A stretch of 64,000 nt of DNA from Candidatus Geocrenenecus dongiae (GTDB taxonomy: Archaea > Thermoproteota > Nitrososphaeria_A > Caldarchaeales > Wolframiiraptoraceae): NCBI GenBank assembly GCA_023267855.1, contig JALNLN010000002.1, positions 11,094 through 75,093 on the forward strand, in the 5' to 3' direction. How positions within the stretch are numbered: the stretch's first letter is position 1; each line of letters opens with the position of its first letter. The notes beneath the pieces are model-generated. The model was given only the letters and a program-made list of their open reading frames with translations, did not search any database and was not told the DNA's origin. Shown here piece after piece: positions 1 to 64,000 of this stretch. The translations under genes and the position numbers were made by a program.

Positions 1-885
1 TGAAGCTATCAGGTGGTTTCTCGTCACGACTTCTCTATAACCCTCCTTCCCACCTACTTTCGACAATCTCCTAGCACATTCATTACTCCAGTACTTGAAG
101 TCTGGGAGCCAGATATCTATAACATCTATGAGAATCTTCATAGATTCTTCACTCATATACATATTACTATTCCAGAGTATTGGTACATTAACATCTAGAT
201 ACCTCAACGATTCTAAAATTGTATGTAAGTTGGGTGTAGGCTCACCTCCAACAAAATTGATATTTGCCGCGCCATCTATCCTAAGTCTCCTGGCTATGCT
301 AGCAAGTTTTTCTGCATTTACTTCTACTCCTGTATCCTGAGGATATTTTGCTTGTGAGATATCCCAGTTTTGACAGAAGACGCAGTGAAACGTACATGAA
401 GAGAAGAATATTGTTCCAGAGCCTCCCTGTCCATCCAGACCTATTAACGGTGCTTCTTCACCATAGTGGTGGAAGAAACTTGAAACATAGGTTTTCCTAT
501 CTAATCTACATACACCTCTCTGACCTTCAAGCCTATTTACGCCACATCTCCACTCACAGAAATGGCAGCTCCTAATTATTCTATATGCAAGTTCTATCTT
601 TAGATCTAGAAAAGATGGCTTAGTAAACTTCAAGTCTTCTATAGGCTTACATGATTCAAAATATTTCTCGAAAAGTTCTAGAGCATGTTTATGTAGTTCA
701 TCATTAATTCTCCACAATTCTTTTTCATCTTCTTTCTCTAAGTCTACGTCTACTGGGATAGTTTTAAGAATGAGGAATTTTGCAGGTGTTCTATTAAGCA
801 TAACAGACCTGTACCATTTCAATCTCCTCCTAACTTCTTCATCTCTCCAAACTGTTACAGCATCAGGTCTAAAGAGAGCCACCAC
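1..885 (-). CDS. radical SAM enzyme, PflX / AmmeMemoRadiSam-type (3' end runs off the window start)
   Basis: Absent from the ORF track because it has no stop in the window. My minus-strand translation from GTG 885/882 (TTG 888 is also in frame; TAG at 903-901 closes the frame upstream) reads VVALFRPDAVTVWRDEE...GSGTIFFSSCTFHCVFCQNWDIS...NFVGGEPTP... This gives a CxxxCxxC radical-SAM cluster motif and a GGEP motif. The + strand ORFs at 13-575 are its shadows. Confidence 0.8.
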   Translation of the reverse strand, partial: MVALFRPDAVTVWRDEEVRRRLKWYRSVMLNRTPAKFLILKTIPVDVDLEKEDEKELWRINDELHKHALELFEKYFESCKPIEDLKFTKPSFLDLKIELAYRIIRSCHFCEWRCGVNRLEGQRGVCRLDRKTYVSSFFHHYGEEAPLIGLDGQGGSGTIFFSSCTFHCVFCQNWDISQAKYPQDTGVEVNAEKLASIARRLRIDGAANINFVGGEPTPNLHTILESLRYLDVNVPILWNSNMYMSEESMKILIDVIDIWLPDFKYWSNECARRLSKVGGKEGYREVVTRNHLIAS

Positions 886-1022
886 CAACCTCCAGCCCCT
901 CTATATCTGAAAATAATTTAGAAATGTTTAAAGATTCCCATATGACCAGTATTCCCAGCTTCTATGAGAGTAGCTTGTTTTTATCCTGGTTTTAAACTTC
1001 TTAGAAGAGTGGAGGTAGATAT

Positions 1023-1412
1023 ATGGAAAAACATCTCCCAGAAGCATTAAAATATTTTTCAAAATTAACTGATAGAGACCATGCTTTATTCGAGCTTGGG
1101 ATATCTCTAGGAGCAATATTCCACCAACTTGTAGGTATGCCTATACCTCTAGAAAGTTTAGAGAGTTTAGAAGAAGCTTTCTCGAAAGCTTTTTCAAGAC
1201 AGCCTTTCAGAGAGATTGTCGAGATCAAGATTATTAAAGAAAAATTGATAGTGGGTTCTAGCCCTCCTTATGATTATGGAGTGATAACTCCAAGTTCTCT
1301 AGACGTTAGGGTTGTTGTTAAGTATGGTGGTGTTAAAGTTTCAGGTAGGTTAAGATGGGTTGAGGAGCTTGGTTACCCGTTAATGTACGTTGAAGAAGTA
1401 GTTGAAGGTTGA
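1023..1412 (+). CDS. small archaeal protein, possibly MptD-type dihydroneopterin aldolase (COG2098-like)
   Basis: 129-aa ORF divergent from the radical SAM gene. The motif ALFELGISLGAIFHQLVGMPIP resembles my recollection of the archaeal MptD family. This is a recollection-level assignment only. Confidence 0.45.
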   Translation: MEKHLPEALKYFSKLTDRDHALFELGISLGAIFHQLVGMPIPLESLESLEEAFSKAFSRQPFREIVEIKIIKEKLIVGSSPPYDYGVITPSSLDVRVVVKYGGVKVSGRLRWVEELGYPLMYVEEVVEG

Positions 1413-1414
1413 GT

Positions 1415-1945
1415 TCATCTAAATGATGGTAGTCTTACACCTCTCTGACCTTGATACTTCCCCATGTATGGTTTCTCTACAGTTGAAGAAAGCTTCGCAA
1501 AGACTACGTGTAGAAATCTATCTCCACAGTATAGTTTTACTGGAAAATCTCCTCCAACGAGTTCTATTGTAAGTTCTCCTTCAAAGTTTGCATCTATTAT
1601 CGTGGGCGGGATTGTTAAACCTATCCTAGCATAACTACTCCTAAGATTCACGAAGCCCATTAGATCTAGTGGAAGCCTAATGTATTCCAAAGTGTGTAGC
1701 AATACGTGTTCATGAGGCCATATTATGAAACTATCTCCTTCTTCTATCTTATAGTATTCTTCTATGTTTGAAGAATCTCTGGTATCTAACGGCTTATCCA
1801 CCTTCTTCATCCGAGCTATGTATCTCCCAATCCTTAAATCAACTCCATTTTCTCTAACTATAGACTCATCAAATGGGTCTATTACGAGTCTACCACCTTT
1901 TATGTACGCCCATAAATCAAAATCACTTAAGATCATATTATTCAA
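1415..1945 (-). CDS. dcd: dCTP deaminase
   Basis: 176 aa with the typical Dcd N-terminus (MILSDFDLWAYIKGGRLVIDPFDESIVRENGVDLRIG) and family-typical length. Confidence 0.9.
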   Translation of the reverse strand: MNNMILSDFDLWAYIKGGRLVIDPFDESIVRENGVDLRIGRYIARMKKVDKPLDTRDSSNIEEYYKIEEGDSFIIWPHEHVLLHTLEYIRLPLDLMGFVNLRSSYARIGLTIPPTIIDANFEGELTIELVGGDFPVKLYCGDRFLHVVFAKLSSTVEKPYMGKYQGQRGVRLPSFR

Positions 1946-2020
1946 GAATTTTTGTTTAGAATTAAGTTTTAAGATTATCTTCAGATAAATGTTTACATGA
2001 AGCTTAAAAGACTATTCAAG

Positions 2021-2803
2021 TTACACCTCAATAATATCCATGTCTTTAGGTATTATTACCCTACGTATAGGTTCTTTTGAGAAGAGTTCTTCAAGTTCTT
2101 TCTCTCTACTCTCCCAAGCAGGATAAAGATGGGTTACGATTAAAATCTTAGGTTTAGCTTTACGTACTACCCTCAATAAGTCTTTTTCAGAAGAATGTTT
2201 TCCTAGAATCATTTCAGATGGGAAGGAGCATTCATGTATAAGTACATCTACGTCTTCCGCCAGCTTAACAATATTCTCATCGTAAACAGTATCTCCAGAA
2301 TAAGCTATACTGTAACCATCAAACTCGACTCTATAAGCTAAACCATTAAAATGTTCTACAGGCAACGCATATACTTTCAATCTCCTAGAATCGTATGCTA
2401 ATCCACCACCCACCTCATATAGATTAACGTAGACATCATAACGCATCATCTGAGAAAGATAACTATAAACACCTCTATCTGAAACCATGTTCTCTAGAAA
2501 ATCTCTTAAACCTACTGGTCCTATCAATTCTAGTTGTGGCGGGCTGGGGTTTGCACCACCAACCTCATTAAATAACCTAATCTTCAATAGTGCCGGAAGA
2601 TCTAATACATGATCTAGATGGAAATGTGTTATAAGCAGTACACCTATAGTATTTGGATCTATCTTCAATTTCCTCAATTTCTCTATAGTTCCAGGCCCGA
2701 CATCCATTAACACTCTGAGATCATCGTTTTCTAAGAGAATTGAAGAAGAAAACCTAGAGCTAGTTGGGATAATGGAACCGGATCCGAGTATTATTATCTT
2801 CAA
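2021..2803 (-). CDS. metallo-beta-lactamase fold hydrolase (RNase Z/BN-like)
   Basis: HFHLDH (HxHxDH) zinc motif after an N-terminal MKIIILGSGS strand, 260 aa. It lies 6 nt downstream of the crenactin-operon ORF on the same strand. Confidence 0.8.
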   Translation of the reverse strand: MKIIILGSGSIIPTSSRFSSSILLENDDLRVLMDVGPGTIEKLRKLKIDPNTIGVLLITHFHLDHVLDLPALLKIRLFNEVGGANPSPPQLELIGPVGLRDFLENMVSDRGVYSYLSQMMRYDVYVNLYEVGGGLAYDSRRLKVYALPVEHFNGLAYRVEFDGYSIAYSGDTVYDENIVKLAEDVDVLIHECSFPSEMILGKHSSEKDLLRVVRKAKPKILIVTHLYPAWESREKELEELFSKEPIRRVIIPKDMDIIEV

Positions 2804-2809
2804 TTTTCT

Positions 2810-3499
2810 CTACTCTCTCTTTGATAGTATTTCAACCCATGGATTATCTAAGAGGAATGATGGTAGCTTTTGTGGAGCATTTGTAGAAGTACTTGGTTTA
2901 ACGTATTGCTCTCTAGCAATTTCTACATTTTCTCTCTTCACGTATTCTAATACTTCTTCTAGTTTAGAAATTCTAGTTATGAGGCTTCTGTGTTCTTGTT
3001 CAATTCTATCTAGCCTAGCTTCAAACTCTTCCAGTATCTTCATCACTTTTGATATCTCTGAACGTAGATATATTAGCTCATTAATTTGCATTGGGTTGAG
3101 TACTTTAATTTCTTCTGTATTGTTGTTCTTTATTTTTTTCTCGTTGAATCTTGGTGGGACTATTTCTTCAGCTCCCATAGTGTCGTATATCACTAGACCT
3201 ATTCCATGTTTTGCTAAAACGTTTTCATCGATCATTCTAACGAATTTTCTGGGTACTGCGAGAACCACGCCATCAAACTTCTCAACTAGTTTCATCAGTT
3301 CTATTAACGCATCTTGTATGCGTGCTTTAGAGGTGCATGAATCTTCACTGAGTATGTTTAGTATCAGTTCCCTTCTACCGTCTGAGAGTATTATCTGTTT
3401 ATCTACGCTTACAGAATTCTCAGTACTGTGGACTTCATAGAACCCTTCATCTAGATATATTGCGGAGACTATTTCTCTTAGGCTTGGTTTCCTAGGCAT
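2810..3499 (-). CDS. hypothetical coiled-coil protein, downstream partner of crenactin (arcadin-2 position)
   Basis: 229 aa, start overlapping the crenactin stop by 8 nt (3492-3499). It has an N-terminal globular part, a heptad-like stretch (LRSEISKVMKILEEFEARLDRIEQEHRSLITRISKLEEVLEYVKRE) and a conserved-looking C-terminal peptide (LPSFLLDNPWVEILSKRE). Confidence 0.6.
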   Translation of the reverse strand: MPRKPSLREIVSAIYLDEGFYEVHSTENSVSVDKQIILSDGRRELILNILSEDSCTSKARIQDALIELMKLVEKFDGVVLAVPRKFVRMIDENVLAKHGIGLVIYDTMGAEEIVPPRFNEKKIKNNNTEEIKVLNPMQINELIYLRSEISKVMKILEEFEARLDRIEQEHRSLITRISKLEEVLEYVKRENVEIAREQYVKPSTSTNAPQKLPSFLLDNPWVEILSKRE

Positions 3500-4763
3500 A
3501 GTTTACCCACCCCTCCATCTTCTCCCATCTCCACTTAAAGTCGTATGGTACAGCATATCCATAGACGATGCATCCTCTCCAGACTGAGTAGGTGGGGTCT
3601 CTAGTAACAGTAACCTTAACATTCTCCACACCTTTCTCTTTCATCATCAATTCTAGTTTACGGTCAGAAGTTACAGCTATACCTTCCAGAGTTGGTGAAG
3701 TTCTCCAATTAAAGTTTCCACCGGAGAGTATTATTTTAGAGTATAGGTGGGGTTGAAGTTCTACAGAACACTTTTCTACAGACTCTATTATCGATTCTGC
3801 TAAATCCGTCATACCGTAGAAATATGTATCACCAATCTTTACATCGCTAGGTCTCGGCATCCCCCTCTTAAAATAACTATTAAAGATCTCGTGATTTGGG
3901 TTGAATACGTATTCTCCTATGAGGAACCTAGTCCAGCTTTGTTCACCTAGATCAATCTTTATCCTGGTTCCAGGAATCTTAACCTCAACTCTAACTTTAT
4001 CGATATTCTTTTTAGCGTACTCTATAGCTTCATCTAATTTTCTAGGTAGGAGACCTATCTGTTCTTTAACTTTTCTAACTAATCCTTCTTCTTTGGCTAG
4101 ATCTCCGTATCCACAGTCTTTCAATATTTCTGCTGTTAAGATGTTTGCTGAACTTCCACCTCTATTAAGTGCTATGACAGCATTTCTTATCGGGTACATA
4201 GAGATTGGGCAGACTTGGGTATTTCCATGTCCACTTTCAACAACAACACACGTAGGAGTTTTATGAGCGATGGCTACAGCCAGAGGTTGAGGAATAATAG
4301 TTGCAGCTCTAACAAGCATTCTCTCTATATTAAGTTCTCCGAAAATTTTGAATAATTCTTCATACATGTATCTAGGAGCTATAACAGCTAAGCTTGCAAC
4401 AACATAGAATCCCTTGAATTCTTCATCGCTTGGTGCGAAGCTTTCTAAAGCATACTTAGTTAGTTCTCTTATTATAAGCCAAGCTTTCCTATCATTCTTC
4501 TCTATGATACCATTCCTCATCGGGTATATCAATCTCTCAGCTAGGTCTTCTCTTGCTTCTAAGTAGAGTGGTAAATCCTTACCTACAACTATCTCTCTAC
4601 CTACACCCATGATCTTCGCCATAAGAGAATTGCCATCAATCAAGTAGCCTCTATTCTCTACTACTTCAGGTACCTCTCCTATCGATATCGGACCATACTT
4701 GAAATCACTTGTCCCATAATCTATGCCGAAGACATTCATCTTCTTGTATTCTTCACTCAACAT
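3492..4763 (-). CDS. cren-1: crenactin (archaeal actin homologue)
   Basis: 423 aa with actin-fold nucleotide motifs GIDYGTSDFKYGP, VVVESGHGNTQV and ILSGGNF. Long stretches match my recollection of Pyrobaculum crenactin: IIPQPLAVAIA, ALNRGGSSANILTAEILKD.GY, WTRFLIGEYVFNPNHE, YSVWRGCIVYGYA. Confidence 0.85.
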   Translation of the reverse strand: MLSEEYKKMNVFGIDYGTSDFKYGPISIGEVPEVVENRGYLIDGNSLMAKIMGVGREIVVGKDLPLYLEAREDLAERLIYPMRNGIIEKNDRKAWLIIRELTKYALESFAPSDEEFKGFYVVASLAVIAPRYMYEELFKIFGELNIERMLVRAATIIPQPLAVAIAHKTPTCVVVESGHGNTQVCPISMYPIRNAVIALNRGGSSANILTAEILKDCGYGDLAKEEGLVRKVKEQIGLLPRKLDEAIEYAKKNIDKVRVEVKIPGTRIKIDLGEQSWTRFLIGEYVFNPNHEIFNSYFKRGMPRPSDVKIGDTYFYGMTDLAESIIESVEKCSVELQPHLYSKIILSGGNFNWRTSPTLEGIAVTSDRKLELMMKEKGVENVKVTVTRDPTYSVWRGCIVYGYAVPYDFKWRWEKMEGWVNYA

Positions 4764-5250
4764 CTATCACCTCTTTGATTATCTCTGAATGGAGTTTTGA
4801 TGCTGATTTGACTCTATCTCTAGATAGACGATAAGAAATGTTGAGCAAGTTTACATTAGTTTTTTTCTCTATCAATACCTCTAGTCCATGTATCTTCTTC
4901 CTAACTTTCTCCATATCCGTAACCGAGAATTTCTCTGAAATCTTCTCAGCAAATGATCCACGTAAATGATAGTAAACATCCACATACCAGCAACATCTAA
5001 ACAATGCTTCAACCAATTCTCTAAAGATCTTTAATATTTTATCCATTCTACCCATATCTAACGTAAGTATGATTTCTTTTCTATCATTACTCTCTGCGAA
5101 ACACTTTACCTCTACGTCATCTTTCCTCGAATACATTCCCTCCGTAATCCAACCACACTCATTCAAGGTAGAAGCTATCTTCCTCCAGCCACCTTCTTCT
5201 CCATAGAATCTACATACTAAGGTTAAGCTACAGCTTCTTACATTACTCAA
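4753..5250 (-). CDS. hypothetical protein, upstream partner of crenactin (arcadin-1 position)
   Basis: 165-aa ORF with a TTG start at 5250 (next in-frame ATG is at residue 39). Its stop overlaps the crenactin start by 11 nt. I recognise no family. Confidence 0.5.
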   Translation of the reverse strand: MSNVRSCSLTLVCRFYGEEGGWRKIASTLNECGWITEGMYSRKDDVEVKCFAESNDRKEIILTLDMGRMDKILKIFRELVEALFRCCWYVDVYYHLRGSFAEKISEKFSVTDMEKVRKKIHGLEVLIEKKTNVNLLNISYRLSRDRVKSASKLHSEIIKEVIDVE

Positions 5251-5359
5251 CCCAATCCAATTGTTAGCATACCTTAACTACAATATATTTATTTGAGAGT
5301 TATCCGAAAATGGAAAAAATTAATTATCATGAAAGACTAGGATTCAGGGTGTTCTATCT

Positions 5360-5716
5360 ATGAAGATATGGAGGAGAAATTCTTGGGTGAGGATAAAAGA
5401 AAATGTTTCTGCATCTCCACTTAGCTTTGGAGATGAGTGTTTAATGATGCTGTTTAAGATAGAAGCCGGGGGAAAAGTTGAAGTACATCAACATCCACAA
5501 GCACAGTATGGTGTAGTAATTAAAGGGAGAGGAGTCTTCATAGTAGGAGGGAGATATATAGAAATATCAGAAGGAGATTCGTATTACATTCCACCTGGAG
5601 AGGAACATGGGTTCTCTGCCCTAGAAGACACTCAAGTTATAGATATATTCATACCCCCTAGAGAAGATTATATGAAGTATGTTAGGAGGGCTGATGAAGA
5701 CTTTTCTAGAAAGTAG
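5360..5716 (+). CDS. cupin domain protein
   Basis: 118 aa with cupin motifs G.KVEVHQHPQAQYGVVIKG and YYIPPGEEHGF. Confidence 0.75.
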   Translation: MKIWRRNSWVRIKENVSASPLSFGDECLMMLFKIEAGGKVEVHQHPQAQYGVVIKGRGVFIVGGRYIEISEGDSYYIPPGEEHGFSALEDTQVIDIFIPPREDYMKYVRRADEDFSRK

Positions 5717-5761
5717 CGTTAAATAGCTGGGAGCAGAAGACTAGACAAGGAGAAAGAGAGG

Positions 5762-7951
5762 ATGCCTCGGGTAAAGAAGATCTCAGAAGTACTCGACATA
5801 CTTCGACAGAAAGATCAGATAAGAAACATAGGTATAATCGCCCACGTAGATCATGGGAAGACAACTACTACGGATAGCCTACTAGCTGCAGCTGGTCTAC
5901 TCTCACCAACACTTGCTGGAAAAGCTTTAGCACTAGACTACCTAGAAGAAGAACAGCAGAGACAGATGACGATTAAAGCAGCTAACATATCACTCTACTA
6001 TGAGATGGATGGAAAGCCATACATAATTAACTTGATAGATACGCCAGGTCACGTAGATTTTAGTGGTAGAGTTACGAGAGCCCTGAGAGCTATAGATGGA
6101 GCTGTTGTTGTCGTAGATGCTGTAGAAGGTGTTATGACTCAGACAGAGACTGTGATTAGACAAGCAGTACAGGAAAGAGTCAAGCCAGTACTATACATAA
6201 ATAAGATAGATAGATTAATCAAAGAACTTAGACTCACACCTGAAAAAATTCAGGAGACACTCGCTAGGATAGTTTTAGATGTTAATAGATTGATAGAGAT
6301 GTATGCTGAACCAGAGTATAGAGAACAGTGGAAAGTGAGCTTTCAGGCTGGTAGCGTTGCGATAGGTAGTGCGAAAGATAGATGGGGTTTCACTTTACAA
6401 CAAGCTCAGAAGAAGGGGATAAAATTCTCAGATGTATTAAAAGCATTTGCAAATAATGATATAGATTGGCTTAGAGAAAACACCCCGCTCCATGAAGCTA
6501 TTCTAGAAATGGTTATAACACATCACCCACCTCCTCACATAGCTCAAAGATACAGAATACCGAAGATATGGAAAGGAGATATAGATAGTGATGTAGCTAA
6601 AGCCATGATAAATTGTGATGAGAACGGTCCAATAGTTATGGCTGTAACAGATGTTAAAGTAGATCCACAAGCAGGTATAGTAGCTACAGGTAGACTATTT
6701 AGTGGAACAGTCAATGAGGGAGATTACGTACTGTTGGTTGGGAGAAATATACGGAAGAGAATACAGCAGGTTACTGTCTACATGGGGCCGAATAGAGAGA
6801 TAGTTGGATCGCTTCCAGCAGGAAATATACCCGCTCTACTAGGAATAGATGAAGCAAGAGCTGGAGATACAATTGCATCCGTCGAGACATATCCATTTGA
6901 ATCCCTCAAATACGTATCAGAACCTGTTGTAACAATTTCCATAGAACCAAAACATAGTAAGGATCTACCGAAACTCGTAGACTTCTTAAATAAACTAAGT
7001 ATCGAAGACCCAACACTAGTGACGACTGTTAGACCTGAGACAGGAGAATACTTGATAAGCGGTATGGGCACGCTCCACTTAGAGATAGCTTTAACATGGA
7101 TAGCTAAAGCAGGTCTAGAAGTAGTTGCAAGTAAACCTATCATACTTTATAGGGAAACCATATTAGAGAAAGGGAAAGTATTTGAAGGAAAATCTCCGAA
7201 CAGGCATAATAAGATCTACATGCAAGTAGAACCTCTAGAAGAAGAGATAATTGAATTGATTAGGAGAGGTGAGCTATTCGATGAAATGGATAGAAAACAA
7301 GTTGCGAAGATACTGAGAGAACATGGATGGGATTCAGATATGGCTAGAGGTGTATGGACAATAGATCCGAGAGGCAACATACTGGTAGATATGACGAAAG
7401 GTGCACAATACCTACAGGAAAGTAAGATGATGATTATAGGCGGTTTCCAGAGAGTTGTTCAAGAAGGTCCGCTTGCAGGAGAAGCTATGAGAGGAATTAA
7501 AGCAATATTAGTAAACGTTGAGCTCCATGAAGATCCAGCACATAGAGGGTTTGCACAGATAGCTCCAGCTACGTGGAGAAGTCTCTATGCAAGTATCTTA
7601 AGTGCCAACCCAATACTCTTAGAACCTGTGTTAAAGATTGAAGCAAAAATTCCACCAGATCTCATGGGAGCGGTAACAAGCGTAATCACATCTAAGAGAG
7701 GTAGGATACTACAAGTAGCACAGCAAGAATACATAACTGTTGTAACTGGAGAAATACCTGCAGCTGAAACATTTGATCTGAGCGAGGTTATGAGGAGTGC
7801 AACGATGGGTAAAGCTTTCTGGGCAACAGAATTCTATGCTTGGAAACCTGTACCAGCATCCATAAGAGATAAGGTTATAGAAGAAATTAGGAAGAGGAAA
7901 GGATTACCACCAACGATACCGAAGATATCGGATTTCGTAGAAGAATCATAA
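5762..7951 (+). CDS. fusA: translation elongation factor 2 (aEF-2)
   Basis: 729 aa with GTPase motifs AHVDHGKTT, DTPGH and NKID, plus the diphthamide-region HEDPAHRG. Confidence 0.97.
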   Translation: MPRVKKISEVLDILRQKDQIRNIGIIAHVDHGKTTTTDSLLAAAGLLSPTLAGKALALDYLEEEQQRQMTIKAANISLYYEMDGKPYIINLIDTPGHVDFSGRVTRALRAIDGAVVVVDAVEGVMTQTETVIRQAVQERVKPVLYINKIDRLIKELRLTPEKIQETLARIVLDVNRLIEMYAEPEYREQWKVSFQAGSVAIGSAKDRWGFTLQQAQKKGIKFSDVLKAFANNDIDWLRENTPLHEAILEMVITHHPPPHIAQRYRIPKIWKGDIDSDVAKAMINCDENGPIVMAVTDVKVDPQAGIVATGRLFSGTVNEGDYVLLVGRNIRKRIQQVTVYMGPNREIVGSLPAGNIPALLGIDEARAGDTIASVETYPFESLKYVSEPVVTISIEPKHSKDLPKLVDFLNKLSIEDPTLVTTVRPETGEYLISGMGTLHLEIALTWIAKAGLEVVASKPIILYRETILEKGKVFEGKSPNRHNKIYMQVEPLEEEIIELIRRGELFDEMDRKQVAKILREHGWDSDMARGVWTIDPRGNILVDMTKGAQYLQESKMMIIGGFQRVVQEGPLAGEAMRGIKAILVNVELHEDPAHRGFAQIAPATWRSLYASILSANPILLEPVLKIEAKIPPDLMGAVTSVITSKRGRILQVAQQEYITVVTGEIPAAETFDLSEVMRSATMGKAFWATEFYAWKPVPASIRDKVIEEIRKRKGLPPTIPKISDFVEES

Positions 7952-8004
7952 AAACTCAAAATATTACAGAAACCTTTTTATAAGCTCCGCTCAAAGTATA
8001 ATAT

Positions 8005-8961
8005 ATGATTAGTAGGAATAATACGAGGAGTAGAGCTATATCTAGGATCGTAGCTATTCTAGTAGTAGTAATAGTAGTACTTGCTATAATAGTTGCTATA
8101 GAACCTTTCCTACTGCCAACTCAAACTGTAACAGTTAAAGAAACTGTTGCTGCAGGAGAAGTTACAGTAACTGTTTCGAAAACAGTTTTCTCGACTGTGG
8201 TCGCACCCGTCAAAGATGTCGTATGGGAGGAAGTACAGAAGAGAGGGAAAATAATTGTCGGTACTTCACCTGACTGGCCACCGTTTGAGTTTCTAGATCC
8301 TAAGACTGGAAAAGTAATAGGATTCGAAGTTGAGTTAATGGAAATCGTAGCTGAGAGACTTGGATTGAAAGTTGAGTGGAAGACTATGGATTTCGCTACA
8401 ATAATAGTAGCGGTAAAAAATAGAGACATAGATTTAGGTGTAAGTGGTTTCTCGATTACACCTGATAGACTTGAAGAAGTTCAGTTTACAATCTACCACA
8501 CAATAACAGAATCCCAGTTAATCATGTTAAAAGAAAGAGCTAAAACTTTAGGAATAGATCAACTTAAAAGTCTAGAGGAGATAGCTAAGTATAAACTTGT
8601 TGTTGGAACAGGCTCTGGAACAACTCAAGAAGCAGAGTTAATGGACCTCGTAAAGAAAGGTGTGATATCTATGGATCATGTTAGATCTTACGATGACTTT
8701 GGCATAGCCTTAGAAGACCTGAAACTTGGTAGGATAGATGCTGTCTATGCTGAGACACCTATAACAACTTGGTGGACTATGACTGAAGAGAAACCGCTAG
8801 TAATAGTCTTTGGTAAACCTTACTGGCCTGTTGCTTTCGTAGCTCACAAGGATGCTACCGTACTGGTATCGAAGATAAACGGTGTCTTAGCAGAATTGAT
8901 AATGGAAGGTAAAGTTGCAGAACTGTATCGTAAGTGGACTTCTCCAGAAGTGCTAGGTTAG
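8005..8961 (+). CDS. polar amino-acid ABC transporter substrate-binding protein (family 3), membrane anchored
   Basis: N-terminal TM helix (IVAILVVVIVVLAIIVAI) and a T/V-rich linker, followed by an SBP_bac_3-like core (GTSPDWPPFEF...DLGVSGFSITPDR). It is the first gene of a four-gene transporter operon. Confidence 0.85.
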   Translation: MISRNNTRSRAISRIVAILVVVIVVLAIIVAIEPFLLPTQTVTVKETVAAGEVTVTVSKTVFSTVVAPVKDVVWEEVQKRGKIIVGTSPDWPPFEFLDPKTGKVIGFEVELMEIVAERLGLKVEWKTMDFATIIVAVKNRDIDLGVSGFSITPDRLEEVQFTIYHTITESQLIMLKERAKTLGIDQLKSLEEIAKYKLVVGTGSGTTQEAELMDLVKKGVISMDHVRSYDDFGIALEDLKLGRIDAVYAETPITTWWTMTEEKPLVIVFGKPYWPVAFVAHKDATVLVSKINGVLAELIMEGKVAELYRKWTSPEVLG

Positions 8962-8964
8962 AGT

Positions 8965-9615
8965 ATGACACCGATAGAGCAGCTAATCTTCTTGCTGAAA
9001 GCAGTACCAGTAACATTATCCATCTCTCTTTTATCTTTTCTACTCGGTTTAGGTTTAGGTATAATCTTCTCCTTCATTAGAATTTATGGAACAGTTTTTC
9101 TAAAGTATATTGCAGACGGATACGAGAAAGTCTTTAGATCCGTGCCAGTACTAGCCGTTATGTTCCTCCTCTACTTTGGTCTAGGTGGATACCTTCCAAT
9201 ATTCAAAGATCCTTATTTTACATCTGTAATATCTCTCGGACTTGTTAGTGGTGCGAATCAATCACAGATATTTAGAAGTGCAATTGGGAGTGTTGGTAGG
9301 AGCCAAATGCTGGCAGCTACATCCCTAGGATTAACACAATTCAAATCTCTAAGATACGTCATCCTACCTCAAGCATTAATATTAGCTGTTCCAGGTCTTG
9401 GAAGCGAAATAGCATTGCTTATAAAAGATTCATCATACTCTTTCATAATAGGTGTAATAGAATTGATGAAACATACAGATATCCTGAGGGCGGCCACACG
9501 TTCCCTAGTCTTCCCCTACATAGCTTCAGCATTAATCTACGTTGCTCTAACGTTTCCTCTAGCTACTTATCTAGATAAGTGGGGGAGTATGAAGAAGAGG
9601 GAGCTAGGATTATGA
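8965..9615 (+). CDS. amino-acid ABC transporter permease (HisM/GlnP type)
   Basis: 216-aa multi-TM protein following the binding protein by 3 nt. Confidence 0.85.
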   Translation: MTPIEQLIFLLKAVPVTLSISLLSFLLGLGLGIIFSFIRIYGTVFLKYIADGYEKVFRSVPVLAVMFLLYFGLGGYLPIFKDPYFTSVISLGLVSGANQSQIFRSAIGSVGRSQMLAATSLGLTQFKSLRYVILPQALILAVPGLGSEIALLIKDSSYSFIIGVIELMKHTDILRAATRSLVFPYIASALIYVALTFPLATYLDKWGSMKKRELGL

Positions 9616-10343
9616 ACGTTCTCGAATGTAGAGATTTAACAAAGATTTATGGAAAAGTTGTAGCAGTTAAGAATGTTTCTCTAGGAATAGGTAAGGGACA
9701 GACAAAAGTAATATTTGGTCCAAGCGGTTCTGGAAAATCTACACTGTTGAGATGTCTAGGACTCTTAGAGAAACCTACAAGTGGGACAATATACTTTAAC
9801 GGTATAGATGTTTATACGACTAAGCAAGATCTAAATAAGCTTAGAGCTAAGATAGGATTCGTTTTTCAAGAACCTTCTCTCTTCAGACATCTAACGGCTC
9901 TGGGAAACGTTGTGCTTGGATTAAAACATGTATTAGGTTACTCTGAAGATGAAGCTAGGAGGAAAGCTATGGAAGCTCTCAAACTAGTTAAGATGGAAGA
10001 TTGGGCGAACTATTATCCAGCACAGCTTTCTGGGGGACAGCAACAGAGAGTCGGTATTGCTAGAGCTATAGCTATGGATCCAGAAATAATACTCTTTGAT
10101 GAACCTACAGCAGCCCTAGATGTAGAGCTTAAATGGGAGGTCATATCTGTCATGAAGGATCTAGCAGATAGAGGAACAACTATGCTCGTAGCAACACATG
10201 AATTAAGATTTGCGAAAGAAGTAGCAGATGAAATGATATTCATGGACCAGGGAGAGATAATTGAGATAGGTACCCCAGAACAATTCTTCAGATCACCTAT
10301 GACAGAAAGAGCTAGAAAATTCATGGCTAAACTACTAGGATGA
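9612..10343 (+). CDS. amino-acid ABC transporter ATP-binding protein
   Basis: Walker A GPSGSGKST, signature LSGGQQQR, Walker B ILFDEPT. I prefer ATG 9612, which forms an ATGA overlap with the permease stop, over the tracked GTG 9579. Confidence 0.9.
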   Translation: MNVLECRDLTKIYGKVVAVKNVSLGIGKGQTKVIFGPSGSGKSTLLRCLGLLEKPTSGTIYFNGIDVYTTKQDLNKLRAKIGFVFQEPSLFRHLTALGNVVLGLKHVLGYSEDEARRKAMEALKLVKMEDWANYYPAQLSGGQQQRVGIARAIAMDPEIILFDEPTAALDVELKWEVISVMKDLADRGTTMLVATHELRFAKEVADEMIFMDQGEIIEIGTPEQFFRSPMTERARKFMAKLLG

Positions 10344-10347
10344 GAAA

Positions 10348-11010
10348 ATGTTATTCCTATTAAATTATTCAGATTTCTTGATAAATGGCTTCATAACAAC
10401 AGTTCAAGTTACATTAATAGGTGTTGGTTTAGGGATGATCCTGGGGATACTGGCTGCGTTAGGAGATATCTATGGTGGGAAGATAATAAAGATCATCGTA
10501 AACATCTACGTAGAATTCTTTAGAGGATCACCATTAATAGCTCAACTCTTCTTAATCTACTTCACACTTCCAGCTTTAACAGGAATAAGACTAGACGTAA
10601 TTACAGCTGGATACTTAACTCTAGCCTTGAATAGTGGTGCATACCAGAAAGGTTATCTTAAAGGAGCTATGGAAGCAGTATTCAAAGACCAATTCCTCGC
10701 AGCTTTATCTTTAGGTCTTCCACTCCGAAAGATATTAATGTACGTCGTAGTACCCCAAGCTCTACGTATAGTTATACCTGCATGGTCGAATGAATTAGCA
10801 TCTATGGCGAAGAGTACGACAGCATTGATAGTTATAGGTGTTAGAGAATTCCTTAATACAGGTGTATCGATAGTAGCTCAAACCTTTAAACCACTTGAAA
10901 CCTACCTATTCATAACTATAGTCTACTTCATATGGATATACTCTATGCTGAAGATCTTGGATATCGTTTATGATAGAGTTAAGATACCTGGACTTGAACC
11001 AGTAATATAG
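10348..11010 (+). CDS. amino-acid ABC transporter permease (second subunit)
   Basis: 220-aa multi-TM protein paralogous in architecture to 8965-9615. Confidence 0.85.
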   Translation: MLFLLNYSDFLINGFITTVQVTLIGVGLGMILGILAALGDIYGGKIIKIIVNIYVEFFRGSPLIAQLFLIYFTLPALTGIRLDVITAGYLTLALNSGAYQKGYLKGAMEAVFKDQFLAALSLGLPLRKILMYVVVPQALRIVIPAWSNELASMAKSTTALIVIGVREFLNTGVSIVAQTFKPLETYLFITIVYFIWIYSMLKILDIVYDRVKIPGLEPVI

Positions 11011-12087
11011 CTAGGCTTCTTTCTTAGATTCTGTTTCAAGTTTCTTCTTAACAATAACGCTAACTCTACCTGCAACTCTCTCAGCTATCGCCAAAAACTC
11101 TTTACTTACAGGAGAATCTGGATCTCTTATCACTATAGGTCTACCAGTATCTCCACTCTCTCTAACTTCTGGAGCTAGGGGTACTTCTCCAAGTAGGGGT
11201 ATGTTTAGCTCTCTACACACTTTCATAGTGTTTCCGTACCCGAATATCTCTGTCCTAGTACCACAATTTGGACATATGAAGTAGCTCATATTCTCTATTA
11301 TCCCTATAATCTCTACGTTGAGTTTCATGAACATTCTAAGAGATTTTAAAGCTATTCTTAAAGCAGCTTCTTGAGGTGTAGTTACTATTACAACTCCTGT
11401 AAGTGGAATTGTTTGAGCAAGAGTTAGAGGTGCATCGCCGGTTCCTGGGGGGAGATCTACAACCAGATAATCTAAATCACCCCACTCAACTCTCTCCAAC
11501 ATCTCTTGTACAGCCTTCGCTACAAGTGGCCCCCTCCATATTACTGGAGCCTCTTCTGGAATAAGCATACCCATAGACATAACTTTCATTTTTAGGTAAG
11601 ATAGACCTGGCTCAATTTTATCTCCACCTATAGGGAAGGGCGGTCTAATAACATCGAGCATCTTAGGTATAGTTGGACCATAAACATCTGCATCCAGTAA
11701 TCCAACACTAGCATTCTTTAATGCTAGAGAAAGAGCTAGATTAACAGCTATAGTAGACTTACCTACACCACCCTTACCACTTGCAACAGCTATAACATTC
11801 TTCACACCTAACATCTTCTCAGAAACAGATGGAAGATGGGGGACCTGTGCACCAATCTTAACGACAACATCCCTAACACCCGGGATCTTCGATACAACCT
11901 CTCTAACATTCTTCTCCAAGACAACTCTAAAAGGACAAGCAGGAGTAGTCAACTCTAACCTAACAACTACAACACCATCCTCAGAAATAGAAACATCCCT
12001 AACAAAACCTAAACTAACAATGTCAGCCTTAAGCTCAGGATCAACAACATTCTTCAAAACATTCAAAACATCTTCTCTAGAAACCAT
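11011..12087 (-). CDS. Mrp/NBP35/ApbC-family Fe-S cluster carrier ATPase with N-terminal DUF59-like domain
   Basis: Deviant Walker A (ASGKGGVGKST), CPNCG motif, and an N-terminal LKNVVDPEL..DIVSLGFV domain. The start is placed at the second Met (MVSRED); the tracked start is 12111. Confidence 0.9.
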   Translation of the reverse strand: MVSREDVLNVLKNVVDPELKADIVSLGFVRDVSISEDGVVVVRLELTTPACPFRVVLEKNVREVVSKIPGVRDVVVKIGAQVPHLPSVSEKMLGVKNVIAVASGKGGVGKSTIAVNLALSLALKNASVGLLDADVYGPTIPKMLDVIRPPFPIGGDKIEPGLSYLKMKVMSMGMLIPEEAPVIWRGPLVAKAVQEMLERVEWGDLDYLVVDLPPGTGDAPLTLAQTIPLTGVVIVTTPQEAALRIALKSLRMFMKLNVEIIGIIENMSYFICPNCGTRTEIFGYGNTMKVCRELNIPLLGEVPLAPEVRESGDTGRPIVIRDPDSPVSKEFLAIAERVAGRVSVIVKKKLETESKKEA

Positions 12088-12224
12088 ACACACAAAAAGA
12101 AAAGAAAGCAAGATAAAAACATTCCCAAACTATGCACCAAGACCTCAAACTCTCTAGATTCAGCCCCACGGAAAACTCTTCACTTTCTCAACACTTACAA
12201 AATAACATATGGAAAAGAAAGTAA

Positions 12225-12260
12225 AGTAAAAGGTAAACGTAAAAAAGTAAAAGGTAAAAC
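12225..12260 (+). repeat. two direct copies of the 14-mer AGTAAAAGGTAAAC, 21 bp apart, inside a GTAAA-rich array (about 12221-12272)
   Basis: 12225-12238 is AGTAAAAGGTAAAC. 12246-12260 is AGTAAAAGGTAAAAC (one extra A). GTAAA occurs seven times between 12221 and 12272. Confidence 0.8.
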
Positions 12261-12461
12261 TTTTACAGTAAACATTATTCTTCCCAGATTATATGTAGAT
12301 AGTAACATGTTTTCAATAATTCTATTTGAAAAGGATTAGTGATACAACTGCACGACACCAAAACCGATTTGTTTCAGCCCTTTTTCGGTTATTTATAAAT
12401 GTAACTCATGGTGGGTTGTTGTTTTATAAGGGTTATTGTTTTTCAAGGCTTTTTAGGTTCA

Positions 12462-12485
12462 TTAATCCATTTTGTAATGGATTAA
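12462..12485. repeat. perfect 10-bp inverted repeat with 4-nt loop (TTAATCCATT ttgt AATGGATTAA)
   Basis: Read directly from the sequence. It is all-AT-rich and lies in the long spacer upstream of ORF 12578. Confidence 0.7.
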
Positions 12486-12538
12486 TTTTATTTTACTAAT
12501 CCTTTTTATTTTGAATTAACGATTCGTAATGCATTAGC

Positions 12539-12576
12539 AAGGTAAACCTTTAATGGTAGATTGTTTACCTTTTACT
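12539..12576. promoter_or_regulatory. inverted repeat AAGGTAAAC-N15-GTTTACCTT abutting the ATG of ORF 12578 (candidate operator or 5' hairpin)
   Basis: The left arm is 12539-12547. The right arm, 12563-12576, is an exact reverse complement of the 14-mer at 12225-12238 and ends 1 nt before ATG 12578. Confidence 0.5.
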
Positions 12577-12577
12577 T

Positions 12578-12967
12578 ATGTCTGATAAAAAACGTGGTAA
12601 AGTGGAGATAAACGGTGGCGAGGTTAATGAGAGAATTAGTAGAAAGACTGGGACTGGGGTTGTTGAGAAGTCGAGGGGTAAAAGGGTTAGAAAGAAGGAG
12701 AGTGTTTCTAAGAATTCTGCAAAGATTAAGATTGAAGAAAAGTATTGGAAGTTGGCTATTGAGACTGCTAAGAAACAACCTAGACTTGCTTTTTATTCAC
12801 CTGTAGCTAGCGCTGTTCTCAATTACTGGAAGAATATTATCCCAAGGTTTAGTATTAGTGATTTTTTAGCGAAGATCGTTGAGAGAGATATTGAAAGTAG
12901 GTGGTCACAGTTATATAATAGAGCAGTAAAAGTTTTTGGAGAAGAGAAAAGGAGGAGAAAAACCTGA
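12578..12967 (+). CDS. orphan basic protein (Lys/Arg-rich N-terminal half, helical-looking C-terminal half)
   Basis: 129-aa ORF (MSDKKRGKVEINGG...KRVRKKESVSKNSAKIKIEEKYWKLAIE...). I recognise no family. Its TGA (12965-12967) overlaps the CTG that aligns with the initiator position of the next gene. Confidence 0.55.
   Translation: MSDKKRGKVEINGGEVNERISRKTGTGVVEKSRGKRVRKKESVSKNSAKIKIEEKYWKLAIETAKKQPRLAFYSPVASAVLNYWKNIIPRFSISDFLAKIVERDIESRWSQLYNRAVKVFGEEKRRRKT
12950..12955 (+). promoter_or_regulatory. Shine-Dalgarno-like AGGAGG, 8 nt upstream of codon 12964
   Basis: AGGAGG lies at 12950-12955, at a typical spacing from CTG 12964, where the dehydrogenase homology begins. Confidence 0.5.
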
Positions 12968-13974
12968 AGCCCAGAGTATATGTTACTAGAAAGATTCCTG
13001 AAGTAGGTTTAAAGATACTTGAAGCATATTGTAAAGTTATTTATAGAGACGAGGTTCCTCCACCTCCTAGAGATGAGATACTTAGAAACATTGAAGATAT
13101 AGACGCTTTATTCTGCACTCTAAACGAGAAAATTGATAGAGAAGTTATTGATTTAGCTGAAAATCTGAAAGTTATTGGTACGATGAGTGTAGGTGTAGAT
13201 CATATTGACGTAGACTATGCGACTAAGAAGGGAATCTACGTAGTCCATACTCCAGGAGTCTTAACTGAAACTACAGCTGATCTTGCCTTTGCTCTACTAC
13301 TTGCTACCGCTCGTAGAATTGTAGAGGGAGATAGAATGATCAGAGAAGGTAGATGGGTTATTCCATGGGCTCCTACAATGTTACTTGGATACGATGTCTA
13401 TGGTAAGATTTTGGGAATAATTGGTTTGGGAAGAATAGGAGTGGCAGTTGCTAGAAGAGCACGAGGATTCAACATGAAGATATACTATTATGACGTTGTT
13501 AGGAGATTAGATTTAGAAAAAGAACTAGGTGTCGAGTATAAGCCTCTTGATGAACTGCTTTCAATATCAGATTTTGTATCAATACATGTTCCACTTACAG
13601 CTGAAACTAGACACATGATAGGTGAGAGAGAACTTAGACTCATGAAGCCTACAGCTATTTTAATAAATACGTCGAGAGGGCAGGTGGTCGATGAGAAGGC
13701 ATTAGTGAAAGCCTTGGAAGAAGGATGGATTGCTGGTGCTGGTCTAGATGTTTTTGAAGTAGAACCTCTCCCACATGATAGTCCTCTTACAAAGCTCCAG
13801 AACGTTGTCCTCACACCACACATAGGTAGTGCTTCACATGATACTAGGAATAAAATGGCAGAATACGCTGCAACCGGAATAATAGAAGTCTTGAAGGGAA
13901 GGGTTCCAGAAAACCTCTTCAATCCAGATGTAGTTAAAATAAGACCTCCTGAGAAAATTAAGATGATAGAATAA
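12964..13974 (+). CDS. glyoxylate/hydroxypyruvate reductase-type D-2-hydroxyacid dehydrogenase, apparently with a non-canonical (CTG) start
   Basis: The track starts at Met 13183 (263 aa). The same frame is open from 12922 and encodes LKPRVYVTRKIPEVGLKILEAYCKVIYRDE..., the standard N-terminus of this family (MKPKVFITR...-like). There is no ATG/GTG/TTG in frame between 12922 and 13183. NAD motif GLGRIGVAVARR; catalytic-region TPHIGSAS. Confidence 0.8.
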   Translation: MKPRVYVTRKIPEVGLKILEAYCKVIYRDEVPPPPRDEILRNIEDIDALFCTLNEKIDREVIDLAENLKVIGTMSVGVDHIDVDYATKKGIYVVHTPGVLTETTADLAFALLLATARRIVEGDRMIREGRWVIPWAPTMLLGYDVYGKILGIIGLGRIGVAVARRARGFNMKIYYYDVVRRLDLEKELGVEYKPLDELLSISDFVSIHVPLTAETRHMIGERELRLMKPTAILINTSRGQVVDEKALVKALEEGWIAGAGLDVFEVEPLPHDSPLTKLQNVVLTPHIGSASHDTRNKMAEYAATGIIEVLKGRVPENLFNPDVVKIRPPEKIKMIE

Positions 13975-14789
13975 TGGTGGATTTTGTTAAGCTTATTGAA
14001 GAAGCTTTGAGATATGCTAGAGATGCTGTAGCTGAATCTTTTAAGTCTGGATGGGGGCTAAAGACAAGAGGTATAGGTGCTTACGGTGATAGATCTTATG
14101 GGTTCGATTTAGCCGCAGAGAAAGTAATCATAGATACAATTACAGATAGGCTGAAGAATGTAACAATTATATCGGAAGAACTTGGAATGTTTGGCTCAAA
14201 AAATCCAGACTACTATGTTATAATTGACCCGGTAGATGGTAGCAAGAATGCTTCTAGAGGAATACCTTTCTACTCTTCAGTCATAATAATCTCGAAAACA
14301 TTAAGCTCTGAAGACATAGTTGCTGCAGGAGTAATAAACCACTCGACAGGAGAAATTTTCGTAGGAGATAGAGATGGCTACATCAGTCTAGCTGGTGGAG
14401 AATTGAAATTAAACAAAACCAATTCTCTGAAAGATGCATGTATACTCTTAAATCATAGTTCTTTTAAGAGTGGGAAATACCATGAGTGGGCTAGAAGGAT
14501 AGTTCAAGAATCTGGTACATCTCTATTTCTTTCTTCAACAGCTCTTGAGATCTGCTACATATTGATGGGAAAAGTGGATGGATATGTTTGTCTAGACAGT
14601 GCTTTAAGACCGTTTGACTTCATGGCATCTATTTTCTTACTGAGAAATTATGGAGGAGCATATACAATACTCTTCGAAGATAATCTAGTTAAAGAGATAG
14701 ACTTGTCTGAAGGTAAGAGATTCGGTGTAATTGCAACGTGTAGTAAAGATCTTCTCCAAGAAATCATAAACCTAAGATTACCGGATTGA
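13974..14789 (+). CDS. inositol monophosphatase / fructose-1,6-bisphosphatase family protein
   Basis: Motifs SEE...DPVDGSKNA and a C-terminal FDFMAS region, 271 aa. The start overlaps the upstream stop (TAATG). Confidence 0.85.
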   Translation: MVDFVKLIEEALRYARDAVAESFKSGWGLKTRGIGAYGDRSYGFDLAAEKVIIDTITDRLKNVTIISEELGMFGSKNPDYYVIIDPVDGSKNASRGIPFYSSVIIISKTLSSEDIVAAGVINHSTGEIFVGDRDGYISLAGGELKLNKTNSLKDACILLNHSSFKSGKYHEWARRIVQESGTSLFLSSTALEICYILMGKVDGYVCLDSALRPFDFMASIFLLRNYGGAYTILFEDNLVKEIDLSEGKRFGVIATCSKDLLQEIINLRLPD

Positions 14790-14835
14790 GTAATGCAACT
14801 TTAATTAGATAGGAACTCAGAGTTCTATTCTGGAG

Positions 14836-15828
14836 ATGACGGTTTACCGAATGGAAGTTGAGATGGCTGAGAAGTTGAGAAGAGCAGGATACAGAATAGT
14901 TGGTAGACATTCAGCTGTAAAAATATGCCACTGGACTAGGAATGTTCTTAGAGGTGGGAAACATTGTTACAAGAACTGGTATGGTATAGAAAGCCATAGA
15001 TGTCTCCAGATGACTCCAAGCGTACAATACTGTAACATGATGTGTTTATTCTGCTGGAGATTCCACACTATTAATAGAGTCGTTGCCTATGAAGGTGATT
15101 GGGATAGACCTGGAGAAATATTTGATGAAATGATAAAAGAACAGAGACAGCTTCTCTCCGGATTTAAGGGAAACCCAAATGTAGATAAGAAGCTCTATAG
15201 GGAAGCTATAGAACCAAGACACATGGCTATATCTCTAGATGGTGAACCAACACTCTACCCATATCTCACAGACTTAATCAAACTTGCACATAGTAAAGGT
15301 TTTACAACATTTCTTGTAACAAATGGAACTATGCCTGAAAGAATAAGAGAATTAATAGAAGAAGATACCTATCCGACCAACCTCTACATAAGTTTCTATG
15401 GACCAGATCCTGAGACTCATGTCAAATTATGTAGACCACTCATACCAGATAGCTGGAAGAAGATAATGGAGAGTTTAGAATTGATGAGTGTTGTAGAGAA
15501 ATCTAGAAGAGTCCTCAGGTTTACTTTAGTTAAAGGCTACAATATGAAGGATGTGGAGAAGTATTGTGAAGCTGTGAAGAAGGCTAGACCTGATTATATT
15601 GAGTGTAAAGCGTATATGCATGTAGGAGAGAGTCAGAAAAGACTACCACGTGAAGCAATGCCATCAATGCAAGATATAATTGAGTTTTCTGAAAAACTTT
15701 CTAATTTTTCTGGATTTAAAATTGTTTCAAAAGACTTCCAGAGCCGTGTAGTGTTGTTGGCGGACGAGTCTTCTACATGGTATCACAGAGATCTAGAAAA
15801 TATTGAGAAGAGATCTAGGATTACTTAA
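14836..15828 (+). CDS. taw1: tRNA 4-demethylwyosine synthase (radical SAM, Taw1/TYW1)
   Basis: HSAVKICHW...CYK..YGI.SHRCLQMTP...CNMMCLFCWR cluster motifs typical of Taw1, 330 aa. Confidence 0.85.
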   Translation: MTVYRMEVEMAEKLRRAGYRIVGRHSAVKICHWTRNVLRGGKHCYKNWYGIESHRCLQMTPSVQYCNMMCLFCWRFHTINRVVAYEGDWDRPGEIFDEMIKEQRQLLSGFKGNPNVDKKLYREAIEPRHMAISLDGEPTLYPYLTDLIKLAHSKGFTTFLVTNGTMPERIRELIEEDTYPTNLYISFYGPDPETHVKLCRPLIPDSWKKIMESLELMSVVEKSRRVLRFTLVKGYNMKDVEKYCEAVKKARPDYIECKAYMHVGESQKRLPREAMPSMQDIIEFSEKLSNFSGFKIVSKDFQSRVVLLADESSTWYHRDLENIEKRSRIT

Positions 15829-16306
15829 AATACTTGATAAGCTTCTCGTACGTTTCTTCTGGTAGCTCTGGAATAACTTTCGTATCACCTATAACTGTCA
15901 TGAAACTTGTATCCCCAATCCATCTAGGAACTACGTGGAAATGTATATGATCTTCTATTCCAGCACCTGCAGCTCTCCCAATATTCGCTCCAATATTCCA
16001 GCCATTAGGATTATATTCAGAGCCAAGAACTTGAACACTCTTTACAATCAACTCCATTAACTCGCATAATTCTTCTCTTGTAAGATCTTCAACTTTACCT
16101 GTATGTTTATAAGGTGCTATCATTAGGTGACCATTATTATAGGGATACTTATTCAAGATTATGAAATTAAATTTCCCACGGTAAAGTACTAGATTCTCTC
16201 TATCTCTATTCTCCATAATAGACTTACAGAATATACATTCATCTTTCTTTGCTTTATCCACCTCTTTGATATACTTCATCCTCCAAGGAGCCCAAAGAAT
16301 TTTCAT
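15821..16306 (-). CDS. HIT-family nucleotide hydrolase/transferase
   Basis: Histidine triad HIHFHVVPR, 161 aa. Its 3' end overlaps the convergent taw1 by 8 nt. Confidence 0.85.
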   Translation of the reverse strand: MKILWAPWRMKYIKEVDKAKKDECIFCKSIMENRDRENLVLYRGKFNFIILNKYPYNNGHLMIAPYKHTGKVEDLTREELCELMELIVKSVQVLGSEYNPNGWNIGANIGRAAGAGIEDHIHFHVVPRWIGDTSFMTVIGDTKVIPELPEETYEKLIKYFK

Positions 16307-16416
16307 GTCAACAAATAAACTTCTAGTATAGGTGGATATAAGTTTAAAGATTATTTCAAGCTCTCTGAAGAACTATGTTGCTCTGGTGGAGGGGGAAATC
16401 TTTAAAAGTTCTGAAG

Positions 16417-16884
16417 ATGCCTAACGGTATGATGTCGGAGATCAAGCAGGTTGATGTTTCAAGCAAACCTCTAGTTAAAAGAGTCGCAGTTGCTAGAGGA
16501 TTCATAAAACTTCGTAGAGAAACTTTAGAGAAGATTAAAAAAGGTGAAGTAGAGAAAGGTGATCCGCTACAAGTAGCTAGACTATCTGCTATAAATGCTG
16601 TCAAATTTACACCCCTTCTACTACCTCTATGCCATCCATTAAGAATAGATCATGTTGAAGTTAAGCATAGATTACTTGATGGAGGTATAGAAATCGAAGT
16701 AAAAGTTGAAGCTGTGGAGAGAACTGGCGTAGAGATGGAAGCCCTCACAGCAACATGTATTGCACTCCTAAATATATGGGATGTTGTTAAGATGTATGAA
16801 AAAGATTCGGAAGGTCAGTATCCTGAGACAGAGATAATTGGGGTAAAGGTTGTTAGGAAAGTGAAGGAAATTGGAGAAGCTTAA
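16417..16884 (+). CDS. moaC: cyclic pyranopterin monophosphate synthase MoaC
   Basis: VDVSSKP..RVAVARG...PLCHPL...MEALTA motifs. The start is ambiguous (tracked 16375; internal Met codons at 16417, 16429 and 16432). Confidence 0.9.
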   Translation: MPNGMMSEIKQVDVSSKPLVKRVAVARGFIKLRRETLEKIKKGEVEKGDPLQVARLSAINAVKFTPLLLPLCHPLRIDHVEVKHRLLDGGIEIEVKVEAVERTGVEMEALTATCIALLNIWDVVKMYEKDSEGQYPETEIIGVKVVRKVKEIGEA

Positions 16885-17404
16885 ACCATATGAAGAACAT
16901 CGTTTGAGGGGGCCAAAAAAATTAAGATTCTCTCTCTACACTGTTAGTAGCTCAAGATATAAAGCGAAGATTTCTAGAGAAGGTTTCAAAGATGATTCAA
17001 TGGAAGTTGCTGTGAATCTAATTGAGAGGGAAGGATACGAGATCGTGGAGAAAGATGTTATAGATGACGATGTAGTTATGATTAGAAAGGCTTTAGAGAA
17101 TTCTCTATCTAGAGAAGATGTAGATGTAGTGGTTTTTATGGGTGGTACAGGTTTAGCTAAGAGAGATGTTACAATAGAAGCTGTTAGACCACTTTTTGAA
17201 AAAGAAATAGAAGGATTCGGAGAAATATTTAGATTTGAAAGTTATAAGCAGATAGGTGCAGCTGCTGCATTTACTAGAGCTACAGCCGGGGTCATAAATA
17301 ATCGTGTAGTCATATGTTTACCTGGCTCTCCAGACGCTGTTGAATTAGCTTTTAAGATTTTCCTTAGGGAGCTGCCTCATCTTGTCTATATTTCACGTAC
17401 ATAA
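16871..17404 (+). CDS. moaB: molybdenum cofactor biosynthesis protein MoaB/MogA family
   Basis: GGTGLAKRDVT and GSPDAV motifs with a TTG start. It overlaps the moaC end by 14 nt. Confidence 0.85.
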   Translation: MEKLKPYEEHRLRGPKKLRFSLYTVSSSRYKAKISREGFKDDSMEVAVNLIEREGYEIVEKDVIDDDVVMIRKALENSLSREDVDVVVFMGGTGLAKRDVTIEAVRPLFEKEIEGFGEIFRFESYKQIGAAAAFTRATAGVINNRVVICLPGSPDAVELAFKIFLRELPHLVYISRT

Positions 17405-17416
17405 GTTATTACTATG

Positions 17417-17902
17417 TTATTCAACTGGTATTTGTATTGCAACTTTTATGAGTGATTCTTCTCCACGCATTACATGATAGCTTGGAGATCTAATTTTCAT
17501 ATCTCTAACATAGACGTGCCCATGTGTTATTAATTGCCTTGCTTGATGTATTGTTTTAGCGTACCCCAATTTGTAAACCATTGTCTGTAGTCTTCTCTCT
17601 AAGATATCTCTAACAGTAAGCTTGAGTACATCGTCTGCAGTAGCATCTTCATCTACAAGTCCCATTTTGTGAAGCCTCTGAATAAGTTTCCTTTCTTCAG
17701 AAATTCTTTTCTCACCTGTTAAAACGAATAAAGCTCTAGCCTGAGCTCTAATCTTTCTCAAAATAGTTTCAGCTCTCCATAATTCTCTCTTATTTCTCAA
17801 TCCATATTCTCCTATCAACTGGAGTTCCGCAGCTAATCTATCTGCTTTCCAGGGATGTCTAGGAGTCTCATACTGTTTTCTCTGTCTCTTTGGATCTCCC
17901 AT
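17417..17902 (-). CDS. rps4: 30S ribosomal protein S4 (uS4)
   Basis: MGDPKRQRKQYETPRHPW...EYGLRNKRELW N-terminus followed by an S4 RNA-binding domain, 161 aa. Confidence 0.9.
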   Translation of the reverse strand: MGDPKRQRKQYETPRHPWKADRLAAELQLIGEYGLRNKRELWRAETILRKIRAQARALFVLTGEKRISEERKLIQRLHKMGLVDEDATADDVLKLTVRDILERRLQTMVYKLGYAKTIHQARQLITHGHVYVRDMKIRSPSYHVMRGEESLIKVAIQIPVE

Positions 17903-17974
17903 ATCATTAAAACTTTACCACAAGCTTCCTTTTAAACATGTGCCCGTAGCTATCTAGATCTTAAGATAGAGCGG

Positions 17975-20278
17975 TTAATCTTTACTCTTCTTCTTACTTG
18001 TTTGTTTACTCTTAGTTTCTTTTTCTTTCTTTTCTCTGACTTCCTTACTGATCTCTCCGAGTAACTTTTCCACGTCTTCACCACTTGATTCTAGTTTCTT
18101 GACTACGTCTTCAAGTGTAACTTTTGGTGCTTTTCTAATAGCTTCTATAATTTCTTCCTGAGCTTCTGGTTCCAGGATCTCTGTGATAGGCGGTCTAGGT
18201 ATAGGCAGTCTCCTAGACCTTCTACTAGCTCTTACTATGAGAAAAGTTGTTGTAGAGAGTGTTATCGCAATCCCTATTGTTAATGCTTGCAAGCTCATTT
18301 GAGATAATGGTATGGTAACGTATCTTATTCCACCTCTCATTAAATCGAGATTACCAGTTTCATGAAACCATAAATGTGAAATTTCTATAGTTATGTTTGA
18401 AGGTGGGAGTGGGCCTATAGGCGGGCTTCTTCCTTCATCATCTGTCTTTGCAGAATATTTTATCTTTCCGTCAGCTGTCTTTATAGTTATTTCTGCATCT
18501 TTAACTGGTAGACCTAGATAGTCTGATACTATAAACGTTATCTTGAAGAGAGTTGTTGAAATCTGTATTTTACGTAGGTTTTCATCTTCCTTTACTTCAA
18601 ATTCATCCATGTTGAGTACATTGTAACCTTCCCATTCAGATTTCAAGACTTTCCAAACACCTGTCCTGAGCCAAACCTCTGAACCTGAATTAACTTCTTC
18701 AACTTTTTCATACTGATTCTTTATTGTGAATACTACATTTTTCACGGGTTCATATTCTAGTGAAACTGCTTCAAGTAATATCTTCTTCTCTAAATAGTAA
18801 TTGGCCTTTACCAGGACTGGTGAGTTGATGTTTGTGAGAGTACAGTGATTTCTCTCTACTATACTGCATCCACTCCAAGAAGAGAATACTAGTCTAGTAT
18901 AATTATCTATTAGAATTATTGTTGGAGCATCTAGATCTAAGCTTTCTCCCTCTCTAATCCATACCTCTTTCTCTAGACCAGAATTCTCTGGAGCATCGAT
19001 CTTAACTTTATACTCTCTAATCCATGTAGCTTTTAAGATTAAGGGTTTATCAAGATTTTTTACACTTATTGTAGAGTTTGCTGTAACATAGCTTCCAACC
19101 CATTCTGTAAAGATTGCTCTTACATCATCTCTTATAATTCTCGCAGTTGGGTTTGCATCGATGTATATGGATTCTCCTTTCTCCACCCATTCACTTTTAG
19201 AGATCTTAATATCGTATTCAGATGAAATTGAAACATAGTAGAATACCTTCCATAAGGCATGTATTTTTAGAGGTTTCTCGACGAGTAAATCTATTCTTGG
19301 ATTATTATTTGATATATCCCCACTCCATCCATTGAAGACTATCTTTGTATAGTTGTTGAAGATCTCTTCAGGTTGTTTTAATTCATATTGTATCTTCTCA
19401 CCATGCTTTATCCAGCCATCATATAGTTTAGGAGATATATATTGAGATTCTATGAGAACATGGTGATACTTATTCCAGCTTGCTACTATCGTCATTGTTT
19501 TGTTAATTTTAATTTTTATGGTATCTGCTAAGATTGTTTTATCTACACTTCCTTTAGGCGGATAGTCTATCTGGAAATTCTCGAGAACTATTTTTGTTTC
19601 ACCATCATTTAGAATTATCGGGTTCACTTGGGGTTTTAGTTCTAATTCATCTTCTTCAAAATACCATCCACTCTTAACTGATAGAGGATGATCTGAAATT
19701 ACCTCAACGTAGTACTGGGTTTTCCAGAAAACTCTAGCATTTATAGGTCTCAAGACTTCAGCGATACTTATACTTGGGTTACTTGATTCTATGTCTCCAG
19801 CCCAGTGGGAGAAGACTCTCCTCACCCCTTCTTCTATATTTATGATCTCGGGAACAGTGTATGTGAATCTACTTCTTCTATAAACCCATTCACGTAATTC
19901 TTGATAACCTAAATCCAGCTCTACTAAATACTGTGCTCTATAAAATGCAGTATATTCTTGACTAGTATTTCCAGCAATAACTCTGAGCTCGTGAGAAGAA
20001 GACATATATCTACTCCCATTATACCATCCAGTAAATACTACTCTAGTATTATTACCGAACTCCATTATCGGGTACTGGATACTACAACTCGTTTCTTCTC
20101 CAGGTGCGACTACATTTCTACATAGGAGTCTCTTATCTCCAAGCTCTGTATACATATAGAATGTTAAAGTAACTTTGTTTCCTTCTTCTTGTCCTAGAAC
20201 TATCAAGAATGGAGAGATAGCCATCACTACTAGTAGTGTTATCATTACTATGTGGATCTTTGGTGAAGAGTGCAGCAT
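17975..20278 (-). CDS. large type-I membrane / surface protein with about five tandem InlB-B-repeat-like modules and a CarboxypepD_reg-like domain
   Basis: N-terminal signal/TM (ITLLVVMAISPFLIVLG). The module signature recurs as F.GW.G: VVFTGWYNGS, RVFSHWAGDIESSNPSISI, IVFNGWSGDISNNNPRIDL, AIFTEWVGSYVTANSTISV, LVFSSWSGCSIVE. Each is preceded by W..(E/H)GE. Many N-x-S/T sequons, a C-terminal TM (IGIAITLSTTTFLIV) and a K/E-rich cytoplasmic tail. Confidence 0.7.
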   Translation of the reverse strand: MLHSSPKIHIVMITLLVVMAISPFLIVLGQEEGNKVTLTFYMYTELGDKRLLCRNVVAPGEETSCSIQYPIMEFGNNTRVVFTGWYNGSRYMSSSHELRVIAGNTSQEYTAFYRAQYLVELDLGYQELREWVYRRSRFTYTVPEIINIEEGVRRVFSHWAGDIESSNPSISIAEVLRPINARVFWKTQYYVEVISDHPLSVKSGWYFEEDELELKPQVNPIILNDGETKIVLENFQIDYPPKGSVDKTILADTIKIKINKTMTIVASWNKYHHVLIESQYISPKLYDGWIKHGEKIQYELKQPEEIFNNYTKIVFNGWSGDISNNNPRIDLLVEKPLKIHALWKVFYYVSISSEYDIKISKSEWVEKGESIYIDANPTARIIRDDVRAIFTEWVGSYVTANSTISVKNLDKPLILKATWIREYKVKIDAPENSGLEKEVWIREGESLDLDAPTIILIDNYTRLVFSSWSGCSIVERNHCTLTNINSPVLVKANYYLEKKILLEAVSLEYEPVKNVVFTIKNQYEKVEEVNSGSEVWLRTGVWKVLKSEWEGYNVLNMDEFEVKEDENLRKIQISTTLFKITFIVSDYLGLPVKDAEITIKTADGKIKYSAKTDDEGRSPPIGPLPPSNITIEISHLWFHETGNLDLMRGGIRYVTIPLSQMSLQALTIGIAITLSTTTFLIVRASRRSRRLPIPRPPITEILEPEAQEEIIEAIRKAPKVTLEDVVKKLESSGEDVEKLLGEISKEVREKKEKETKSKQTSKKKSKD

Positions 20279-20336
20279 CCATACAAATTATTCTTAAGTC
20301 TTTAATAGCTGTTTCCTTCAACTTAGCTTGGAAACA

Positions 20337-20714
20337 TTATTCCTCTAAAGTTATTCTAAGATCTCTATGCATGAAGAGTATTTTTACGTGTTCTTTTTTT
20401 GCTTCTCTGATCAGTTTGAAGTCGTTTGTAGCTATAGGCATAGAGTATTCTTTAGCTGTTTCTATTAATTTCCTGTCTACGGATCCTTTTCCAAATGCTT
20501 CTAGTTTACTCATACGGTTAGCTATCTCTAAAGCTGTTCTTGCATGGAAAGCTTTCTTACTATGTTTCTTACATAAGTTTTCAAGTTCTTTCAAGATATC
20601 TTCTATGATGTATGGCTCAAGTTTATCATTTAACTGTCTCTCCGCCATGCTTATTAAGTCTCTTCCAAGTTCTGCCATCAGCAAGAGAAAACTTGTATCT
20701 ACGAGTATCTTCAT
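20337..20714 (-). CDS. PIN-domain protein (Fcf1-like, COG1412-type)
   Basis: MKILVDTSFLL... N-terminal acidic PIN signature and a later ATNDFKL motif, 125 aa. It lies immediately downstream of aIF2-gamma on the same strand, a pairing I recall as recurrent in archaea. Confidence 0.75.
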   Translation of the reverse strand: MKILVDTSFLLLMAELGRDLISMAERQLNDKLEPYIIEDILKELENLCKKHSKKAFHARTALEIANRMSKLEAFGKGSVDRKLIETAKEYSMPIATNDFKLIREAKKEHVKILFMHRDLRITLEE

Positions 20715-20741
20715 GTTCTCAACTATGTTGAGATATTTAGA

Positions 20742-21980
20742 CTAGAGTATCTTTCCATAACCTATCAATCTCCATCCAGCTCCAATCTTCCTTGAGATAG
20801 ATACTTTATCTCCTATTTCTGCAACGATAGGTCTAGTAAGCTTCACTTCTATCTTCTCCTTAGATCTATGGGTAACTATACCACTCGTTACTGCAGAATA
20901 TACATTTAGTACTAATGGTTCTTTCTCTGATAATGGTGCAACAGCTACTTTTTCCTTAACTCCGACCACATACTTGAATAAACTGTACTCTATTGTTAAT
21001 TCATAATGTGTTGGAGGAAGTGTTCCAGGTTTACCGGCCATATTTCCAACCATAGCATCTGCTTTAGTTAATGCTGGATCCAATTTAGTTTCTATACCTG
21101 TCAACCCGCCGCTCATTGCTTCCTGAACATCTCTACCACCTGCTTTTATATTGACTACTTCTGTTATCAGTGGCTCATATTTACTTCCAGATTCATCTAC
21201 AGGTATTCCTGGAGTTATCTCCATCTCTTCTCCGACTCTTATCTTCCCTTGTATTATTGATCCCCCTATTACTCCTCCTTTAATCTTGTTTCCAGGTGTT
21301 CCAGGAGGATTGACGTCAAACGATCTTAATATAGGCATTCTGAAGGGTTTTGATATATCTCTCGATGGTGTAGGTATGAATTTCTGTATAGCCCATAGAA
21401 GTATATCTACACCTGCTTTATGCTGTCCAGATACAGGTATTATTGGAGCATCTTCTAGTTTAGTTCCTTTTAGATATTTCTTTATTTCTTCATAATTTTC
21501 TAAAGCTCTTTCTCTAGTTACTAGATCTATCTTGTTCTGAGCTATAATCAATTTCTCTACACCCATTATGAGTGCAGCCTGTAGATGTTCACTATCTTGT
21601 GGTTGTGGAAAATTGTGTCTACTATCTACAACGAATATAGCTCCATCGAATAGAGCAGCGCCAGAAAGCATCGTTACCATTAATGAATGGTGTCCTGGGC
21701 AGTCTATGAAGGATATCGCTCTCTCAAATACTGTTTCAGAATTACAATTAGGACATATCTCACTAGCAGTATAGTTGAATGGTTCTTCGCATCTAGGACA
21801 TCTATATACTGCTGCATCTGCATAGCCAATCTTAATTGTTATTCCTCTTTTAAGTTCTTCAGAATGTCTAGCAGGCCATATCCCAGTTATTGACTGGACT
21901 ATCGTACTCTTACCATTATCTACATGTCCTAGAGTACCTATATTAACTTCTGGTTGCTTAGGCAGGGGCTTCACACTCAT
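20742..21980 (-). CDS. eif2g: translation initiation factor aIF2 gamma subunit
   Basis: GHVDNGKST, DCPGH, NKID, and the zinc-knuckle CPRCEEP...CPNC, 412 aa. Confidence 0.95.
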   Translation of the reverse strand: MSVKPLPKQPEVNIGTLGHVDNGKSTIVQSITGIWPARHSEELKRGITIKIGYADAAVYRCPRCEEPFNYTASEICPNCNSETVFERAISFIDCPGHHSLMVTMLSGAALFDGAIFVVDSRHNFPQPQDSEHLQAALIMGVEKLIIAQNKIDLVTRERALENYEEIKKYLKGTKLEDAPIIPVSGQHKAGVDILLWAIQKFIPTPSRDISKPFRMPILRSFDVNPPGTPGNKIKGGVIGGSIIQGKIRVGEEMEITPGIPVDESGSKYEPLITEVVNIKAGGRDVQEAMSGGLTGIETKLDPALTKADAMVGNMAGKPGTLPPTHYELTIEYSLFKYVVGVKEKVAVAPLSEKEPLVLNVYSAVTSGIVTHRSKEKIEVKLTRPIVAEIGDKVSISRKIGAGWRLIGYGKIL

Positions 21981-22031
21981 CTAGAATTTAATACATAATG
22001 CTATCTTATAGGGATGTCTCAGAGAAGAAAC

Positions 22032-22055
22032 TAATATTTTCTAAAATATTTTCTA
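22032..22055. repeat. 12-bp tandem duplication (TAATATTTTCTA / AAATATTTTCTA)
   Basis: Read directly in the ndk to aIF2-gamma spacer, with 11/12 identity. Confidence 0.6.
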
Positions 22056-22073
22056 AGATCAATCGGCCGCCCT

Positions 22074-22496
22074 CTAAATTGTTTGTAATTCTTCTTCTTT
22101 GAAGAAGATTTTATATTCTTTTTCATAAGATTCCCGGCTATCTGAAGCATGTATTAAGTTGTCTGTTAAGTCTATTGCTAAGTCACCTCTAATTGTACCT
22201 GGTAAAGCTTGTACTGGATCTGTTGCTCCAATAATATTTCTAACAACTTCTATAGCTCTCCTACCTTCAACAACCATGACTACAACTCTCCTACCTTCTA
22301 GAGTTTTTACAAGGTTATCGTAGAAAGGCTTACCTCTATGGACTGCGTATAGTTCTTCAACTAATTCTCTACTCATCTTCAGAAACTTGACTTGAATTAT
22401 CTTTAACCCTTTTCTCTCTAATCGTGATATTATCTCCCCTACGAGCCCTCTCTCGATACAGCTAGGCTTAAGCATTATAAACGTTCTCTCAAGCAT
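22074..22496 (-). CDS. ndk: nucleoside diphosphate kinase
   Basis: ERTFIMLKP..ERGLVGEIISR...NLIHASDS (active-site His), 140 aa. Confidence 0.95.
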   Translation of the reverse strand: MLERTFIMLKPSCIERGLVGEIISRLERKGLKIIQVKFLKMSRELVEELYAVHRGKPFYDNLVKTLEGRRVVVMVVEGRRAIEVVRNIIGATDPVQALPGTIRGDLAIDLTDNLIHASDSRESYEKEYKIFFKEEELQTI

Positions 22497-22556
22497 AACT
22501 GATTATTTTACAAACTATAATATAGAGATGATTTGAAACTCAGATAATTAAAAATT

Positions 22557-23630
22557 CTAGAGCTTCAGGTTTCTCTGACAACACCATTCTAGTAGCGGTC
22601 CAAAGATTATTATTTTTTTAGAATTTCTAAGTTCTTCTATTGTAGACGATCCAGTTAGATACATAGCTACCTTGATCTGCATGATAATCTCTTTTAGGTA
22701 ATTTAATACATGTTGGGGATTCTTCACGGCAAGTCTTAGTAGTGGTCTAGCTATTCCAGCCATACATGCACCTAGAGATAGTGATTTAGCTATGTCTAGT
22801 CCAGATCTTATACCGCCAGATGCTACTACATCTATATTGACCGATGAAGCTACTTCTATTAGAGAAGCTGCCGTTGGGATTCCCCATTCTTGAAATACTT
22901 CTCCAAGAACTTCCCTCTCAATATCTTGAGATTCTCTAGCTCTAATCTTCTCAATCAGCGTCCAGTTTGTTCCACCTGCTCCAGCCACATCTATTGCTTT
23001 TACACCTATTGATTCAAGAATCTTCGCCGTCTCCATAGGTATACCGCATCCAACTTCTTTTACAATTACCGGCACGTCCAGTCTCTCTATAGTTTTCTCA
23101 ATTGCTTTTAATACTCCTCTAAATATTGGTGTACCTTTTGGCTGGATTAATTCTTGGAGGGGGTTAAGATGTATTGCGAGAGCATCTGCATCTATCATCT
23201 CTACAGCCTTTTCCGCTAGCTCTACACCTTCTCTAGCTAACTGAACTCCACCTATATTTCCTATCAAGAATATGTCTGGATCTACATCTCTAGCAACTCT
23301 ATACGTGTATACCAAGCTTGGATCATATATTCCAGCTCTCTGACTTCCAACTTCCATCGGTATATTCAGTTTAGAAGATACTTCAGCAAGATTCTTATTT
23401 ATCTCGAATGCTTCTGGAACACCCCCAGTCATCCCCTCAATCAGTATAGGATAATTGAAACATTCTCCCAGAAACTTTGTCTCAAGTTTTACATCATCTA
23501 TATTCATTTCTGGAAGAGGGTTATGTATGAATTCAACATACTCGAACCAAGTAGTCTTATCTTTAAACTCTACATCTTCTTCCAGACATATCTTTATGTG
23601 ATCTTTTTTACGGGAAACATGTTCTTCCAT
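22557..23630 (-). CDS. fni: isopentenyl-diphosphate delta-isomerase, type 2 (FMN-dependent)
   Basis: RKKDHIKICLEEDVE N-terminus and TIM-barrel glycine-rich motifs (VAGAGGTNW, ASGGIRSGLD), 357 aa. Confidence 0.9.
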   Translation of the reverse strand: MEEHVSRKKDHIKICLEEDVEFKDKTTWFEYVEFIHNPLPEMNIDDVKLETKFLGECFNYPILIEGMTGGVPEAFEINKNLAEVSSKLNIPMEVGSQRAGIYDPSLVYTYRVARDVDPDIFLIGNIGGVQLAREGVELAEKAVEMIDADALAIHLNPLQELIQPKGTPIFRGVLKAIEKTIERLDVPVIVKEVGCGIPMETAKILESIGVKAIDVAGAGGTNWTLIEKIRARESQDIEREVLGEVFQEWGIPTAASLIEVASSVNIDVVASGGIRSGLDIAKSLSLGACMAGIARPLLRLAVKNPQHVLNYLKEIIMQIKVAMYLTGSSTIEELRNSKKIIIFGPLLEWCCQRNLKL

Positions 23631-23769
23631 AATTCTTCTAAAAAGGAGATTGTAAAGAATGATAAAAGTATATCTAGTAAGTTCCCTTAAAAACCAATAA
23701 TACTATTAAGACTGTTTAATGTTAATCATAGATAGCTATAATACTTGTTTAGTATATCTTTATTTCGGG

Positions 23770-24639
23770 ATGTTGAGGAGGAGACCAGCTGTAGCAGGAT
23801 TATTCTATGAATTTTCTCCAAAATCTCTTAAGGAACAAATAGAAGAATGTTTTCTTCATCCAATAGGTCCTGGAAAGATTCCAGAGAAAGCTGTTGTTAA
23901 AGGTTCCTGCCCATTAGCGTTGATATCCCCTCATGCTGGGTACATGTATTCTGGTCCTGTTGCTGCTCATGGGTATTTTCTACTTGCTGGTAGAATGAAG
24001 CCTGATACTATAATAATAGTAGGTCCAAATCATTATGGTATCGGTGTAGATGTCTCAATATATCCTAGTGGTGTTTGGGTCACTCCTCTAGGAGAAGTAG
24101 AAGTAGATTACGAGCTGGCGAAGTATCTTGCCGAGTCTTGGAGCATATTCTCTCTAGATGAGTTTTCTCATTCCCGTGAACATTCTATCGAAGTCCAGAT
24201 ACCATTTCTCCAATACATTCTCGGAGACACCTTCAAGATTCTACCAATATGTATGCTAGACCAGAGTTTAGAGACTGCGCTCCAAGTTGGAGAATCTTTA
24301 GCAGAATTGATTAGAGAGAAGAAGAATAGAAGTATAATGTTGATTGCTTCTACAGATTTCACTCACTATGAACCTCACTCAGTTGCAGTTAAGAAAGATT
24401 CTGTAGCTATAGAGAAGATAACGAGACTAGATTGTGAAGAATTGTACCGTGTAATAAGAGAACTAGATATATCTATGTGTGGATACGGTCCAGTAATCTC
24501 CATAATGGAAGCATCCAGAAGGCTTGGAGCTAGAGAAGCTCAACTCCTAAAATACGCTACAAGTGGCGATGTAACTGGAGATAAAACATCTGTAGTAGGA
24601 TATGCATCGATCAAGATAGAACATCCATTAAAAATATGA
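23770..24639 (+). CDS. MEMO1-family protein (AmmeMemoRadiSam system protein B)
   Basis: RRPAVAGLFY...SPHAGYMYSGPVAAHGY...FTHY motifs. The start is placed at the internal Met (MLRRRPAVAG); the tracked start is 23719. Confidence 0.85.
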   Translation: MLRRRPAVAGLFYEFSPKSLKEQIEECFLHPIGPGKIPEKAVVKGSCPLALISPHAGYMYSGPVAAHGYFLLAGRMKPDTIIIVGPNHYGIGVDVSIYPSGVWVTPLGEVEVDYELAKYLAESWSIFSLDEFSHSREHSIEVQIPFLQYILGDTFKILPICMLDQSLETALQVGESLAELIREKKNRSIMLIASTDFTHYEPHSVAVKKDSVAIEKITRLDCEELYRVIRELDISMCGYGPVISIMEASRRLGAREAQLLKYATSGDVTGDKTSVVGYASIKIEHPLKI

Positions 24640-24860
24640 ACAATCTAAAAACCAATAATGATAATTAAAGAAAACTAGACACGCCGTAACTTCAACATAG
24701 AAACAAAGATATTTAATAAAATCAAAATTCTGCTTTTTTAATATATGAATTTTCCGAGAAGTCCTTTAAAATAAACTATGAGGCCAAGTTCTCTAGTTTG
24801 ATCTCCTGCTTATTCCTATAAAAGAAAAAGAAATATACATAGAAGAAATAATATATTCTT

Positions 24861-26732
24861 ATGAAATTAGGTGGATATGCAGGTAAGATACTTATTATCG
24901 ACCTCAATAAAGAGAAGATCCTTACACAGAGCTTGAATATGGTTTATGCAAAAGCCTATATAGGGGGTAAGGGTTTAGGCGCTAGATATATGCTAGACTA
25001 CATAGATCCTAAGGTTGATCCACTAAGTCCAGATAATTTGTTCATGATATTTAGTTGTCCAGCAAATGGAACGATAGCTCCAGCTTCTGGTAAATATCCA
25101 GTAATCACTAAGTCACCATTAACAGGAATATGGCTTGACTCCCACTCAGGTGGACCCATAGGTGCTGAATTAAAATACGCTGGCTTTGATGGTGTTATTA
25201 TTACTGGGAGAGCAAAAGAACCTTCCTACATATATATAGATGATCAATATGTTGATATAAGGAAAGCGAAAAATCTTTGGGGTAAGAAGATAAGTGAAAC
25301 TAGAAAAACTATTAAAGAAGAGCTTGGAGACCCACTAGTTAAAGTAATGTGTATTGGTCCTTCAGGAGAAAAGCTAGTGAGATTCGCAAATGTAGATTCA
25401 GAAGGTAGACAGCATGGTAGAGGTGGTGCGGGAGCGGTATTAGGCTCTAAGAATATTAAAGCTGTTGCTGTTAGAGGTACTGGATCGGTAGAAGTAGCCT
25501 ATCCAGAAGAATTCATAAAAGCTTGTGAAGAAATGAGTAGAATGGATATCTTTGAGAATCCTGAAGCTCAGTTTGGAATTAAGTGGGGCTCAATAGCCTT
25601 GATGTGGCCGATTCAAGAAGTTGGCGCTCTTCCAACCAGAAACTATACAGATGGAAGATTTGAACACGTATCCAGCATAGACGCTAATGTAGTTTTAAAA
25701 CACTCGATAAAGAGGGGAGCATGCTTCTCTTGTCCTATAGGTTGCCACAACTACGTTTTAATAGATTATGGACCCTGGGCGGGAACATTAGTTGAGGGAC
25801 CTGAATATGAGACAGCTGACTTAATCGGAGCTAATACAGGCACATCTAGATTCGATGCAATTGCCAAAGCAAACGAGTTGTGTGATGAGTATGGCTTAGA
25901 TACAATAACAACGGGATCGGTTGTAGCATGGAGCATGGAGTTGTTTGAGAGAGGGCTACTTACACTCGAAGATACAGGAGGTTTAGAACTTAAATTTGGT
26001 AATGCAGAAGCATTAGTCTCGTTAATAGAGAAGATTGCGAATAGAGAGGGGATAGGAGATATACTGGCTGAGGGAACGAGAATTGCAAGCCAAAAGATTG
26101 GAAAGAATAGTGAGAGATACGCTGTACATGTTAAAGGATTAGAGCTTCCAGCTTACGAACCTAGAGCTTCTCCAGCGATGGGTTTATCTTACGCAGTGGC
26201 AGATCGAGGAGGATGCCATTTGAGGTCATGGCCTATTGGCCCAGAATGCTTAAACGCTTACTGGCTTGGCGCTAAGCCGATCAAGCTAGACCGGTGGAGC
26301 CCCGAGAATAAAGCTATTGTAGTTGTACAACAAGAACATCAATATGCAGCTAAATTCGCTTTAGGAGTATGCGATTTCTGCTGCTGGGATAATCAAAGAT
26401 TAACGAATATTCTGTGGACTGTGACAGGTTTTGATGAATATAGAGATGTTAGAAACTTCGAGTTAGCTGGAGAAAGAATAATCAATTTAATACGAACTAT
26501 CAATGTTAGATTTGGGATCTCATCGAAAGATGATAAACTTCCACCTAGAATACATAATGATCCGCTTAAGACAGGTCCAGCCGCTAATAGAGTATTGAGA
26601 GAAGAAGATTTTGAATTCATGAAGAAAGATTACTACAATATTAGGGGATGGGACGCCGAGGGAAGACCGACTGTAGAGAAACTGAAAGAGCTTGGAATGG
26701 ATGATGTATTAAGATACGTGAATTGGAGGTGA
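24861..26732 (+). CDS. aor: tungsten-containing aldehyde:ferredoxin oxidoreductase family enzyme
   Basis: 623 aa with AOR_N-type start (MKLGGYAGKILIIDLNKEKI), pterin/cluster motifs (GRGGAGAVLGSKNIKA, CFSCPIGC, EYE) and a C-terminal AOR domain. Confidence 0.9.
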   Translation: MKLGGYAGKILIIDLNKEKILTQSLNMVYAKAYIGGKGLGARYMLDYIDPKVDPLSPDNLFMIFSCPANGTIAPASGKYPVITKSPLTGIWLDSHSGGPIGAELKYAGFDGVIITGRAKEPSYIYIDDQYVDIRKAKNLWGKKISETRKTIKEELGDPLVKVMCIGPSGEKLVRFANVDSEGRQHGRGGAGAVLGSKNIKAVAVRGTGSVEVAYPEEFIKACEEMSRMDIFENPEAQFGIKWGSIALMWPIQEVGALPTRNYTDGRFEHVSSIDANVVLKHSIKRGACFSCPIGCHNYVLIDYGPWAGTLVEGPEYETADLIGANTGTSRFDAIAKANELCDEYGLDTITTGSVVAWSMELFERGLLTLEDTGGLELKFGNAEALVSLIEKIANREGIGDILAEGTRIASQKIGKNSERYAVHVKGLELPAYEPRASPAMGLSYAVADRGGCHLRSWPIGPECLNAYWLGAKPIKLDRWSPENKAIVVVQQEHQYAAKFALGVCDFCCWDNQRLTNILWTVTGFDEYRDVRNFELAGERIINLIRTINVRFGISSKDDKLPPRIHNDPLKTGPAANRVLREEDFEFMKKDYYNIRGWDAEGRPTVEKLKELGMDDVLRYVNWR

Positions 26733-26736
26733 GATC

Positions 26737-27252
26737 GTGAGTTCAGTATTCATGCCTGAAAAGATACTAGTAATAGACCTGGATAAATGCACTGGATGTG
26801 AGCGATGCATTTTAGCATGTAATTTTAAGAAATCTGGAAAATTCGGTAGAACAGATAGTAGAATAAGAGTATTCAGCTGGAAGGAGACAGGAGATTTCAT
26901 TCCGACGACATGCCTCCACTGCAATCCTGCACCATGTCAGGAATCATGCGGTGTAGGTGCAATACATAGAGATGGAAAGACAGGCGCCGTATACATAGAT
27001 TACAAAACATGTATAAATTGCAAAGCATGTATGTATGCATGTCCTTATGGTGCAATAAGCATTGACACACAAGGAAGAGTAGTTAAGTGTGATCTATGTG
27101 AAGGACAACCAGCGTGCGTAGAAGCATGTTCATTCAATGCTCTAAGATTCGAGAAACCAGTTAAAGCTGTTGATAAATTAGTTGTTGAATACGTAAAATC
27201 TCTAAAAGCGGCGGGTGTCAGTAAAGGACCTTCAGCACCTATTAGACCATAA
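26737..27252 (+). CDS. polyferredoxin-like 4x[4Fe-4S] electron-transfer subunit
   Basis: Four Cys clusters: CTGCERCILAC, CLHCNPAPCQESC, CINCKACMYACP, CDLCEGQPACVEAC. GTG start 4 nt after the aor stop. Confidence 0.85.
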   Translation: MSSVFMPEKILVIDLDKCTGCERCILACNFKKSGKFGRTDSRIRVFSWKETGDFIPTTCLHCNPAPCQESCGVGAIHRDGKTGAVYIDYKTCINCKACMYACPYGAISIDTQGRVVKCDLCEGQPACVEACSFNALRFEKPVKAVDKLVVEYVKSLKAAGVSKGPSAPIRP

Positions 27253-27257
27253 CATAT

Positions 27258-28538
27258 CTATCCAACCAACTCTATATTTTTTTCTTTATCCATAAACTCG
27301 TCTAATCCTATTTTTTCTTTTATTGCTTTCATGAATATTGTTGATTTGTAAGATACTAACCATGGGCTTGCAGCTTGCCATCCAATAATGGTTTGTCGAC
27401 GGTCCCTTAAGCAAACCAATAAGCTTATAGGATGTTTTCCTATCCCTGGAACTTTATATTTAATTATACTTTTAGATGTATTTAATCCAAGTTCTTTTGC
27501 TTCTTTAGTATTTAGACCAATCCTGATAATAGCTATATCAAATACTTCAAGATACTGCATAGGGATGAATCCATCATAAGTTGTCTCAACTCCAGCACAA
27601 TTCTTCCCAGCTATCTCAGCCATAGAAACTGCCAATGTGCCAATTGGTCTAAAAGTCTCTTTTTTCGTGAAATAGTCTATAGATGTTGCACAATCTCCTA
27701 CGGAGTATACATTTGGAACAGATGTTTCGAATTTCTCATTTGTTCTTATAGCTTTCTTAGAACCTAGCTCTATTCCTGCAGAAACGGCCAGTCTGTTTTC
27801 AGGCTTAACCCCTATTGTGAAAAACACCATATCTGCTGGAAACTTGTATCCATTGATAACGACCTTCTTAACTCTTCTCTTATCTTTTCTATCACCCATA
27901 ATTTTATCTATGCTGGCATTGGTCAATACTTTAACACCTTTACTTACTAATCTCTGAATTAAGTAATTAGAGATTTCTTCATCAAACATTGTTAATCCTA
28001 TTCCCGGCAATTTTTCAACCAATGTGACATCTAATCCTCTTGTTCTAAGAGCATCGGCTAGCAGTAGACCAACTAGCCCAGCACCTACAACGAAAGCCTT
28101 CATTCCCACACAGATGTAGTTATTTGCCATTAATGCTTCATCGTACTCATTGAAAGTAAATACGCCTATCTTATTGACACCATCAATTCCAGGTTTGATC
28201 GGCTTAGCTCCTGTCGCTAATACCAATTTATTAAAAGTGTATTTTTTCTCAATACCTTGAGATTCAAACTTAATAGATCTCTCAACCAGATTTAATGCTT
28301 TAACTTCAGTAGATGGGTAAAACTCGATCTTTTTAGTATCGAAATCTGGATAAAGTTTAAAGAACTCTATTGAAAGACCTCTCTTTATAATATAATGTAA
28401 AGCCATCTTAGTGTAAGTAAAAGGAGCTTTTGTAAAAACTGAGATACTGCTTTCTTTATCATATTCTCTAATAATCATCGAAGTATTTATTCCAGCTACT
28501 CCACCACCTATTATTATAACATCACGATGTGTAGACAT
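27258..28538 (-). CDS. FAD-dependent pyridine nucleotide-disulfide oxidoreductase family flavoprotein
   Basis: Two dinucleotide-binding motifs (IIGGGVAGI, VVGAGLVGLLLAD) and GDCA, 426 aa. I see no obvious redox-active Cys near the N-terminus. It is convergent with the aor pair, with 5 nt between the stops. Confidence 0.8.
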   Translation of the reverse strand: MSTHRDVIIIGGGVAGINTSMIIREYDKESSISVFTKAPFTYTKMALHYIIKRGLSIEFFKLYPDFDTKKIEFYPSTEVKALNLVERSIKFESQGIEKKYTFNKLVLATGAKPIKPGIDGVNKIGVFTFNEYDEALMANNYICVGMKAFVVGAGLVGLLLADALRTRGLDVTLVEKLPGIGLTMFDEEISNYLIQRLVSKGVKVLTNASIDKIMGDRKDKRRVKKVVINGYKFPADMVFFTIGVKPENRLAVSAGIELGSKKAIRTNEKFETSVPNVYSVGDCATSIDYFTKKETFRPIGTLAVSMAEIAGKNCAGVETTYDGFIPMQYLEVFDIAIIRIGLNTKEAKELGLNTSKSIIKYKVPGIGKHPISLLVCLRDRRQTIIGWQAASPWLVSYKSTIFMKAIKEKIGLDEFMDKEKNIELVG

Positions 28539-28702
28539 ATCTCATTTAAATTCTTATTTACAGATAGTTAAAGATTACTATTTTTAGTTAGTAAAATATA
28601 GTAATCAAGTAAACGATACGGTTTGATTAAGAATTCCACTATCTTTTATAACAATAGCAAAAATCTTTCTATTCTATCATGTTGCTAATATATTGTAAAA
28701 AC

Positions 28703-28710
28703 TTATAAAT
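28703..28710 (+). promoter_or_regulatory. TATA-like box (TTATAAAT) about 26 nt upstream of GTG 28732
   Basis: The position fits a leaderless or short-leader archaeal promoter for the MoaD-like ORF. Confidence 0.35.
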
Positions 28711-28731
28711 TAGAAGTGTAGACATTGATTT

Positions 28732-29022
28732 GTGGGTAACAATCTTATTAGGCTCAGGATAGTCGGTATCACAGATCATACCATTGAAAGAATTCATAAT
28801 ATTAGTTCTGAGAGTTCTCTTTACGATATTCTTAAAGAAGTCCTGAAAGATCAAAGAAATATGCTTAACTATATATCAGAAAAACTTCTTGATGGAAGAT
28901 TGCTTTTAATTATTAATGGTCTTAGTGTCTACAGATTTAGCGATCTTAGATCTATTACAGTTAAACCTGGAGATGAAGTTGCAATTTTACCCGTAGTCTT
29001 CGGTGGATGTAAACAGCTATAG
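28732..29022 (+). CDS. MoaD/ThiS-family ubiquitin-like sulfur-carrier protein with a 4-residue extension after the Gly-Gly
   Basis: 96 aa with a GTG start. The C-terminus ...LLIINGLSV....VKPGDEVAILPVVFGG-CKQL matches the MoaD/ThiS beta-grasp pattern (..NG.....L.DGDEVAI.PPVSGG), but the protein does not end at GG. Confidence 0.6.
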   Translation: MGNNLIRLRIVGITDHTIERIHNISSESSLYDILKEVLKDQRNMLNYISEKLLDGRLLLIINGLSVYRFSDLRSITVKPGDEVAILPVVFGGCKQL

Positions 29023-29133
29023 TGTTCTTCTATTTAAGAGTTATCATTTTTTCAGGATATAGTATCTTCGGAGGATGTTATTAAAACATAATAGTTAAGA
29101 ATAGGATGCTGATTTAGCTATTGCTGGAAAGAG

Positions 29134-29361
29134 ATGAGTAAGCCTGCTAAGACTGAGCGTGTAGAAGAAGCTGTTCCAGCTGTAGTTGAGCAGATAGTTG
29201 GTAGAACAGGTGCTACAGGTGAGATAACTCAGGTAAGAGTTAGGATACTTGAAGGTAGAGATGCTGGTAGAGTTATAACTAGAAATGTTAAAGGACCTGT
29301 GAGGATAGGAGATATACTCATGCTCTTAGATACTGAGAGAGAAGCTGAGAGGATAAAGTAG
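29134..29361 (+). CDS. rps28e: 30S ribosomal protein S28e
   Basis: [49 protein letters not shown], 75 aa. Confidence 0.95.
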
Positions 29362-29383
29362 GAATTGTAGGAGGTTGATCTAA

Positions 29384-29575
29384 ATGCCTACCATACATAA
29401 ATGTTCTTTCTGTGGAAGAGAATTCATGCATGGGAAAGGAATGCTTTATGTAAAGAAAGATGGAACACTTCTCTGGTTTTGTTCAAGGAAATGTAGGGTC
29501 AGCATGGTAGAGTTTAAGAGAGATCCGAGGAAACTTAAGTGGACCACCTATTACGGTAAAGAAGTTAGAAAATAG
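29384..29575 (+). CDS. rpl24e: 50S ribosomal protein L24e
   Basis: [30 protein letters not shown] zinc motif, 63 aa, with GGAGGT upstream. Confidence 0.95.
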
Positions 29576-29605
29576 GTTACATCAATATCTTCTAAAACAT
29601 TTTGA

Positions 29606-31336
29606 TTATTCGTGGCTTTTAATAAATATGTTTTCTTTTTCTGAATCTCTCCTGCAGAAACCAAATCTCTCAAACTGAACTATTTCACCATACCTTATAT
29701 CTATTATATTCGATTCTCCATAACCATCTATTATCTTTAAACTCTCATTGTTGATTTCTTCTTCATCTAGGTAAAGTGGCTCAGGAACAAGGACTCTGAC
29801 AGGAATATACTCTACTTTAGGTACCCATTGAATTATTTGTAGACTTTCTGAAGGTCCTCCTTCAACGTATTCACTTACCACTTTGTTATTGTTTAAATCT
29901 ATGTCTACGATCCTGAAGTTAGCTAGATACTTTAATCGGATGATTGTTCCAGGCTTAACCGTAGCTACATCTGATTTAGATATGTAGAAGATATTTGAGT
30001 ATCTAATTTTTCTGTATCCAAGTTCTTTATTGGTTGGATGATATGGTAGAGCTATTTCACCTGATTTTAAACCTTCTACTATAAGTTCTACTGGATCTGG
30101 GACGAAGAATAATCTCCTAGCCGTTGGATCAAGCACCCTCCTGTTGTATGCGTATAATAAACTCCAATCATACTCTCTCTTAACGTATGTAAAACCTGTT
30201 TGTGTAAGTGTAAATTCTCTTATAGCTTCAGGCATTATCCCTCTTCTAATCAACCCTTCTACTGTCGGAAATCTTGGATCATCCCAGCTAGACGCTAACC
30301 CCATCTCTATTATCTTTCTAAGCTTCCTCTTAGATACTGGCGTACCTTTAAACTCAAATCTAGAATACTCTATATAGTGTATCTCTCTATCCATTCCTAG
30401 AATTTTTCTGATGTAGTTCTGTAATTCATCTCTGAGAGCAAATTCACTTGTTCTTAGAACATGTGTTACGTTACATAGATAATCTTCAATAGCTACAGCG
30501 TAATCGTAGAGTGGCCACACAATATATTTTGAACCATGTAGTGGGTGAGGGTGTTTAACTATTCTGAATATTGAGGGGTCTCTCATAGTAGTATTAGTAC
30601 TTGACATATCTCCAAGAAGTCTAAGAACTGCCTCACCTTCTCCGTACTTTCCATCGAGGAGATTGTTCCAGAAACGGATATTCTCTTCTACACTATGATC
30701 TCTATGTTCACATTTTATTCCTTCTCTTCTATAAACTTTTATCTTATCTTGTTTACAGAAGCAAATATATGCGTAGCCTTTATTGATTAGTTTTTCTGCA
30801 TACTCGTAGAACAGCTCCATGTCATCACTATTGTTCTTTTCGTAATCCCATTCTATACCAAGCCATCTATACCCCTTCCTAAAACTTTCATAGTACTCTA
30901 ACTTTACTTTTCTGGGGTCTGTATCTTCAAATCTAAGCCAAATCTTACCATCATACATTTTTGCATAGACGTAGTTTAGGATACCGCTCATAGCATGACC
31001 TATATGCATATATCCACTCGGCTCTGGCGGTAGACGTGTAACAACTCTACCTCTAAGAGCATGAGGAAGTGGGGGGAGCTTCTTTTCTTCAACTTTAGGC
31101 TTATACTCTATTAGTTCTGGAGCGATTTCTTCTAGTAAAGCTTTCTGTTCATTTAAACTCATAAGGTTAACTCTAGCTACAACTTCTTCTACAATCTTGA
31201 CAATTTCTCTAGCTTTTTCTTTAAGACTAGGATCTTCTCTAATAACTTTAGATATAACAGCATTTTTATCAGCTTTACCTTGATAATCTAAAGCATTCTT
31301 TAAAGCCCATTTCAATATCTTCTTCTCTAACTCCAT
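29606..31336 (-). CDS. gltX: glutamate--tRNA ligase (archaeal type)
   Basis: PPEPSGYMHIGHA (HIGH) and VSKRKL (KMSKS-like) motifs, 576 aa. Confidence 0.9.
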   Translation of the reverse strand: MELEKKILKWALKNALDYQGKADKNAVISKVIREDPSLKEKAREIVKIVEEVVARVNLMSLNEQKALLEEIAPELIEYKPKVEEKKLPPLPHALRGRVVTRLPPEPSGYMHIGHAMSGILNYVYAKMYDGKIWLRFEDTDPRKVKLEYYESFRKGYRWLGIEWDYEKNNSDDMELFYEYAEKLINKGYAYICFCKQDKIKVYRREGIKCEHRDHSVEENIRFWNNLLDGKYGEGEAVLRLLGDMSSTNTTMRDPSIFRIVKHPHPLHGSKYIVWPLYDYAVAIEDYLCNVTHVLRTSEFALRDELQNYIRKILGMDREIHYIEYSRFEFKGTPVSKRKLRKIIEMGLASSWDDPRFPTVEGLIRRGIMPEAIREFTLTQTGFTYVKREYDWSLLYAYNRRVLDPTARRLFFVPDPVELIVEGLKSGEIALPYHPTNKELGYRKIRYSNIFYISKSDVATVKPGTIIRLKYLANFRIVDIDLNNNKVVSEYVEGGPSESLQIIQWVPKVEYIPVRVLVPEPLYLDEEEINNESLKIIDGYGESNIIDIRYGEIVQFERFGFCRRDSEKENIFIKSHE

Positions 31337-31426
31337 CTCCAGACATATTTATCCTAGACACGAAGATATAACATATATTTAGCTTCTAGCAGGCTTAAAG
31401 CGTAATGTATATGTATGAGCTAGATA

Positions 31427-31444
31427 CTGAGATATCGGAGATGA
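31427..31444 (+). promoter_or_regulatory. K-loop/K-turn-like element (CUGA-N7-GAGAUGA) in the L7Ae 5' leader, overlapping its GGAG ribosome-binding site
   Basis: CTGA at 31427-31430 and GAGATGA at 31438-31444. GGAG is at 31437-31440 and the ATG at 31451. Confidence 0.35.
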
Positions 31445-31450
31445 AGGCAC

Positions 31451-31828
31451 ATGCCTAATCCGAGTTATGTAACTTTCACACCTCCTGAAGAACTTATGAA
31501 AGCAACTCTAGAAATAGTTAAGATGGCTAGAGAAACAGGTAAGATAAGGAAAGGAGTAAACGAAGTAATAAAATCAATAGAAAGAGGGCAGTCAAAATTC
31601 GTCGTAATAGCTACAGACGTAGATCCACCTGAGATAGTTGCATTCCTGCCTCCACTATGTGATGAAAAGAAGATACCATATACATTCGTAGATTCCAAAA
31701 AGAAGTTAGGAGAAGCAGCAGGAATAAGTGTAGCAGCCAGTAGTGTATCCATAATAGATCCTGGAGCAGCTAAAGACTTCCTAGAAGAAATAATTAAGAA
31801 GATACAGGAGATAAGAGGACGTAAGTAA
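31451..31828 (+). CDS. rpl7ae: 50S ribosomal protein L7Ae (K-turn binding; C/D and H/ACA sRNP component)
   Basis: [44 protein letters not shown], 125 aa. Confidence 0.95.
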
Positions 31829-31863
31829 GATCTAGCATAGAGATGGTTTCTGAGGAAAAACTT

Positions 31864-32079
31864 CTATCCAGTTAAAATTCTCTGTTCTTTCGTTAATTCA
31901 GAAGTTACTAAGAGCTTAGCTCTAAAAGGTTTTGCTTTCATAATAACATTAAAACCACAGTAAGGACATCTAGTTTCTGCAACTCTTGAAAGTTTTTCTT
32001 TCTCGAAAATCTTGTTACACCAAACACATTGATAGAAGATCTTCCCTTCGGATCTAGTAGGGCTAGCCATAATCTTCAA
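31864..32079 (-). CDS. rpoP: DNA-directed RNA polymerase subunit Rpo12 (RpoP)-like zinc-ribbon protein
   Basis: YQCVWCNKIF....L.....RCPYCGFNVIMKAKP matches the RpoP zinc-ribbon pattern. It is longer than usual at both ends, and the start is uncertain (Met at 32079 or 32070). Confidence 0.6.
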   Translation of the reverse strand: MKIMASPTRSEGKIFYQCVWCNKIFEKEKLSRVAETRCPYCGFNVIMKAKPFRAKLLVTSELTKEQRILTG

Positions 32080-32245
32080 GAATGTTTAATCATACCACAA
32101 TTTTAATCTTTTCATTAGATGTCTTTATCTCTAAGATTTCTTTTCTCACCAACTCTAAGTCTTGATTCTGCAATTCTCTGGATCATACTTTCATTCAGTG
32201 AAAGGATCAAAAATATATGAAGTATTGATTATTTATTTATTGAAG

Positions 32246-33826
32246 ATGGTTTTATTTAGAGAGTTTGCAGAAGTATGTGAAAAACTTAGAGAGATTTCGG
32301 GTAGGAAGGATAAGATTTCTTTGATTATCCGTTTCTTTAGAGAGCTTAATGTAGATGAGGTTGAATGGGCTTCACGTTTCTTGATAGGTAGACCTTTACA
32401 CGAGTTTACTGATAAAGATTTAAACATTGGTTATGCAACGATTATGGAGATTTGGGATAACCAAGCTACTCTACTAGTAACTGAACCACCTACATTATTA
32501 GAAGTAGCAGAGACTTTCACAAAGATAGCTGAGATTGAAGGTCGAGGTTCTAGAGGGAAGAAAAGGAGTATTCTTTCATCTCTACTATCTAGAATGAGTG
32601 AAATTGAGAAAGAATGGTTTACGAAGATATTGATTGGAGAGATGCAACATGGTGTAAATGAAGGTGTCTTACTAGAAGCTTTAGCGGAAATGGTTAACGT
32701 TTCTCTAGATTCTATCCGGAGAGCATATATGCTTATTGGAGATATAGGTGAACTAGCTAAAATTGTTTTAGGAAGAGGTGGAGAAGGAATAGAATCTATA
32801 AAACTTTCACTATATAAACCTCTAAGACCTATGCTTGCTGAGCAGTGTGATAATCTGGATGAATTGTTTAGAGAGTCTAATGTAACGTATGCTGTAGAAT
32901 TTAAGGTTGATGGTGCTAGAGTACACATACATCTTGGCGGAGAAGGTGTGAAGATCTTTACTAGAAGATTGAATGAGATTACCCATAGTGCTCCAGATGT
33001 AGTAGAACAAGTGAAGAAGTATGTTAAACCATGTAAAGCTATTCTAGATGGAGAAATCATAGCTGTAGATAGTAGTGGTAGACCTCTCCCCTTCCAAGCA
33101 CTCTTAAGAAGATTTAAGAAAAAAGAGGAAAGAACCTCTACAAATGAAATCTCCTTAAAACTCTTCTTATTCGATATACTCTACCTAGATGGTAAAGAAT
33201 TGATAGATCTACCCTACGTTAAACGTTGGGAGATACTGGAGGAGGTAGCACATCCAGACATACTTATTCCTAGAAAGATCGTTAAATCTAGAAGAGAATT
33301 AGAAGAATTCTTAAAGAAAGCTATAAATTCTGGACATGAAGGGGTCATGGTAAAGAAACTTGATAGCGTATATAAGCCTGGCAGGAGAGAAGATCTCTGG
33401 CTTAAAGTAAAACCTGCGGATACACTTGACCTAGTTATAGTTGCGGCAGACTGGGGGTATGGTAGAAGAACAGGGTGGCTGAGCAATTACCACCTAGCTG
33501 CATACAATCCTGATACAGGTAGATATGAGGTAGTTGGAAAAACATTTAAAGGATTAACAGACGAGGAGTTTGAATGGATTACTAAGAAGCTTCTAGAATT
33601 AAAGATACGTGAGTACGGGTACACCGTCATAGTTAAGCCTGAGATAGTGGTAGAAGTAGCTTATAATGAAATACAGAAGAGTAGGAAGTACAGTTCAGGT
33701 CTAGCTTTAAGATTTGCTAGGATAACGAAGATAAGAACTGATAAGAAACCATATGAAGCTAGTACAATTCAAGAACTTAGAGAGAGATACATTAAACAGT
33801 TTGAGAAGAAGGCTGCTCTACTTTAA
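32246..33826 (+). CDS. lig: ATP-dependent DNA ligase
   Basis: Adenylation motif I (EFKVDGARV), motifs FDILYLDG, EGVMVK, LKVK and an OB-fold tail. The start is placed at MVLFREFAEVCEKL; the tracked TTG is 32162. Confidence 0.9.
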   Translation: MVLFREFAEVCEKLREISGRKDKISLIIRFFRELNVDEVEWASRFLIGRPLHEFTDKDLNIGYATIMEIWDNQATLLVTEPPTLLEVAETFTKIAEIEGRGSRGKKRSILSSLLSRMSEIEKEWFTKILIGEMQHGVNEGVLLEALAEMVNVSLDSIRRAYMLIGDIGELAKIVLGRGGEGIESIKLSLYKPLRPMLAEQCDNLDELFRESNVTYAVEFKVDGARVHIHLGGEGVKIFTRRLNEITHSAPDVVEQVKKYVKPCKAILDGEIIAVDSSGRPLPFQALLRRFKKKEERTSTNEISLKLFLFDILYLDGKELIDLPYVKRWEILEEVAHPDILIPRKIVKSRRELEEFLKKAINSGHEGVMVKKLDSVYKPGRREDLWLKVKPADTLDLVIVAADWGYGRRTGWLSNYHLAAYNPDTGRYEVVGKTFKGLTDEEFEWITKKLLELKIREYGYTVIVKPEIVVEVAYNEIQKSRKYSSGLALRFARITKIRTDKKPYEASTIQELRERYIKQFEKKAALL

Positions 33827-34118
33827 GTTTTTCTAAAATCTCTGAAGACACAGGGCTCTTCAAATATACTTTGCCTCTCCAGAATTGTCCTGGAAGAGGT
33901 TTGACGAATCTAGCTCTCACCTTTCCTTTAACACCGTGAGGTTTAAGAATTCTACCACGAATCTTTACATAGTTATCAACATACTCTACCTGAAGACCGA
34001 TCAACTGTAGAGCTTGCTCCTTACTCTCTATAGATGGGAAATCAATTATGTAGTCTCGTTTCTTCTTACTTCTACCACTCTCACGAAATCTTTCAGCAAT
34101 AACGTAACCGAATAACAT
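33792..34118 (-). CDS. rpl35ae: 50S ribosomal protein L35Ae
   Basis: HGVKGKVRARFVKPLPGQFWRGKVYL matches the L35Ae C-terminal signature (HG.SG.VRA.F...LP). Its 3' end overlaps the convergent ligase gene by 35 nt. The start could be 34130 or 34118. Confidence 0.75.
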   Translation of the reverse strand: MLFGYVIAERFRESGRSKKKRDYIIDFPSIESKEQALQLIGLQVEYVDNYVKIRGRILKPHGVKGKVRARFVKPLPGQFWRGKVYLKSPVSSEILEKLKVEQPSSQTV

Positions 34119-34257
34119 GTCTAAATTCATATCTTTTAAAAGAATTCATAAACCTTTTGATAAGTTCTCTCATAAACTACCTATGTATTCTCTATAGATA
34201 TAACCTACTCTAGAAAGAAGGTATAGTTTTATCTGGTGGTTTCTAGGGGAAGATGAG

Positions 34258-34821
34258 ATGGAGATGAATAAGTTTATACTTGGGTTAAGCTCAGCTTTAG
34301 CCATCTTGACTTTAGGTTCCATATTTTGTATACGTAATATAGTTTGGGGCAGCGTTCCTCTACAAGTTGGATTAATGCTATTTATCAGAGAAGGTTATAG
34401 TTTGTTGATTATTCCTCTCTCATCAGCTTTAGGTGCTCCTTCTCTGGGAGGTGGAGTATCTCCAGGGATTTGGCCATTATTAATATGGATCTTTACGGCT
34501 TTCTTTATAGGATTTATGATACACGAGCCAGGTACATCAGCTAGAATAATCTTAACTTCAGCTATGATAGTATTCGCCAGCTGGATTTTCTCTGTTTTCA
34601 TTAGCTACCCACTACTTTTAGATAACTTAACATGGATGAGCTTCATAGATAAGGTTATGTCAGACTTACTATTCTATAGATTGTTAGACATAATCTTCCT
34701 AATGGTTATCCCACCTATAGCATCCTCCATCTTCTCGCTCCTACCATTAGTATTCTCAAAACTAGCCAGTAGATCTAAAAAAGAAAAGGAACAACTTTAC
34801 GAAGAAGATCTATTCATCTAG
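34258..34821 (+). CDS. integral membrane protein, unknown function
   Basis: 187 aa with about five hydrophobic helices and a charged C-terminal tail. Confidence 0.6.
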   Translation: MEMNKFILGLSSALAILTLGSIFCIRNIVWGSVPLQVGLMLFIREGYSLLIIPLSSALGAPSLGGGVSPGIWPLLIWIFTAFFIGFMIHEPGTSARIILTSAMIVFASWIFSVFISYPLLLDNLTWMSFIDKVMSDLLFYRLLDIIFLMVIPPIASSIFSLLPLVFSKLASRSKKEKEQLYEEDLFI

Positions 34822-34885
34822 AAGTTTATCCAAAATATGGGAAGAATGAAAAATAAGATTTTGGGTAGTGTATTGTAGTTCCTAC

Positions 34886-35020
34886 TTAAGCTGGAACTTC
34901 TCCTGTGGGTGCAGCTTTAGCTGCAGGCTTCTTTGCTCTCTTTACTTTTCTTGCTGTTTTCTTCTTTGCTGCCTTTTTCTTTGCTGCCTTCTTCTTTGGA
35001 CTTTTCTTTCTCGAACCCAT
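34886..35020 (-). CDS. untracked 44-aa Lys/Ala-rich basic mini-protein
   Basis: My translation reads MGSRKKSPKKKAAKKKAAKKKTARKVKRAKKPAAKAAPTGEVPA*. ATG is at 35020 and the stop at 34886-34888. GGTG lies about 10 nt upstream, and TATA-like TTAAATAT and TTTTTATA lie further upstream on the same strand. The ORF is locally less AT-rich than the flanking spacer. Confidence 0.45.
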   Translation of the reverse strand: MGSRKKSPKKKAAKKKAAKKKTARKVKRAKKPAAKAAPTGEVPA

Positions 35021-35162
35021 TCTTCTACACACCATCATATTTAATATCGTTTTAGTTGTATAAAAATTTTCGGGTAAATTGATAGATGAAGTTACCAGTT
35101 ACAATAAAGCGAATGATATTAGTATATTAGTAAGCTATGTTATAGTAATGGTGGTGCTGAAG

Positions 35163-35492
35163 ATGTCGGAAGTAGATATAGCTGAGTTTAAACGAATTGA
35201 TTTACGGATTGGACGGGTTATTCAAGCAGAGAGAGTGAAAGGTTCTGATAAATTGATAAAGATGATAGTTGATTTTGGAGGTGTGAAGAAGCAGGCGGTT
35301 GCAGGTCTTGGCCATATTTATGATGCAGAACACTTCGTAGGTAAACTTTTCGCATTTGTATTCAATCTTAAACCAAAGAAGATTAGAGGAGAAATATCTG
35401 AATGTATGATACTCGCAGCTACAGCTAGTGAAGAAAACATCGTTCCACTCATACCAGAGAAACCTATACCAGAAGGATCACCAATAACGTGA
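35163..35492 (+). CDS. tRNA-binding domain protein (Trbp111/CsaA-like)
   Basis: FKRIDLRIGRVIQAERVKGSDKLIKMIVDFGG...ECMILAA matches the OB-fold tRNA_bind domain. The start is placed at MSEVDIAEFK, with GGTGGTG upstream. Confidence 0.8.
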   Translation: MSEVDIAEFKRIDLRIGRVIQAERVKGSDKLIKMIVDFGGVKKQAVAGLGHIYDAEHFVGKLFAFVFNLKPKKIRGEISECMILAATASEENIVPLIPEKPIPEGSPIT

Positions 35493-35580
35493 AGATTGGT
35501 TCTTAAGTCTTGAGAATGCTACTATAAGCCCCCCAAGGAAATAGAAAAAAATAAGTAAGCATGCGTAAGATTATGGAGGA

Positions 35581-36882
35581 TTGGGTGTGCATAAGACTAT
35601 CAGTGTAAGAGAAGTCTTTGATCTAGAAGATGGTTCAGAAATAGAACTGGTAGGCTGGGTTAGATCAAAGAGAAGTCATGGGAAACTAGTATTCATAGAT
35701 CTTAGAGATTCTACTGGGGTAATCCAGGTAGCTGTTAAATATGGTTTAACTAATTCAGAGAGTTTTCAGAAATCTTTAGAAGCCAAGATAGAATCCGCAG
35801 TCAGGATTAGAGGAAAGGTGAAGAAGGATCCTAGAGCACCTGGAGGAGTTGAGATACAATGTAATAGTCTAGAAATATTGAGCCAGAGCTTAGATGATTT
35901 TCCTATAAGAAAGGGTGTTGGATTAAAGTTCCTTTTAGATAATAGGCACCTACATCTTAGAAGCCCGAGGGTTGGAGCTATAATGAAGATTAGAGCTGAG
36001 TTGATAGATGCTGCACGTAGATGGCTAAAGGAGAATGGTTTCATAGAGATCAATTGTCCAACCTTCATAACAGCGGCCGTTGAAGGTGGTGCAACACTCT
36101 TTAAAGTAGATTATTTTGGGAAGACCGTATATTTAACTCAAAGCGTCCAGTTTTATCAAGAAGCTGCTATATACTCTCTAGAGAAAGTTTACAGTCTCCA
36201 GCCAAGTTTTAGAGCAGAGATGAGTAGAACTAGGAGACATCTAACAGAATTCTGGCATCTAGAAGTTGAAGTAGCTTTTGCAGATCTATGGAGTATAATG
36301 AAGGTAATAGAAGAACTTTTGTATAACATGGTCAAGAGTGTATGTGAGAAATGCCGAGAGGAATTAAAGATTCTGGGTAGAGAGATAAAACCAGAATTAG
36401 CCGAACCCCCATACCCTAAAATAAAGTATGCTGAAGCTTTAGAGATCTTGAGGAGAAAGAATATAGAGTTAAGATGGGGGGACGATTTCGGGGCAGATGA
36501 AGAAAGAGAACTCTCCCTAGAATTTGATAAACCCTTCTTCGTAACACACTACCCAAGAGAGAGTAAAGCATTTTACCATATGCCTGATCCTGAGAATCCT
36601 TCAGTGTGTTTAAACGCAGACTTGCTTGCGCCTGGAGGTTATGGAGAGATAGTAGGAGGTGGACAGAGAATACATGACTACAACCTGCTGGTAGAAAGGA
36701 TAAGAGAGAACGGGCTCAATCTTGAAGACTATAAATGGTATCTAGATCTAAGAAAATATGGAAGTGTACCCCATAGTGGTTTCGGAATGGGGATAGAGAG
36801 AGTATTATGGTGGCTTCTAAAACTCCCCCACATCCGTAGCGCATGCCTCTTTCCTAGAACACCCGCAAGAATATATCCATAA
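35581..36882 (+). CDS. asnS: asparagine--tRNA ligase
   Basis: Class II motifs FRAEMSRTRRHLTEFWHLEVEVAF (an EFW..E.E pattern that I associate with AsnRS rather than AspRS) and GFGMGIERV...FPRTP, 433 aa, TTG start. Confidence 0.75.
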   Translation: MGVHKTISVREVFDLEDGSEIELVGWVRSKRSHGKLVFIDLRDSTGVIQVAVKYGLTNSESFQKSLEAKIESAVRIRGKVKKDPRAPGGVEIQCNSLEILSQSLDDFPIRKGVGLKFLLDNRHLHLRSPRVGAIMKIRAELIDAARRWLKENGFIEINCPTFITAAVEGGATLFKVDYFGKTVYLTQSVQFYQEAAIYSLEKVYSLQPSFRAEMSRTRRHLTEFWHLEVEVAFADLWSIMKVIEELLYNMVKSVCEKCREELKILGREIKPELAEPPYPKIKYAEALEILRRKNIELRWGDDFGADEERELSLEFDKPFFVTHYPRESKAFYHMPDPENPSVCLNADLLAPGGYGEIVGGGQRIHDYNLLVERIRENGLNLEDYKWYLDLRKYGSVPHSGFGMGIERVLWWLLKLPHIRSACLFPRTPARIYP

Positions 36883-36925
36883 CATAAGTACGACATATTT
36901 TTTACGATGAAGATGAGGCTCCTCT

Positions 36926-37498
36926 ATGAACCAGGTTTACGAACCCTCTGAAGATACATATCTGCTCTTGAAATACCTAGACAACCTCACTTCTTCTAAA
37001 AGAGTTTTTAAGAGAAGCCTAGAGATAGGTAGTGGGAAAGGACTGATTACCGAGAAACTTTTAGAAATATCTGAAGAAGTCTATGCCATAGATATAATGT
37101 ATCAAGCGTCTAAAGAAACGTTGAGAAGGATTGGAAAATCTAGTAGAAAGAATGTATGCCATATTGTGTGCGGAGATCTGTTAACGATGTTTAGGAAATC
37201 TGTTTTCTTCGATCTAATAATCTCTAATCCACCATATCTTGAACCTGAAGATCTAGGAGACGTAACGATAGAAGGTGGATCAGGATTTATCAAGAGATTA
37301 ATAAAAGAATCTCTACAACATCTTAAGCAAGGTGGACTCCTAGTATTTGTAGCCTCACCACCTTCAGGAACCACCAATAAATATTTTTTTATAAAAGATC
37401 TTATAGAAGAAGAGCTAACTATTAATATAGCTTTATCTAGACGTTTATTCTTTGAAGAACTTGTTGTTTATGAGATCGTTAAGAACTATTCATGTTGA
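36926..37498 (+). CDS. HemK/Mtq2-type N5-glutamine methyltransferase
   Basis: VYEPSEDTYLL N-terminus, SAM motif LEIGSGKG and catalytic NPPY (ISNPPY), 190 aa. Confidence 0.75.
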   Translation: MNQVYEPSEDTYLLLKYLDNLTSSKRVFKRSLEIGSGKGLITEKLLEISEEVYAIDIMYQASKETLRRIGKSSRKNVCHIVCGDLLTMFRKSVFFDLIISNPPYLEPEDLGDVTIEGGSGFIKRLIKESLQHLKQGGLLVFVASPPSGTTNKYFFIKDLIEEELTINIALSRRLFFEELVVYEIVKNYSC

Positions 37499-37520
37499 AG
37501 ATGTTTAAGAGGTATAGTCT

Positions 37521-39419
37521 ATGGGTGAGGAAGTTACTTTAAAGAGAGAAGTTGGATGGTTTGGTTCTTTCTCTCTAGGATATGCTGACGTAGGTGCAGA
37601 CATATTCATAGCACTAGGACTAATAGTTCTATATGCAGCGGGCGTAGCTCCAGTCGTCTTCTTAATCACAGCTATAATCTATATTTGCATAGGTTTAGCT
37701 TACGCTGAACTTGCTCCTATTTATCCGTACGCTGGAGGAGCACACGTATATGCTATGAAAGCTTTCAACGATTTATACGGCTTCATAGCTGGATGGGCTT
37801 TAATCATGGGATACACACTATGTATCTCATTATTTGCTTTAACTGCTTCTGGATACTTACTTTACTTAACTGGATTAACTGGTTATTCATATAGTCTTAG
37901 TTTTCTCGGAATTCCTTTGATAGGATTAATCTCAATTTTTCTGATAATACTTCTCATAATAATAAATTATCTAGGGATAAGGTATTCTGTAGAGATGTCT
38001 ACAGCTCTCGTGATAATGGGTTTAGCAATACAGGTATTCATCTTGGTGCCGGGATTCATACTCGTATTTAATCCTAGTAAGCTAATAGAACAAATCAGGA
38101 TAATTGGTTCAGCTAAAGTATTTGAAGAAATATCTTATATTCCATTTCTAGAGATCAATCTACAGAATTTCCTCTACTCGATAACTCTAGCTATGGCCTC
38201 ATTCGTAGGGATAGAATCTATTGCACAAGCAGCTGAAGAAACTAAGAGACCATTAAAATATATTCCGAAAGCTGCAAAGCTGTCTGTAATTGTTGTCTTG
38301 ATTTCAGTTATGAGTTTCTCTATACTCTCTATAGGTTCCATGGACTGGACGCGGCTTGCAGAGAGTTACGAGTATTCTATAGCTGCTCTAGTTGAAACGT
38401 ATCCTGTTATAGGAAAGTTTGGTGCAAAGTTGGTTGCTTTAGCTGGATTCGTTCTATGTTATGCTTCATCGAATACTGGTATTGTTGGTGTATCGAGACT
38501 TGTAGCATCTATGGGTAAGTTTAAGCTCCTACCCGTATGGTTCTACAAAATACATCCAAGATTTAGGACACCGACTAGAACAGTAATAATATTCGGCATG
38601 ATCGGTTTACTACTTGCATCTATAGGAAGTATCCCATTCGTAGCTGAACTATATGTCTTCGGCTCACTTCTAGGATACGTGATACTAATGCTAGCCTTTA
38701 TAAAACTAAGGAACACTGAAGAAGAAGTCTACAAACCTTGGATTACTCCAGGAGAGATTAAGATACCGTTTCGTAGATCTATAATCCGCATACCTCTAAC
38801 AGGATTAATAGGGTTAATTGGTGTATTATCTCTCCTAGTTCTCGTTATGTTCTTCCATGGGAGAGGAAGAATACTTGGATTAATCTGGATTACAGCAGGT
38901 TTACTAATGTACGTTTACTATAGACGTAAAATACGTATGAAACTTACAGATACCTATTCTAAGAAACTCATAGTACCTGCTTCCTACATATATCGTGTAG
39001 GTGTTCTCATAAGACCCATCTTCGAAGAAACTAGGAAAATAGTAGAAACGATAACAAAACAGTTAGATAAAAGATTTGAAATAACTTTGATAAGCATTAT
39101 AGAGCCAAGCGAATTTAATTTAGATTTAAGATCTCCTTCAGACAGGATCGAATTAGAAAAGATTAAAAGAGACCTATTAAATGAACTTGAAGATTCTGCA
39201 GAAGAATTGAGAAATATGGGTTACAAAGTGAGTACAAAAGTATTGATAGGGGATTTAGAGAAGGTTGTTTCTAGAGAGATAGAATCTGGTAGACTAGACT
39301 TTATAGCATTGATAAGAAGGATGACTGAGAAAGGTCGTATAGAGAAAGCACGTGAAGATAGATTATATAAAGTTATATCTAGGTATCGTGGTAACATTAT
39401 GGTACTTAGGAGGGTTTAA
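37521..39419 (+). CDS. APC-superfamily amino-acid permease fused to a C-terminal universal-stress-protein-like domain
   Basis: About 12 TM helices (GSFSLGYADVGADIFIALG..., AEETKRP) followed by a soluble tail of about 150 aa with Usp-like alternation (VGVLIRP...LISIIEP...VSTKVLIGD...DFIAL). Confidence 0.85.
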   Translation: MGEEVTLKREVGWFGSFSLGYADVGADIFIALGLIVLYAAGVAPVVFLITAIIYICIGLAYAELAPIYPYAGGAHVYAMKAFNDLYGFIAGWALIMGYTLCISLFALTASGYLLYLTGLTGYSYSLSFLGIPLIGLISIFLIILLIIINYLGIRYSVEMSTALVIMGLAIQVFILVPGFILVFNPSKLIEQIRIIGSAKVFEEISYIPFLEINLQNFLYSITLAMASFVGIESIAQAAEETKRPLKYIPKAAKLSVIVVLISVMSFSILSIGSMDWTRLAESYEYSIAALVETYPVIGKFGAKLVALAGFVLCYASSNTGIVGVSRLVASMGKFKLLPVWFYKIHPRFRTPTRTVIIFGMIGLLLASIGSIPFVAELYVFGSLLGYVILMLAFIKLRNTEEEVYKPWITPGEIKIPFRRSIIRIPLTGLIGLIGVLSLLVLVMFFHGRGRILGLIWITAGLLMYVYYRRKIRMKLTDTYSKKLIVPASYIYRVGVLIRPIFEETRKIVETITKQLDKRFEITLISIIEPSEFNLDLRSPSDRIELEKIKRDLLNELEDSAEELRNMGYKVSTKVLIGDLEKVVSREIESGRLDFIALIRRMTEKGRIEKAREDRLYKVISRYRGNIMVLRRV

Positions 39420-39422
39420 CAT

Positions 39423-39695
39423 ATGCCGAGAGGGGTTCTCGCAATAATACACGTATTCGTTGAATCTTCCAAACTCGAAGAAGTAGCTAGGAAGATAAAT
39501 GATTTACCTGAAACTCTAGACTTATATGAAGTTACAGGAGAATTCGATATAATAGCTATCGTCAGATCTGAAGATGTTACCAGTTTCAGGAATCTTATAA
39601 AAGATAAGATAATGAAGATAGATGGCGTTAAGAGCACCGTTACATCAATGGTCTTGTATACTTATAAAAGAAATGGGAGACCAGTAGAAGAATGA
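39423..39695 (+). CDS. stand-alone Lrp/AsnC ligand-binding (RAM) domain protein
   Basis: 90 aa (AIIHVFVESSKLEEVARKINDLPETLDLYEVTGEFDIIAIVRSED...) with no HTH. It starts 3 nt after the permease stop. Confidence 0.75.
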   Translation: MPRGVLAIIHVFVESSKLEEVARKINDLPETLDLYEVTGEFDIIAIVRSEDVTSFRNLIKDKIMKIDGVKSTVTSMVLYTYKRNGRPVEE

Positions 39696-40129
39696 GTAGT
39701 AACCCCACTCTTAGAATACTCTTAGCAGTTAAAGATGTTTTAAATCATGAAGCATTAATAACTCTACTTAAACTACTTCCCAAAGATAAGGCAGAGATAT
39801 ACGTATTACATGTACTAGAATTTCCATTTCACACATCTCTCTATGATGAACTAGTCCAACCATATATAGATGAAGCAAAAAAGAAATTTAGTGAATTGGT
39901 TAAGTGGATTGAAATGGAAGGTTTTAACGTACAATTAAGAGTGGTTGCATCTAGAGATATTGCTGAAGCAATTCTAAGTGAAGCTGAAAATCTTGATGCT
40001 AACATAGTAGTTCTTCAAAAAACATTAAAGAAATTTAGGAGAAGGGTTAGAAAAGTGCTTCGCTGGACGAATCTAGAAAGAGTGATTGACACGTCAAAGA
40101 GGATCGTCATTATTTTCCCTGAAGTTTAG
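39692..40129 (+). CDS. universal stress protein family protein
   Basis: 145 aa (RILLAVKD...IYVLHV...ANIVVLQK pattern) with an ATGA overlap with the RAM-domain gene. Confidence 0.7.
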   Translation: MSSNPTLRILLAVKDVLNHEALITLLKLLPKDKAEIYVLHVLEFPFHTSLYDELVQPYIDEAKKKFSELVKWIEMEGFNVQLRVVASRDIAEAILSEAENLDANIVVLQKTLKKFRRRVRKVLRWTNLERVIDTSKRIVIIFPEV

Positions 40130-40245
40130 AATTCTTCCTCTTCTTCCTCCCAGCCTTCTTCTTCCTCCTCGAATTCTTCTTCCTCCCATTCTTCCCATTC
40201 TTCCTCTTCTTCTTCAATCTTGTAGATTCTATCTTCTAACTTCAT
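40126..40245 (-). CDS. untracked 39-aa hyper-acidic Glu/Trp/Phe mini-ORF (speculative)
   Basis: My translation reads MKLEDRIYKIEEEEEEWEEWEEEEFEEEEEGWEEEEEEF*. ATG is at 40245, with an in-frame TGA 9 nt upstream, and the stop is at 40126-40128, overlapping the Usp stop. An AAATATTT box lies about 26 nt upstream of the ATG. Confidence 0.3.
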   Translation of the reverse strand: MKLEDRIYKIEEEEEEWEEWEEEEFEEEEEGWEEEEEEF

Positions 40246-40396
40246 GACCGTTCAAAATACTAAGTAAATATTTACTCATAAACATTTCTCAGATATAATT
40301 ATATGCAAATATCTTTCAAAACATAAACTTAATACGTTTCTATGATCTAGGTAATATTACTGAATAAATTCTCATTTTTCCAGGTTTCTAATATTT

Positions 40397-40453
40397 CCCT
40401 CAGAGACCCTATGGATCATCATGGATCAGTATGAGCTAAAGTTCTTCATCGGG
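40397..40453 (-). ncRNA. C/D-box sRNA candidate (57 nt)
   Basis: The minus strand reads CCCG-AUGAAGA(C box, 1 mismatch)-ACUUUAGCUCAUA(13 nt)-CUGA(D')-UCC-AUGAUGA(C')-UCCAUAGGGUCU(12 nt)-CUGA(D)-GGG. The 5' CCC pairs with the 3' GGG. It is intergenic. Confidence 0.6.
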
Positions 40454-40626
40454 CATCTATACTAACGTCAAGGCAGATTTTAGAGTTATCGTAAGATAAA
40501 TCTAAAACATATTTAAATTACAGTATTCTATTCAAAAGGGAACAATTACTAATTTCTTATCTCTTAAAAATATCTTAACATTTGGATGCGGATAAATCGG
40601 GTAAAATTGAATGTATTTGTTGGTTT

Positions 40627-41310
40627 TTATTTATGTAGGAATATTTTTTCTAGATTTATTCTAGCTTTAAAGTATTTTAAGAAAGGGTAATTGTTTGTAA
40701 ACCATTCTATGAATCCTCTTATTTTACCTATTGGAACATAGGGGTGTCCTTCAACTATTAATTCTCTTGGAGTGTAGAGTGTTAGAACGACTGGTACCAT
40801 TATGACTTCCACTTCTCCCCCGATCTTTGAGAGCTGATTTATTCTTTCTTCTTGTCTTACAACTATTTTCCTCCTAGCAGAGTATGCTGGAGGTTTATTC
40901 CAATGTTTACAATCTACAACTAACATTACGTTATCTCTACATGCTATTAAATCTATCTGTATTCTGTTCTTATCTATCTTTAATTTGACATTCTTGATTA
41001 CTCTGTATCCAGCTTCACTGAAAAGTTCTACAGCAAGTTCTTCAAATTCTTTCCAATCAAGATATTTTGCAATTCTCTCTCCTTCAACTCCTAGTAAGAT
41101 AGCTGTTTTAGCAGCTTTAACCCTTCTCTTCTCCAGCGTATCTAAATTCTTGAAAATTTCTCTTAAGTAAGCTTCAACCAGTTCTTTAACAATTAAAGTG
41201 TTTTCTGAAATCTCTTCTATAGTTGGCTCAACTTTCTCTCTAGACAGTTTCAGGTAGGTGGTAAGTAGATTTAATGCCATATCGTTTGGAATATCATTTT
41301 TCACAATCAT
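40627..41310 (-). CDS. Mrr-like PD-(D/E)xK restriction-endonuclease-fold protein with an N-terminal helical domain
   Basis: LDWKEFEELAVELFSEAGYRV...IDLIACRDNVMLVVDCKHW matches the Mrr_cat core (D...D/E-x-K). 227 aa, flanked by spacers of about 380 and 280 bp. Confidence 0.65.
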   Translation of the reverse strand: MIVKNDIPNDMALNLLTTYLKLSREKVEPTIEEISENTLIVKELVEAYLREIFKNLDTLEKRRVKAAKTAILLGVEGERIAKYLDWKEFEELAVELFSEAGYRVIKNVKLKIDKNRIQIDLIACRDNVMLVVDCKHWNKPPAYSARRKIVVRQEERINQLSKIGGEVEVIMVPVVLTLYTPRELIVEGHPYVPIGKIRGFIEWFTNNYPFLKYFKARINLEKIFLHK

Positions 41311-41362
41311 TTTCTAGAAACATTACTAAATGATTTCCAGTTACATGTATTAGGGTCTTCAT

Positions 41363-41518
41363 CTAGACTGTGACTATCTTGATGAAGATTTTTGTAATCC
41401 AGGGAGATGTTTCTCTGATTATGTAGGCTAATCCTGCAAGAAATGTAAGTATTGCGAGGAAGAATAAGAAGAGCGCTATCACTGATATCAGCTCCCTAAC
41501 TCTTATCTTGTAATACAT
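41363..41518 (-). CDS. possible 51-aa single-TM mini-protein (untracked, weak)
   Basis: MYYKIRVRELISVIALFLFFLAILTFLAGLAYIIRETSPWITKIFIKIVTV*. It lies downstream of livF and has no other support. Confidence 0.25.
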   Translation of the reverse strand: MYYKIRVRELISVIALFLFFLAILTFLAGLAYIIRETSPWITKIFIKIVTV

Positions 41519-41590
41519 GTTTTCAACTCCTCTTAGATTCAATATATCTATTGATTAATGTTTATTTAGGTATTCTTTTAAAGGGGTTGT

Positions 41591-42310
41591 TTATCTACCT
41601 GCTATTCCTAAGTATAGTTTTGCTAATTCTGGATGGCTTAATAGTTCTCCAGAGTTTCCTTCAAATCTAATTGTTCCGCTTACGAGTAGGTATGCTTTGT
41701 CTCCAATTTCTAAAGCTTTCTTAGCTACTTGCTCAACCATTACTATCGTTAATCCTAGTTCATCTCTTAGTTGTACAACCTTCTCCATAACCTTCTTTAC
41801 AAGTATAGGCGCTAGATCAGTGGACATCTCATCTAACAATAATATCTTCGGTCTCCTCATTAAAGCCATTCCTATTGCAAGCATCCTACGTTCTCCGCCA
41901 CTAAGTGTTCCAGCCTTCCTGTCAACAAATTCTTTTAGGACTGGGAAGAATTCAAGTATTTCTTTTGTTCTTTCTTTTATCTCTTTCATGGGCAGAAGGT
42001 ATCCTGCAATTCTTAGATTTTCTTCTACAGTTAGTTCTGAGAGAACGTTCCCCATCTGAGGAAGATACGCTATTCCCATTTTAGCTATTTTATATGGAGG
42101 TAGACTTGTTATCTTTCTTCCTTCATAGAATATGTCTCCAGAATGTATCGTAGCTAGACCCATTATACTATTGAGTAGGGTTGTCTTTCCAGCACCGTTA
42201 GGTCCTACGACAACCGTTATCTTTCTATCTTCTACTTTGAAGTTTACATCAAAGAGAACTTTAATCTTACCATACCCAGAATATAGTGACCTAGTTTCCA
42301 GTATACTCAT
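41591..42310 (-). CDS. livF: branched-chain amino-acid ABC transporter ATP-binding protein (LivF type)
   Basis: GPNGAGKTT, LSGGERRML and LLLDE motifs, 239 aa. Confidence 0.9.
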   Translation of the reverse strand: MSILETRSLYSGYGKIKVLFDVNFKVEDRKITVVVGPNGAGKTTLLNSIMGLATIHSGDIFYEGRKITSLPPYKIAKMGIAYLPQMGNVLSELTVEENLRIAGYLLPMKEIKERTKEILEFFPVLKEFVDRKAGTLSGGERRMLAIGMALMRRPKILLLDEMSTDLAPILVKKVMEKVVQLRDELGLTIVMVEQVAKKALEIGDKAYLLVSGTIRFEGNSGELLSHPELAKLYLGIAGR

Positions 42311-42315
42311 GTGTC

Positions 42316-43074
42316 TTATCCTCCTAGGTATACTTCTATAACTTTCGGGTTCTTTTCTACTTCTGGTGGCGTTCCTTCAAATATCACTTTTCCCCGATCC
42401 ATCACGTATACGTAGTCTGCATATGGTAAAGCTATATCAACTCTATGTTCTATCAGTAAGAAGCTTACATTCATAGTATTTTTAATGTTCCTGATATATC
42501 CAAGTATATCTCCAGCGTAAGCTGGATCTACTCCTCCTATAGGTTCGTCTAGAGCGATAAGTTTAGCTCCTGTTGCTAGAGCTCTTGCAACTTCAAGCAT
42601 TTTGAGTTGCGCTCCACCAAGTCTGAAAGCTTCATAATACCATAAATCTTCTAAACCAACTCTAGACAATATCTTGAAAGCTTTCTCTATATTTTCTTCT
42701 TCATCCTTAATCCAAATCTTTCTTAGAGGTGCTTTCAGAGGGTTCTCTGCATCACTTTTCAAGGATGCTAAAACATTTTCTAATACCGTTAGTTTTAGGA
42801 AAGGTGACGGTATCTGGAATGTTCTAACAAATCCTTCTCTATAGATTCTGTGGGACGGCCATCCAGTAATATCTTTACCTAGGAAATAGATCTTCCCAGA
42901 ATCTGGTTTCAATACACCTGTACAGAGATTGACAAAAGTAGTCTTACCTGCACCATTAGGTCCAATAAGCATAGTTATAGACTTCTCTCTTACAGATATG
43001 CTCACATTGTTAACTGCAGCTAGCCCTCCGAAATACTTACACAAATTCTCAGTCCAGAGAACACGTTCACTCAT
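42316..43074 (-). CDS. livG: branched-chain amino-acid ABC transporter ATP-binding protein (LivG type)
   Basis: GPNGAGKTT, FQIPSPF, LGGAQLKMLEVARAL and ALDEP motifs. The start is placed at MSERVLW; the tracked start is 43098. Confidence 0.9.
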   Translation of the reverse strand: MSERVLWTENLCKYFGGLAAVNNVSISVREKSITMLIGPNGAGKTTFVNLCTGVLKPDSGKIYFLGKDITGWPSHRIYREGFVRTFQIPSPFLKLTVLENVLASLKSDAENPLKAPLRKIWIKDEEENIEKAFKILSRVGLEDLWYYEAFRLGGAQLKMLEVARALATGAKLIALDEPIGGVDPAYAGDILGYIRNIKNTMNVSFLLIEHRVDIALPYADYVYVMDRGKVIFEGTPPEVEKNPKVIEVYLGG

Positions 43075-43156
43075 TATTCTCAGTTCCTTAACAAACATAA
43101 AAAATAGAGGAGTTAAAAAATTTATTTCTTTTCTACAATGAATTAAAGTGTAGATT

Positions 43157-44536
43157 TTACTTAGTAGCTTGAAGCCACCAGTCAGCCCATTCTACGGTAT
43201 CTGTAGCGCCACGCCATATTCCAGCTATCCGCCAATCATACTTGCCATCGACACGCCACGGTATCCATAGTTCATAGTCTGCGTAAGCTCTGTCTCCAGC
43301 TTTATCTAATTCAAAGAATCCAGAGGCGCCCATATATCTCTTCACAACTTCTGGAAGTATTGCTTTAACAGCTTTTGAATCATACTTGTCAACTAGATCT
43401 AAAGCTATCACTATAGTCCATAGAGCATCGTATGAGTTGTAGGCATATGGTTCTGGATCTCTACCAAGCTTCTCTCTAACATAGTTCTTTACTTTCTCTG
43501 TATGTGGTGAAACACCAGGCGTTACTATTGGATTGAGGAACTGTATCTTCATACAGAATTCTGCTAGCTCTGCTTCTTTGACTAGACCGCTAACACCTGC
43601 TGTACCATCGGATCCAACCCACTTAACTTCAGAGAGTATTGGATATGCTTTTGCCGCGGTTATGAATGCGATCATTTCTTCGAATCCTATAGCATCTATA
43701 CCTACTTTGTCTTTACCGTATTTGTTTACGAGGTCTGTTACTAAGCTTGCAAGCTTAGCTGCTTCTGCTGAGAATTCTTTTGCAGCTGGATCATATCTCA
43801 CACCTTCTATAACATCTCCAGGCTCTCCTGTCTTCTTTAATATGTTTAAGAAGGCTTCACGTGTAGCACGTGCTAAACCATCTCCCCACGTATCTCCTCT
43901 CCAGATCTGTACGAGATATCTTATTCCTTGGGTGTAGGCTACTCTAGCAGCAGCTGGACCTTGTATTAGATCTGTTGTCACGTATCTGAATATCCAATCT
44001 TCCTCTATGGCTAGAGCTGGACTTGTAGATGATTGTGAGATAACTAGTATCTCGTTCGCATCTGCATAAGACTTAATCTCACTAACCTCGGCACTACTCA
44101 TAGGTCCAATTATGAACTTGATCCCTTTTCCGTGAAGTGTCATTAACTTGTCTAATGCCGTTTTTGGATCGGTTGCAGAATCCTCTATATACAATTTTAT
44201 GTACCATTCTTCACCTCTCGCTTTAAGCCATTCATTAATTTCTTTCTCAGCGAATTCTAGAGCAACTTTATCATTTTCACCATAGCTTGATAACACTCCT
44301 GTTAAAGGTAGTAGTGCTCCTATAGGTACTTCTCCTCTAAGTCCAGGTGCCGCTGGAGCAGTTTGAGTTACTGTTGAAACTACCGTTGCAGTTACTGTTA
44401 CCGTGGCGGCTGCTGGAGTAGGTGGAGCTGTTGTTGAAACTACTACGTAGCCTATAGCAATCCCGATTATTAATCCAATTACTAGGAGTGCTGCTGCGAC
44501 GGCTCTCGAAACTCCTTTCATTTTCACACTTATCAC
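43157..44536 (-). CDS. branched-chain amino-acid ABC transporter substrate-binding protein (LivJ/K type), membrane anchored
   Basis: N-terminal TM and a T/V/A-rich linker (TVTVTATVVSTVTQTAPAAPG), then a type-I periplasmic-binding fold (PIGALLPLTG.LSSYGE), 459 aa. Confidence 0.85.
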   Translation of the reverse strand: MISVKMKGVSRAVAAALLVIGLIIGIAIGYVVVSTTAPPTPAAATVTVTATVVSTVTQTAPAAPGLRGEVPIGALLPLTGVLSSYGENDKVALEFAEKEINEWLKARGEEWYIKLYIEDSATDPKTALDKLMTLHGKGIKFIIGPMSSAEVSEIKSYADANEILVISQSSTSPALAIEEDWIFRYVTTDLIQGPAAARVAYTQGIRYLVQIWRGDTWGDGLARATREAFLNILKKTGEPGDVIEGVRYDPAAKEFSAEAAKLASLVTDLVNKYGKDKVGIDAIGFEEMIAFITAAKAYPILSEVKWVGSDGTAGVSGLVKEAELAEFCMKIQFLNPIVTPGVSPHTEKVKNYVREKLGRDPEPYAYNSYDALWTIVIALDLVDKYDSKAVKAILPEVVKRYMGASGFFELDKAGDRAYADYELWIPWRVDGKYDWRIAGIWRGATDTVEWADWWLQATK

Positions 44537-44679
44537 CTTGAGACTTATCTAAAAACGATTGCTTAAAAATTTTTCGTGAGAATAATTGTGTATTGATGGT
44601 TGCTTTGAGAATGGTTAACGTTATTTTTATAGGCTAGTGTTATGTATAAAAATTTAAAGAAAACGGGGTTGTCGGCAAA

Positions 44680-45645
44680 GTGATAGATCTTGTATTGAAG
44701 GCTGTAGCATACTCTGGTGGAATTGCTCTTACAGCTGCAGGAATAACCTTAATCTACATGGCTACTAGGACTTTTAATTTTGCTCATGCATCTATGGTTG
44801 GATGGGGTTTCTACGTAGTTTTTGCATGTTATTCAATCTTCGGTGGGACTCCTTACTACTACGTCCCGTTAGCAGCTCTCTTCTCAGGTTTTCTCGGCAT
44901 ACTGTTATATTTTGGAGTGAATAGGTGGTTGCTGAGAGCGGGAGCTTCACCAATAACCCTAATGATGTCTACTCTTGGAGTAGATTTAGTACTACTTGCA
45001 ACGATAAACATATTTGCTGATTACTTAACAGATGTCTACAAAATAAATGCTAGATACTTTGTATTAGAACTTAAAGACCTCGTACTTGGAAGCATGGATG
45101 GTTTAGGGGTACGTGCTATCCCATTCGTAACGGTATGTGTAGTAGTTGTATTGATAGTTGCTCTCCATCTTTTCTTGAAGAAGACTAAGTTTGGAATAGC
45201 TGTTAGAGCTACGATAGAGAATACTCAGCTAGCAACCGTTCTAGGAATAAATCCTGAGAAGGTTTACATCTTCTCATGGTTTGTGGGAGGTGCTTTAGCG
45301 GGACTTGGAGGAGGACTATTATCTCTAACTATGAGTGGTTATCCAACAGTTGGTATGACGATAATAGTAACAATGTTCGCTGGATCTATAGTTGGCGGGT
45401 TATCAAGTATATTTGGCAGTCTTCTCGGAGGTTTTCTAGTAGGATTAAGTGAATATATTGGAATAACAGTTCTAGCTTTAAGTATTGGTGGATGGATTCT
45501 AGCATACAGAATACTGATACCTCTCGCAGCACTCGTCACCACACTACTAATATATCCACAAGGTCTTGCTGGAATAAAATTAAAGAAAATTATTATAAAA
45601 ACTCCTGGAACAGGTGGTCGTGTAGGTAGTGGAGGTGGTGGGTGA
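44680..45645 (+). CDS. livH: branched-chain amino-acid ABC transporter permease (LivH type)
   Basis: 321-aa multi-TM protein divergent from the binding-protein/ATPase genes, with a Gly-rich tail. Confidence 0.85.
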   Translation: MIDLVLKAVAYSGGIALTAAGITLIYMATRTFNFAHASMVGWGFYVVFACYSIFGGTPYYYVPLAALFSGFLGILLYFGVNRWLLRAGASPITLMMSTLGVDLVLLATINIFADYLTDVYKINARYFVLELKDLVLGSMDGLGVRAIPFVTVCVVVVLIVALHLFLKKTKFGIAVRATIENTQLATVLGINPEKVYIFSWFVGGALAGLGGGLLSLTMSGYPTVGMTIIVTMFAGSIVGGLSSIFGSLLGGFLVGLSEYIGITVLALSIGGWILAYRILIPLAALVTTLLIYPQGLAGIKLKKIIIKTPGTGGRVGSGGGG

Positions 45646-45646
45646 A

Positions 45647-46720
45647 ATGGTTATCGAGATACATCCTCTCGTACTAAACATACTGATAAACTTTGGAATA
45701 GGCTTGATAATTACTGTCAGTCTTAACCTAGAAGTAGGAATAGCTGGTATATCACAGTTCGGAAGAGTCCTAGCTGTACTAGTAGGCGCACTTGTCGCTG
45801 CAGCGATTTCAGGTAGATTACTAGCTGCGATTATGGGTCTACCTTCTGGTCTCGAGTACGCAGACCACATGATAAACTTCAAGATAGTTGATCAGATAAA
45901 TAGAACGCTAGCCACCAACGTAACTTTATCGATAGGGATATTATTCTTAACACTCATAATAGCAGCACTTCTCGGAGCATTGATAGGTTACCTCTGTTCT
46001 TATCCAGCTTTAAGATTGAAAGAAGCATATCTTGGGATAACTTTACTTGCATTTGGAGATGCATTAAACACTATTGCATGGAATGTGGAAGGGTTGGCTG
46101 GAGGTACTCAGGGTGTGAATGTTCCAGATGTTTTCAGATGGATAGGTGTAGGTCCAGAGAGATACTTGGGATTAGTGTTGATAATAATTGGATTCGCTAT
46201 GATAGTTTTCTTATTTGCTGAGAGTTTAATAAGATCACCCTTTGGTAGAGCTCTAAAAGCTATGAGAGATTCAGAAGTAGCTGCAGCAATATATGGTAAA
46301 GATATCGTTAAGCTTAGAGCACAAGCATTAATGATTGGTGGAGCGCTCGCAGCTATTGGTGGAGCTTTATGGGCATTCTATACTGGAAGCTTCAAAGCTG
46401 TAACATACACTAGGCTTACGTGGACTTTCTGGCCATGGGCATACATGATGCTTGGAGGTGTTGGTAACAATCTAGGCATGCTGGTAGGAGTCTTCGTATT
46501 CTCAGTAATCCGTACACTAATCTACGCCTACAAAACAGAGTTGACTACATTCATACCGATAAACCCAGCTTGGTTCGAATACATTCTTGTAGGTCTCGCA
46601 ATAATAATACTAGTTCTATTTAGACCTCAAGGGCTACTTCCAGAGAAGCCAGCGCTCACATTACCAAAATCAAAGATAGAAGAAATTAAACAAAAAGTAA
46701 AAACAGAGAAGGCTGGCTAG
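45647..46720 (+). CDS. livM: branched-chain amino-acid ABC transporter permease (LivM type)
   Basis: Multi-TM protein with AYLGITLLAFGD and RALKAMRDSEVAA motifs. ATG 45647 lies 1 nt after the livH stop, with GGAGGTGGTG upstream; the tracked GTG is 45629. Confidence 0.85.
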   Translation: MVIEIHPLVLNILINFGIGLIITVSLNLEVGIAGISQFGRVLAVLVGALVAAAISGRLLAAIMGLPSGLEYADHMINFKIVDQINRTLATNVTLSIGILFLTLIIAALLGALIGYLCSYPALRLKEAYLGITLLAFGDALNTIAWNVEGLAGGTQGVNVPDVFRWIGVGPERYLGLVLIIIGFAMIVFLFAESLIRSPFGRALKAMRDSEVAAAIYGKDIVKLRAQALMIGGALAAIGGALWAFYTGSFKAVTYTRLTWTFWPWAYMMLGGVGNNLGMLVGVFVFSVIRTLIYAYKTELTTFIPINPAWFEYILVGLAIIILVLFRPQGLLPEKPALTLPKSKIEEIKQKVKTEKAG

Positions 46721-46763
46721 CTCTATAACTGAAGACTACTAACGGAATATATTTAGAGAAACA

Positions 46764-47288
46764 TTACTCTAATTTGAATACTATCTTTTCGTAGCCTTTG
46801 TATTTTTCACCTCTCCTAACACTAGATATTAGAATTCTATGATTTAGGATCTCGTGTTCTCCACTTATATCTACTTTAACTATCTCAGTATCCTCTGGAA
46901 AGATCCAGTAGATTTCGTAATCGTATTCTGCAACTCCTTCTTCATAGTAACATTCATACACATTTAATCCATTTACGAGTTCTCCACTAAACTCTATGAT
47001 ATAGATTATCGTAGGAAGCTCTGGGGCTCCTCTAAACTCTAGATTAACTATGGTGACTTTTGCCTCTACTCTCCTATTGTTTATTATTATCTTCTCTTCT
47101 TCTAGGAATTCATTCATTACTGTTGATAATCTCATCATTTCATCTACATATCTTTCTTCATCTTCCAGTATCTTGTAGTAAAAGTTTTCTTTATCTAGGT
47201 AATCGAATACAAGTATTTCTGTGAATAACCCTTTTCCATCAACTCTAAAGAAAGCCTGAGCATGAATAGGCTCGACATCTATACTCAT
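46764..47288 (-). CDS. hypothetical protein
   Basis: 174-aa clean ORF of ordinary composition. I recognise no family. Confidence 0.55.
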   Translation of the reverse strand: MSIDVEPIHAQAFFRVDGKGLFTEILVFDYLDKENFYYKILEDEERYVDEMMRLSTVMNEFLEEEKIIINNRRVEAKVTIVNLEFRGAPELPTIIYIIEFSGELVNGLNVYECYYEEGVAEYDYEIYWIFPEDTEIVKVDISGEHEILNHRILISSVRRGEKYKGYEKIVFKLE

Positions 47289-47416
47289 ACGCTCCCCCAG
47301 AATAAATATTCAAGATAAGTTTTAGAAAACCTTCTCCAATCTTTCAAGTGTAGTATTCAAACATCTGCTTAGCCTTGTTTTATTGAGTTGGAGAGATTTT
47401 CTTGTTAATTTGTTGT

Positions 47417-47471
47417 GGGTCAGACTGCCCGTCGTGTATCATAAATCAACTTGGACGTTGTTCATCATCCC
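47417..47471 (-). ncRNA. C/D-box sRNA candidate (55 nt)
   Basis: The minus strand reads GGG-AUGAUGA(C)-ACAACGUCCAAG(12 nt)-UUGA(D' variant)-UUU-AUGAUAC(C' variant)-ACGACGGGCAGU(12 nt)-CUGA(D)-CCC. The 5' GGG pairs with the 3' CCC. It lies 33 nt downstream of the acetyl-CoA synthetase stop on the same strand. Confidence 0.65.
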
Positions 47472-47503
47472 TTCTAATAACTGTCTTTCCGATTCTTATA
47501 AGT

Positions 47504-49624
47504 TTATACTGATTCTGTCTTCGGTTTTCTGAGAACTATTCTTGCATCTACTGCTTTGTATCCTTTACCTTTCTCGAAAGCTATAACTGGGTTTATGTCT
47601 AGTTCTTCTATTTCTGGATGTTCTACGACTAGTTGGGAGAGACGCATCAATCCTTCTGCTAATGCATCTATATCTCTAGGCGGTTTACCTCTGTATCCTT
47701 TAAGTATCTGGCTTGCTCTTATCTCTTCTATCATATGGTATGCACTTAGCTCTCTTATTGGTGCTAGCCTAAAGCTGACGTCTTTGTAAGCTTCAACATA
47801 TATTCCGCCTAAACCAAACATTATTACTGGTCCAAAAATTGGGTCTTTCTTAGCACCGAAGATAACTTCTACACCATTCTTAACCATTTCTTGAACAGTT
47901 ACACCCCATATACGTGCATCAGGTGCATGCTTCTTAACATTACTAATTATCCTATTATATGCTTCTCTCACTTCTTCAGGTGTCTCAAGCTTGATTTCTA
48001 CCCCACCTATATCAAATTTATGCACAATGTCCGGGGAAGCTATCTTTAAAACGACCGGATAACCTAGTTTCTCAGCAGCTTCAACAGCTTCATCAACACT
48101 CTTCGCAATATAATATTCAGCGATCTTAAACCCATAGTTCTTAAGTACGCCAAGTGCTTCAGCATCAGGCATATATGTTCTACCTTCCAGTAGAGCTTTC
48201 TCTATAGTTTTCGCTACCTTCTCTCTATCTACTAGAAATGTTCTGACTTCTGTTCTAGGTCTGTTAACCCAACTACTAAACTTCTTCATAGCTGCTAGTG
48301 TTCTAGCTGCTGCTTCTGGAAAATCGAAATTAGGTATACTTGATGATTCTAGTATCTCGATTGCAGATGAAATATCGCTCACACCCATAAAACATGTTAA
48401 TACTGTTTTCTTATATTTTTGAGATGTTGAGACAACTACTCTAGCTATATCGTCAACATTCGTCATAGCTTGTGGTGTGAGGACGATTATAGCTGCATCT
48501 ACATTCTCATCTGAGAGTACATGATTGAGAGCGTACTCGTATCTTAAACTATTAGCATCTCCAACTAGGTCTACTGGATTCTTTACACTGGCAGCTGGAG
48601 ATAAACCTTCTCTAAGCTTCTTCTTCGTTTCTTCATTTAGCTGAGCTATCCTGAGCCCTGATCTTACAACAGCGTCTGTAGCCAGTATCCCCGGTCCACC
48701 TGCATTCGTTATTATTGCTACTCTATCTCCGGCTGGGATAGGTTGATATGCGAAAGCTTTAGCGTAATTGAATAGATCTTGAACTGTATCTACTCTAAGA
48801 ACTCCGGATTGCTCGAAGATGGCATCGTAGACCTCATCAGAACTTGCTAATGCTCCTGTATGGCTTGAAGCAGCTCTGGCCCCTTCTGGCGTTCTTCCAG
48901 CTTTTATCGCTATTACCGGTTTCCTCGATTCTCCAGTAATATGTCTAACTACATCTATGAATCTTCTACCATGTGATATATCTTCAACATACAGTAAGAT
49001 AACTTTTGTTTGTGGATCGTTTTCAAGGTATTCTAAAACATCTATCTCGTTTATGTCAGCTTTATTCCCAAGACTCACTATCTTCGAGAAACCTATTCCA
49101 AGTTTCCTAGCGTACTCTAAAGCAGCGACACATAATGCTCCACTTTGAGATATGAATGCTATAGACCCGCTTCGAGGCATTTCTCTAGCAAAAGTAGCAT
49201 TCAGTTTTACTGAGGGTTCTGGATTTACTATTCCAAGACAGTTCGGTCCTATGAATCTGATACCCCCTCTCCTAGCTATTGCTACAACTTCTTGTTCTAG
49301 TTTGGCTCCTTCTGGCCCTATCTCTTTAAATCCAGCAGTGATTATTACAGCTGCTTGAACACCAACTTCTACACATTCCTCCATTACTTCTGGTACGATT
49401 TTATTTGGGACAACTATTATGGCGAGATCTATAGTATCTGGAATAGCTGAGATTTTTGGATATGCTTTTACACCCAACACCGCCCTCGCTTTAGGATTAA
49501 CAGGATACAGTACTCCTGCAAAATGACCATTTATGAGATTTCTCATTATAGCATGACCTACACTATCCGGGTCTCTAGAAGCGCCTACTACAGCAACAGA
49601 AGATGGGTAAAAGAATTTATGCAA
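47504..49624 (-). CDS. acetyl-CoA synthetase (ADP-forming), fused alpha/beta subunits
   Basis: 706 aa with a CoA-binding N-terminus (FFYPSSVAVVGASRDP...), succinyl-CoA-synthetase-like flavodoxin domains, the phosphohistidine region (SSHTGALAS) and a C-terminal ATP-grasp. Confidence 0.9.
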   Translation of the reverse strand: MHKFFYPSSVAVVGASRDPDSVGHAIMRNLINGHFAGVLYPVNPKARAVLGVKAYPKISAIPDTIDLAIIVVPNKIVPEVMEECVEVGVQAAVIITAGFKEIGPEGAKLEQEVVAIARRGGIRFIGPNCLGIVNPEPSVKLNATFAREMPRSGSIAFISQSGALCVAALEYARKLGIGFSKIVSLGNKADINEIDVLEYLENDPQTKVILLYVEDISHGRRFIDVVRHITGESRKPVIAIKAGRTPEGARAASSHTGALASSDEVYDAIFEQSGVLRVDTVQDLFNYAKAFAYQPIPAGDRVAIITNAGGPGILATDAVVRSGLRIAQLNEETKKKLREGLSPAASVKNPVDLVGDANSLRYEYALNHVLSDENVDAAIIVLTPQAMTNVDDIARVVVSTSQKYKKTVLTCFMGVSDISSAIEILESSSIPNFDFPEAAARTLAAMKKFSSWVNRPRTEVRTFLVDREKVAKTIEKALLEGRTYMPDAEALGVLKNYGFKIAEYYIAKSVDEAVEAAEKLGYPVVLKIASPDIVHKFDIGGVEIKLETPEEVREAYNRIISNVKKHAPDARIWGVTVQEMVKNGVEVIFGAKKDPIFGPVIMFGLGGIYVEAYKDVSFRLAPIRELSAYHMIEEIRASQILKGYRGKPPRDIDALAEGLMRLSQLVVEHPEIEELDINPVIAFEKGKGYKAVDARIVLRKPKTESV

Positions 49625-49770
49625 CTCTATTTCTCCGCGCGTATTTTGTTTGCACGTATATTTAAGGTATAGGTAATGAAAATTTATAAGTGAATATATC
49701 TGCCTACATAGGTAAATATATATCTAACTATGAATGTGATTTCAGCGAGATTAGATAATTCTAGACTACC

Positions 49771-50526
49771 TTAATAAGAATGATTAGTCTCCAACTGTTG
49801 CTTCACAGTTTTAATTCTCTTCATAGATTCGAGAATTGTTTCAGCAGTTTTCAATATTTTTTCTCTAATCTCTTCACCTTTCACTCTACTTCTTCTTATT
49901 AGGTTGTCTGTAATTATCAGTATAGCTGCTGTCTTAAAGTTGCGGATGTGGCCGAGTGTGAATAGAGTTGCGCACTCCATCTCAACAGCTATTACACCAA
50001 CTCGAGTCCATTTATTTATGAATTCTTCATCTTCTGCATAGAATGCATCACTAGAAACTACTGGGCCTATCCATATTTTATCGAATCTATTTACTGCTTC
50101 TCTAACTAGTTCTACGAGGACTTCATATGTTGGAGCATTAGGTGGAATTATTCCTGGAGCATAAGCTGAAATAGTTCCAGAACCTATATGGAAGCAAGCA
50201 ACATTAGGTATAACTATATCCCCTTCCTTGATATCTTTTGATAAGCTTCCAGCCGTACCAAGTCTAACCATAATCTTTGCTCCAAGCATTCTCAATTCTT
50301 CAAAAACTATAGCAGATGATGGTCCACCTATACCGTGACATGCAATTGTATATTGTTCACCTTTATAACCACCAGTATAGACGGGGAACCCTCTATTAGA
50401 TGAAACGAGTCGAGGTTCTTCTAAGAGTTCAGCTACAAGCTCAACTCTCTTAGGATCTCCTGCAACTATAACTTTTTCTGCAATATCTCCAGGCTTAGCT
50501 AGTATATGGTACGGCCCCCCAAGCAT
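49771..50526 (-). CDS. PNP/UDP family-1 nucleoside phosphorylase (purine/uridine/MTA phosphorylase type)
   Basis: VIVAGDPKRVE...HGIGGPSSAIV.EEL...VEMECATLF motifs, 251 aa. Confidence 0.85.
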   Translation of the reverse strand: MLGGPYHILAKPGDIAEKVIVAGDPKRVELVAELLEEPRLVSSNRGFPVYTGGYKGEQYTIACHGIGGPSSAIVFEELRMLGAKIMVRLGTAGSLSKDIKEGDIVIPNVACFHIGSGTISAYAPGIIPPNAPTYEVLVELVREAVNRFDKIWIGPVVSSDAFYAEDEEFINKWTRVGVIAVEMECATLFTLGHIRNFKTAAILIITDNLIRRSRVKGEEIREKILKTAETILESMKRIKTVKQQLETNHSY

Positions 50527-50624
50527 AGATATGAAATATGTTTCCTGGTTTTAAAATGTAATGCTTCAGGAAAGTAAAAGTTTTTACAGATTGGTAGAAG
50601 GTTTATCGATATGTAGTCCCGTAG

Positions 50625-50927
50625 AGATGTAGATCTTATGCTTTACTAGTTGATAAAATAAAGACTATTGTAGATGATTCCGGCTTTGGTAAATTCACTA
50701 TCTTCGTCTGGGCTCTTAAACCTCTAGATGAGAAACCGCAAATATTCAAAATTAAATTAACATCTTATCCTCTAAGACAGGAGAAAGCATTTCTAGAACT
50801 ATCCGCAGAAAAACAAGAAGTATACTATCAAGCATTAGTGCTTGTTAAGGCTAGACCTGGAAGATACGAGTTAAGTATCAGGGAGCCGGTAAATCTATCC
50901 ATAATCCTAGAAGTTGAAGAGAGATAG
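50625..50927 (+). other. 100-codon open frame without any ATG/GTG/TTG near its 5' end (unannotated gene with unusual start, or gene remnant)
   Basis: The frame opens after TAG 50622-50624 and closes at TAG 50925-50927. It reads RCRSYALLVDKIKTIVDDSGFGKFTIFVWALKPLDEKPQIFKIKLTSYPLRQEKAFLELSAEKQEVYYQALVLVKARPGRYELSIREPVNLSIILEVEER. The composition is protein-like and the open length is unusual for such AT-rich DNA. Confidence 0.3.
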
Positions 50928-50998
50928 TTTAGATTTACGAAGATTAAGAAATCCCAAATACCTAATACTTATTAAGATATCTTATTGGAATATTTAAT

Positions 50999-51517
50999 GT
51001 GAAGTATTGTTTTTTCGAGACGCCCTTCAAAGTCTTATTAGGGTACATATGGTCTGAGAAAGGCTTAAGAGAAATGTGTTTCTATGAGAATCTAGAAGAT
51101 TTTAAGAAATATGTTAGAGAAGAATATCCAGAAGCTGTAGAAGGTAGGTTAGTAGAATTAGAAGAACAACTTGAGAGATACTTTAAAGGTGAGTGTAGAT
51201 GCATCGACTTTCCACTTAATATATATGGGACAATCTTTCAGAAGAGTGTATGGAGTATTGTTAGAAAGATACCTTACGGTGAAGTGAGAAGCTATAAATG
51301 GGTTGCAGAACAGTTAGGTAAGCCAAGATATTCTAGAGCTGTTGGTAGAGCATTAGCTTCAAATCCAGTAGTACTGGTTATTCCCTGTCACCGGGTGATC
51401 AGATCAGATGGTTCTCTCGGAGGCTACGGTGGAAGAGTTTGGCTAAAAGAAGAGTTAATAAAATTTGAGAAGAAGTTTACTGAAAATCTACGATTCAAAC
51501 AAGCTAAGCAACTATGA
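50999..51517 (+). CDS. ogt: methylated-DNA--protein-cysteine methyltransferase
   Basis: Active-site IPCHRVI, helix-turn-wing (YGEVRSYKWVAEQLG) and an RAVG.A...NP motif, with a GTG start. Confidence 0.9.
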   Translation: MKYCFFETPFKVLLGYIWSEKGLREMCFYENLEDFKKYVREEYPEAVEGRLVELEEQLERYFKGECRCIDFPLNIYGTIFQKSVWSIVRKIPYGEVRSYKWVAEQLGKPRYSRAVGRALASNPVVLVIPCHRVIRSDGSLGGYGGRVWLKEELIKFEKKFTENLRFKQAKQL

Positions 51518-51663
51518 CATACTATTCAAGAAACAATCTTACTATCATTTAATTTTAAATGAGTTCTTTTTTGTATTAGGGTTGACCCCCTTTTCATCAT
51601 CTGTATTCAGGTGTTCCGACGTTCCTCACCTTTCAGCATCACCAAGTTCTACAACCTCTCATA

Positions 51664-54015
51664 TTAGTTTTTCCTAATGTTATGCATAGCTATTAGGTCT
51701 TTCTTAAATATTCTAAGTTCTCTAGGTATCTCTATGTCGATAGGATCTTTGAGAGATAGATTTCTTTCCTTCTTAATAGACCAGACCCTAGAATTGAAGT
51801 TGATTATATGTTCTGTGTATTTTGCATATCTTTTACTCCATTTAGGTTTCTGGAATTTCTGAAGATGTATACTCTTTTTTGAGTAGAGCTTTCTCCATAT
51901 CTCTTCTGTTATGAATGGTGTTATAGGTGCAAGCATTATGAGTATATTCTTTAATACCGTGTGTAACGTGTGCCATGCAGATTTCTGTTCTCTTTTCGTA
52001 AAACCGCTTACACCGTACGCTCTAGGTTTACACATCTCTATGTAGTGGTCAGCAAAGATGTTCCATGTAAAGTATCTTATAGTTGTAGAAGGTATGAAGA
52101 AATTAAAATCTGCGTATCCCTCAAGACACTTCTCTATTGTTTTAGATAGTTCTGAAAGTATCCATTTATCTGTTGGTGTTAATTCAGCTGTTCTCGGATA
52201 CGGGAAGCTTGAAATATATCTCGCTATATTCCAAAGTTTTGTAATGAATCTCCCAGCAGATTGTATTCTCTGCTCAGAGATTCTAAAATCTTCTCCTAAG
52301 TTTGCTTCTTGCGCACACCAAAATCTAAAAACGTCTGCACCATACTTTTCAAGTATGGGTACTGGATCTATAACGTTCCCCCTACTCTTACTCATCTTCT
52401 GTCCATGTTCATCTAAACCCATCCCACCTATCCAAACATGTTTAAAAGCAGGTTTCCCAGTAAGCTGGTAGCATCTAAGTATTGTATAGTACAGCCATGT
52501 TCTAACAATATCTTTACCCTGAGGTCTAACACCGACAGGATAGGTGAGTCTAAAGAATTTTTCATCTTTCATGTACCTCGTTATGTATAATGGAGAGATG
52601 CTTGAATCCATCCATGTATCGAAGGTTCTCGTTTCCCCAATGAATTCAGTTGAACCACACTTCACACATTTATCAAAAGGTGGTTTATCTCTCCATGGTC
52701 TGTAATACTTGCCAGGCTCTGGAACATGTGCTTCACCACAATTTGCACAGTACCAGACTGGTATCTCTGTCCCATAATATCTCCTCCTACTTATAGGCCA
52801 GTCTATTCTTAGGGAATTTATCCAATCTACTAAGAGTTTTTTATGATGTGCTGGATGGAATTTCATCTTCTCTACTAGTTTCAATAGATCTTCTACAAAA
52901 TCTAGTTGTTTTAGATAATATTCTTTCATAGGTATTATCTCGATTGGTGTCTTGCTTCTCTCACAGATGGGTACTCTATGAATTATCTCCTCTATCTTTA
53001 CTATAAGATTTTGTTTCTCTAAATCTCTTACTATTTCTTCTCTTGCTTCTTGTACACTCATTCCAGCATACTTACCTGCAGCTTCAGTCATTCTTCCACT
53101 ATCATCTATTACTATGGTTTCTTCTAAACCAAGTTCTCTGAATAGCAATACGTCTGTGTAGTCTCCATAGCTACAAACCATTACTGCTCCAGTACCGAAT
53201 TCTGGTTTAGCGGATGGGTGGGGAAATACTTCTACCTCATGTCCATATATCGGTACGATTACATGTTTCCAATGTATGTCACGGTATCTCTCATCTCTTG
53301 GATTAACTATGACTGCTCTACACGCTGCTAGAAGCTCAGGTCTAGTCGTAGCTATTATGAGATCTCTTCCATCTTCCTTTATCTTGAATTTTATGTAGAC
53401 GAGTTTTGTCGGCATCTCTTCGTAATCTACTTCAGCGTCTGCTAAAGTTGTCCCACACTCCCAACAGTAATTGTTAGGTCTAGTTGCTGTGTAGATTAAA
53501 TTCTTCTTCCATAACTCTATGAAAGTTGCTTGTGTTAATTTACGATAATTTTCAGAATCTGTTCTATAATAGTTTTGGAAATCCCCACTCAACCCCATTC
53601 TCTTCATGATCCATATCATTTCAGCTTCAAGTTCATCTAACGCTTTACTACATAGATCGATAAATACTTCTCTTGAAACATCTCTAAGAGAAATCTTGTA
53701 AGTCTTCTCAACATACAACTCTACTGGTAAACCATTTCTATCTATGCCTATCGGAAAATAGACTTCGTAACCACTCATCCTCGCAGTTCTAGCTATCATA
53801 TCAATTTGAGAATACTGAGCGGCTGCACCTATATGCCAAGGTCTACCACTGGGATATGGTGGAGGAGTATCTATAACAAATTTAGGCTTCCTAGAATTAA
53901 GATTAAACTTATAGATACCGTTATCCTCCCATTCCTTATAGATTTCCATCTCTTCAGCTATATTCCATCTTGTCTCCTGTATCTTTGGATTAAACTCCAT
54001 ACCTCTTCCCTTCAA
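51664..54015 (-). CDS. valS: valine--tRNA ligase
   Basis: 783-aa class I synthetase with DTPPPYPSGRPWHIGAA (degenerate HIGH), GIDRNGLPVE, an editing-domain insert, zinc knuckles (CWECG, CANCG, CVKCG) and KMSKSRGN. Confidence 0.8.
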   Translation of the reverse strand: MKGRGMEFNPKIQETRWNIAEEMEIYKEWEDNGIYKFNLNSRKPKFVIDTPPPYPSGRPWHIGAAAQYSQIDMIARTARMSGYEVYFPIGIDRNGLPVELYVEKTYKISLRDVSREVFIDLCSKALDELEAEMIWIMKRMGLSGDFQNYYRTDSENYRKLTQATFIELWKKNLIYTATRPNNYCWECGTTLADAEVDYEEMPTKLVYIKFKIKEDGRDLIIATTRPELLAACRAVIVNPRDERYRDIHWKHVIVPIYGHEVEVFPHPSAKPEFGTGAVMVCSYGDYTDVLLFRELGLEETIVIDDSGRMTEAAGKYAGMSVQEAREEIVRDLEKQNLIVKIEEIIHRVPICERSKTPIEIIPMKEYYLKQLDFVEDLLKLVEKMKFHPAHHKKLLVDWINSLRIDWPISRRRYYGTEIPVWYCANCGEAHVPEPGKYYRPWRDKPPFDKCVKCGSTEFIGETRTFDTWMDSSISPLYITRYMKDEKFFRLTYPVGVRPQGKDIVRTWLYYTILRCYQLTGKPAFKHVWIGGMGLDEHGQKMSKSRGNVIDPVPILEKYGADVFRFWCAQEANLGEDFRISEQRIQSAGRFITKLWNIARYISSFPYPRTAELTPTDKWILSELSKTIEKCLEGYADFNFFIPSTTIRYFTWNIFADHYIEMCKPRAYGVSGFTKREQKSAWHTLHTVLKNILIMLAPITPFITEEIWRKLYSKKSIHLQKFQKPKWSKRYAKYTEHIINFNSRVWSIKKERNLSLKDPIDIEIPRELRIFKKDLIAMHNIRKN

Positions 54016-54100
54016 ATTCCATAATACGTCTTTAATTAATTCTTTACTTTTACGATCCTCTCATTATTATGCTTACAGTATCTCAATCTCTATTTTACTA

Positions 54101-54415
54101 CTAGATTCCAAGTTTATCGAGTTTTTTCCTAACTCTTTCTATAGAATCTGCTTTAAGTGGTTTTATGGATTCAGGAGTTTCATGTTCTATGGTTTTTCTC
54201 TTAACGAATAAACCACATCTACCATCTGGAAGTAGCTTAACCTGTATGCACTGAGCGTAAGGACACTTGTATCCAGTACATGGATTATTCACCCAATTAC
54301 ACCATGGGGGATTTCTCTTAAAATCTAATATCTTCTTTCCACATCTAAAAAATCTACAGAGGGGGTTGCAGATCTCTGTGGGCTCCCTACTGAGAACCCA
54401 TTCCAATTCTACCAC
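54101..54415 (-). CDS. cysteine-rich small protein (8 Cys), unknown function
   Basis: 104 aa (EICNPLCRFFRCG...PPWCNWVNNPCTGYKCPYAQC...DGRCG) followed by a basic helical tail. It lies 26 nt downstream of the surface-protein gene on the same strand. Confidence 0.55.
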   Translation of the reverse strand: MVELEWVLSREPTEICNPLCRFFRCGKKILDFKRNPPWCNWVNNPCTGYKCPYAQCIQVKLLPDGRCGLFVKRKTIEHETPESIKPLKADSIERVRKKLDKLGI

Positions 54416-54441
54416 CTATCAATTTCTAATGAATCTATCTT

Positions 54442-56193
54442 CTAGCTAGTTATTAATTTTCTCTTTTTAGAAAATGATAGGTAGATGAGTAGGCAGCCGC
54501 AAACCATCAATAGTATTGATATTAATGCTATTATTACTGTAGCCAGTGATTCCATACTCATAATTACCCCTAAGAACTGAATATAGTTTTGTATTTCTAT
54601 CTTATATTCTCCCGGTTTATCGATTATCATTATCTCTCTACCTATAAGTTTATCATTATCTTTTATGTCTACTATTATGGTTGTAGGATACGGCAGTATC
54701 AGAGCAGGCATATCAGCAATAGATCCAGAGTATATCTCCTTGCCATCATACTTAACAACTATACCTAGTTTCTCTAAGCTTCTTCCAAAAACATCTATTA
54801 CCTTTAATTTAAATGGAAAGTTTATACTCTCAATCTTAACGTACTGCTTATCCTGTTCTATTACTATTCTTCCTCTATAAACTGTTTCTTCTTCTTTCAT
54901 GAGGTATAGAATATAATCTCCTGGAAACATCTTTAAACTCAATTTACCTTCATTATCTATTACTCCCGTATAGCTTTCCCCAGTTGACTCATCTACTAAT
55001 TTTACGTTATATCCTTTGAGTGGATCGTTATTGTAATCCGTGAAGTAGAGGTCTACAGTCATCTTCTTGAGAGTTATTGTTATGGAGGTTTTCGCAGAGT
55101 TTAGAGAAACTTTCCCTTCACCTAGTTTCTTGTCTTTCTTCATTACCTCTACCGTATATTCTCCTACTTTGCTAACACCTTCACTTAGAGGGAGATTTAT
55201 GAATGACGCTATCCCATCTTCATCTGAAACACTACTCATAAAGTTACGTGAAAACATATTACTTATGGTAACCGTGAGATTGCTGAGAGGTTCTCCATCT
55301 TCATCCAATACTCTTACTTCAAGTTTTCCTAGATCAAGCACTAAGTCAAGTTTCTGAGAAGAAGATAGAATTCTCCTACTACTATGCACAAGATACTCTA
55401 CACCTGCTATAGTGTAGGTTACATTTATCTTATATTCTCCAACCCAATCTAAGTTCGATGAAGGTAGTAGGTTTACCGTACCTGCACCTTTATCTAACTT
55501 CATAGATCTTGTATAATTTCTAGCTTGGAATTTAACTACAGTCTTGGCTACACTTTCTCCTTCAAGATTAACTGTAGTAATATTGAGGTTTAGTAATTGT
55601 ACGGTAAAATTGAATTTAAGTTTGGGAGAACTTATCTCTAAGTCTTTCACAGTTTCCAGCGGATAGTTGTTGAAATTTATCTTAAGATTGTAGCCAGAAA
55701 TGTCTTTAAGAGTACTATAGGGTATACGTGAAAACTTTACGACTCCGTTCTTATCTGTAAAATCTTTATATGATTTAAACTTACTAAACGCTTCAAGCAC
55801 TATCTCTAAACCTTCAACTCCCTTCCCATCTAAATCAAATAATCTAAACTCTATTTCTGAGATATTTCCAGCAACTTCTAGATATTTCTGTTTAGGATAC
55901 TCTATTTGGGATTCAGCTATAGTTACCTGGTCGAGTCTAACTTTGACATCATATACACCTTCTGGTAAGTCTTTAAAGATAGCGTGACCCGTAGAGTTTG
56001 TTATGAATCTATATGTCTCACCTAACCTTGATAAAACTACTTCAACGTTATTCAAAGGTTTTCCCAGAGGATCTGTAACATGTATCGTAATAGGTTCTTT
56101 CTGTCCTTCTACACTTAGGAGTATTACCGAGTTTACCAATAATAGTCCAATCAATAGGTAGACTAAATCTACCGTATGTTTTCCTCCATCCAT
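54442..56193 (-). CDS. membrane-anchored surface protein built from about 6-7 CarboxypepD_reg-like (prealbumin-fold) repeats
   Basis: N-terminal TM (LVYLLIGLLLVNSVILLSV). Recurrent modules include ITIHVTDPLGKPLNNVEVVL...TNSTGHAIFKDLPEGVYDVKV, LEVRVLDEDGEPLSNLTVTI...DEDGIASF and VDLYFTDYNNDPLKGYNVKLVDE...DNEGKLSLKMFPGDYILYL. It ends in a C-terminal TM and a KKRK stop-transfer. Confidence 0.7.
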   Translation of the reverse strand: MDGGKHTVDLVYLLIGLLLVNSVILLSVEGQKEPITIHVTDPLGKPLNNVEVVLSRLGETYRFITNSTGHAIFKDLPEGVYDVKVRLDQVTIAESQIEYPKQKYLEVAGNISEIEFRLFDLDGKGVEGLEIVLEAFSKFKSYKDFTDKNGVVKFSRIPYSTLKDISGYNLKINFNNYPLETVKDLEISSPKLKFNFTVQLLNLNITTVNLEGESVAKTVVKFQARNYTRSMKLDKGAGTVNLLPSSNLDWVGEYKINVTYTIAGVEYLVHSSRRILSSSQKLDLVLDLGKLEVRVLDEDGEPLSNLTVTISNMFSRNFMSSVSDEDGIASFINLPLSEGVSKVGEYTVEVMKKDKKLGEGKVSLNSAKTSITITLKKMTVDLYFTDYNNDPLKGYNVKLVDESTGESYTGVIDNEGKLSLKMFPGDYILYLMKEEETVYRGRIVIEQDKQYVKIESINFPFKLKVIDVFGRSLEKLGIVVKYDGKEIYSGSIADMPALILPYPTTIIVDIKDNDKLIGREIMIIDKPGEYKIEIQNYIQFLGVIMSMESLATVIIALISILLMVCGCLLIYLSFSKKRKLITS

Positions 56194-56223
56194 TTCATAT
56201 ACACCATCTATCTTTTCTTTACT

Positions 56224-56679
56224 TTATGGTGTATCCTTTAACTTATATACCTGTAGGATGTATTGGTGAGCAGATTCTAAAACACTTCTAGCTGTCCTGA
56301 ACGTCAGCCTTCTCATAGCATTTGCATAATTAAGCCACGCATATCCTTTATGTTCATAAGATAATCTAACTTCCTTAGTTCTAGATCTACCTATATAGAA
56401 GACTACCCGTTTTCTTACAAGTTCTCCAAGTTTTTTGTAGAAATACTGTATCTCTTGTCTAAAGTTTGGTAATATCTCTATCTCCTCTATCCCAGTCTCT
56501 TCTCTAACTTCTCTCCTAACAGTATCTAATTCTTCTTCTCCAAGTTCTATCTGACCTTTAGGAAAATCCCAGTGGCCAGCCTCATAATGCAGAAGTAAGT
56601 ATTCAGGAGTTATAGGAGAAAGATTTACAAGATAGAAAACCACAGCACCAGCAGATCTCTCTTCAATCACTAGAAACAC
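56224..56679 (-). CDS. NUDIX hydrolase
   Basis: Nudix box GHWDFPKGQIELGEEELDTVRREVREETGI, 151 aa. Confidence 0.85.
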   Translation of the reverse strand: MFLVIEERSAGAVVFYLVNLSPITPEYLLLHYEAGHWDFPKGQIELGEEELDTVRREVREETGIEEIEILPNFRQEIQYFYKKLGELVRKRVVFYIGRSRTKEVRLSYEHKGYAWLNYANAMRRLTFRTARSVLESAHQYILQVYKLKDTP

Positions 56680-56921
56680 CTCACACTAACCCAGAATACT
56701 ATAAAAACACTGTACCTAAAATAATTTATCACATTCCATATAAATGAAGAATAATTTTTCACTATCGATGAAATTAAAAGTCAAACCGTTAGAGAACCTG
56801 AAATCCAATCCTGTCGAAAAAAAGCAGAAAAACCAAGTAGATATTTCACTTTCCCAAGATTCCTGAAGCAACGAAAGGCCTAATCAAATAATTAGAGTTT
56901 CATTTATTGTTGGATAGGTTT

Positions 56922-56997
56922 TAGCGGGGGCTGGATTCGAACCAGCGATCTCCGGGTTATGAGCCCGGCGGGTTAGTCCTGGCTACCCTACCCCGCT
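56922..56997 (-). tRNA. initiator tRNA-Met (anticodon CAU)
   Basis: A GC-rich island in AT-rich DNA. The minus strand reads AGCGGGGUAGGGUAGCCAGGACUAACCCGCCGGGCUCAUAACCCGGAGAUCGCUGGUUCGAAUCCAGCCCCCGCUA. It folds as a cloverleaf with an A1:U72 pair and three G:C pairs closing the anticodon stem (GGG/CCC), which are archaeal initiator hallmarks. CCA is not encoded. Confidence 0.9.
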
Positions 56998-57059
56998 TTT
57001 CCTCCAACCATAAATTATTTTGATGGAGATTATTAACCTTAACTTTATTTACTTTAAAA

Positions 57060-57953
57060 TCATTTTTGAGTTTTAGACCAGAGTTTGTAGAATGTTTCTC
57101 TACATTTCTCATAATTCATTTTGCTAATGTTCTCTATTATCTGTAGTTCTTCTTTAAGATGTGGGAAAGGTTCCCACTTTGTAGGAGCTTTTTCTTCTTT
57201 ACTTAGTAGAGATATGTAGATTAGTGATTGGGCTGCTAGAAGTTTCTCTAAACCTCCTAGATTCTTCTCTTCTATGAATGCTTTTGTTAAAATATCTCCA
57301 GGTGCTTCTAGAAACTTCATCCCAATTCTTCTACATGCTTTTTCCAACAAGTTTACTTCTACTGTATCGATTTTTAGTTTCCTGAGGTATCTAGGTAGCA
57401 TTATATGCATATATCCTGCTTCAACGACTACTCTCTCATCGTTAACTATTTTCGATATCTTCTCTGCTCTCATGTAATCTCTAACTTTGAATCTCTCGGC
57501 ATCCATCTTCGCAAACTCTATTACTTTCTCTACTATTAGATCGAAGTCTTTCTCCATTAATGCTTCTTGATATTCTATTAAAGCTTTAACTGTTTTTCTC
57601 TCCAATTCTATCACATTTCTAATGGCTTCATTTTTTAAACATTCATCATATCTTCTAGCTATTATTGCAGAATTTATGTAAGCTATTGTTTCGAGGTATG
57701 GTTCAGCTTGAATTATAGTCTTCCCTTCTCTATGCCATTTCTTTAATAACTCTAGTTGATGTTTAGAGTATAGGGGGAAGTTTGTATCAATTACTCTTAA
57801 GTATTCATCTATTGAGAGAGAATTGTTTAAGAAATTTTTTAACATGTTGTTTTCTGGCTCTTCTAGTATTACCGTAGAGCTGTTTCTAACTTCTTCATCA
57901 AACATTTCTAGAAACTCAACTCTATGAGCAAGAAACACTATCTTAACAACCAT
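57060..57953 (-). CDS. hypothetical protein
   Basis: 297-aa mostly helical-looking ORF. I recognise no family. Confidence 0.55.
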   Translation of the reverse strand: MVVKIVFLAHRVEFLEMFDEEVRNSSTVILEEPENNMLKNFLNNSLSIDEYLRVIDTNFPLYSKHQLELLKKWHREGKTIIQAEPYLETIAYINSAIIARRYDECLKNEAIRNVIELERKTVKALIEYQEALMEKDFDLIVEKVIEFAKMDAERFKVRDYMRAEKISKIVNDERVVVEAGYMHIMLPRYLRKLKIDTVEVNLLEKACRRIGMKFLEAPGDILTKAFIEEKNLGGLEKLLAAQSLIYISLLSKEEKAPTKWEPFPHLKEELQIIENISKMNYEKCRETFYKLWSKTQK

Positions 57954-58036
57954 TCAACGCACTTTCCAGTATAATATCAATCACTAAACGCTATTAAAGA
58001 TTAATCATATATAGTCTCTCTTTACTTCCTTCTTCA

Positions 58037-59392
58037 TTGTTTATATCCTGCGGTGGTTTTCTTGTTTTTAGAGTGTTGTTGAGCGTAGTGTGGATAGGTG
58101 TTGATGATACAGACTCAAAGAAACGTGGTTGCACTACGTATGTTGGAGCACAGATAATTAAGAGATTGGAGAGTAGAGGCTACAGTCTATCAGGCTACCC
58201 AAAGCTGGTTAGACTGAATCCAAACTGCTCTTACAAGACTAGAGGTAATGCGGCGATAAGCATGATGGTAGAAATAGAAAATGAAGATTTTGAAGATGTT
58301 AAAGATACAGTTTTAGGTGTAGTTGAGGAATTTTCTGAGATGGGTGAAGATGAGACAGATCCAGGTGTAGTCTTCTATAAGGGTGATCCACCACAGATTC
58401 TCAGAGAATTCTACTGGCATACTGTTAGAGATATATCAAGCATAGATTTAGCTATGAAGATAATTAGAGAAATTGGTGCAGAAGCTTTCTGGTGGAAGAC
58501 CGGTAGAGGAGTTATTGGAGCTTTAGCAGCTATAGGTGTAGACCTATCTAAGAAGAAGACATATGAGTTGATTGCTTATCGTAGAAAAGAATACTGGGGG
58601 GCCGTGAGAATGATAGATGAAGAAAGTGTATGGGAGATGGATAAAGCAACATATCCATTAACATTCGATAACGTAGATAAAGATAGTGGGGAGATAAGAA
58701 TAGCTCCTCATACACCTTGCCCAGTGCTCTTTGGGATAAGAGGTCTAAACCCAGAGATCCTTAAGAAAGCGTATAGTATGGTTAAGGTTTACGAACCAGT
58801 AGAGTTCTACGTAATTTATGAGACAAACCAAGCTACAGACGCTCATCTACAACCAGTAAAAATATGCGAAGCTAAAGACGGCGTATCAGCAATAATTAGA
58901 GGTTACGTTAAGACTAAACCAAGATTTACAGTTGGTGGACATGTATTCTTTGAATTAGAAGATGAGACTGGAAAGATACATTGTGCAGCTTACGAACCGA
59001 CAAAGAACTTTAGACATATAGTAGCACAGCTTGAAGTAGGAGATGAAGTGATTGTTTATGGAGCTGTTAAACTTAAACCTCAGGGATTAACTGTAAATCT
59101 AGAAAAGATTGAGGTTCTCTCACTAGTAGATATATTCTCTGTAGAACCTCCACTATGTGATAATTGTGGTAGGAAGATGATTAAAATATATGAGGAGATG
59201 TATATGTGCAAAGAGTGTAAGACTTCTTCAAGTACACCTATTTTAAGAAAGGTTCAGAGAACTATTAGACCAGGAGTCTATGAGGTTCCTCCATCTGCTA
59301 GAAGACATCTTTCTATGCCTCTAGCTCTCTCCAGATACTACGAGCATCGTCAAGGTACTCCTAACCTTATCCAATCTCCTAATCTTCCATGA
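58037..59392 (+). CDS. tiaS: tRNA(Ile2) 2-agmatinylcytidine synthetase TiaS
   Basis: VWIGVDDTDSKKRGCTTYVG N-terminal signature, an OB-fold, and the C-terminal zinc ribbon CDNCGRKM...CKECK. The true start may be GTG 58088 (VWIGVDD); the tracked TTG is 58037. Confidence 0.85.
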   Translation: MFISCGGFLVFRVLLSVVWIGVDDTDSKKRGCTTYVGAQIIKRLESRGYSLSGYPKLVRLNPNCSYKTRGNAAISMMVEIENEDFEDVKDTVLGVVEEFSEMGEDETDPGVVFYKGDPPQILREFYWHTVRDISSIDLAMKIIREIGAEAFWWKTGRGVIGALAAIGVDLSKKKTYELIAYRRKEYWGAVRMIDEESVWEMDKATYPLTFDNVDKDSGEIRIAPHTPCPVLFGIRGLNPEILKKAYSMVKVYEPVEFYVIYETNQATDAHLQPVKICEAKDGVSAIIRGYVKTKPRFTVGGHVFFELEDETGKIHCAAYEPTKNFRHIVAQLEVGDEVIVYGAVKLKPQGLTVNLEKIEVLSLVDIFSVEPPLCDNCGRKMIKIYEEMYMCKECKTSSSTPILRKVQRTIRPGVYEVPPSARRHLSMPLALSRYYEHRQGTPNLIQSPNLP

Positions 59393-59560
59393 AATTATCT
59401 CTTTAAGTTTATCCATATTCTCAGCTTCAACTTTCGCTACAATATCATACACACCATAAACAATGTATGCTTCCTTAACATTCGGTATCTTTTTCAATTC
59501 TTGAAGTATTTCTTCTTCAGCTCCTATCTCAGTGTTTATGAGTACGAACGCAGACGGCAT
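59321..59560 (-). CDS. stand-alone Lrp/AsnC ligand-binding (RAM) domain protein
   Basis: 79 aa (AFVLINTEIGAEEEILQELKKIPNVKEAYIVYGVYDIVAKVEAENMDKLKEII). Its 3' end overlaps the convergent tiaS by 72 nt. Confidence 0.7.
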   Translation of the reverse strand: MPSAFVLINTEIGAEEEILQELKKIPNVKEAYIVYGVYDIVAKVEAENMDKLKEIISWKIRRLDKVRSTLTMLVVSGES

Positions 59561-59775
59561 ATAAATTAATTGTATCTAGAAGTAAATAAACACTTCTCTT
59601 ATATGGAGATTGGAAGCCTAAGACCGGCTATTTCTCCTAAAAAGAATCCCAGAACTACCTTGTCCACAAGTATTACCATCAAACATAATTGATATATCTG
59701 TTTCTATTATTAGTATGTAGGGTAGGCGATGCTTTTTAATCGTAGTTTCAACTTCTTGAGTATAGTGTAGAGGAG

Positions 59776-62700
59776 ATGGTTGTTAGAGCGGTTTACGAAG
59801 GTTTTTGTTCAAATTGTGGAGGGTCTATCGAAGATTATAGACTAGTCTCCATAGGTGTTTGTAAAAACTGTTTACCATCAGTCCCAGCCAATTTAACCTC
59901 TGGAGAAGTGGCCAAACACCTCAAATCTCTTAAAAAATATAAAGACTATAGGGTTATAGCTGAATTAGAAGAAAAACTTGAAGTTTTCAGGAGAGAATTT
60001 GTTAAAGCCACAGGTTTCCAACCATGGTCTTTACAAGAAGTTTGGGCTAAATGTGTATTACTAGATGAGAACTTTACTATCGTTGCTCCAACTGGTGTGG
60101 GAAAGACCCTTTTCTGTATAGTGATGGCCTTATTTTTAGTTAAACATTTTGGTCGGAGATGCTATCTGATACTGCCTAGCTCTATGCTTGTGGAGCAAGT
60201 TACAGATAAAGCGTTGGATATAGCTGAGAAGATAGGTTTAACTCCAGACCTCATAGCGTATTATCATGCCGGGCTACCTAGACTTAAAAGAGAAGAAACG
60301 TTGAAGAAGATAAAGTCAGGAGAATATAAGCTACTTATAACTACAGACAGATTTCTCGTAGACAGAATGGAAGCTCTACATGGAACAATATTTGATAATA
60401 TTTTTGTCGATGATGTTGATTCATTTCTCAAATCTCCTAAGAATATAGATAAGGTAATCTCTCTTCTAGGCTTCAATCCATCTATACTGGACACTGTCTT
60501 CAGGATAATTGAGATAAGAAAGAGGCTCATGACGCAGAGTAGTGTAGATCTTTGGAGGGAGTATGAAGAATTGAGAAAAATTATTGAGAAGGAGAAAGAG
60601 AAGAAGCATGGTAGACTCGTAGTTACAGGTGCAACTCTAAAAACCAAGAAATCTAAAAGAATATACGTATTCTCAGAATTACTTGGATTCGAACTTGGAA
60701 CAAAACCAGAATTCATTAGAAACATAGTAGACATCTATATCAAAGTAGATGGAAATCTTGAAGAGAAAGCGATAGAGTTGATTAAGAAGTATGGTAAAGG
60801 TGGTTTAGTTTTTGTACCTCTAGCATTTGGTAAAGAGTATGCAAAAAAGCTTGCAGAGAGGCTTAAAGAAGCAGGTATAAAACCATACTTTTATGAAAAG
60901 ATGGAAGAAAACATTCTAGATAAATTTGAATCTGGAGAATACGATGTGCTGGTTGGAATAGCTACTAGCCGAAGCCCTCTAGCGAGAGGAATAGATCTAC
61001 CAAGAACTATTAGATACGCTATCTTCGTAGGTGTTCCCCGTAGAGAGATAAAACTTAGAAAAGATGAATTGAACCCAAATAAGATACATGCATTACTTAC
61101 AAACATACTGGATGTCTTCGACGAGAAAGATAAGCTTGAAGCTATGAAGCTATTACAAAAACTTGGGAAGATAGTGCCTGTACCTAAAGAGATAGTTACA
61201 CAGTTAGAAGAAGCTTTTGAGAAAGGTGTGAAACTAGATGGGTACGCAGGATACATACAACATGTAGTAGAGCAATCTAGAAAAATTCTAGAGAAGATAT
61301 TCACAAAAGAAATCCTAGAGAAAATCGCTAGAGAAACAGATGTAATGGTGAATCTTGTTGACAATAGGCTTTCTCTAATAATTCCAGATACTTCTGGATA
61401 TATACAAGCATCTGGAAGAACGTCTAGATTATTCGCTCAAGGGATTTCTAGAGGTGTAAGCATAGTTCTTGTAGATGATCTTAAAACATTCACAGGGCTA
61501 ACTAGAAGACTTAGAATAGTATTAGATGAATTCGACTGGGTAGAGTACAATACAGATGAAGTTGAAAAAGTGTTCAGAGAAGTAGATAGAGATAGAGAAC
61601 TTATAAAAGAGATAGCATTAGGAAAGATAACACCTCAGATTAAAGATTTAATGAAGGCGGCTCTCATGATCGTAGAATCTCCTACCAAAGCAAAAACTTT
61701 TGCAAGATTCTTTGGAAAACCATATAAAAGAACATTTAACAACATACCTGTCTATGAGACAAGTACAAGCAATCTCGTTTTGAATATAGTTGCAACGATG
61801 GGACATGTTACTGATCTCTCAATAACTCAGGGAATACATGGTGTTCTAGAAGAAGAAGGTAAATACATACCTGTCTTCACATCTATAAAGAGATGCAATA
61901 AATGTGGGTATAGTTTCGTGGAGAGTGATGAGTGTCCTTCATGCGGATCTAAAGATATTTCATCTAAAAAAGAGGTAATAGATGCTTTGAGAAGACTAGC
62001 TCTAGAAGTTAATGAAGTTTACATTGCTACAGATCCAGATGCAGAGGGCGAGAAGATAGCATACGATATCTATGTAGCGATCTCTCCATACAACAAAAAT
62101 ATCTACCGTCTAGAATTCCATGAAGTAACTAGGAAAGCTCTCCTGAATGCTTTAGCAAATAAGAAGCCTATCTCCATACCTCTAGTAGAAGCCCAGCTCG
62201 TTAGGAGGATTGAAGACCGATGGCTTGGATTTGAGTTGAGTAGGAAACTCTGGGATAGATTTGGATATAGAACTTTGTCTGCAGGCCGTGTCCAGACACC
62301 TGTCCTAGGCTGGGTGATAGAAAGACACATAGAGCATAAGAAGAAGAAAGATCTACTATACGTATTATTAGAAAACGGTCTAGAAGTGATTTACGAGAAT
62401 CCTCAGAATCTAGAAGAGATACTTGAAAGATTTAAGGAAAACATTTTGAGGGCAGAGATAAGTAACTTGATAGAAGAAGTTAGAGATGTTAATCCTCCTC
62501 CTCCATACACAACCGACTCGCTCCTAAAAGATGCTTTCACACAACTAGGCTTACCAGTTGTTCAAACGATGGCGTTAGCTCAAGAACTCTTCGAAAGTGG
62601 TTTAATAACGTATCATAGAACAGATTCAACAACAGTCTCCACAGCTGGAATAAACCTAGCTAAAGAATATATTGAATCAAATAAGCTCGGCGCACTCATA

Positions 62701-63402
62701 CCTAGAACATATTTTAAGGAGGGCGCCCATGAATGTATTAGACCTGTTAAACCACTTGATTCCCAGAAGCTCTCCCAGTACATCAGGATAGGTTTGATAA
62801 AACCAACAGTAAAACTTACAGATAAGCATCTCAGATTATACGACCTAATATTCAGAAGATTTATTGCGAGTCAGATGCAGTCCGCCAAGATCGTTGTTCA
62901 AAGATATACTGTAACATTAGATTCTCTAAAAGTTGAAGTAGAGAAGAATGTAGAAATACTAGAGCAGGGCTTCAACATCATCTTCCCAACCATAAGAACT
63001 GGGAAAAGAGTATCAGAAGGAACATACCTTGTAAAGAACGTAGAAGTTAGGAAGATTCCTTCCGTACCACTTTATAGTGAAGGTGACATAATAGCATTAA
63101 TGAAGGAGAGAGGCATAGGGAGACCCAGCACCTACAGTAGGATAGTTCAGATACTTTTTGAAAGGGGTTACGTCTTCGAGAAGAGAGGAAAACTAATCCC
63201 AACTTCTAGAGGAGTATCGGTCTACAGATATCTTAAAGAGAATTTTGGAGAATATGTTTCAGAAGAAGTTACCAGACAACTGGAAGAAGTCATGGATAAG
63301 ATAGAAGCTGGAGAGATTAATTACCAAGAAGTCTTAAGAGAACTTAAGAAACAAGTTGAAGCTATACGTGCGGTCAAGGTCGTCGTTGATCAATCTAGAT
63401 AA
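59776..63402 (+). CDS. rgy: reverse gyrase
   Basis: 1208 aa with an N-terminal zinc finger (CSNCGG...CKNC), helicase-like motifs (APTGVGKT, DDVD, SGRTSR), then topoisomerase IA Toprim (VESPTKAKT, DPDAEGE) and the active-site region (TYHRTDS). Confidence 0.97.
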   Translation: MVVRAVYEGFCSNCGGSIEDYRLVSIGVCKNCLPSVPANLTSGEVAKHLKSLKKYKDYRVIAELEEKLEVFRREFVKATGFQPWSLQEVWAKCVLLDENFTIVAPTGVGKTLFCIVMALFLVKHFGRRCYLILPSSMLVEQVTDKALDIAEKIGLTPDLIAYYHAGLPRLKREETLKKIKSGEYKLLITTDRFLVDRMEALHGTIFDNIFVDDVDSFLKSPKNIDKVISLLGFNPSILDTVFRIIEIRKRLMTQSSVDLWREYEELRKIIEKEKEKKHGRLVVTGATLKTKKSKRIYVFSELLGFELGTKPEFIRNIVDIYIKVDGNLEEKAIELIKKYGKGGLVFVPLAFGKEYAKKLAERLKEAGIKPYFYEKMEENILDKFESGEYDVLVGIATSRSPLARGIDLPRTIRYAIFVGVPRREIKLRKDELNPNKIHALLTNILDVFDEKDKLEAMKLLQKLGKIVPVPKEIVTQLEEAFEKGVKLDGYAGYIQHVVEQSRKILEKIFTKEILEKIARETDVMVNLVDNRLSLIIPDTSGYIQASGRTSRLFAQGISRGVSIVLVDDLKTFTGLTRRLRIVLDEFDWVEYNTDEVEKVFREVDRDRELIKEIALGKITPQIKDLMKAALMIVESPTKAKTFARFFGKPYKRTFNNIPVYETSTSNLVLNIVATMGHVTDLSITQGIHGVLEEEGKYIPVFTSIKRCNKCGYSFVESDECPSCGSKDISSKKEVIDALRRLALEVNEVYIATDPDAEGEKIAYDIYVAISPYNKNIYRLEFHEVTRKALLNALANKKPISIPLVEAQLVRRIEDRWLGFELSRKLWDRFGYRTLSAGRVQTPVLGWVIERHIEHKKKKDLLYVLLENGLEVIYENPQNLEEILERFKENILRAEISNLIEEVRDVNPPPPYTTDSLLKDAFTQLGLPVVQTMALAQELFESGLITYHRTDSTTVSTAGINLAKEYIESNKLGALIPRTYFKEGAHECIRPVKPLDSQKLSQYIRIGLIKPTVKLTDKHLRLYDLIFRRFIASQMQSAKIVVQRYTVTLDSLKVEVEKNVEILEQGFNIIFPTIRTGKRVSEGTYLVKNVEVRKIPSVPLYSEGDIIALMKERGIGRPSTYSRIVQILFERGYVFEKRGKLIPTSRGVSVYRYLKENFGEYVSEEVTRQLEEVMDKIEAGEINYQEVLRELKKQVEAIRAVKVVVDQSR

Positions 63403-63791
63403 GCTATAACGTCAACTTCTATTACGGCTTCATCAATTGGTGGGGATGCGATAACAGTAGTTCTAGCTGGTTTATAATCTCTAAAGAATTCTACGTAAAC
63501 TTCATTCATAGTCTTGAAGTAAGATGGATCTTTCAGATAAACCGTAACTTTGACAACTTTACTTAGATTAGAACCAGCTGCTTCAAGTATACTGGCCACA
63601 TTCATGAAGGCTCTTCTCATCTGCAATTCTATATCATCTTTAATGAGCTTGCCTGTTGATGGATCTATACCTAGTTGTCCGGAAACAAATACCATGTTAC
63701 CAATTTTAACAGCTTGAGAGTATGGTCCAACAGGTTTAGGAGCCTTCTCAGTATACACAAACTCCATATCCATATGCTTAAAATACTTCAA
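63390..63791 (-). CDS. ridA: RidA/YjgF/TdcF-family reactive-intermediate deaminase
   Basis: APKPVGPYSQAVKIGNMVFVSGQLGIDP.TGKL...PARTTV...EVDVIA motifs. The likely start is an internal Met (63773 or 63767). It overlaps the rgy 3' end by 13 nt. Confidence 0.9.
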   Translation of the reverse strand: MKYFKHMDMEFVYTEKAPKPVGPYSQAVKIGNMVFVSGQLGIDPSTGKLIKDDIELQMRRAFMNVASILEAAGSNLSKVVKVTVYLKDPSYFKTMNEVYVEFFRDYKPARTTVIASPPIDEAVIEVDVIAYLD

Positions 63792-63836
63792 GATAAAGTT
63801 TTTATGTTAAACATCCAGCATAATCGGATAAGTTAG

Positions 63837-64000
63837 ATGAGGATGGTTCGTAGTACCAATAGAGTAGCTAAAGTAGAAGCCGCAATCTTTGATTGCGATG
63901 GAGTAATAATAGATGCACGTAACTCTTACGATACGGCGATTAAGCTCTGTACAGCAATAGTGGTAAACAAATTTCTGGGGATAGAAGTATTCATAGGTAG
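63837..64000 (+). CDS. HAD-superfamily hydrolase (5' fragment, runs off the window end)
   Basis: Untracked because it has no stop in the window. My translation reads MRMVRSTNRVAKVEAAIFDCDGVIIDARNSYDTAIKL..., containing HAD motif I (DxDGxxxD). Confidence 0.6.
   Translation, partial: MRMVRSTNRVAKVEAAIFDCDGVIIDARNSYDTAIKLCTAIVVNKFLGIEVFIG

Follow-up and report, generated by a model that had tools for sequence, protein, structure and literature searches.

A three-gene locus of a hyperthermophilic hot-spring archaeon from the Wolframiiraptoraceae (Caldarchaeales/Aigarchaeota) encodes crenactin, a homologue of arcadin-2 and, directly upstream of crenactin, a 165-aa protein of an unannotated family. 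We consider it probable that the three genes are cotranscribed and form an arcade-type actin cytoskeleton module, in which crenactin and arcadin-2 are accompanied by an unrelated upstream accessory. Crenactin and arcadin-2 are already known, and the locus is a variant of the arcade cluster with an upstream gene other than arcadin-1. What is new is a second widespread partner of crenactin, unannotated and distinct from arcadin-1, which was found in over half of the genomes examined, and a degenerate nuclease-like fold predicted for the arcadin-2 core.

Organization of the Locus

All three genes are located on the minus strand of the window, the whole stretch of 64,000 nucleotides that was analysed (G+C content 34–40%). 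The gene of the upstream partner occupies positions 4753..5250 (165 aa, TTG start) and is followed by the gene of crenactin, an archaeal actin-family ATPase (3492..4763, 423 aa), and by that of the arcadin-2 homologue (2810..3499, 229 aa). The overlaps of 11 nt and 8 nt described in the original prediction are real; if, however, crenactin starts at the TTG at position 4760, the start used by its relatives, the first overlap is 8 nt and not 11. Where the upstream gene meets crenactin (4753..4775, minus strand), the Shine–Dalgarno (SD)-like sequence GAGGTGAT lies within the upstream ORF and is followed by the stop/start overlap ATGTTGAGTGA. At the junction between crenactin and arcadin-2 (3492..3515, minus strand), the SD-like GGAGGGGTGG precedes the 8-nt overlap ATGCCTAG. 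Identical calls, also in gene length, were made for this sequence in independent annotations in public data (GCA_038887795.1, GCA_038868835.1, and a Logan assembly). Both the overlapping junctions and a GGTG SD-like element located 7–10 nt ahead of the crenactin start are kept in 11 of the 11 Geocrenenecus/Wolframiiraptor relatives inspected; therefore, the three-gene arrangement is not a chance pattern of ORFs.

A spacer of 109 nt separates the upstream gene from a divergent cupin gene. It holds the TATA-like sequence AAATAAATATATT, which precedes the TTG start by about 38 nt, and the region 5251..5300 (minus strand) can be read as a putative promoter. The three genes would be carried on one transcript and translated via the overlapping stop/start junctions. 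Stoichiometric production of the three proteins had also been predicted; the overlaps behind this claim are conserved, whereas equal output was deduced from them and is not retained. Strict 1:1 output would sequester all crenactin, if arcadin-2 acts as in Pyrobaculum (PMC5173319).

Downstream of the arcadin-2 homologue, as noted earlier, there is no SMC-like arcadin-4 gene. An MBL-fold hydrolase gene, whose TTG start lies 6 nt past the stop of the 229-aa ORF, comes next, and then a dCTP deaminase gene. A large ORF with a Walker A motif and a coiled coil (SMC/Rad50-like arcadin-4) was not found anywhere within the 64-kb window, while the P. calidifontis control was SMC_N-positive. Arcadin-3 was not seen at the locus, and no FtsZ signature was detected within the 64-kb window, to which this search of the genome was confined. 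The MBL-fold and dCTP deaminase genes were considered as parts of the module and rejected, since their linkage is confined to the Wolframiiraptoraceae, a family in which the entire surrounding region shows synteny.

Crenactin

Few prokaryotic proteins are as closely related to eukaryotic actin as crenactin, and only the Asgard actins are closer. The middle ORF was correctly recognised as crenactin from the start: its best matches in PDB and NCBIfam are crenactins and not actin, MreB, ParM, Hsp70, or sugar kinases. The match to P. calidifontis crenactin (PDB 4cj7/5ly3/5mw1) covers residues 2–419 with an E-value of 6.8e-111 (374 bits), whereas eukaryotic actins in PDB are matched at about 1e-10 to 4e-10 (≤42 bits). 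The NCBIfam crenactin model NF053560 aligns over positions 1–421 of 422 with a score of 566.2 bits, below the 630-bit equivalog cut-off, which appears to have been set by, and tuned to, Thermoproteales sequences. Other NCBIfam actin-like models score far lower (MamK 48, syringactin 26, and BeeR 17.5 bits), and the Pfam Actin model matches with an E-value of 2.6e-15. The level of identity is 79–81% to crenactins of Ca. Geocrenenecus and 44% to Pyrobaculum crenactin; homologues with 80–81% identity carry the name crenactin in JGI.

The actin-fold nucleotide (ATPase) motifs DYGTS, ESGHGNTQ, and LSGGNF, as well as Q159 and V334-E335, are invariant in an alignment of 13 crenactin sequences and are present in the window copy. 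Q159 corresponds to the catalytic Q164 of P. calidifontis crenactin, V334-E335 to its polymerisation residues V339/E340, and the hydrophobic plug insert aligns without gaps to residues 292–326. The window crenactin would be an ATP-dependent filament former. The narrow distribution formerly ascribed to crenactin is not borne out, as its relatives are encoded in 231 species-representative genomes. Crenactin with arcadins has already been described from Caldarchaeales/Aigarchaeota (10.1101/2022.04.06.487207).

The Arcadin-2 Homologue and Its C-Terminal Peptide

The downstream ORF, previously left unassigned, is a member of the arcadin-2 family. When an iterated profile was started from P. calidifontis arcadin-2, the ORF was recovered (E-value of 4e-66 in the final profile), and there were no off-target matches at E ≤ 1e-10. 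A BLASTP comparison of the two proteins gave an E-value of 4e-4 and about 25% identity over 159 aa, with the C-termini aligned to each other, and a profile search groups the ORF with a protein named arcadin-2 by NCBI (P0209). The NCBIfam model Rkd2 (NF053561) matches it with an E-value of 5.9e-6 and 26.1 bits, which is below the 290-bit equivalog cut-off. This model also appears to be tuned to Thermoproteales: P. calidifontis scores 300 bits, while all non-Thermoproteales homologues tested score 25–33 bits or give no match. Of 99 crenactin loci, 96 have an arcadin-2 homologue next to crenactin and in the same orientation.

The arcadin-2-like layout and the C-terminal peptide proposed for this ORF were both confirmed. 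In the AlphaFold2 (AF2) model (pLDDT 82), an N-domain (residues 1–118) is followed by a long helix (136–199), a disordered linker (200–213, pLDDT < 50), and a C-terminal helix motif (214–227). Foldseek matches of the model include the XisH, PaqCI, BamHI, and FokI folds, and for the N-domain a nuclease-like fold of the PD-(D/E)XK type, apparently degenerate, is predicted. Invariant acidic or Lys residues were looked for in the N-domain across the family and none were found, so the domain is devoid of conserved catalytic residues.

To our knowledge, arcadin-2 is the only crenactin regulator with a known mechanism, and this only in Pyrobaculum. The C-terminal peptide LPSFLLDNPWVEILSKRE, encoded at 2813..2866 (minus strand), is the counterpart of residues 187–203 of P. 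calidifontis arcadin-2 and aligns to the experimentally defined crenactin-groove peptide RGGIGENEWVKILRSKR; within it, the helix motif DNPWVEILSKRE aligns with ENEWVKILRSKR. The pattern LPS[FY]xx[DE]N[PE]W[VLI]x[IV]L forms the C-terminal end in 96 of 96 homologues, the crystallised Pyrobaculum peptide included, and N219, W221, and L225 do not vary within the family. In Pyrobaculum, the peptide binds the groove of crenactin (PDB 5LY3), the complex is 1:1 with a Kd of 31 nM, and Trp largely accounts for the nanomolar binding (Izore et al. 2016, PMC5173319). Given the identity of the motif with the crystallised peptide, arcadin-2 of the window organism probably binds the groove as well.

An Unannotated Gene Family Upstream of Crenactin

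Searches with the 165-aa ORF against Pfam, NCBIfam, and PDB sequences, both singly and as a 40-sequence profile, revealed nothing meaningful; the best matches, uS3m (E-value of 0.02), PPR designs, and KIX (0.13), were judged to be due to chance. The family is represented by 24 cluster representatives among 1.84 billion proteins. Using an iterative HMM, homologues were found in 45 of the 80 crenactin genomes or loci examined, and each of the 45 directly precedes crenactin in the same orientation. They occur in Wolframiiraptoraceae, Brockarchaeota, Bathyarchaeia, Culexarchaeia, and other MAGs, and the adjacency to crenactin persists where all remaining synteny is gone. The family evolves fast, with 24–39% identity where crenactin shows 71–81%. 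It is missing from the crenactin loci of the Pyrobaculum lineage and of Caldarchaeaceae (about 30 of 99 loci) and is therefore not essential to crenactin function. The upstream protein is most likely an accessory or adaptor of crenactin.

The AF2 model of the 165-aa protein (pLDDT 77.8, pTM 0.75) is an alpha/beta sandwich with the order (b-a-b-b-b-a)x2; the MSA for this prediction was limited, as the homologue search with the 40-sequence profile returned only 11 proteins. The best 50 of the 1484 Foldseek matches were generic two-layer alpha/beta proteins (ACT tandem, TBP, AdoMetDC, and GcvT) with TM-scores of 0.22–0.48 and rmsd > 7 Å, too weak for assignment to a fold family. No close structural analogue is among them, and the fold therefore gives no clue to function. 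The repeated b-a-b-b-b-a order hinted at an internal duplication, which was rejected since hhalign of the two halves gave a probability of 0.8%.

In most members of the family, a variable linker is followed by a short basic amphipathic C-terminal helix, for example, SLLKKLLRWAR, RVFEEFKRILRFKGK, and YGILGKIAKLIKG, with a net charge of +3 to +7. Such helices could make the family a membrane tether for crenactin filaments, similar to the amphipathic helices of the FtsA or MinD type. We give this reading a small but real chance. The excess of hydrophobic moment is modest (family mean of 0.66 versus a background of 0.51 ± 0.16), and the SD element of crenactin shares bases with the Trp/Gly codons of the tail, so some of the conservation may concern the nucleotides themselves. 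Alternatively, the helix could serve to bind a protein, such as crenactin at its groove. Moreover, neither a basic tail nor a ribbon-helix-helix (RHH) domain was found in the window's protein, and the other Geocrenenecus copies likewise have no basic tail; the window copy would have to be a tail-less derivative. The argument for an adaptor therefore rests on the relatives.

Some members carry a C-terminal RHH domain (Bathyarchaeia L024, L025, and L028; Culexmicrobium L034), with support from pRN1 ORF56 (E-value of 4.4e-5) and NCBIfam ORF56 (2.7e-4). This raises the unlikely alternative that the locus is a chromosomal DNA-segregation machine resembling ParMRC, in which the upstream proteins would act like ParR and link crenactin filaments to DNA. 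The predicted DNA-enzyme-like fold of the arcadin-2 N-domain points in the same direction, as does the reported localisation of Pyrobaculum arcadin-2 between segregated nucleoids (cited in 10.1101/2022.04.06.487207). However, the RHH domain is absent from the window's protein, most members have the basic tail in its place, and the domain could equally be an autorepressor of the operon. No convincing iteron, centromere-like, or operator repeats were found upstream of the window operon (5230–5380) or of the RHH-bearing loci.

In P. calidifontis, crenactin lies between arcadin-1 and arcadin-2, and the upstream gene of the window occupies the place and strand that arcadin-1 has there. Caldarchaeales are said to encode arcadin-1 (10.1101/2022.04.06.487207). 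The 165-aa ORF might accordingly be a highly diverged arcadin-1, a positional orthologue, in which case the locus would be the arcadin-1/crenactin/arcadin-2 core reported for Caldarchaeales. Shared position alone does not imply homology, and this identity was rejected as very improbable. The Pfam model Arcadin_1 (PF18653) gave no match at E ≤ 1 in the window ORF or in 40 family members, whereas the Pyrobaculum arcadin-1 control scored 1.7e-42; the arcadin-1 HMM found no homologue in the window, and hhalign of the upstream-family profile against the arcadin-1 profile gave a probability of 0.2%. The upstream-family profile had no match at E ≤ 10 in PDB, which includes the arcadin-1 structure. 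Arcadin-1 is not among the best 50 of the 1484 Foldseek PDB matches to the 165-aa model, although its crystal structure is devoid of residues 32–71. The sizes also differ (165–200 aa versus 113 aa), and in two loci (L076 and L080), a true arcadin-1 homologue is located elsewhere.

It is scarcely credible that the 165-aa ORF has no functional relation to crenactin, or is no real gene, and adjoins crenactin only through local synteny: the neighbourhood (EF-2, cupin, MBL, and dCTP deaminase) is indeed syntenic throughout the Wolframiiraptoraceae, so that linkage inside this family alone proves little, but the gene still adjoins crenactin in the more distant lineages named above, its predicted fold is confident, the SD element and the overlap are conserved, and the identical protein sequence is present on contigs from 49 blocks of a public assembly collection.

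Proposed Mechanism of the Module

In the arcade-type module that we favour, the C-terminal helix of arcadin-2 (DNPWVEIL) most likely enters the hydrophobic groove of crenactin, where it would compete with the D-loop of the next subunit in the ATP-dependent filament and bring about monomer sequestration or filament depolymerisation. The coiled coil and the catalytically degenerate nuclease-like N-domain may serve for dimerisation and tie arcadin-2 to another partner. The groove peptide is essentially invariant in Aigarchaeota, Bathyarchaeia, Brockarchaeota, Culexarchaeia, and Thermoproteales, which suggests that monomer sequestration is ancient and general to the system. The upstream protein most likely binds crenactin by its conserved alpha/beta core. 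The presence of a basic tail or an RHH domain on the same core in other lineages suggests a link of the filaments to the membrane or to DNA, and the window's protein would be the tail-less version.

A doubtful extension is that the upstream proteins represent a hitherto undescribed class of adaptors for prokaryotic actin filaments, which together with crenactin and arcadin-2 formed an ancestral three-part machine in TACK archaea other than Thermoproteales. If this is true, interchangeable C-terminal modules couple the filaments to cargo, the basic amphipathic helix to the membrane and the RHH domain to DNA, and arcadin-1 is a later positional replacement in Thermoproteales. With its small size, a predicted fold, and the thermostability expected from its origin, the upstream protein is a biochemical candidate for studying the anchoring or regulation of archaeal actin filaments.

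Comparison with Known Systems

The arcade cluster of P. calidifontis consists of crenactin and arcadin-1 to -4 (Ettema et al. 2011; Izore et al. 2016, PMC5173319). The window locus shares with it the order of crenactin and arcadin-2 on the same strand, a small gene directly upstream of crenactin, and the architecture of arcadin-2, in which a core domain and a helix are joined by an unstructured linker to a conserved C-terminal Trp helix. In contrast, the upstream gene of the window belongs to an unrelated family and not to Pfam Arcadin_1, arcadin-4 is absent from the window, and arcadin-3 was not seen at the locus. The genes overlap in the window, whereas in Pyrobaculum they are separated by gaps of 7–26 nt.

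Caldarchaeales (Aigarchaeota) and marine Culexarchaeia are known to carry sets of crenactin and arcadins, and these genomes are reported to encode FtsZ2 and CdvBC as well (10.1101/2022.04.06.487207). The window belongs to the same broad lineage and likewise has crenactin and arcadin-2 without arcadin-3. In that survey, arcadins were assigned by arCOG (arcadin-1 is arCOG05582), and the upstream family is not described there (10.1101/2022.04.06.487207). The gene order is different in Caldarchaeum, Terraquivivens, and Pelearchaeum, where arcadin-2 precedes crenactin and no member of the upstream family was detected; in the window, arcadin-2 follows crenactin.

In ParMRC plasmid partition, ParM forms actin-like filaments, and the RHH adaptor ParR attaches to the groove of ParM with its C-terminal peptide. 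The window locus is similar in being an operon of an actin-family filament protein and a small partner with a C-terminal helix that probably binds the groove, and some upstream-family members also have an RHH domain. The bound peptides of arcadin-2 and ParR have the same orientation (PMC5173319). The two systems differ in other respects: they are unrelated in sequence, the RHH domain of the upstream family is C-terminal and missing in the window protein, centromere-like repeats were not found upstream of the window operon, and arcadin-2 depolymerises filaments in vitro and does not cap or stabilise them.

The groove between subdomains IA and IIA is occupied by a short amphipathic helix in the case of arcadin-2, thymosin beta-4, WH2, and cofilin (PMC5173319). 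Eukaryotic actin monomer sequesterers thus use the same groove mechanism as arcadin-2 and are not homologous to it; Izore et al. proposed that the mechanism of arcadin-2 is convergent with theirs (PMC5173319).

Gene Arrangement and Translational Coupling

The three minus-strand ORFs are located at positions 5250–4753 (upstream ORF, 165 aa, TTG start), 4763–3492 (middle ORF, 423 aa), and 3499–2810 (downstream ORF, 229 aa) of the window, whose G+C content is 34–40%. The upstream and middle ORFs overlap by 11 nt, and the middle and downstream ORFs by 8 nt; both the coordinates and the overlaps agree exactly with the original prediction. Two public assemblies of this organism, GCA_038887795.1 and GCA_038868835.1, have these three genes annotated at the same lengths. 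SD-like elements sit within the 3′ end of each preceding ORF: GAGGTGAT lies ahead of the crenactin start, within the upstream ORF, and GGAGGGGTGG lies ahead of the start of the 229-aa ORF, within the crenactin ORF. The GGTG element 7–10 nt 5′ of the crenactin start is kept in the 11 relatives inspected, as are the overlapping stop and start codons at both junctions. In most of these relatives, the first junction is a 4-nt overlap (ATGA, TTGA, or GTGA), and the second comprises 8–11 nt. The relatives start crenactin at the codon equivalent to the second codon of the window gene (TTG); if the window gene does likewise, the first overlap is 8 nt and not 11 nt.

Judging by the junction sequences, the conserved overlaps and SD elements fit translational coupling of the three genes. 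The stoichiometric production of all three proteins, which had been deduced from the overlaps, does not follow from such coupling: Pyrobaculum crenactin and arcadin-2 form a 1:1 complex with a Kd of 31 nM (Izore et al. 2016, PMC5173319), and equal output would leave no free crenactin.

Crenactin

The middle ORF matches the P. calidifontis crenactin structures 4cj7, 4bql, 5ly3, and 5mw1 over residues 2–419 with an E-value of 7e-111, while its similarity to eukaryotic actins reaches only about 4e-10. The NCBIfam crenactin model covers it end to end with 566 bits (MamK, 48 bits), although this score is below the curated equivalog cut-off of 630 bits. The ORF thus encodes crenactin, as predicted; Hsp70, MreB, ParM, and sugar kinases were checked as possible best matches, and crenactin was the best. 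A 13-sequence alignment shows no variation in the phosphate-binding and adenosine motifs, all of which the window protein has; the same holds for the catalytic Gln, for the long hydrophobic-plug insert, and for the V-E pair, mutation of which abolishes polymerisation in Pyrobaculum crenactin. The distribution of crenactin is not narrow, contrary to what had been supposed: relatives are encoded by 231 species-representative genomes, including those of Caldarchaeales, Bathyarchaeia, Brockarchaeota, Culexarchaeia, Methanomethylicia, and other Thermoproteota.

Arcadin-2

The P. calidifontis arcade cluster was taken from a metagenome contig (L081) that shows 100% identity to the crenactin query in its best-matching segment and about two differences across the entire ORF. 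The cluster contains arcadin-1 (113 aa), crenactin, arcadin-2 (203 aa), and arcadin-4 (795 aa, SMC_N-positive). A profile seeded with this arcadin-2 and iterated over the ORFs of 101 loci and the window converged on 96 proteins (E ≤ 1e-10), every one of which adjoins crenactin. The 229-aa ORF is found by the final profile with an E-value of 4e-66. In BLASTP, it shows 25% identity to P. calidifontis arcadin-2 over 159 residues (E = 4e-4), the C-termini being co-aligned end to end, and it is matched by NCBIfam Rkd2 (E = 6e-6); those non-Thermoproteales homologues that match Rkd2 at all score 25–33 bits against a cut-off of 290.

All 96 homologues carry the C-terminal motif LPS[FY]xx[DE]N[PE]W[VLI]x[IV]L followed by basic residues. 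In the window protein, this is LPSFLLDNPWVEILSKRE, the counterpart of P. calidifontis residues 187–203, RGGIGENEWVKILRSKR. The latter peptide was crystallised in the hydrophobic groove of crenactin; it is enough on its own for filament depolymerisation, and its nanomolar affinity is credited to Trp (Izore et al. 2016, PMC5173319). N219, W221, and L225 of the window protein are invariant across the family. An AF2 model (31-sequence alignment, pLDDT 82) predicts an alpha/beta domain (1–118), a single long helix (136–199), a disordered linker (200–213), and a terminal helix (214–227), which confirms the predicted layout of a globular domain, a coiled coil, and a C-terminal peptide. The downstream ORF encodes an arcadin-2 homologue, and the original reading of this gene was largely right.

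According to Foldseek, the N-terminal domain (1–118) resembles restriction-endonuclease-like (PD-(D/E)XK-type) folds, including XisH (TM 0.51–0.53 on target), PaqCI, AF2093, BamHI, and FokI, of which XisH and PaqCI are the best. No mention of such a fold was found in the arcadin-2 literature consulted. Catalytic residues are not conserved, and since the family alignment contains no invariant acidic or Lys residue in this domain, its likely role is binding or dimerisation rather than catalysis.

A Protein Family Encoded Upstream of Crenactin

Aigarchaeota crenactin and arcadins are already described in the literature, and the crenactin and arcadin-2 of the window are new members of known families. 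The value of the locus is mostly that it points to a candidate family of crenactin partners, represented by the upstream ORF. Searches of Pfam, NCBIfam, and PDB sequences gave no significant match for the 165-aa protein, for which no known counterpart had been recognised. A tblastn search revealed homologues in Geocrenenecus and Wolframiiraptor only, with 24–39% identity versus 71–81% for crenactin in the same relatives. An iterated HMM widened the family, which is present at 45 of the 80 genome loci, with hosts among Brockarchaeota, several Thermoproteota and Nitrososphaerota MAGs, Bathyarchaeia, and Culexmicrobium. Each match is located directly 5′ of crenactin on the same strand, and none was found elsewhere in these loci. 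When the neighbours of crenactin in 99 loci were clustered by BLAST, arcadin-2 ranked first (96 loci) and the upstream family second (43 loci); arcadin-1 and arcadin-4 were present in 18 loci each, nearly all from Pyrobaculum.

The original prediction, largely right about crenactin and the downstream gene, erred in implying an arcadin-1 equivalent here, as it did about distribution. Pfam Arcadin_1 recognises the Pyrobaculum protein (1.7e-42) and none of the 40 upstream-family members at E ≤ 1, hhalign gives the two family profiles a probability of 0.2%, a PDB search with the upstream-family profile misses the solved arcadin-1, and an arcadin-1 HMM found nothing in the window. The family appears to be undescribed, given that it has no Pfam or NCBIfam model, its sources are all labelled "hypothetical protein", and literature searches returned nothing. 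The family is small: when 1.84 billion cluster representatives were searched exhaustively with HMMER, only 24 members were found (E ≤ 1e-3), of 76–256 aa apart from one borderline match of 1,501 aa (E = 9e-4). A word-indexed protein search with the 40-sequence profile gave 11 proteins and missed the Geocrenenecus and Wolframiiraptor homologues on genome contigs. Public annotations may omit many of these small genes or predict them differently.

The AF2 model of the 165-aa protein (11 sequences, pLDDT 77.8, pTM 0.75) predicts a two-layer alpha/beta fold with the secondary structure b-a-b-b-b-a occurring twice; no sequence relationship between the two halves was detected, and the Foldseek matches are weak and generic (TM 0.22–0.48). 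Clues to function come from the C-termini, which vary among relatives. An extension of ~55 residues is present in the upstream proteins of four Bathyarchaeia and Culexmicrobium loci (L024, 5279–6007; L025, 181–951; L028, 5282–6007; L034, 5310–6008) and in three database representatives. Its profile matches the ribbon-helix-helix (RHH) protein ORF56 of plasmid pRN1 (E = 4.4e-5) and a CopG-family RHH (0.054); there are also hits from NCBIfam ORF56 (2.7e-4) and, just under threshold, Pfam RHH_1 (0.0023). Most other members have a variable linker and then a short basic amphipathic C-terminal helix with a net charge between +3 and +7; the hydrophobic moment averages 0.66 in the family versus 0.51 ± 0.16 for other C-termini of the same loci. 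Part of the Gly-Trp conservation in this tail coincides with the SD element for crenactin, which weakens its reading as a membrane helix. Both the RHH extension and the basic tail are missing from the window protein and its Geocrenenecus relatives, and the window protein ends in an acidic helix. No convincing centromere- or operator-like repeat arrays were found ahead of the operon in the window or in the loci with the RHH extension. Because the core is constant and the targeting modules are exchanged, the protein may be an adaptor, the core of which would contact the crenactin system.

Neighbouring Genes and Host

As predicted, an MBL-fold hydrolase gene (2021–2803, minus strand; partial RNase Z-like similarity, 134 bits versus a cut-off of 293) comes next, its TTG start lying 6 nt after the arcadin-2 stop; a dCTP deaminase gene follows. 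The tight spacing after arcadin-2 is kept in loci L001–L020, and the MBL-fold gene may be co-transcribed with the crenactin genes. The EF-2 and cupin genes lie on the other side of the crenactin genes. These four genes were not counted as module members, because they are linked to crenactin only in Wolframiiraptoraceae, where the entire region is syntenic. Neither an FtsZ signature nor a large SMC-like ORF occurs in the 64-kb window, the absence of the latter being in line with the predicted lack of an arcadin-4-type gene; FtsZ2 and CdvBC are reported in Caldarchaeales (10.1101/2022.04.06.487207). The product of a 767-aa ORF at 17975–20278 (minus strand) has a hydrophobic stretch at its N-terminus and matches no Pfam model at E ≤ 1e-5.

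The nearest crenactins belong to Candidatus Geocrenenecus (79–81% identity) and then Ca. Wolframiiraptor (71–76%), Aigarchaeota/Caldarchaeales MAGs from hot springs. Reverse gyrase (59776–63402, plus strand; zf_Rg, DEAD, Toprim, and Topoisom_bac domains) marks the host as a hyperthermophile. Together with an aldehyde:ferredoxin oxidoreductase of the tungstoenzyme family, followed by a 4Fe-4S dicluster protein (24861–27252, plus strand), it fits a hyperthermophilic member of the tungsten-associated family Wolframiiraptoraceae.

Comparison with Other Crenactin Loci

In 19 crenactin loci, a conserved ~95-aa ORF, absent from the window, is located directly 3′ of arcadin-2 on the same strand (L021, 7897–8208, and 18 others); this gene may encode an arcadin-3-like protein or another partner. 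Caldarchaeum, Terraquivivens, Pelearchaeum, and related MAGs show the inverted order, with arcadin-2 directly 5′ of crenactin (L035, L038, L042, L046, L049, L050, L059, L060, L064, L067, L068, and L078), and the 165-aa family was not detected in these loci. True arcadin-1 homologues are encoded in two Thermoprotei MAGs (L076, 2474–2833; L080, 918–1256, minus strand) ~3 kb upstream of crenactin on the opposite strand; thus, arcadin-1 is not always next to crenactin.

Compared with the Pyrobaculum arcade cluster, the window locus lacks arcadin-3 and arcadin-4, its genes overlap, and the slot 5′ of crenactin is held by an unrelated family. By analogy, the two systems would share a common core, consisting of a crenactin filament and arcadin-2 as its groove-binding sequesterer.
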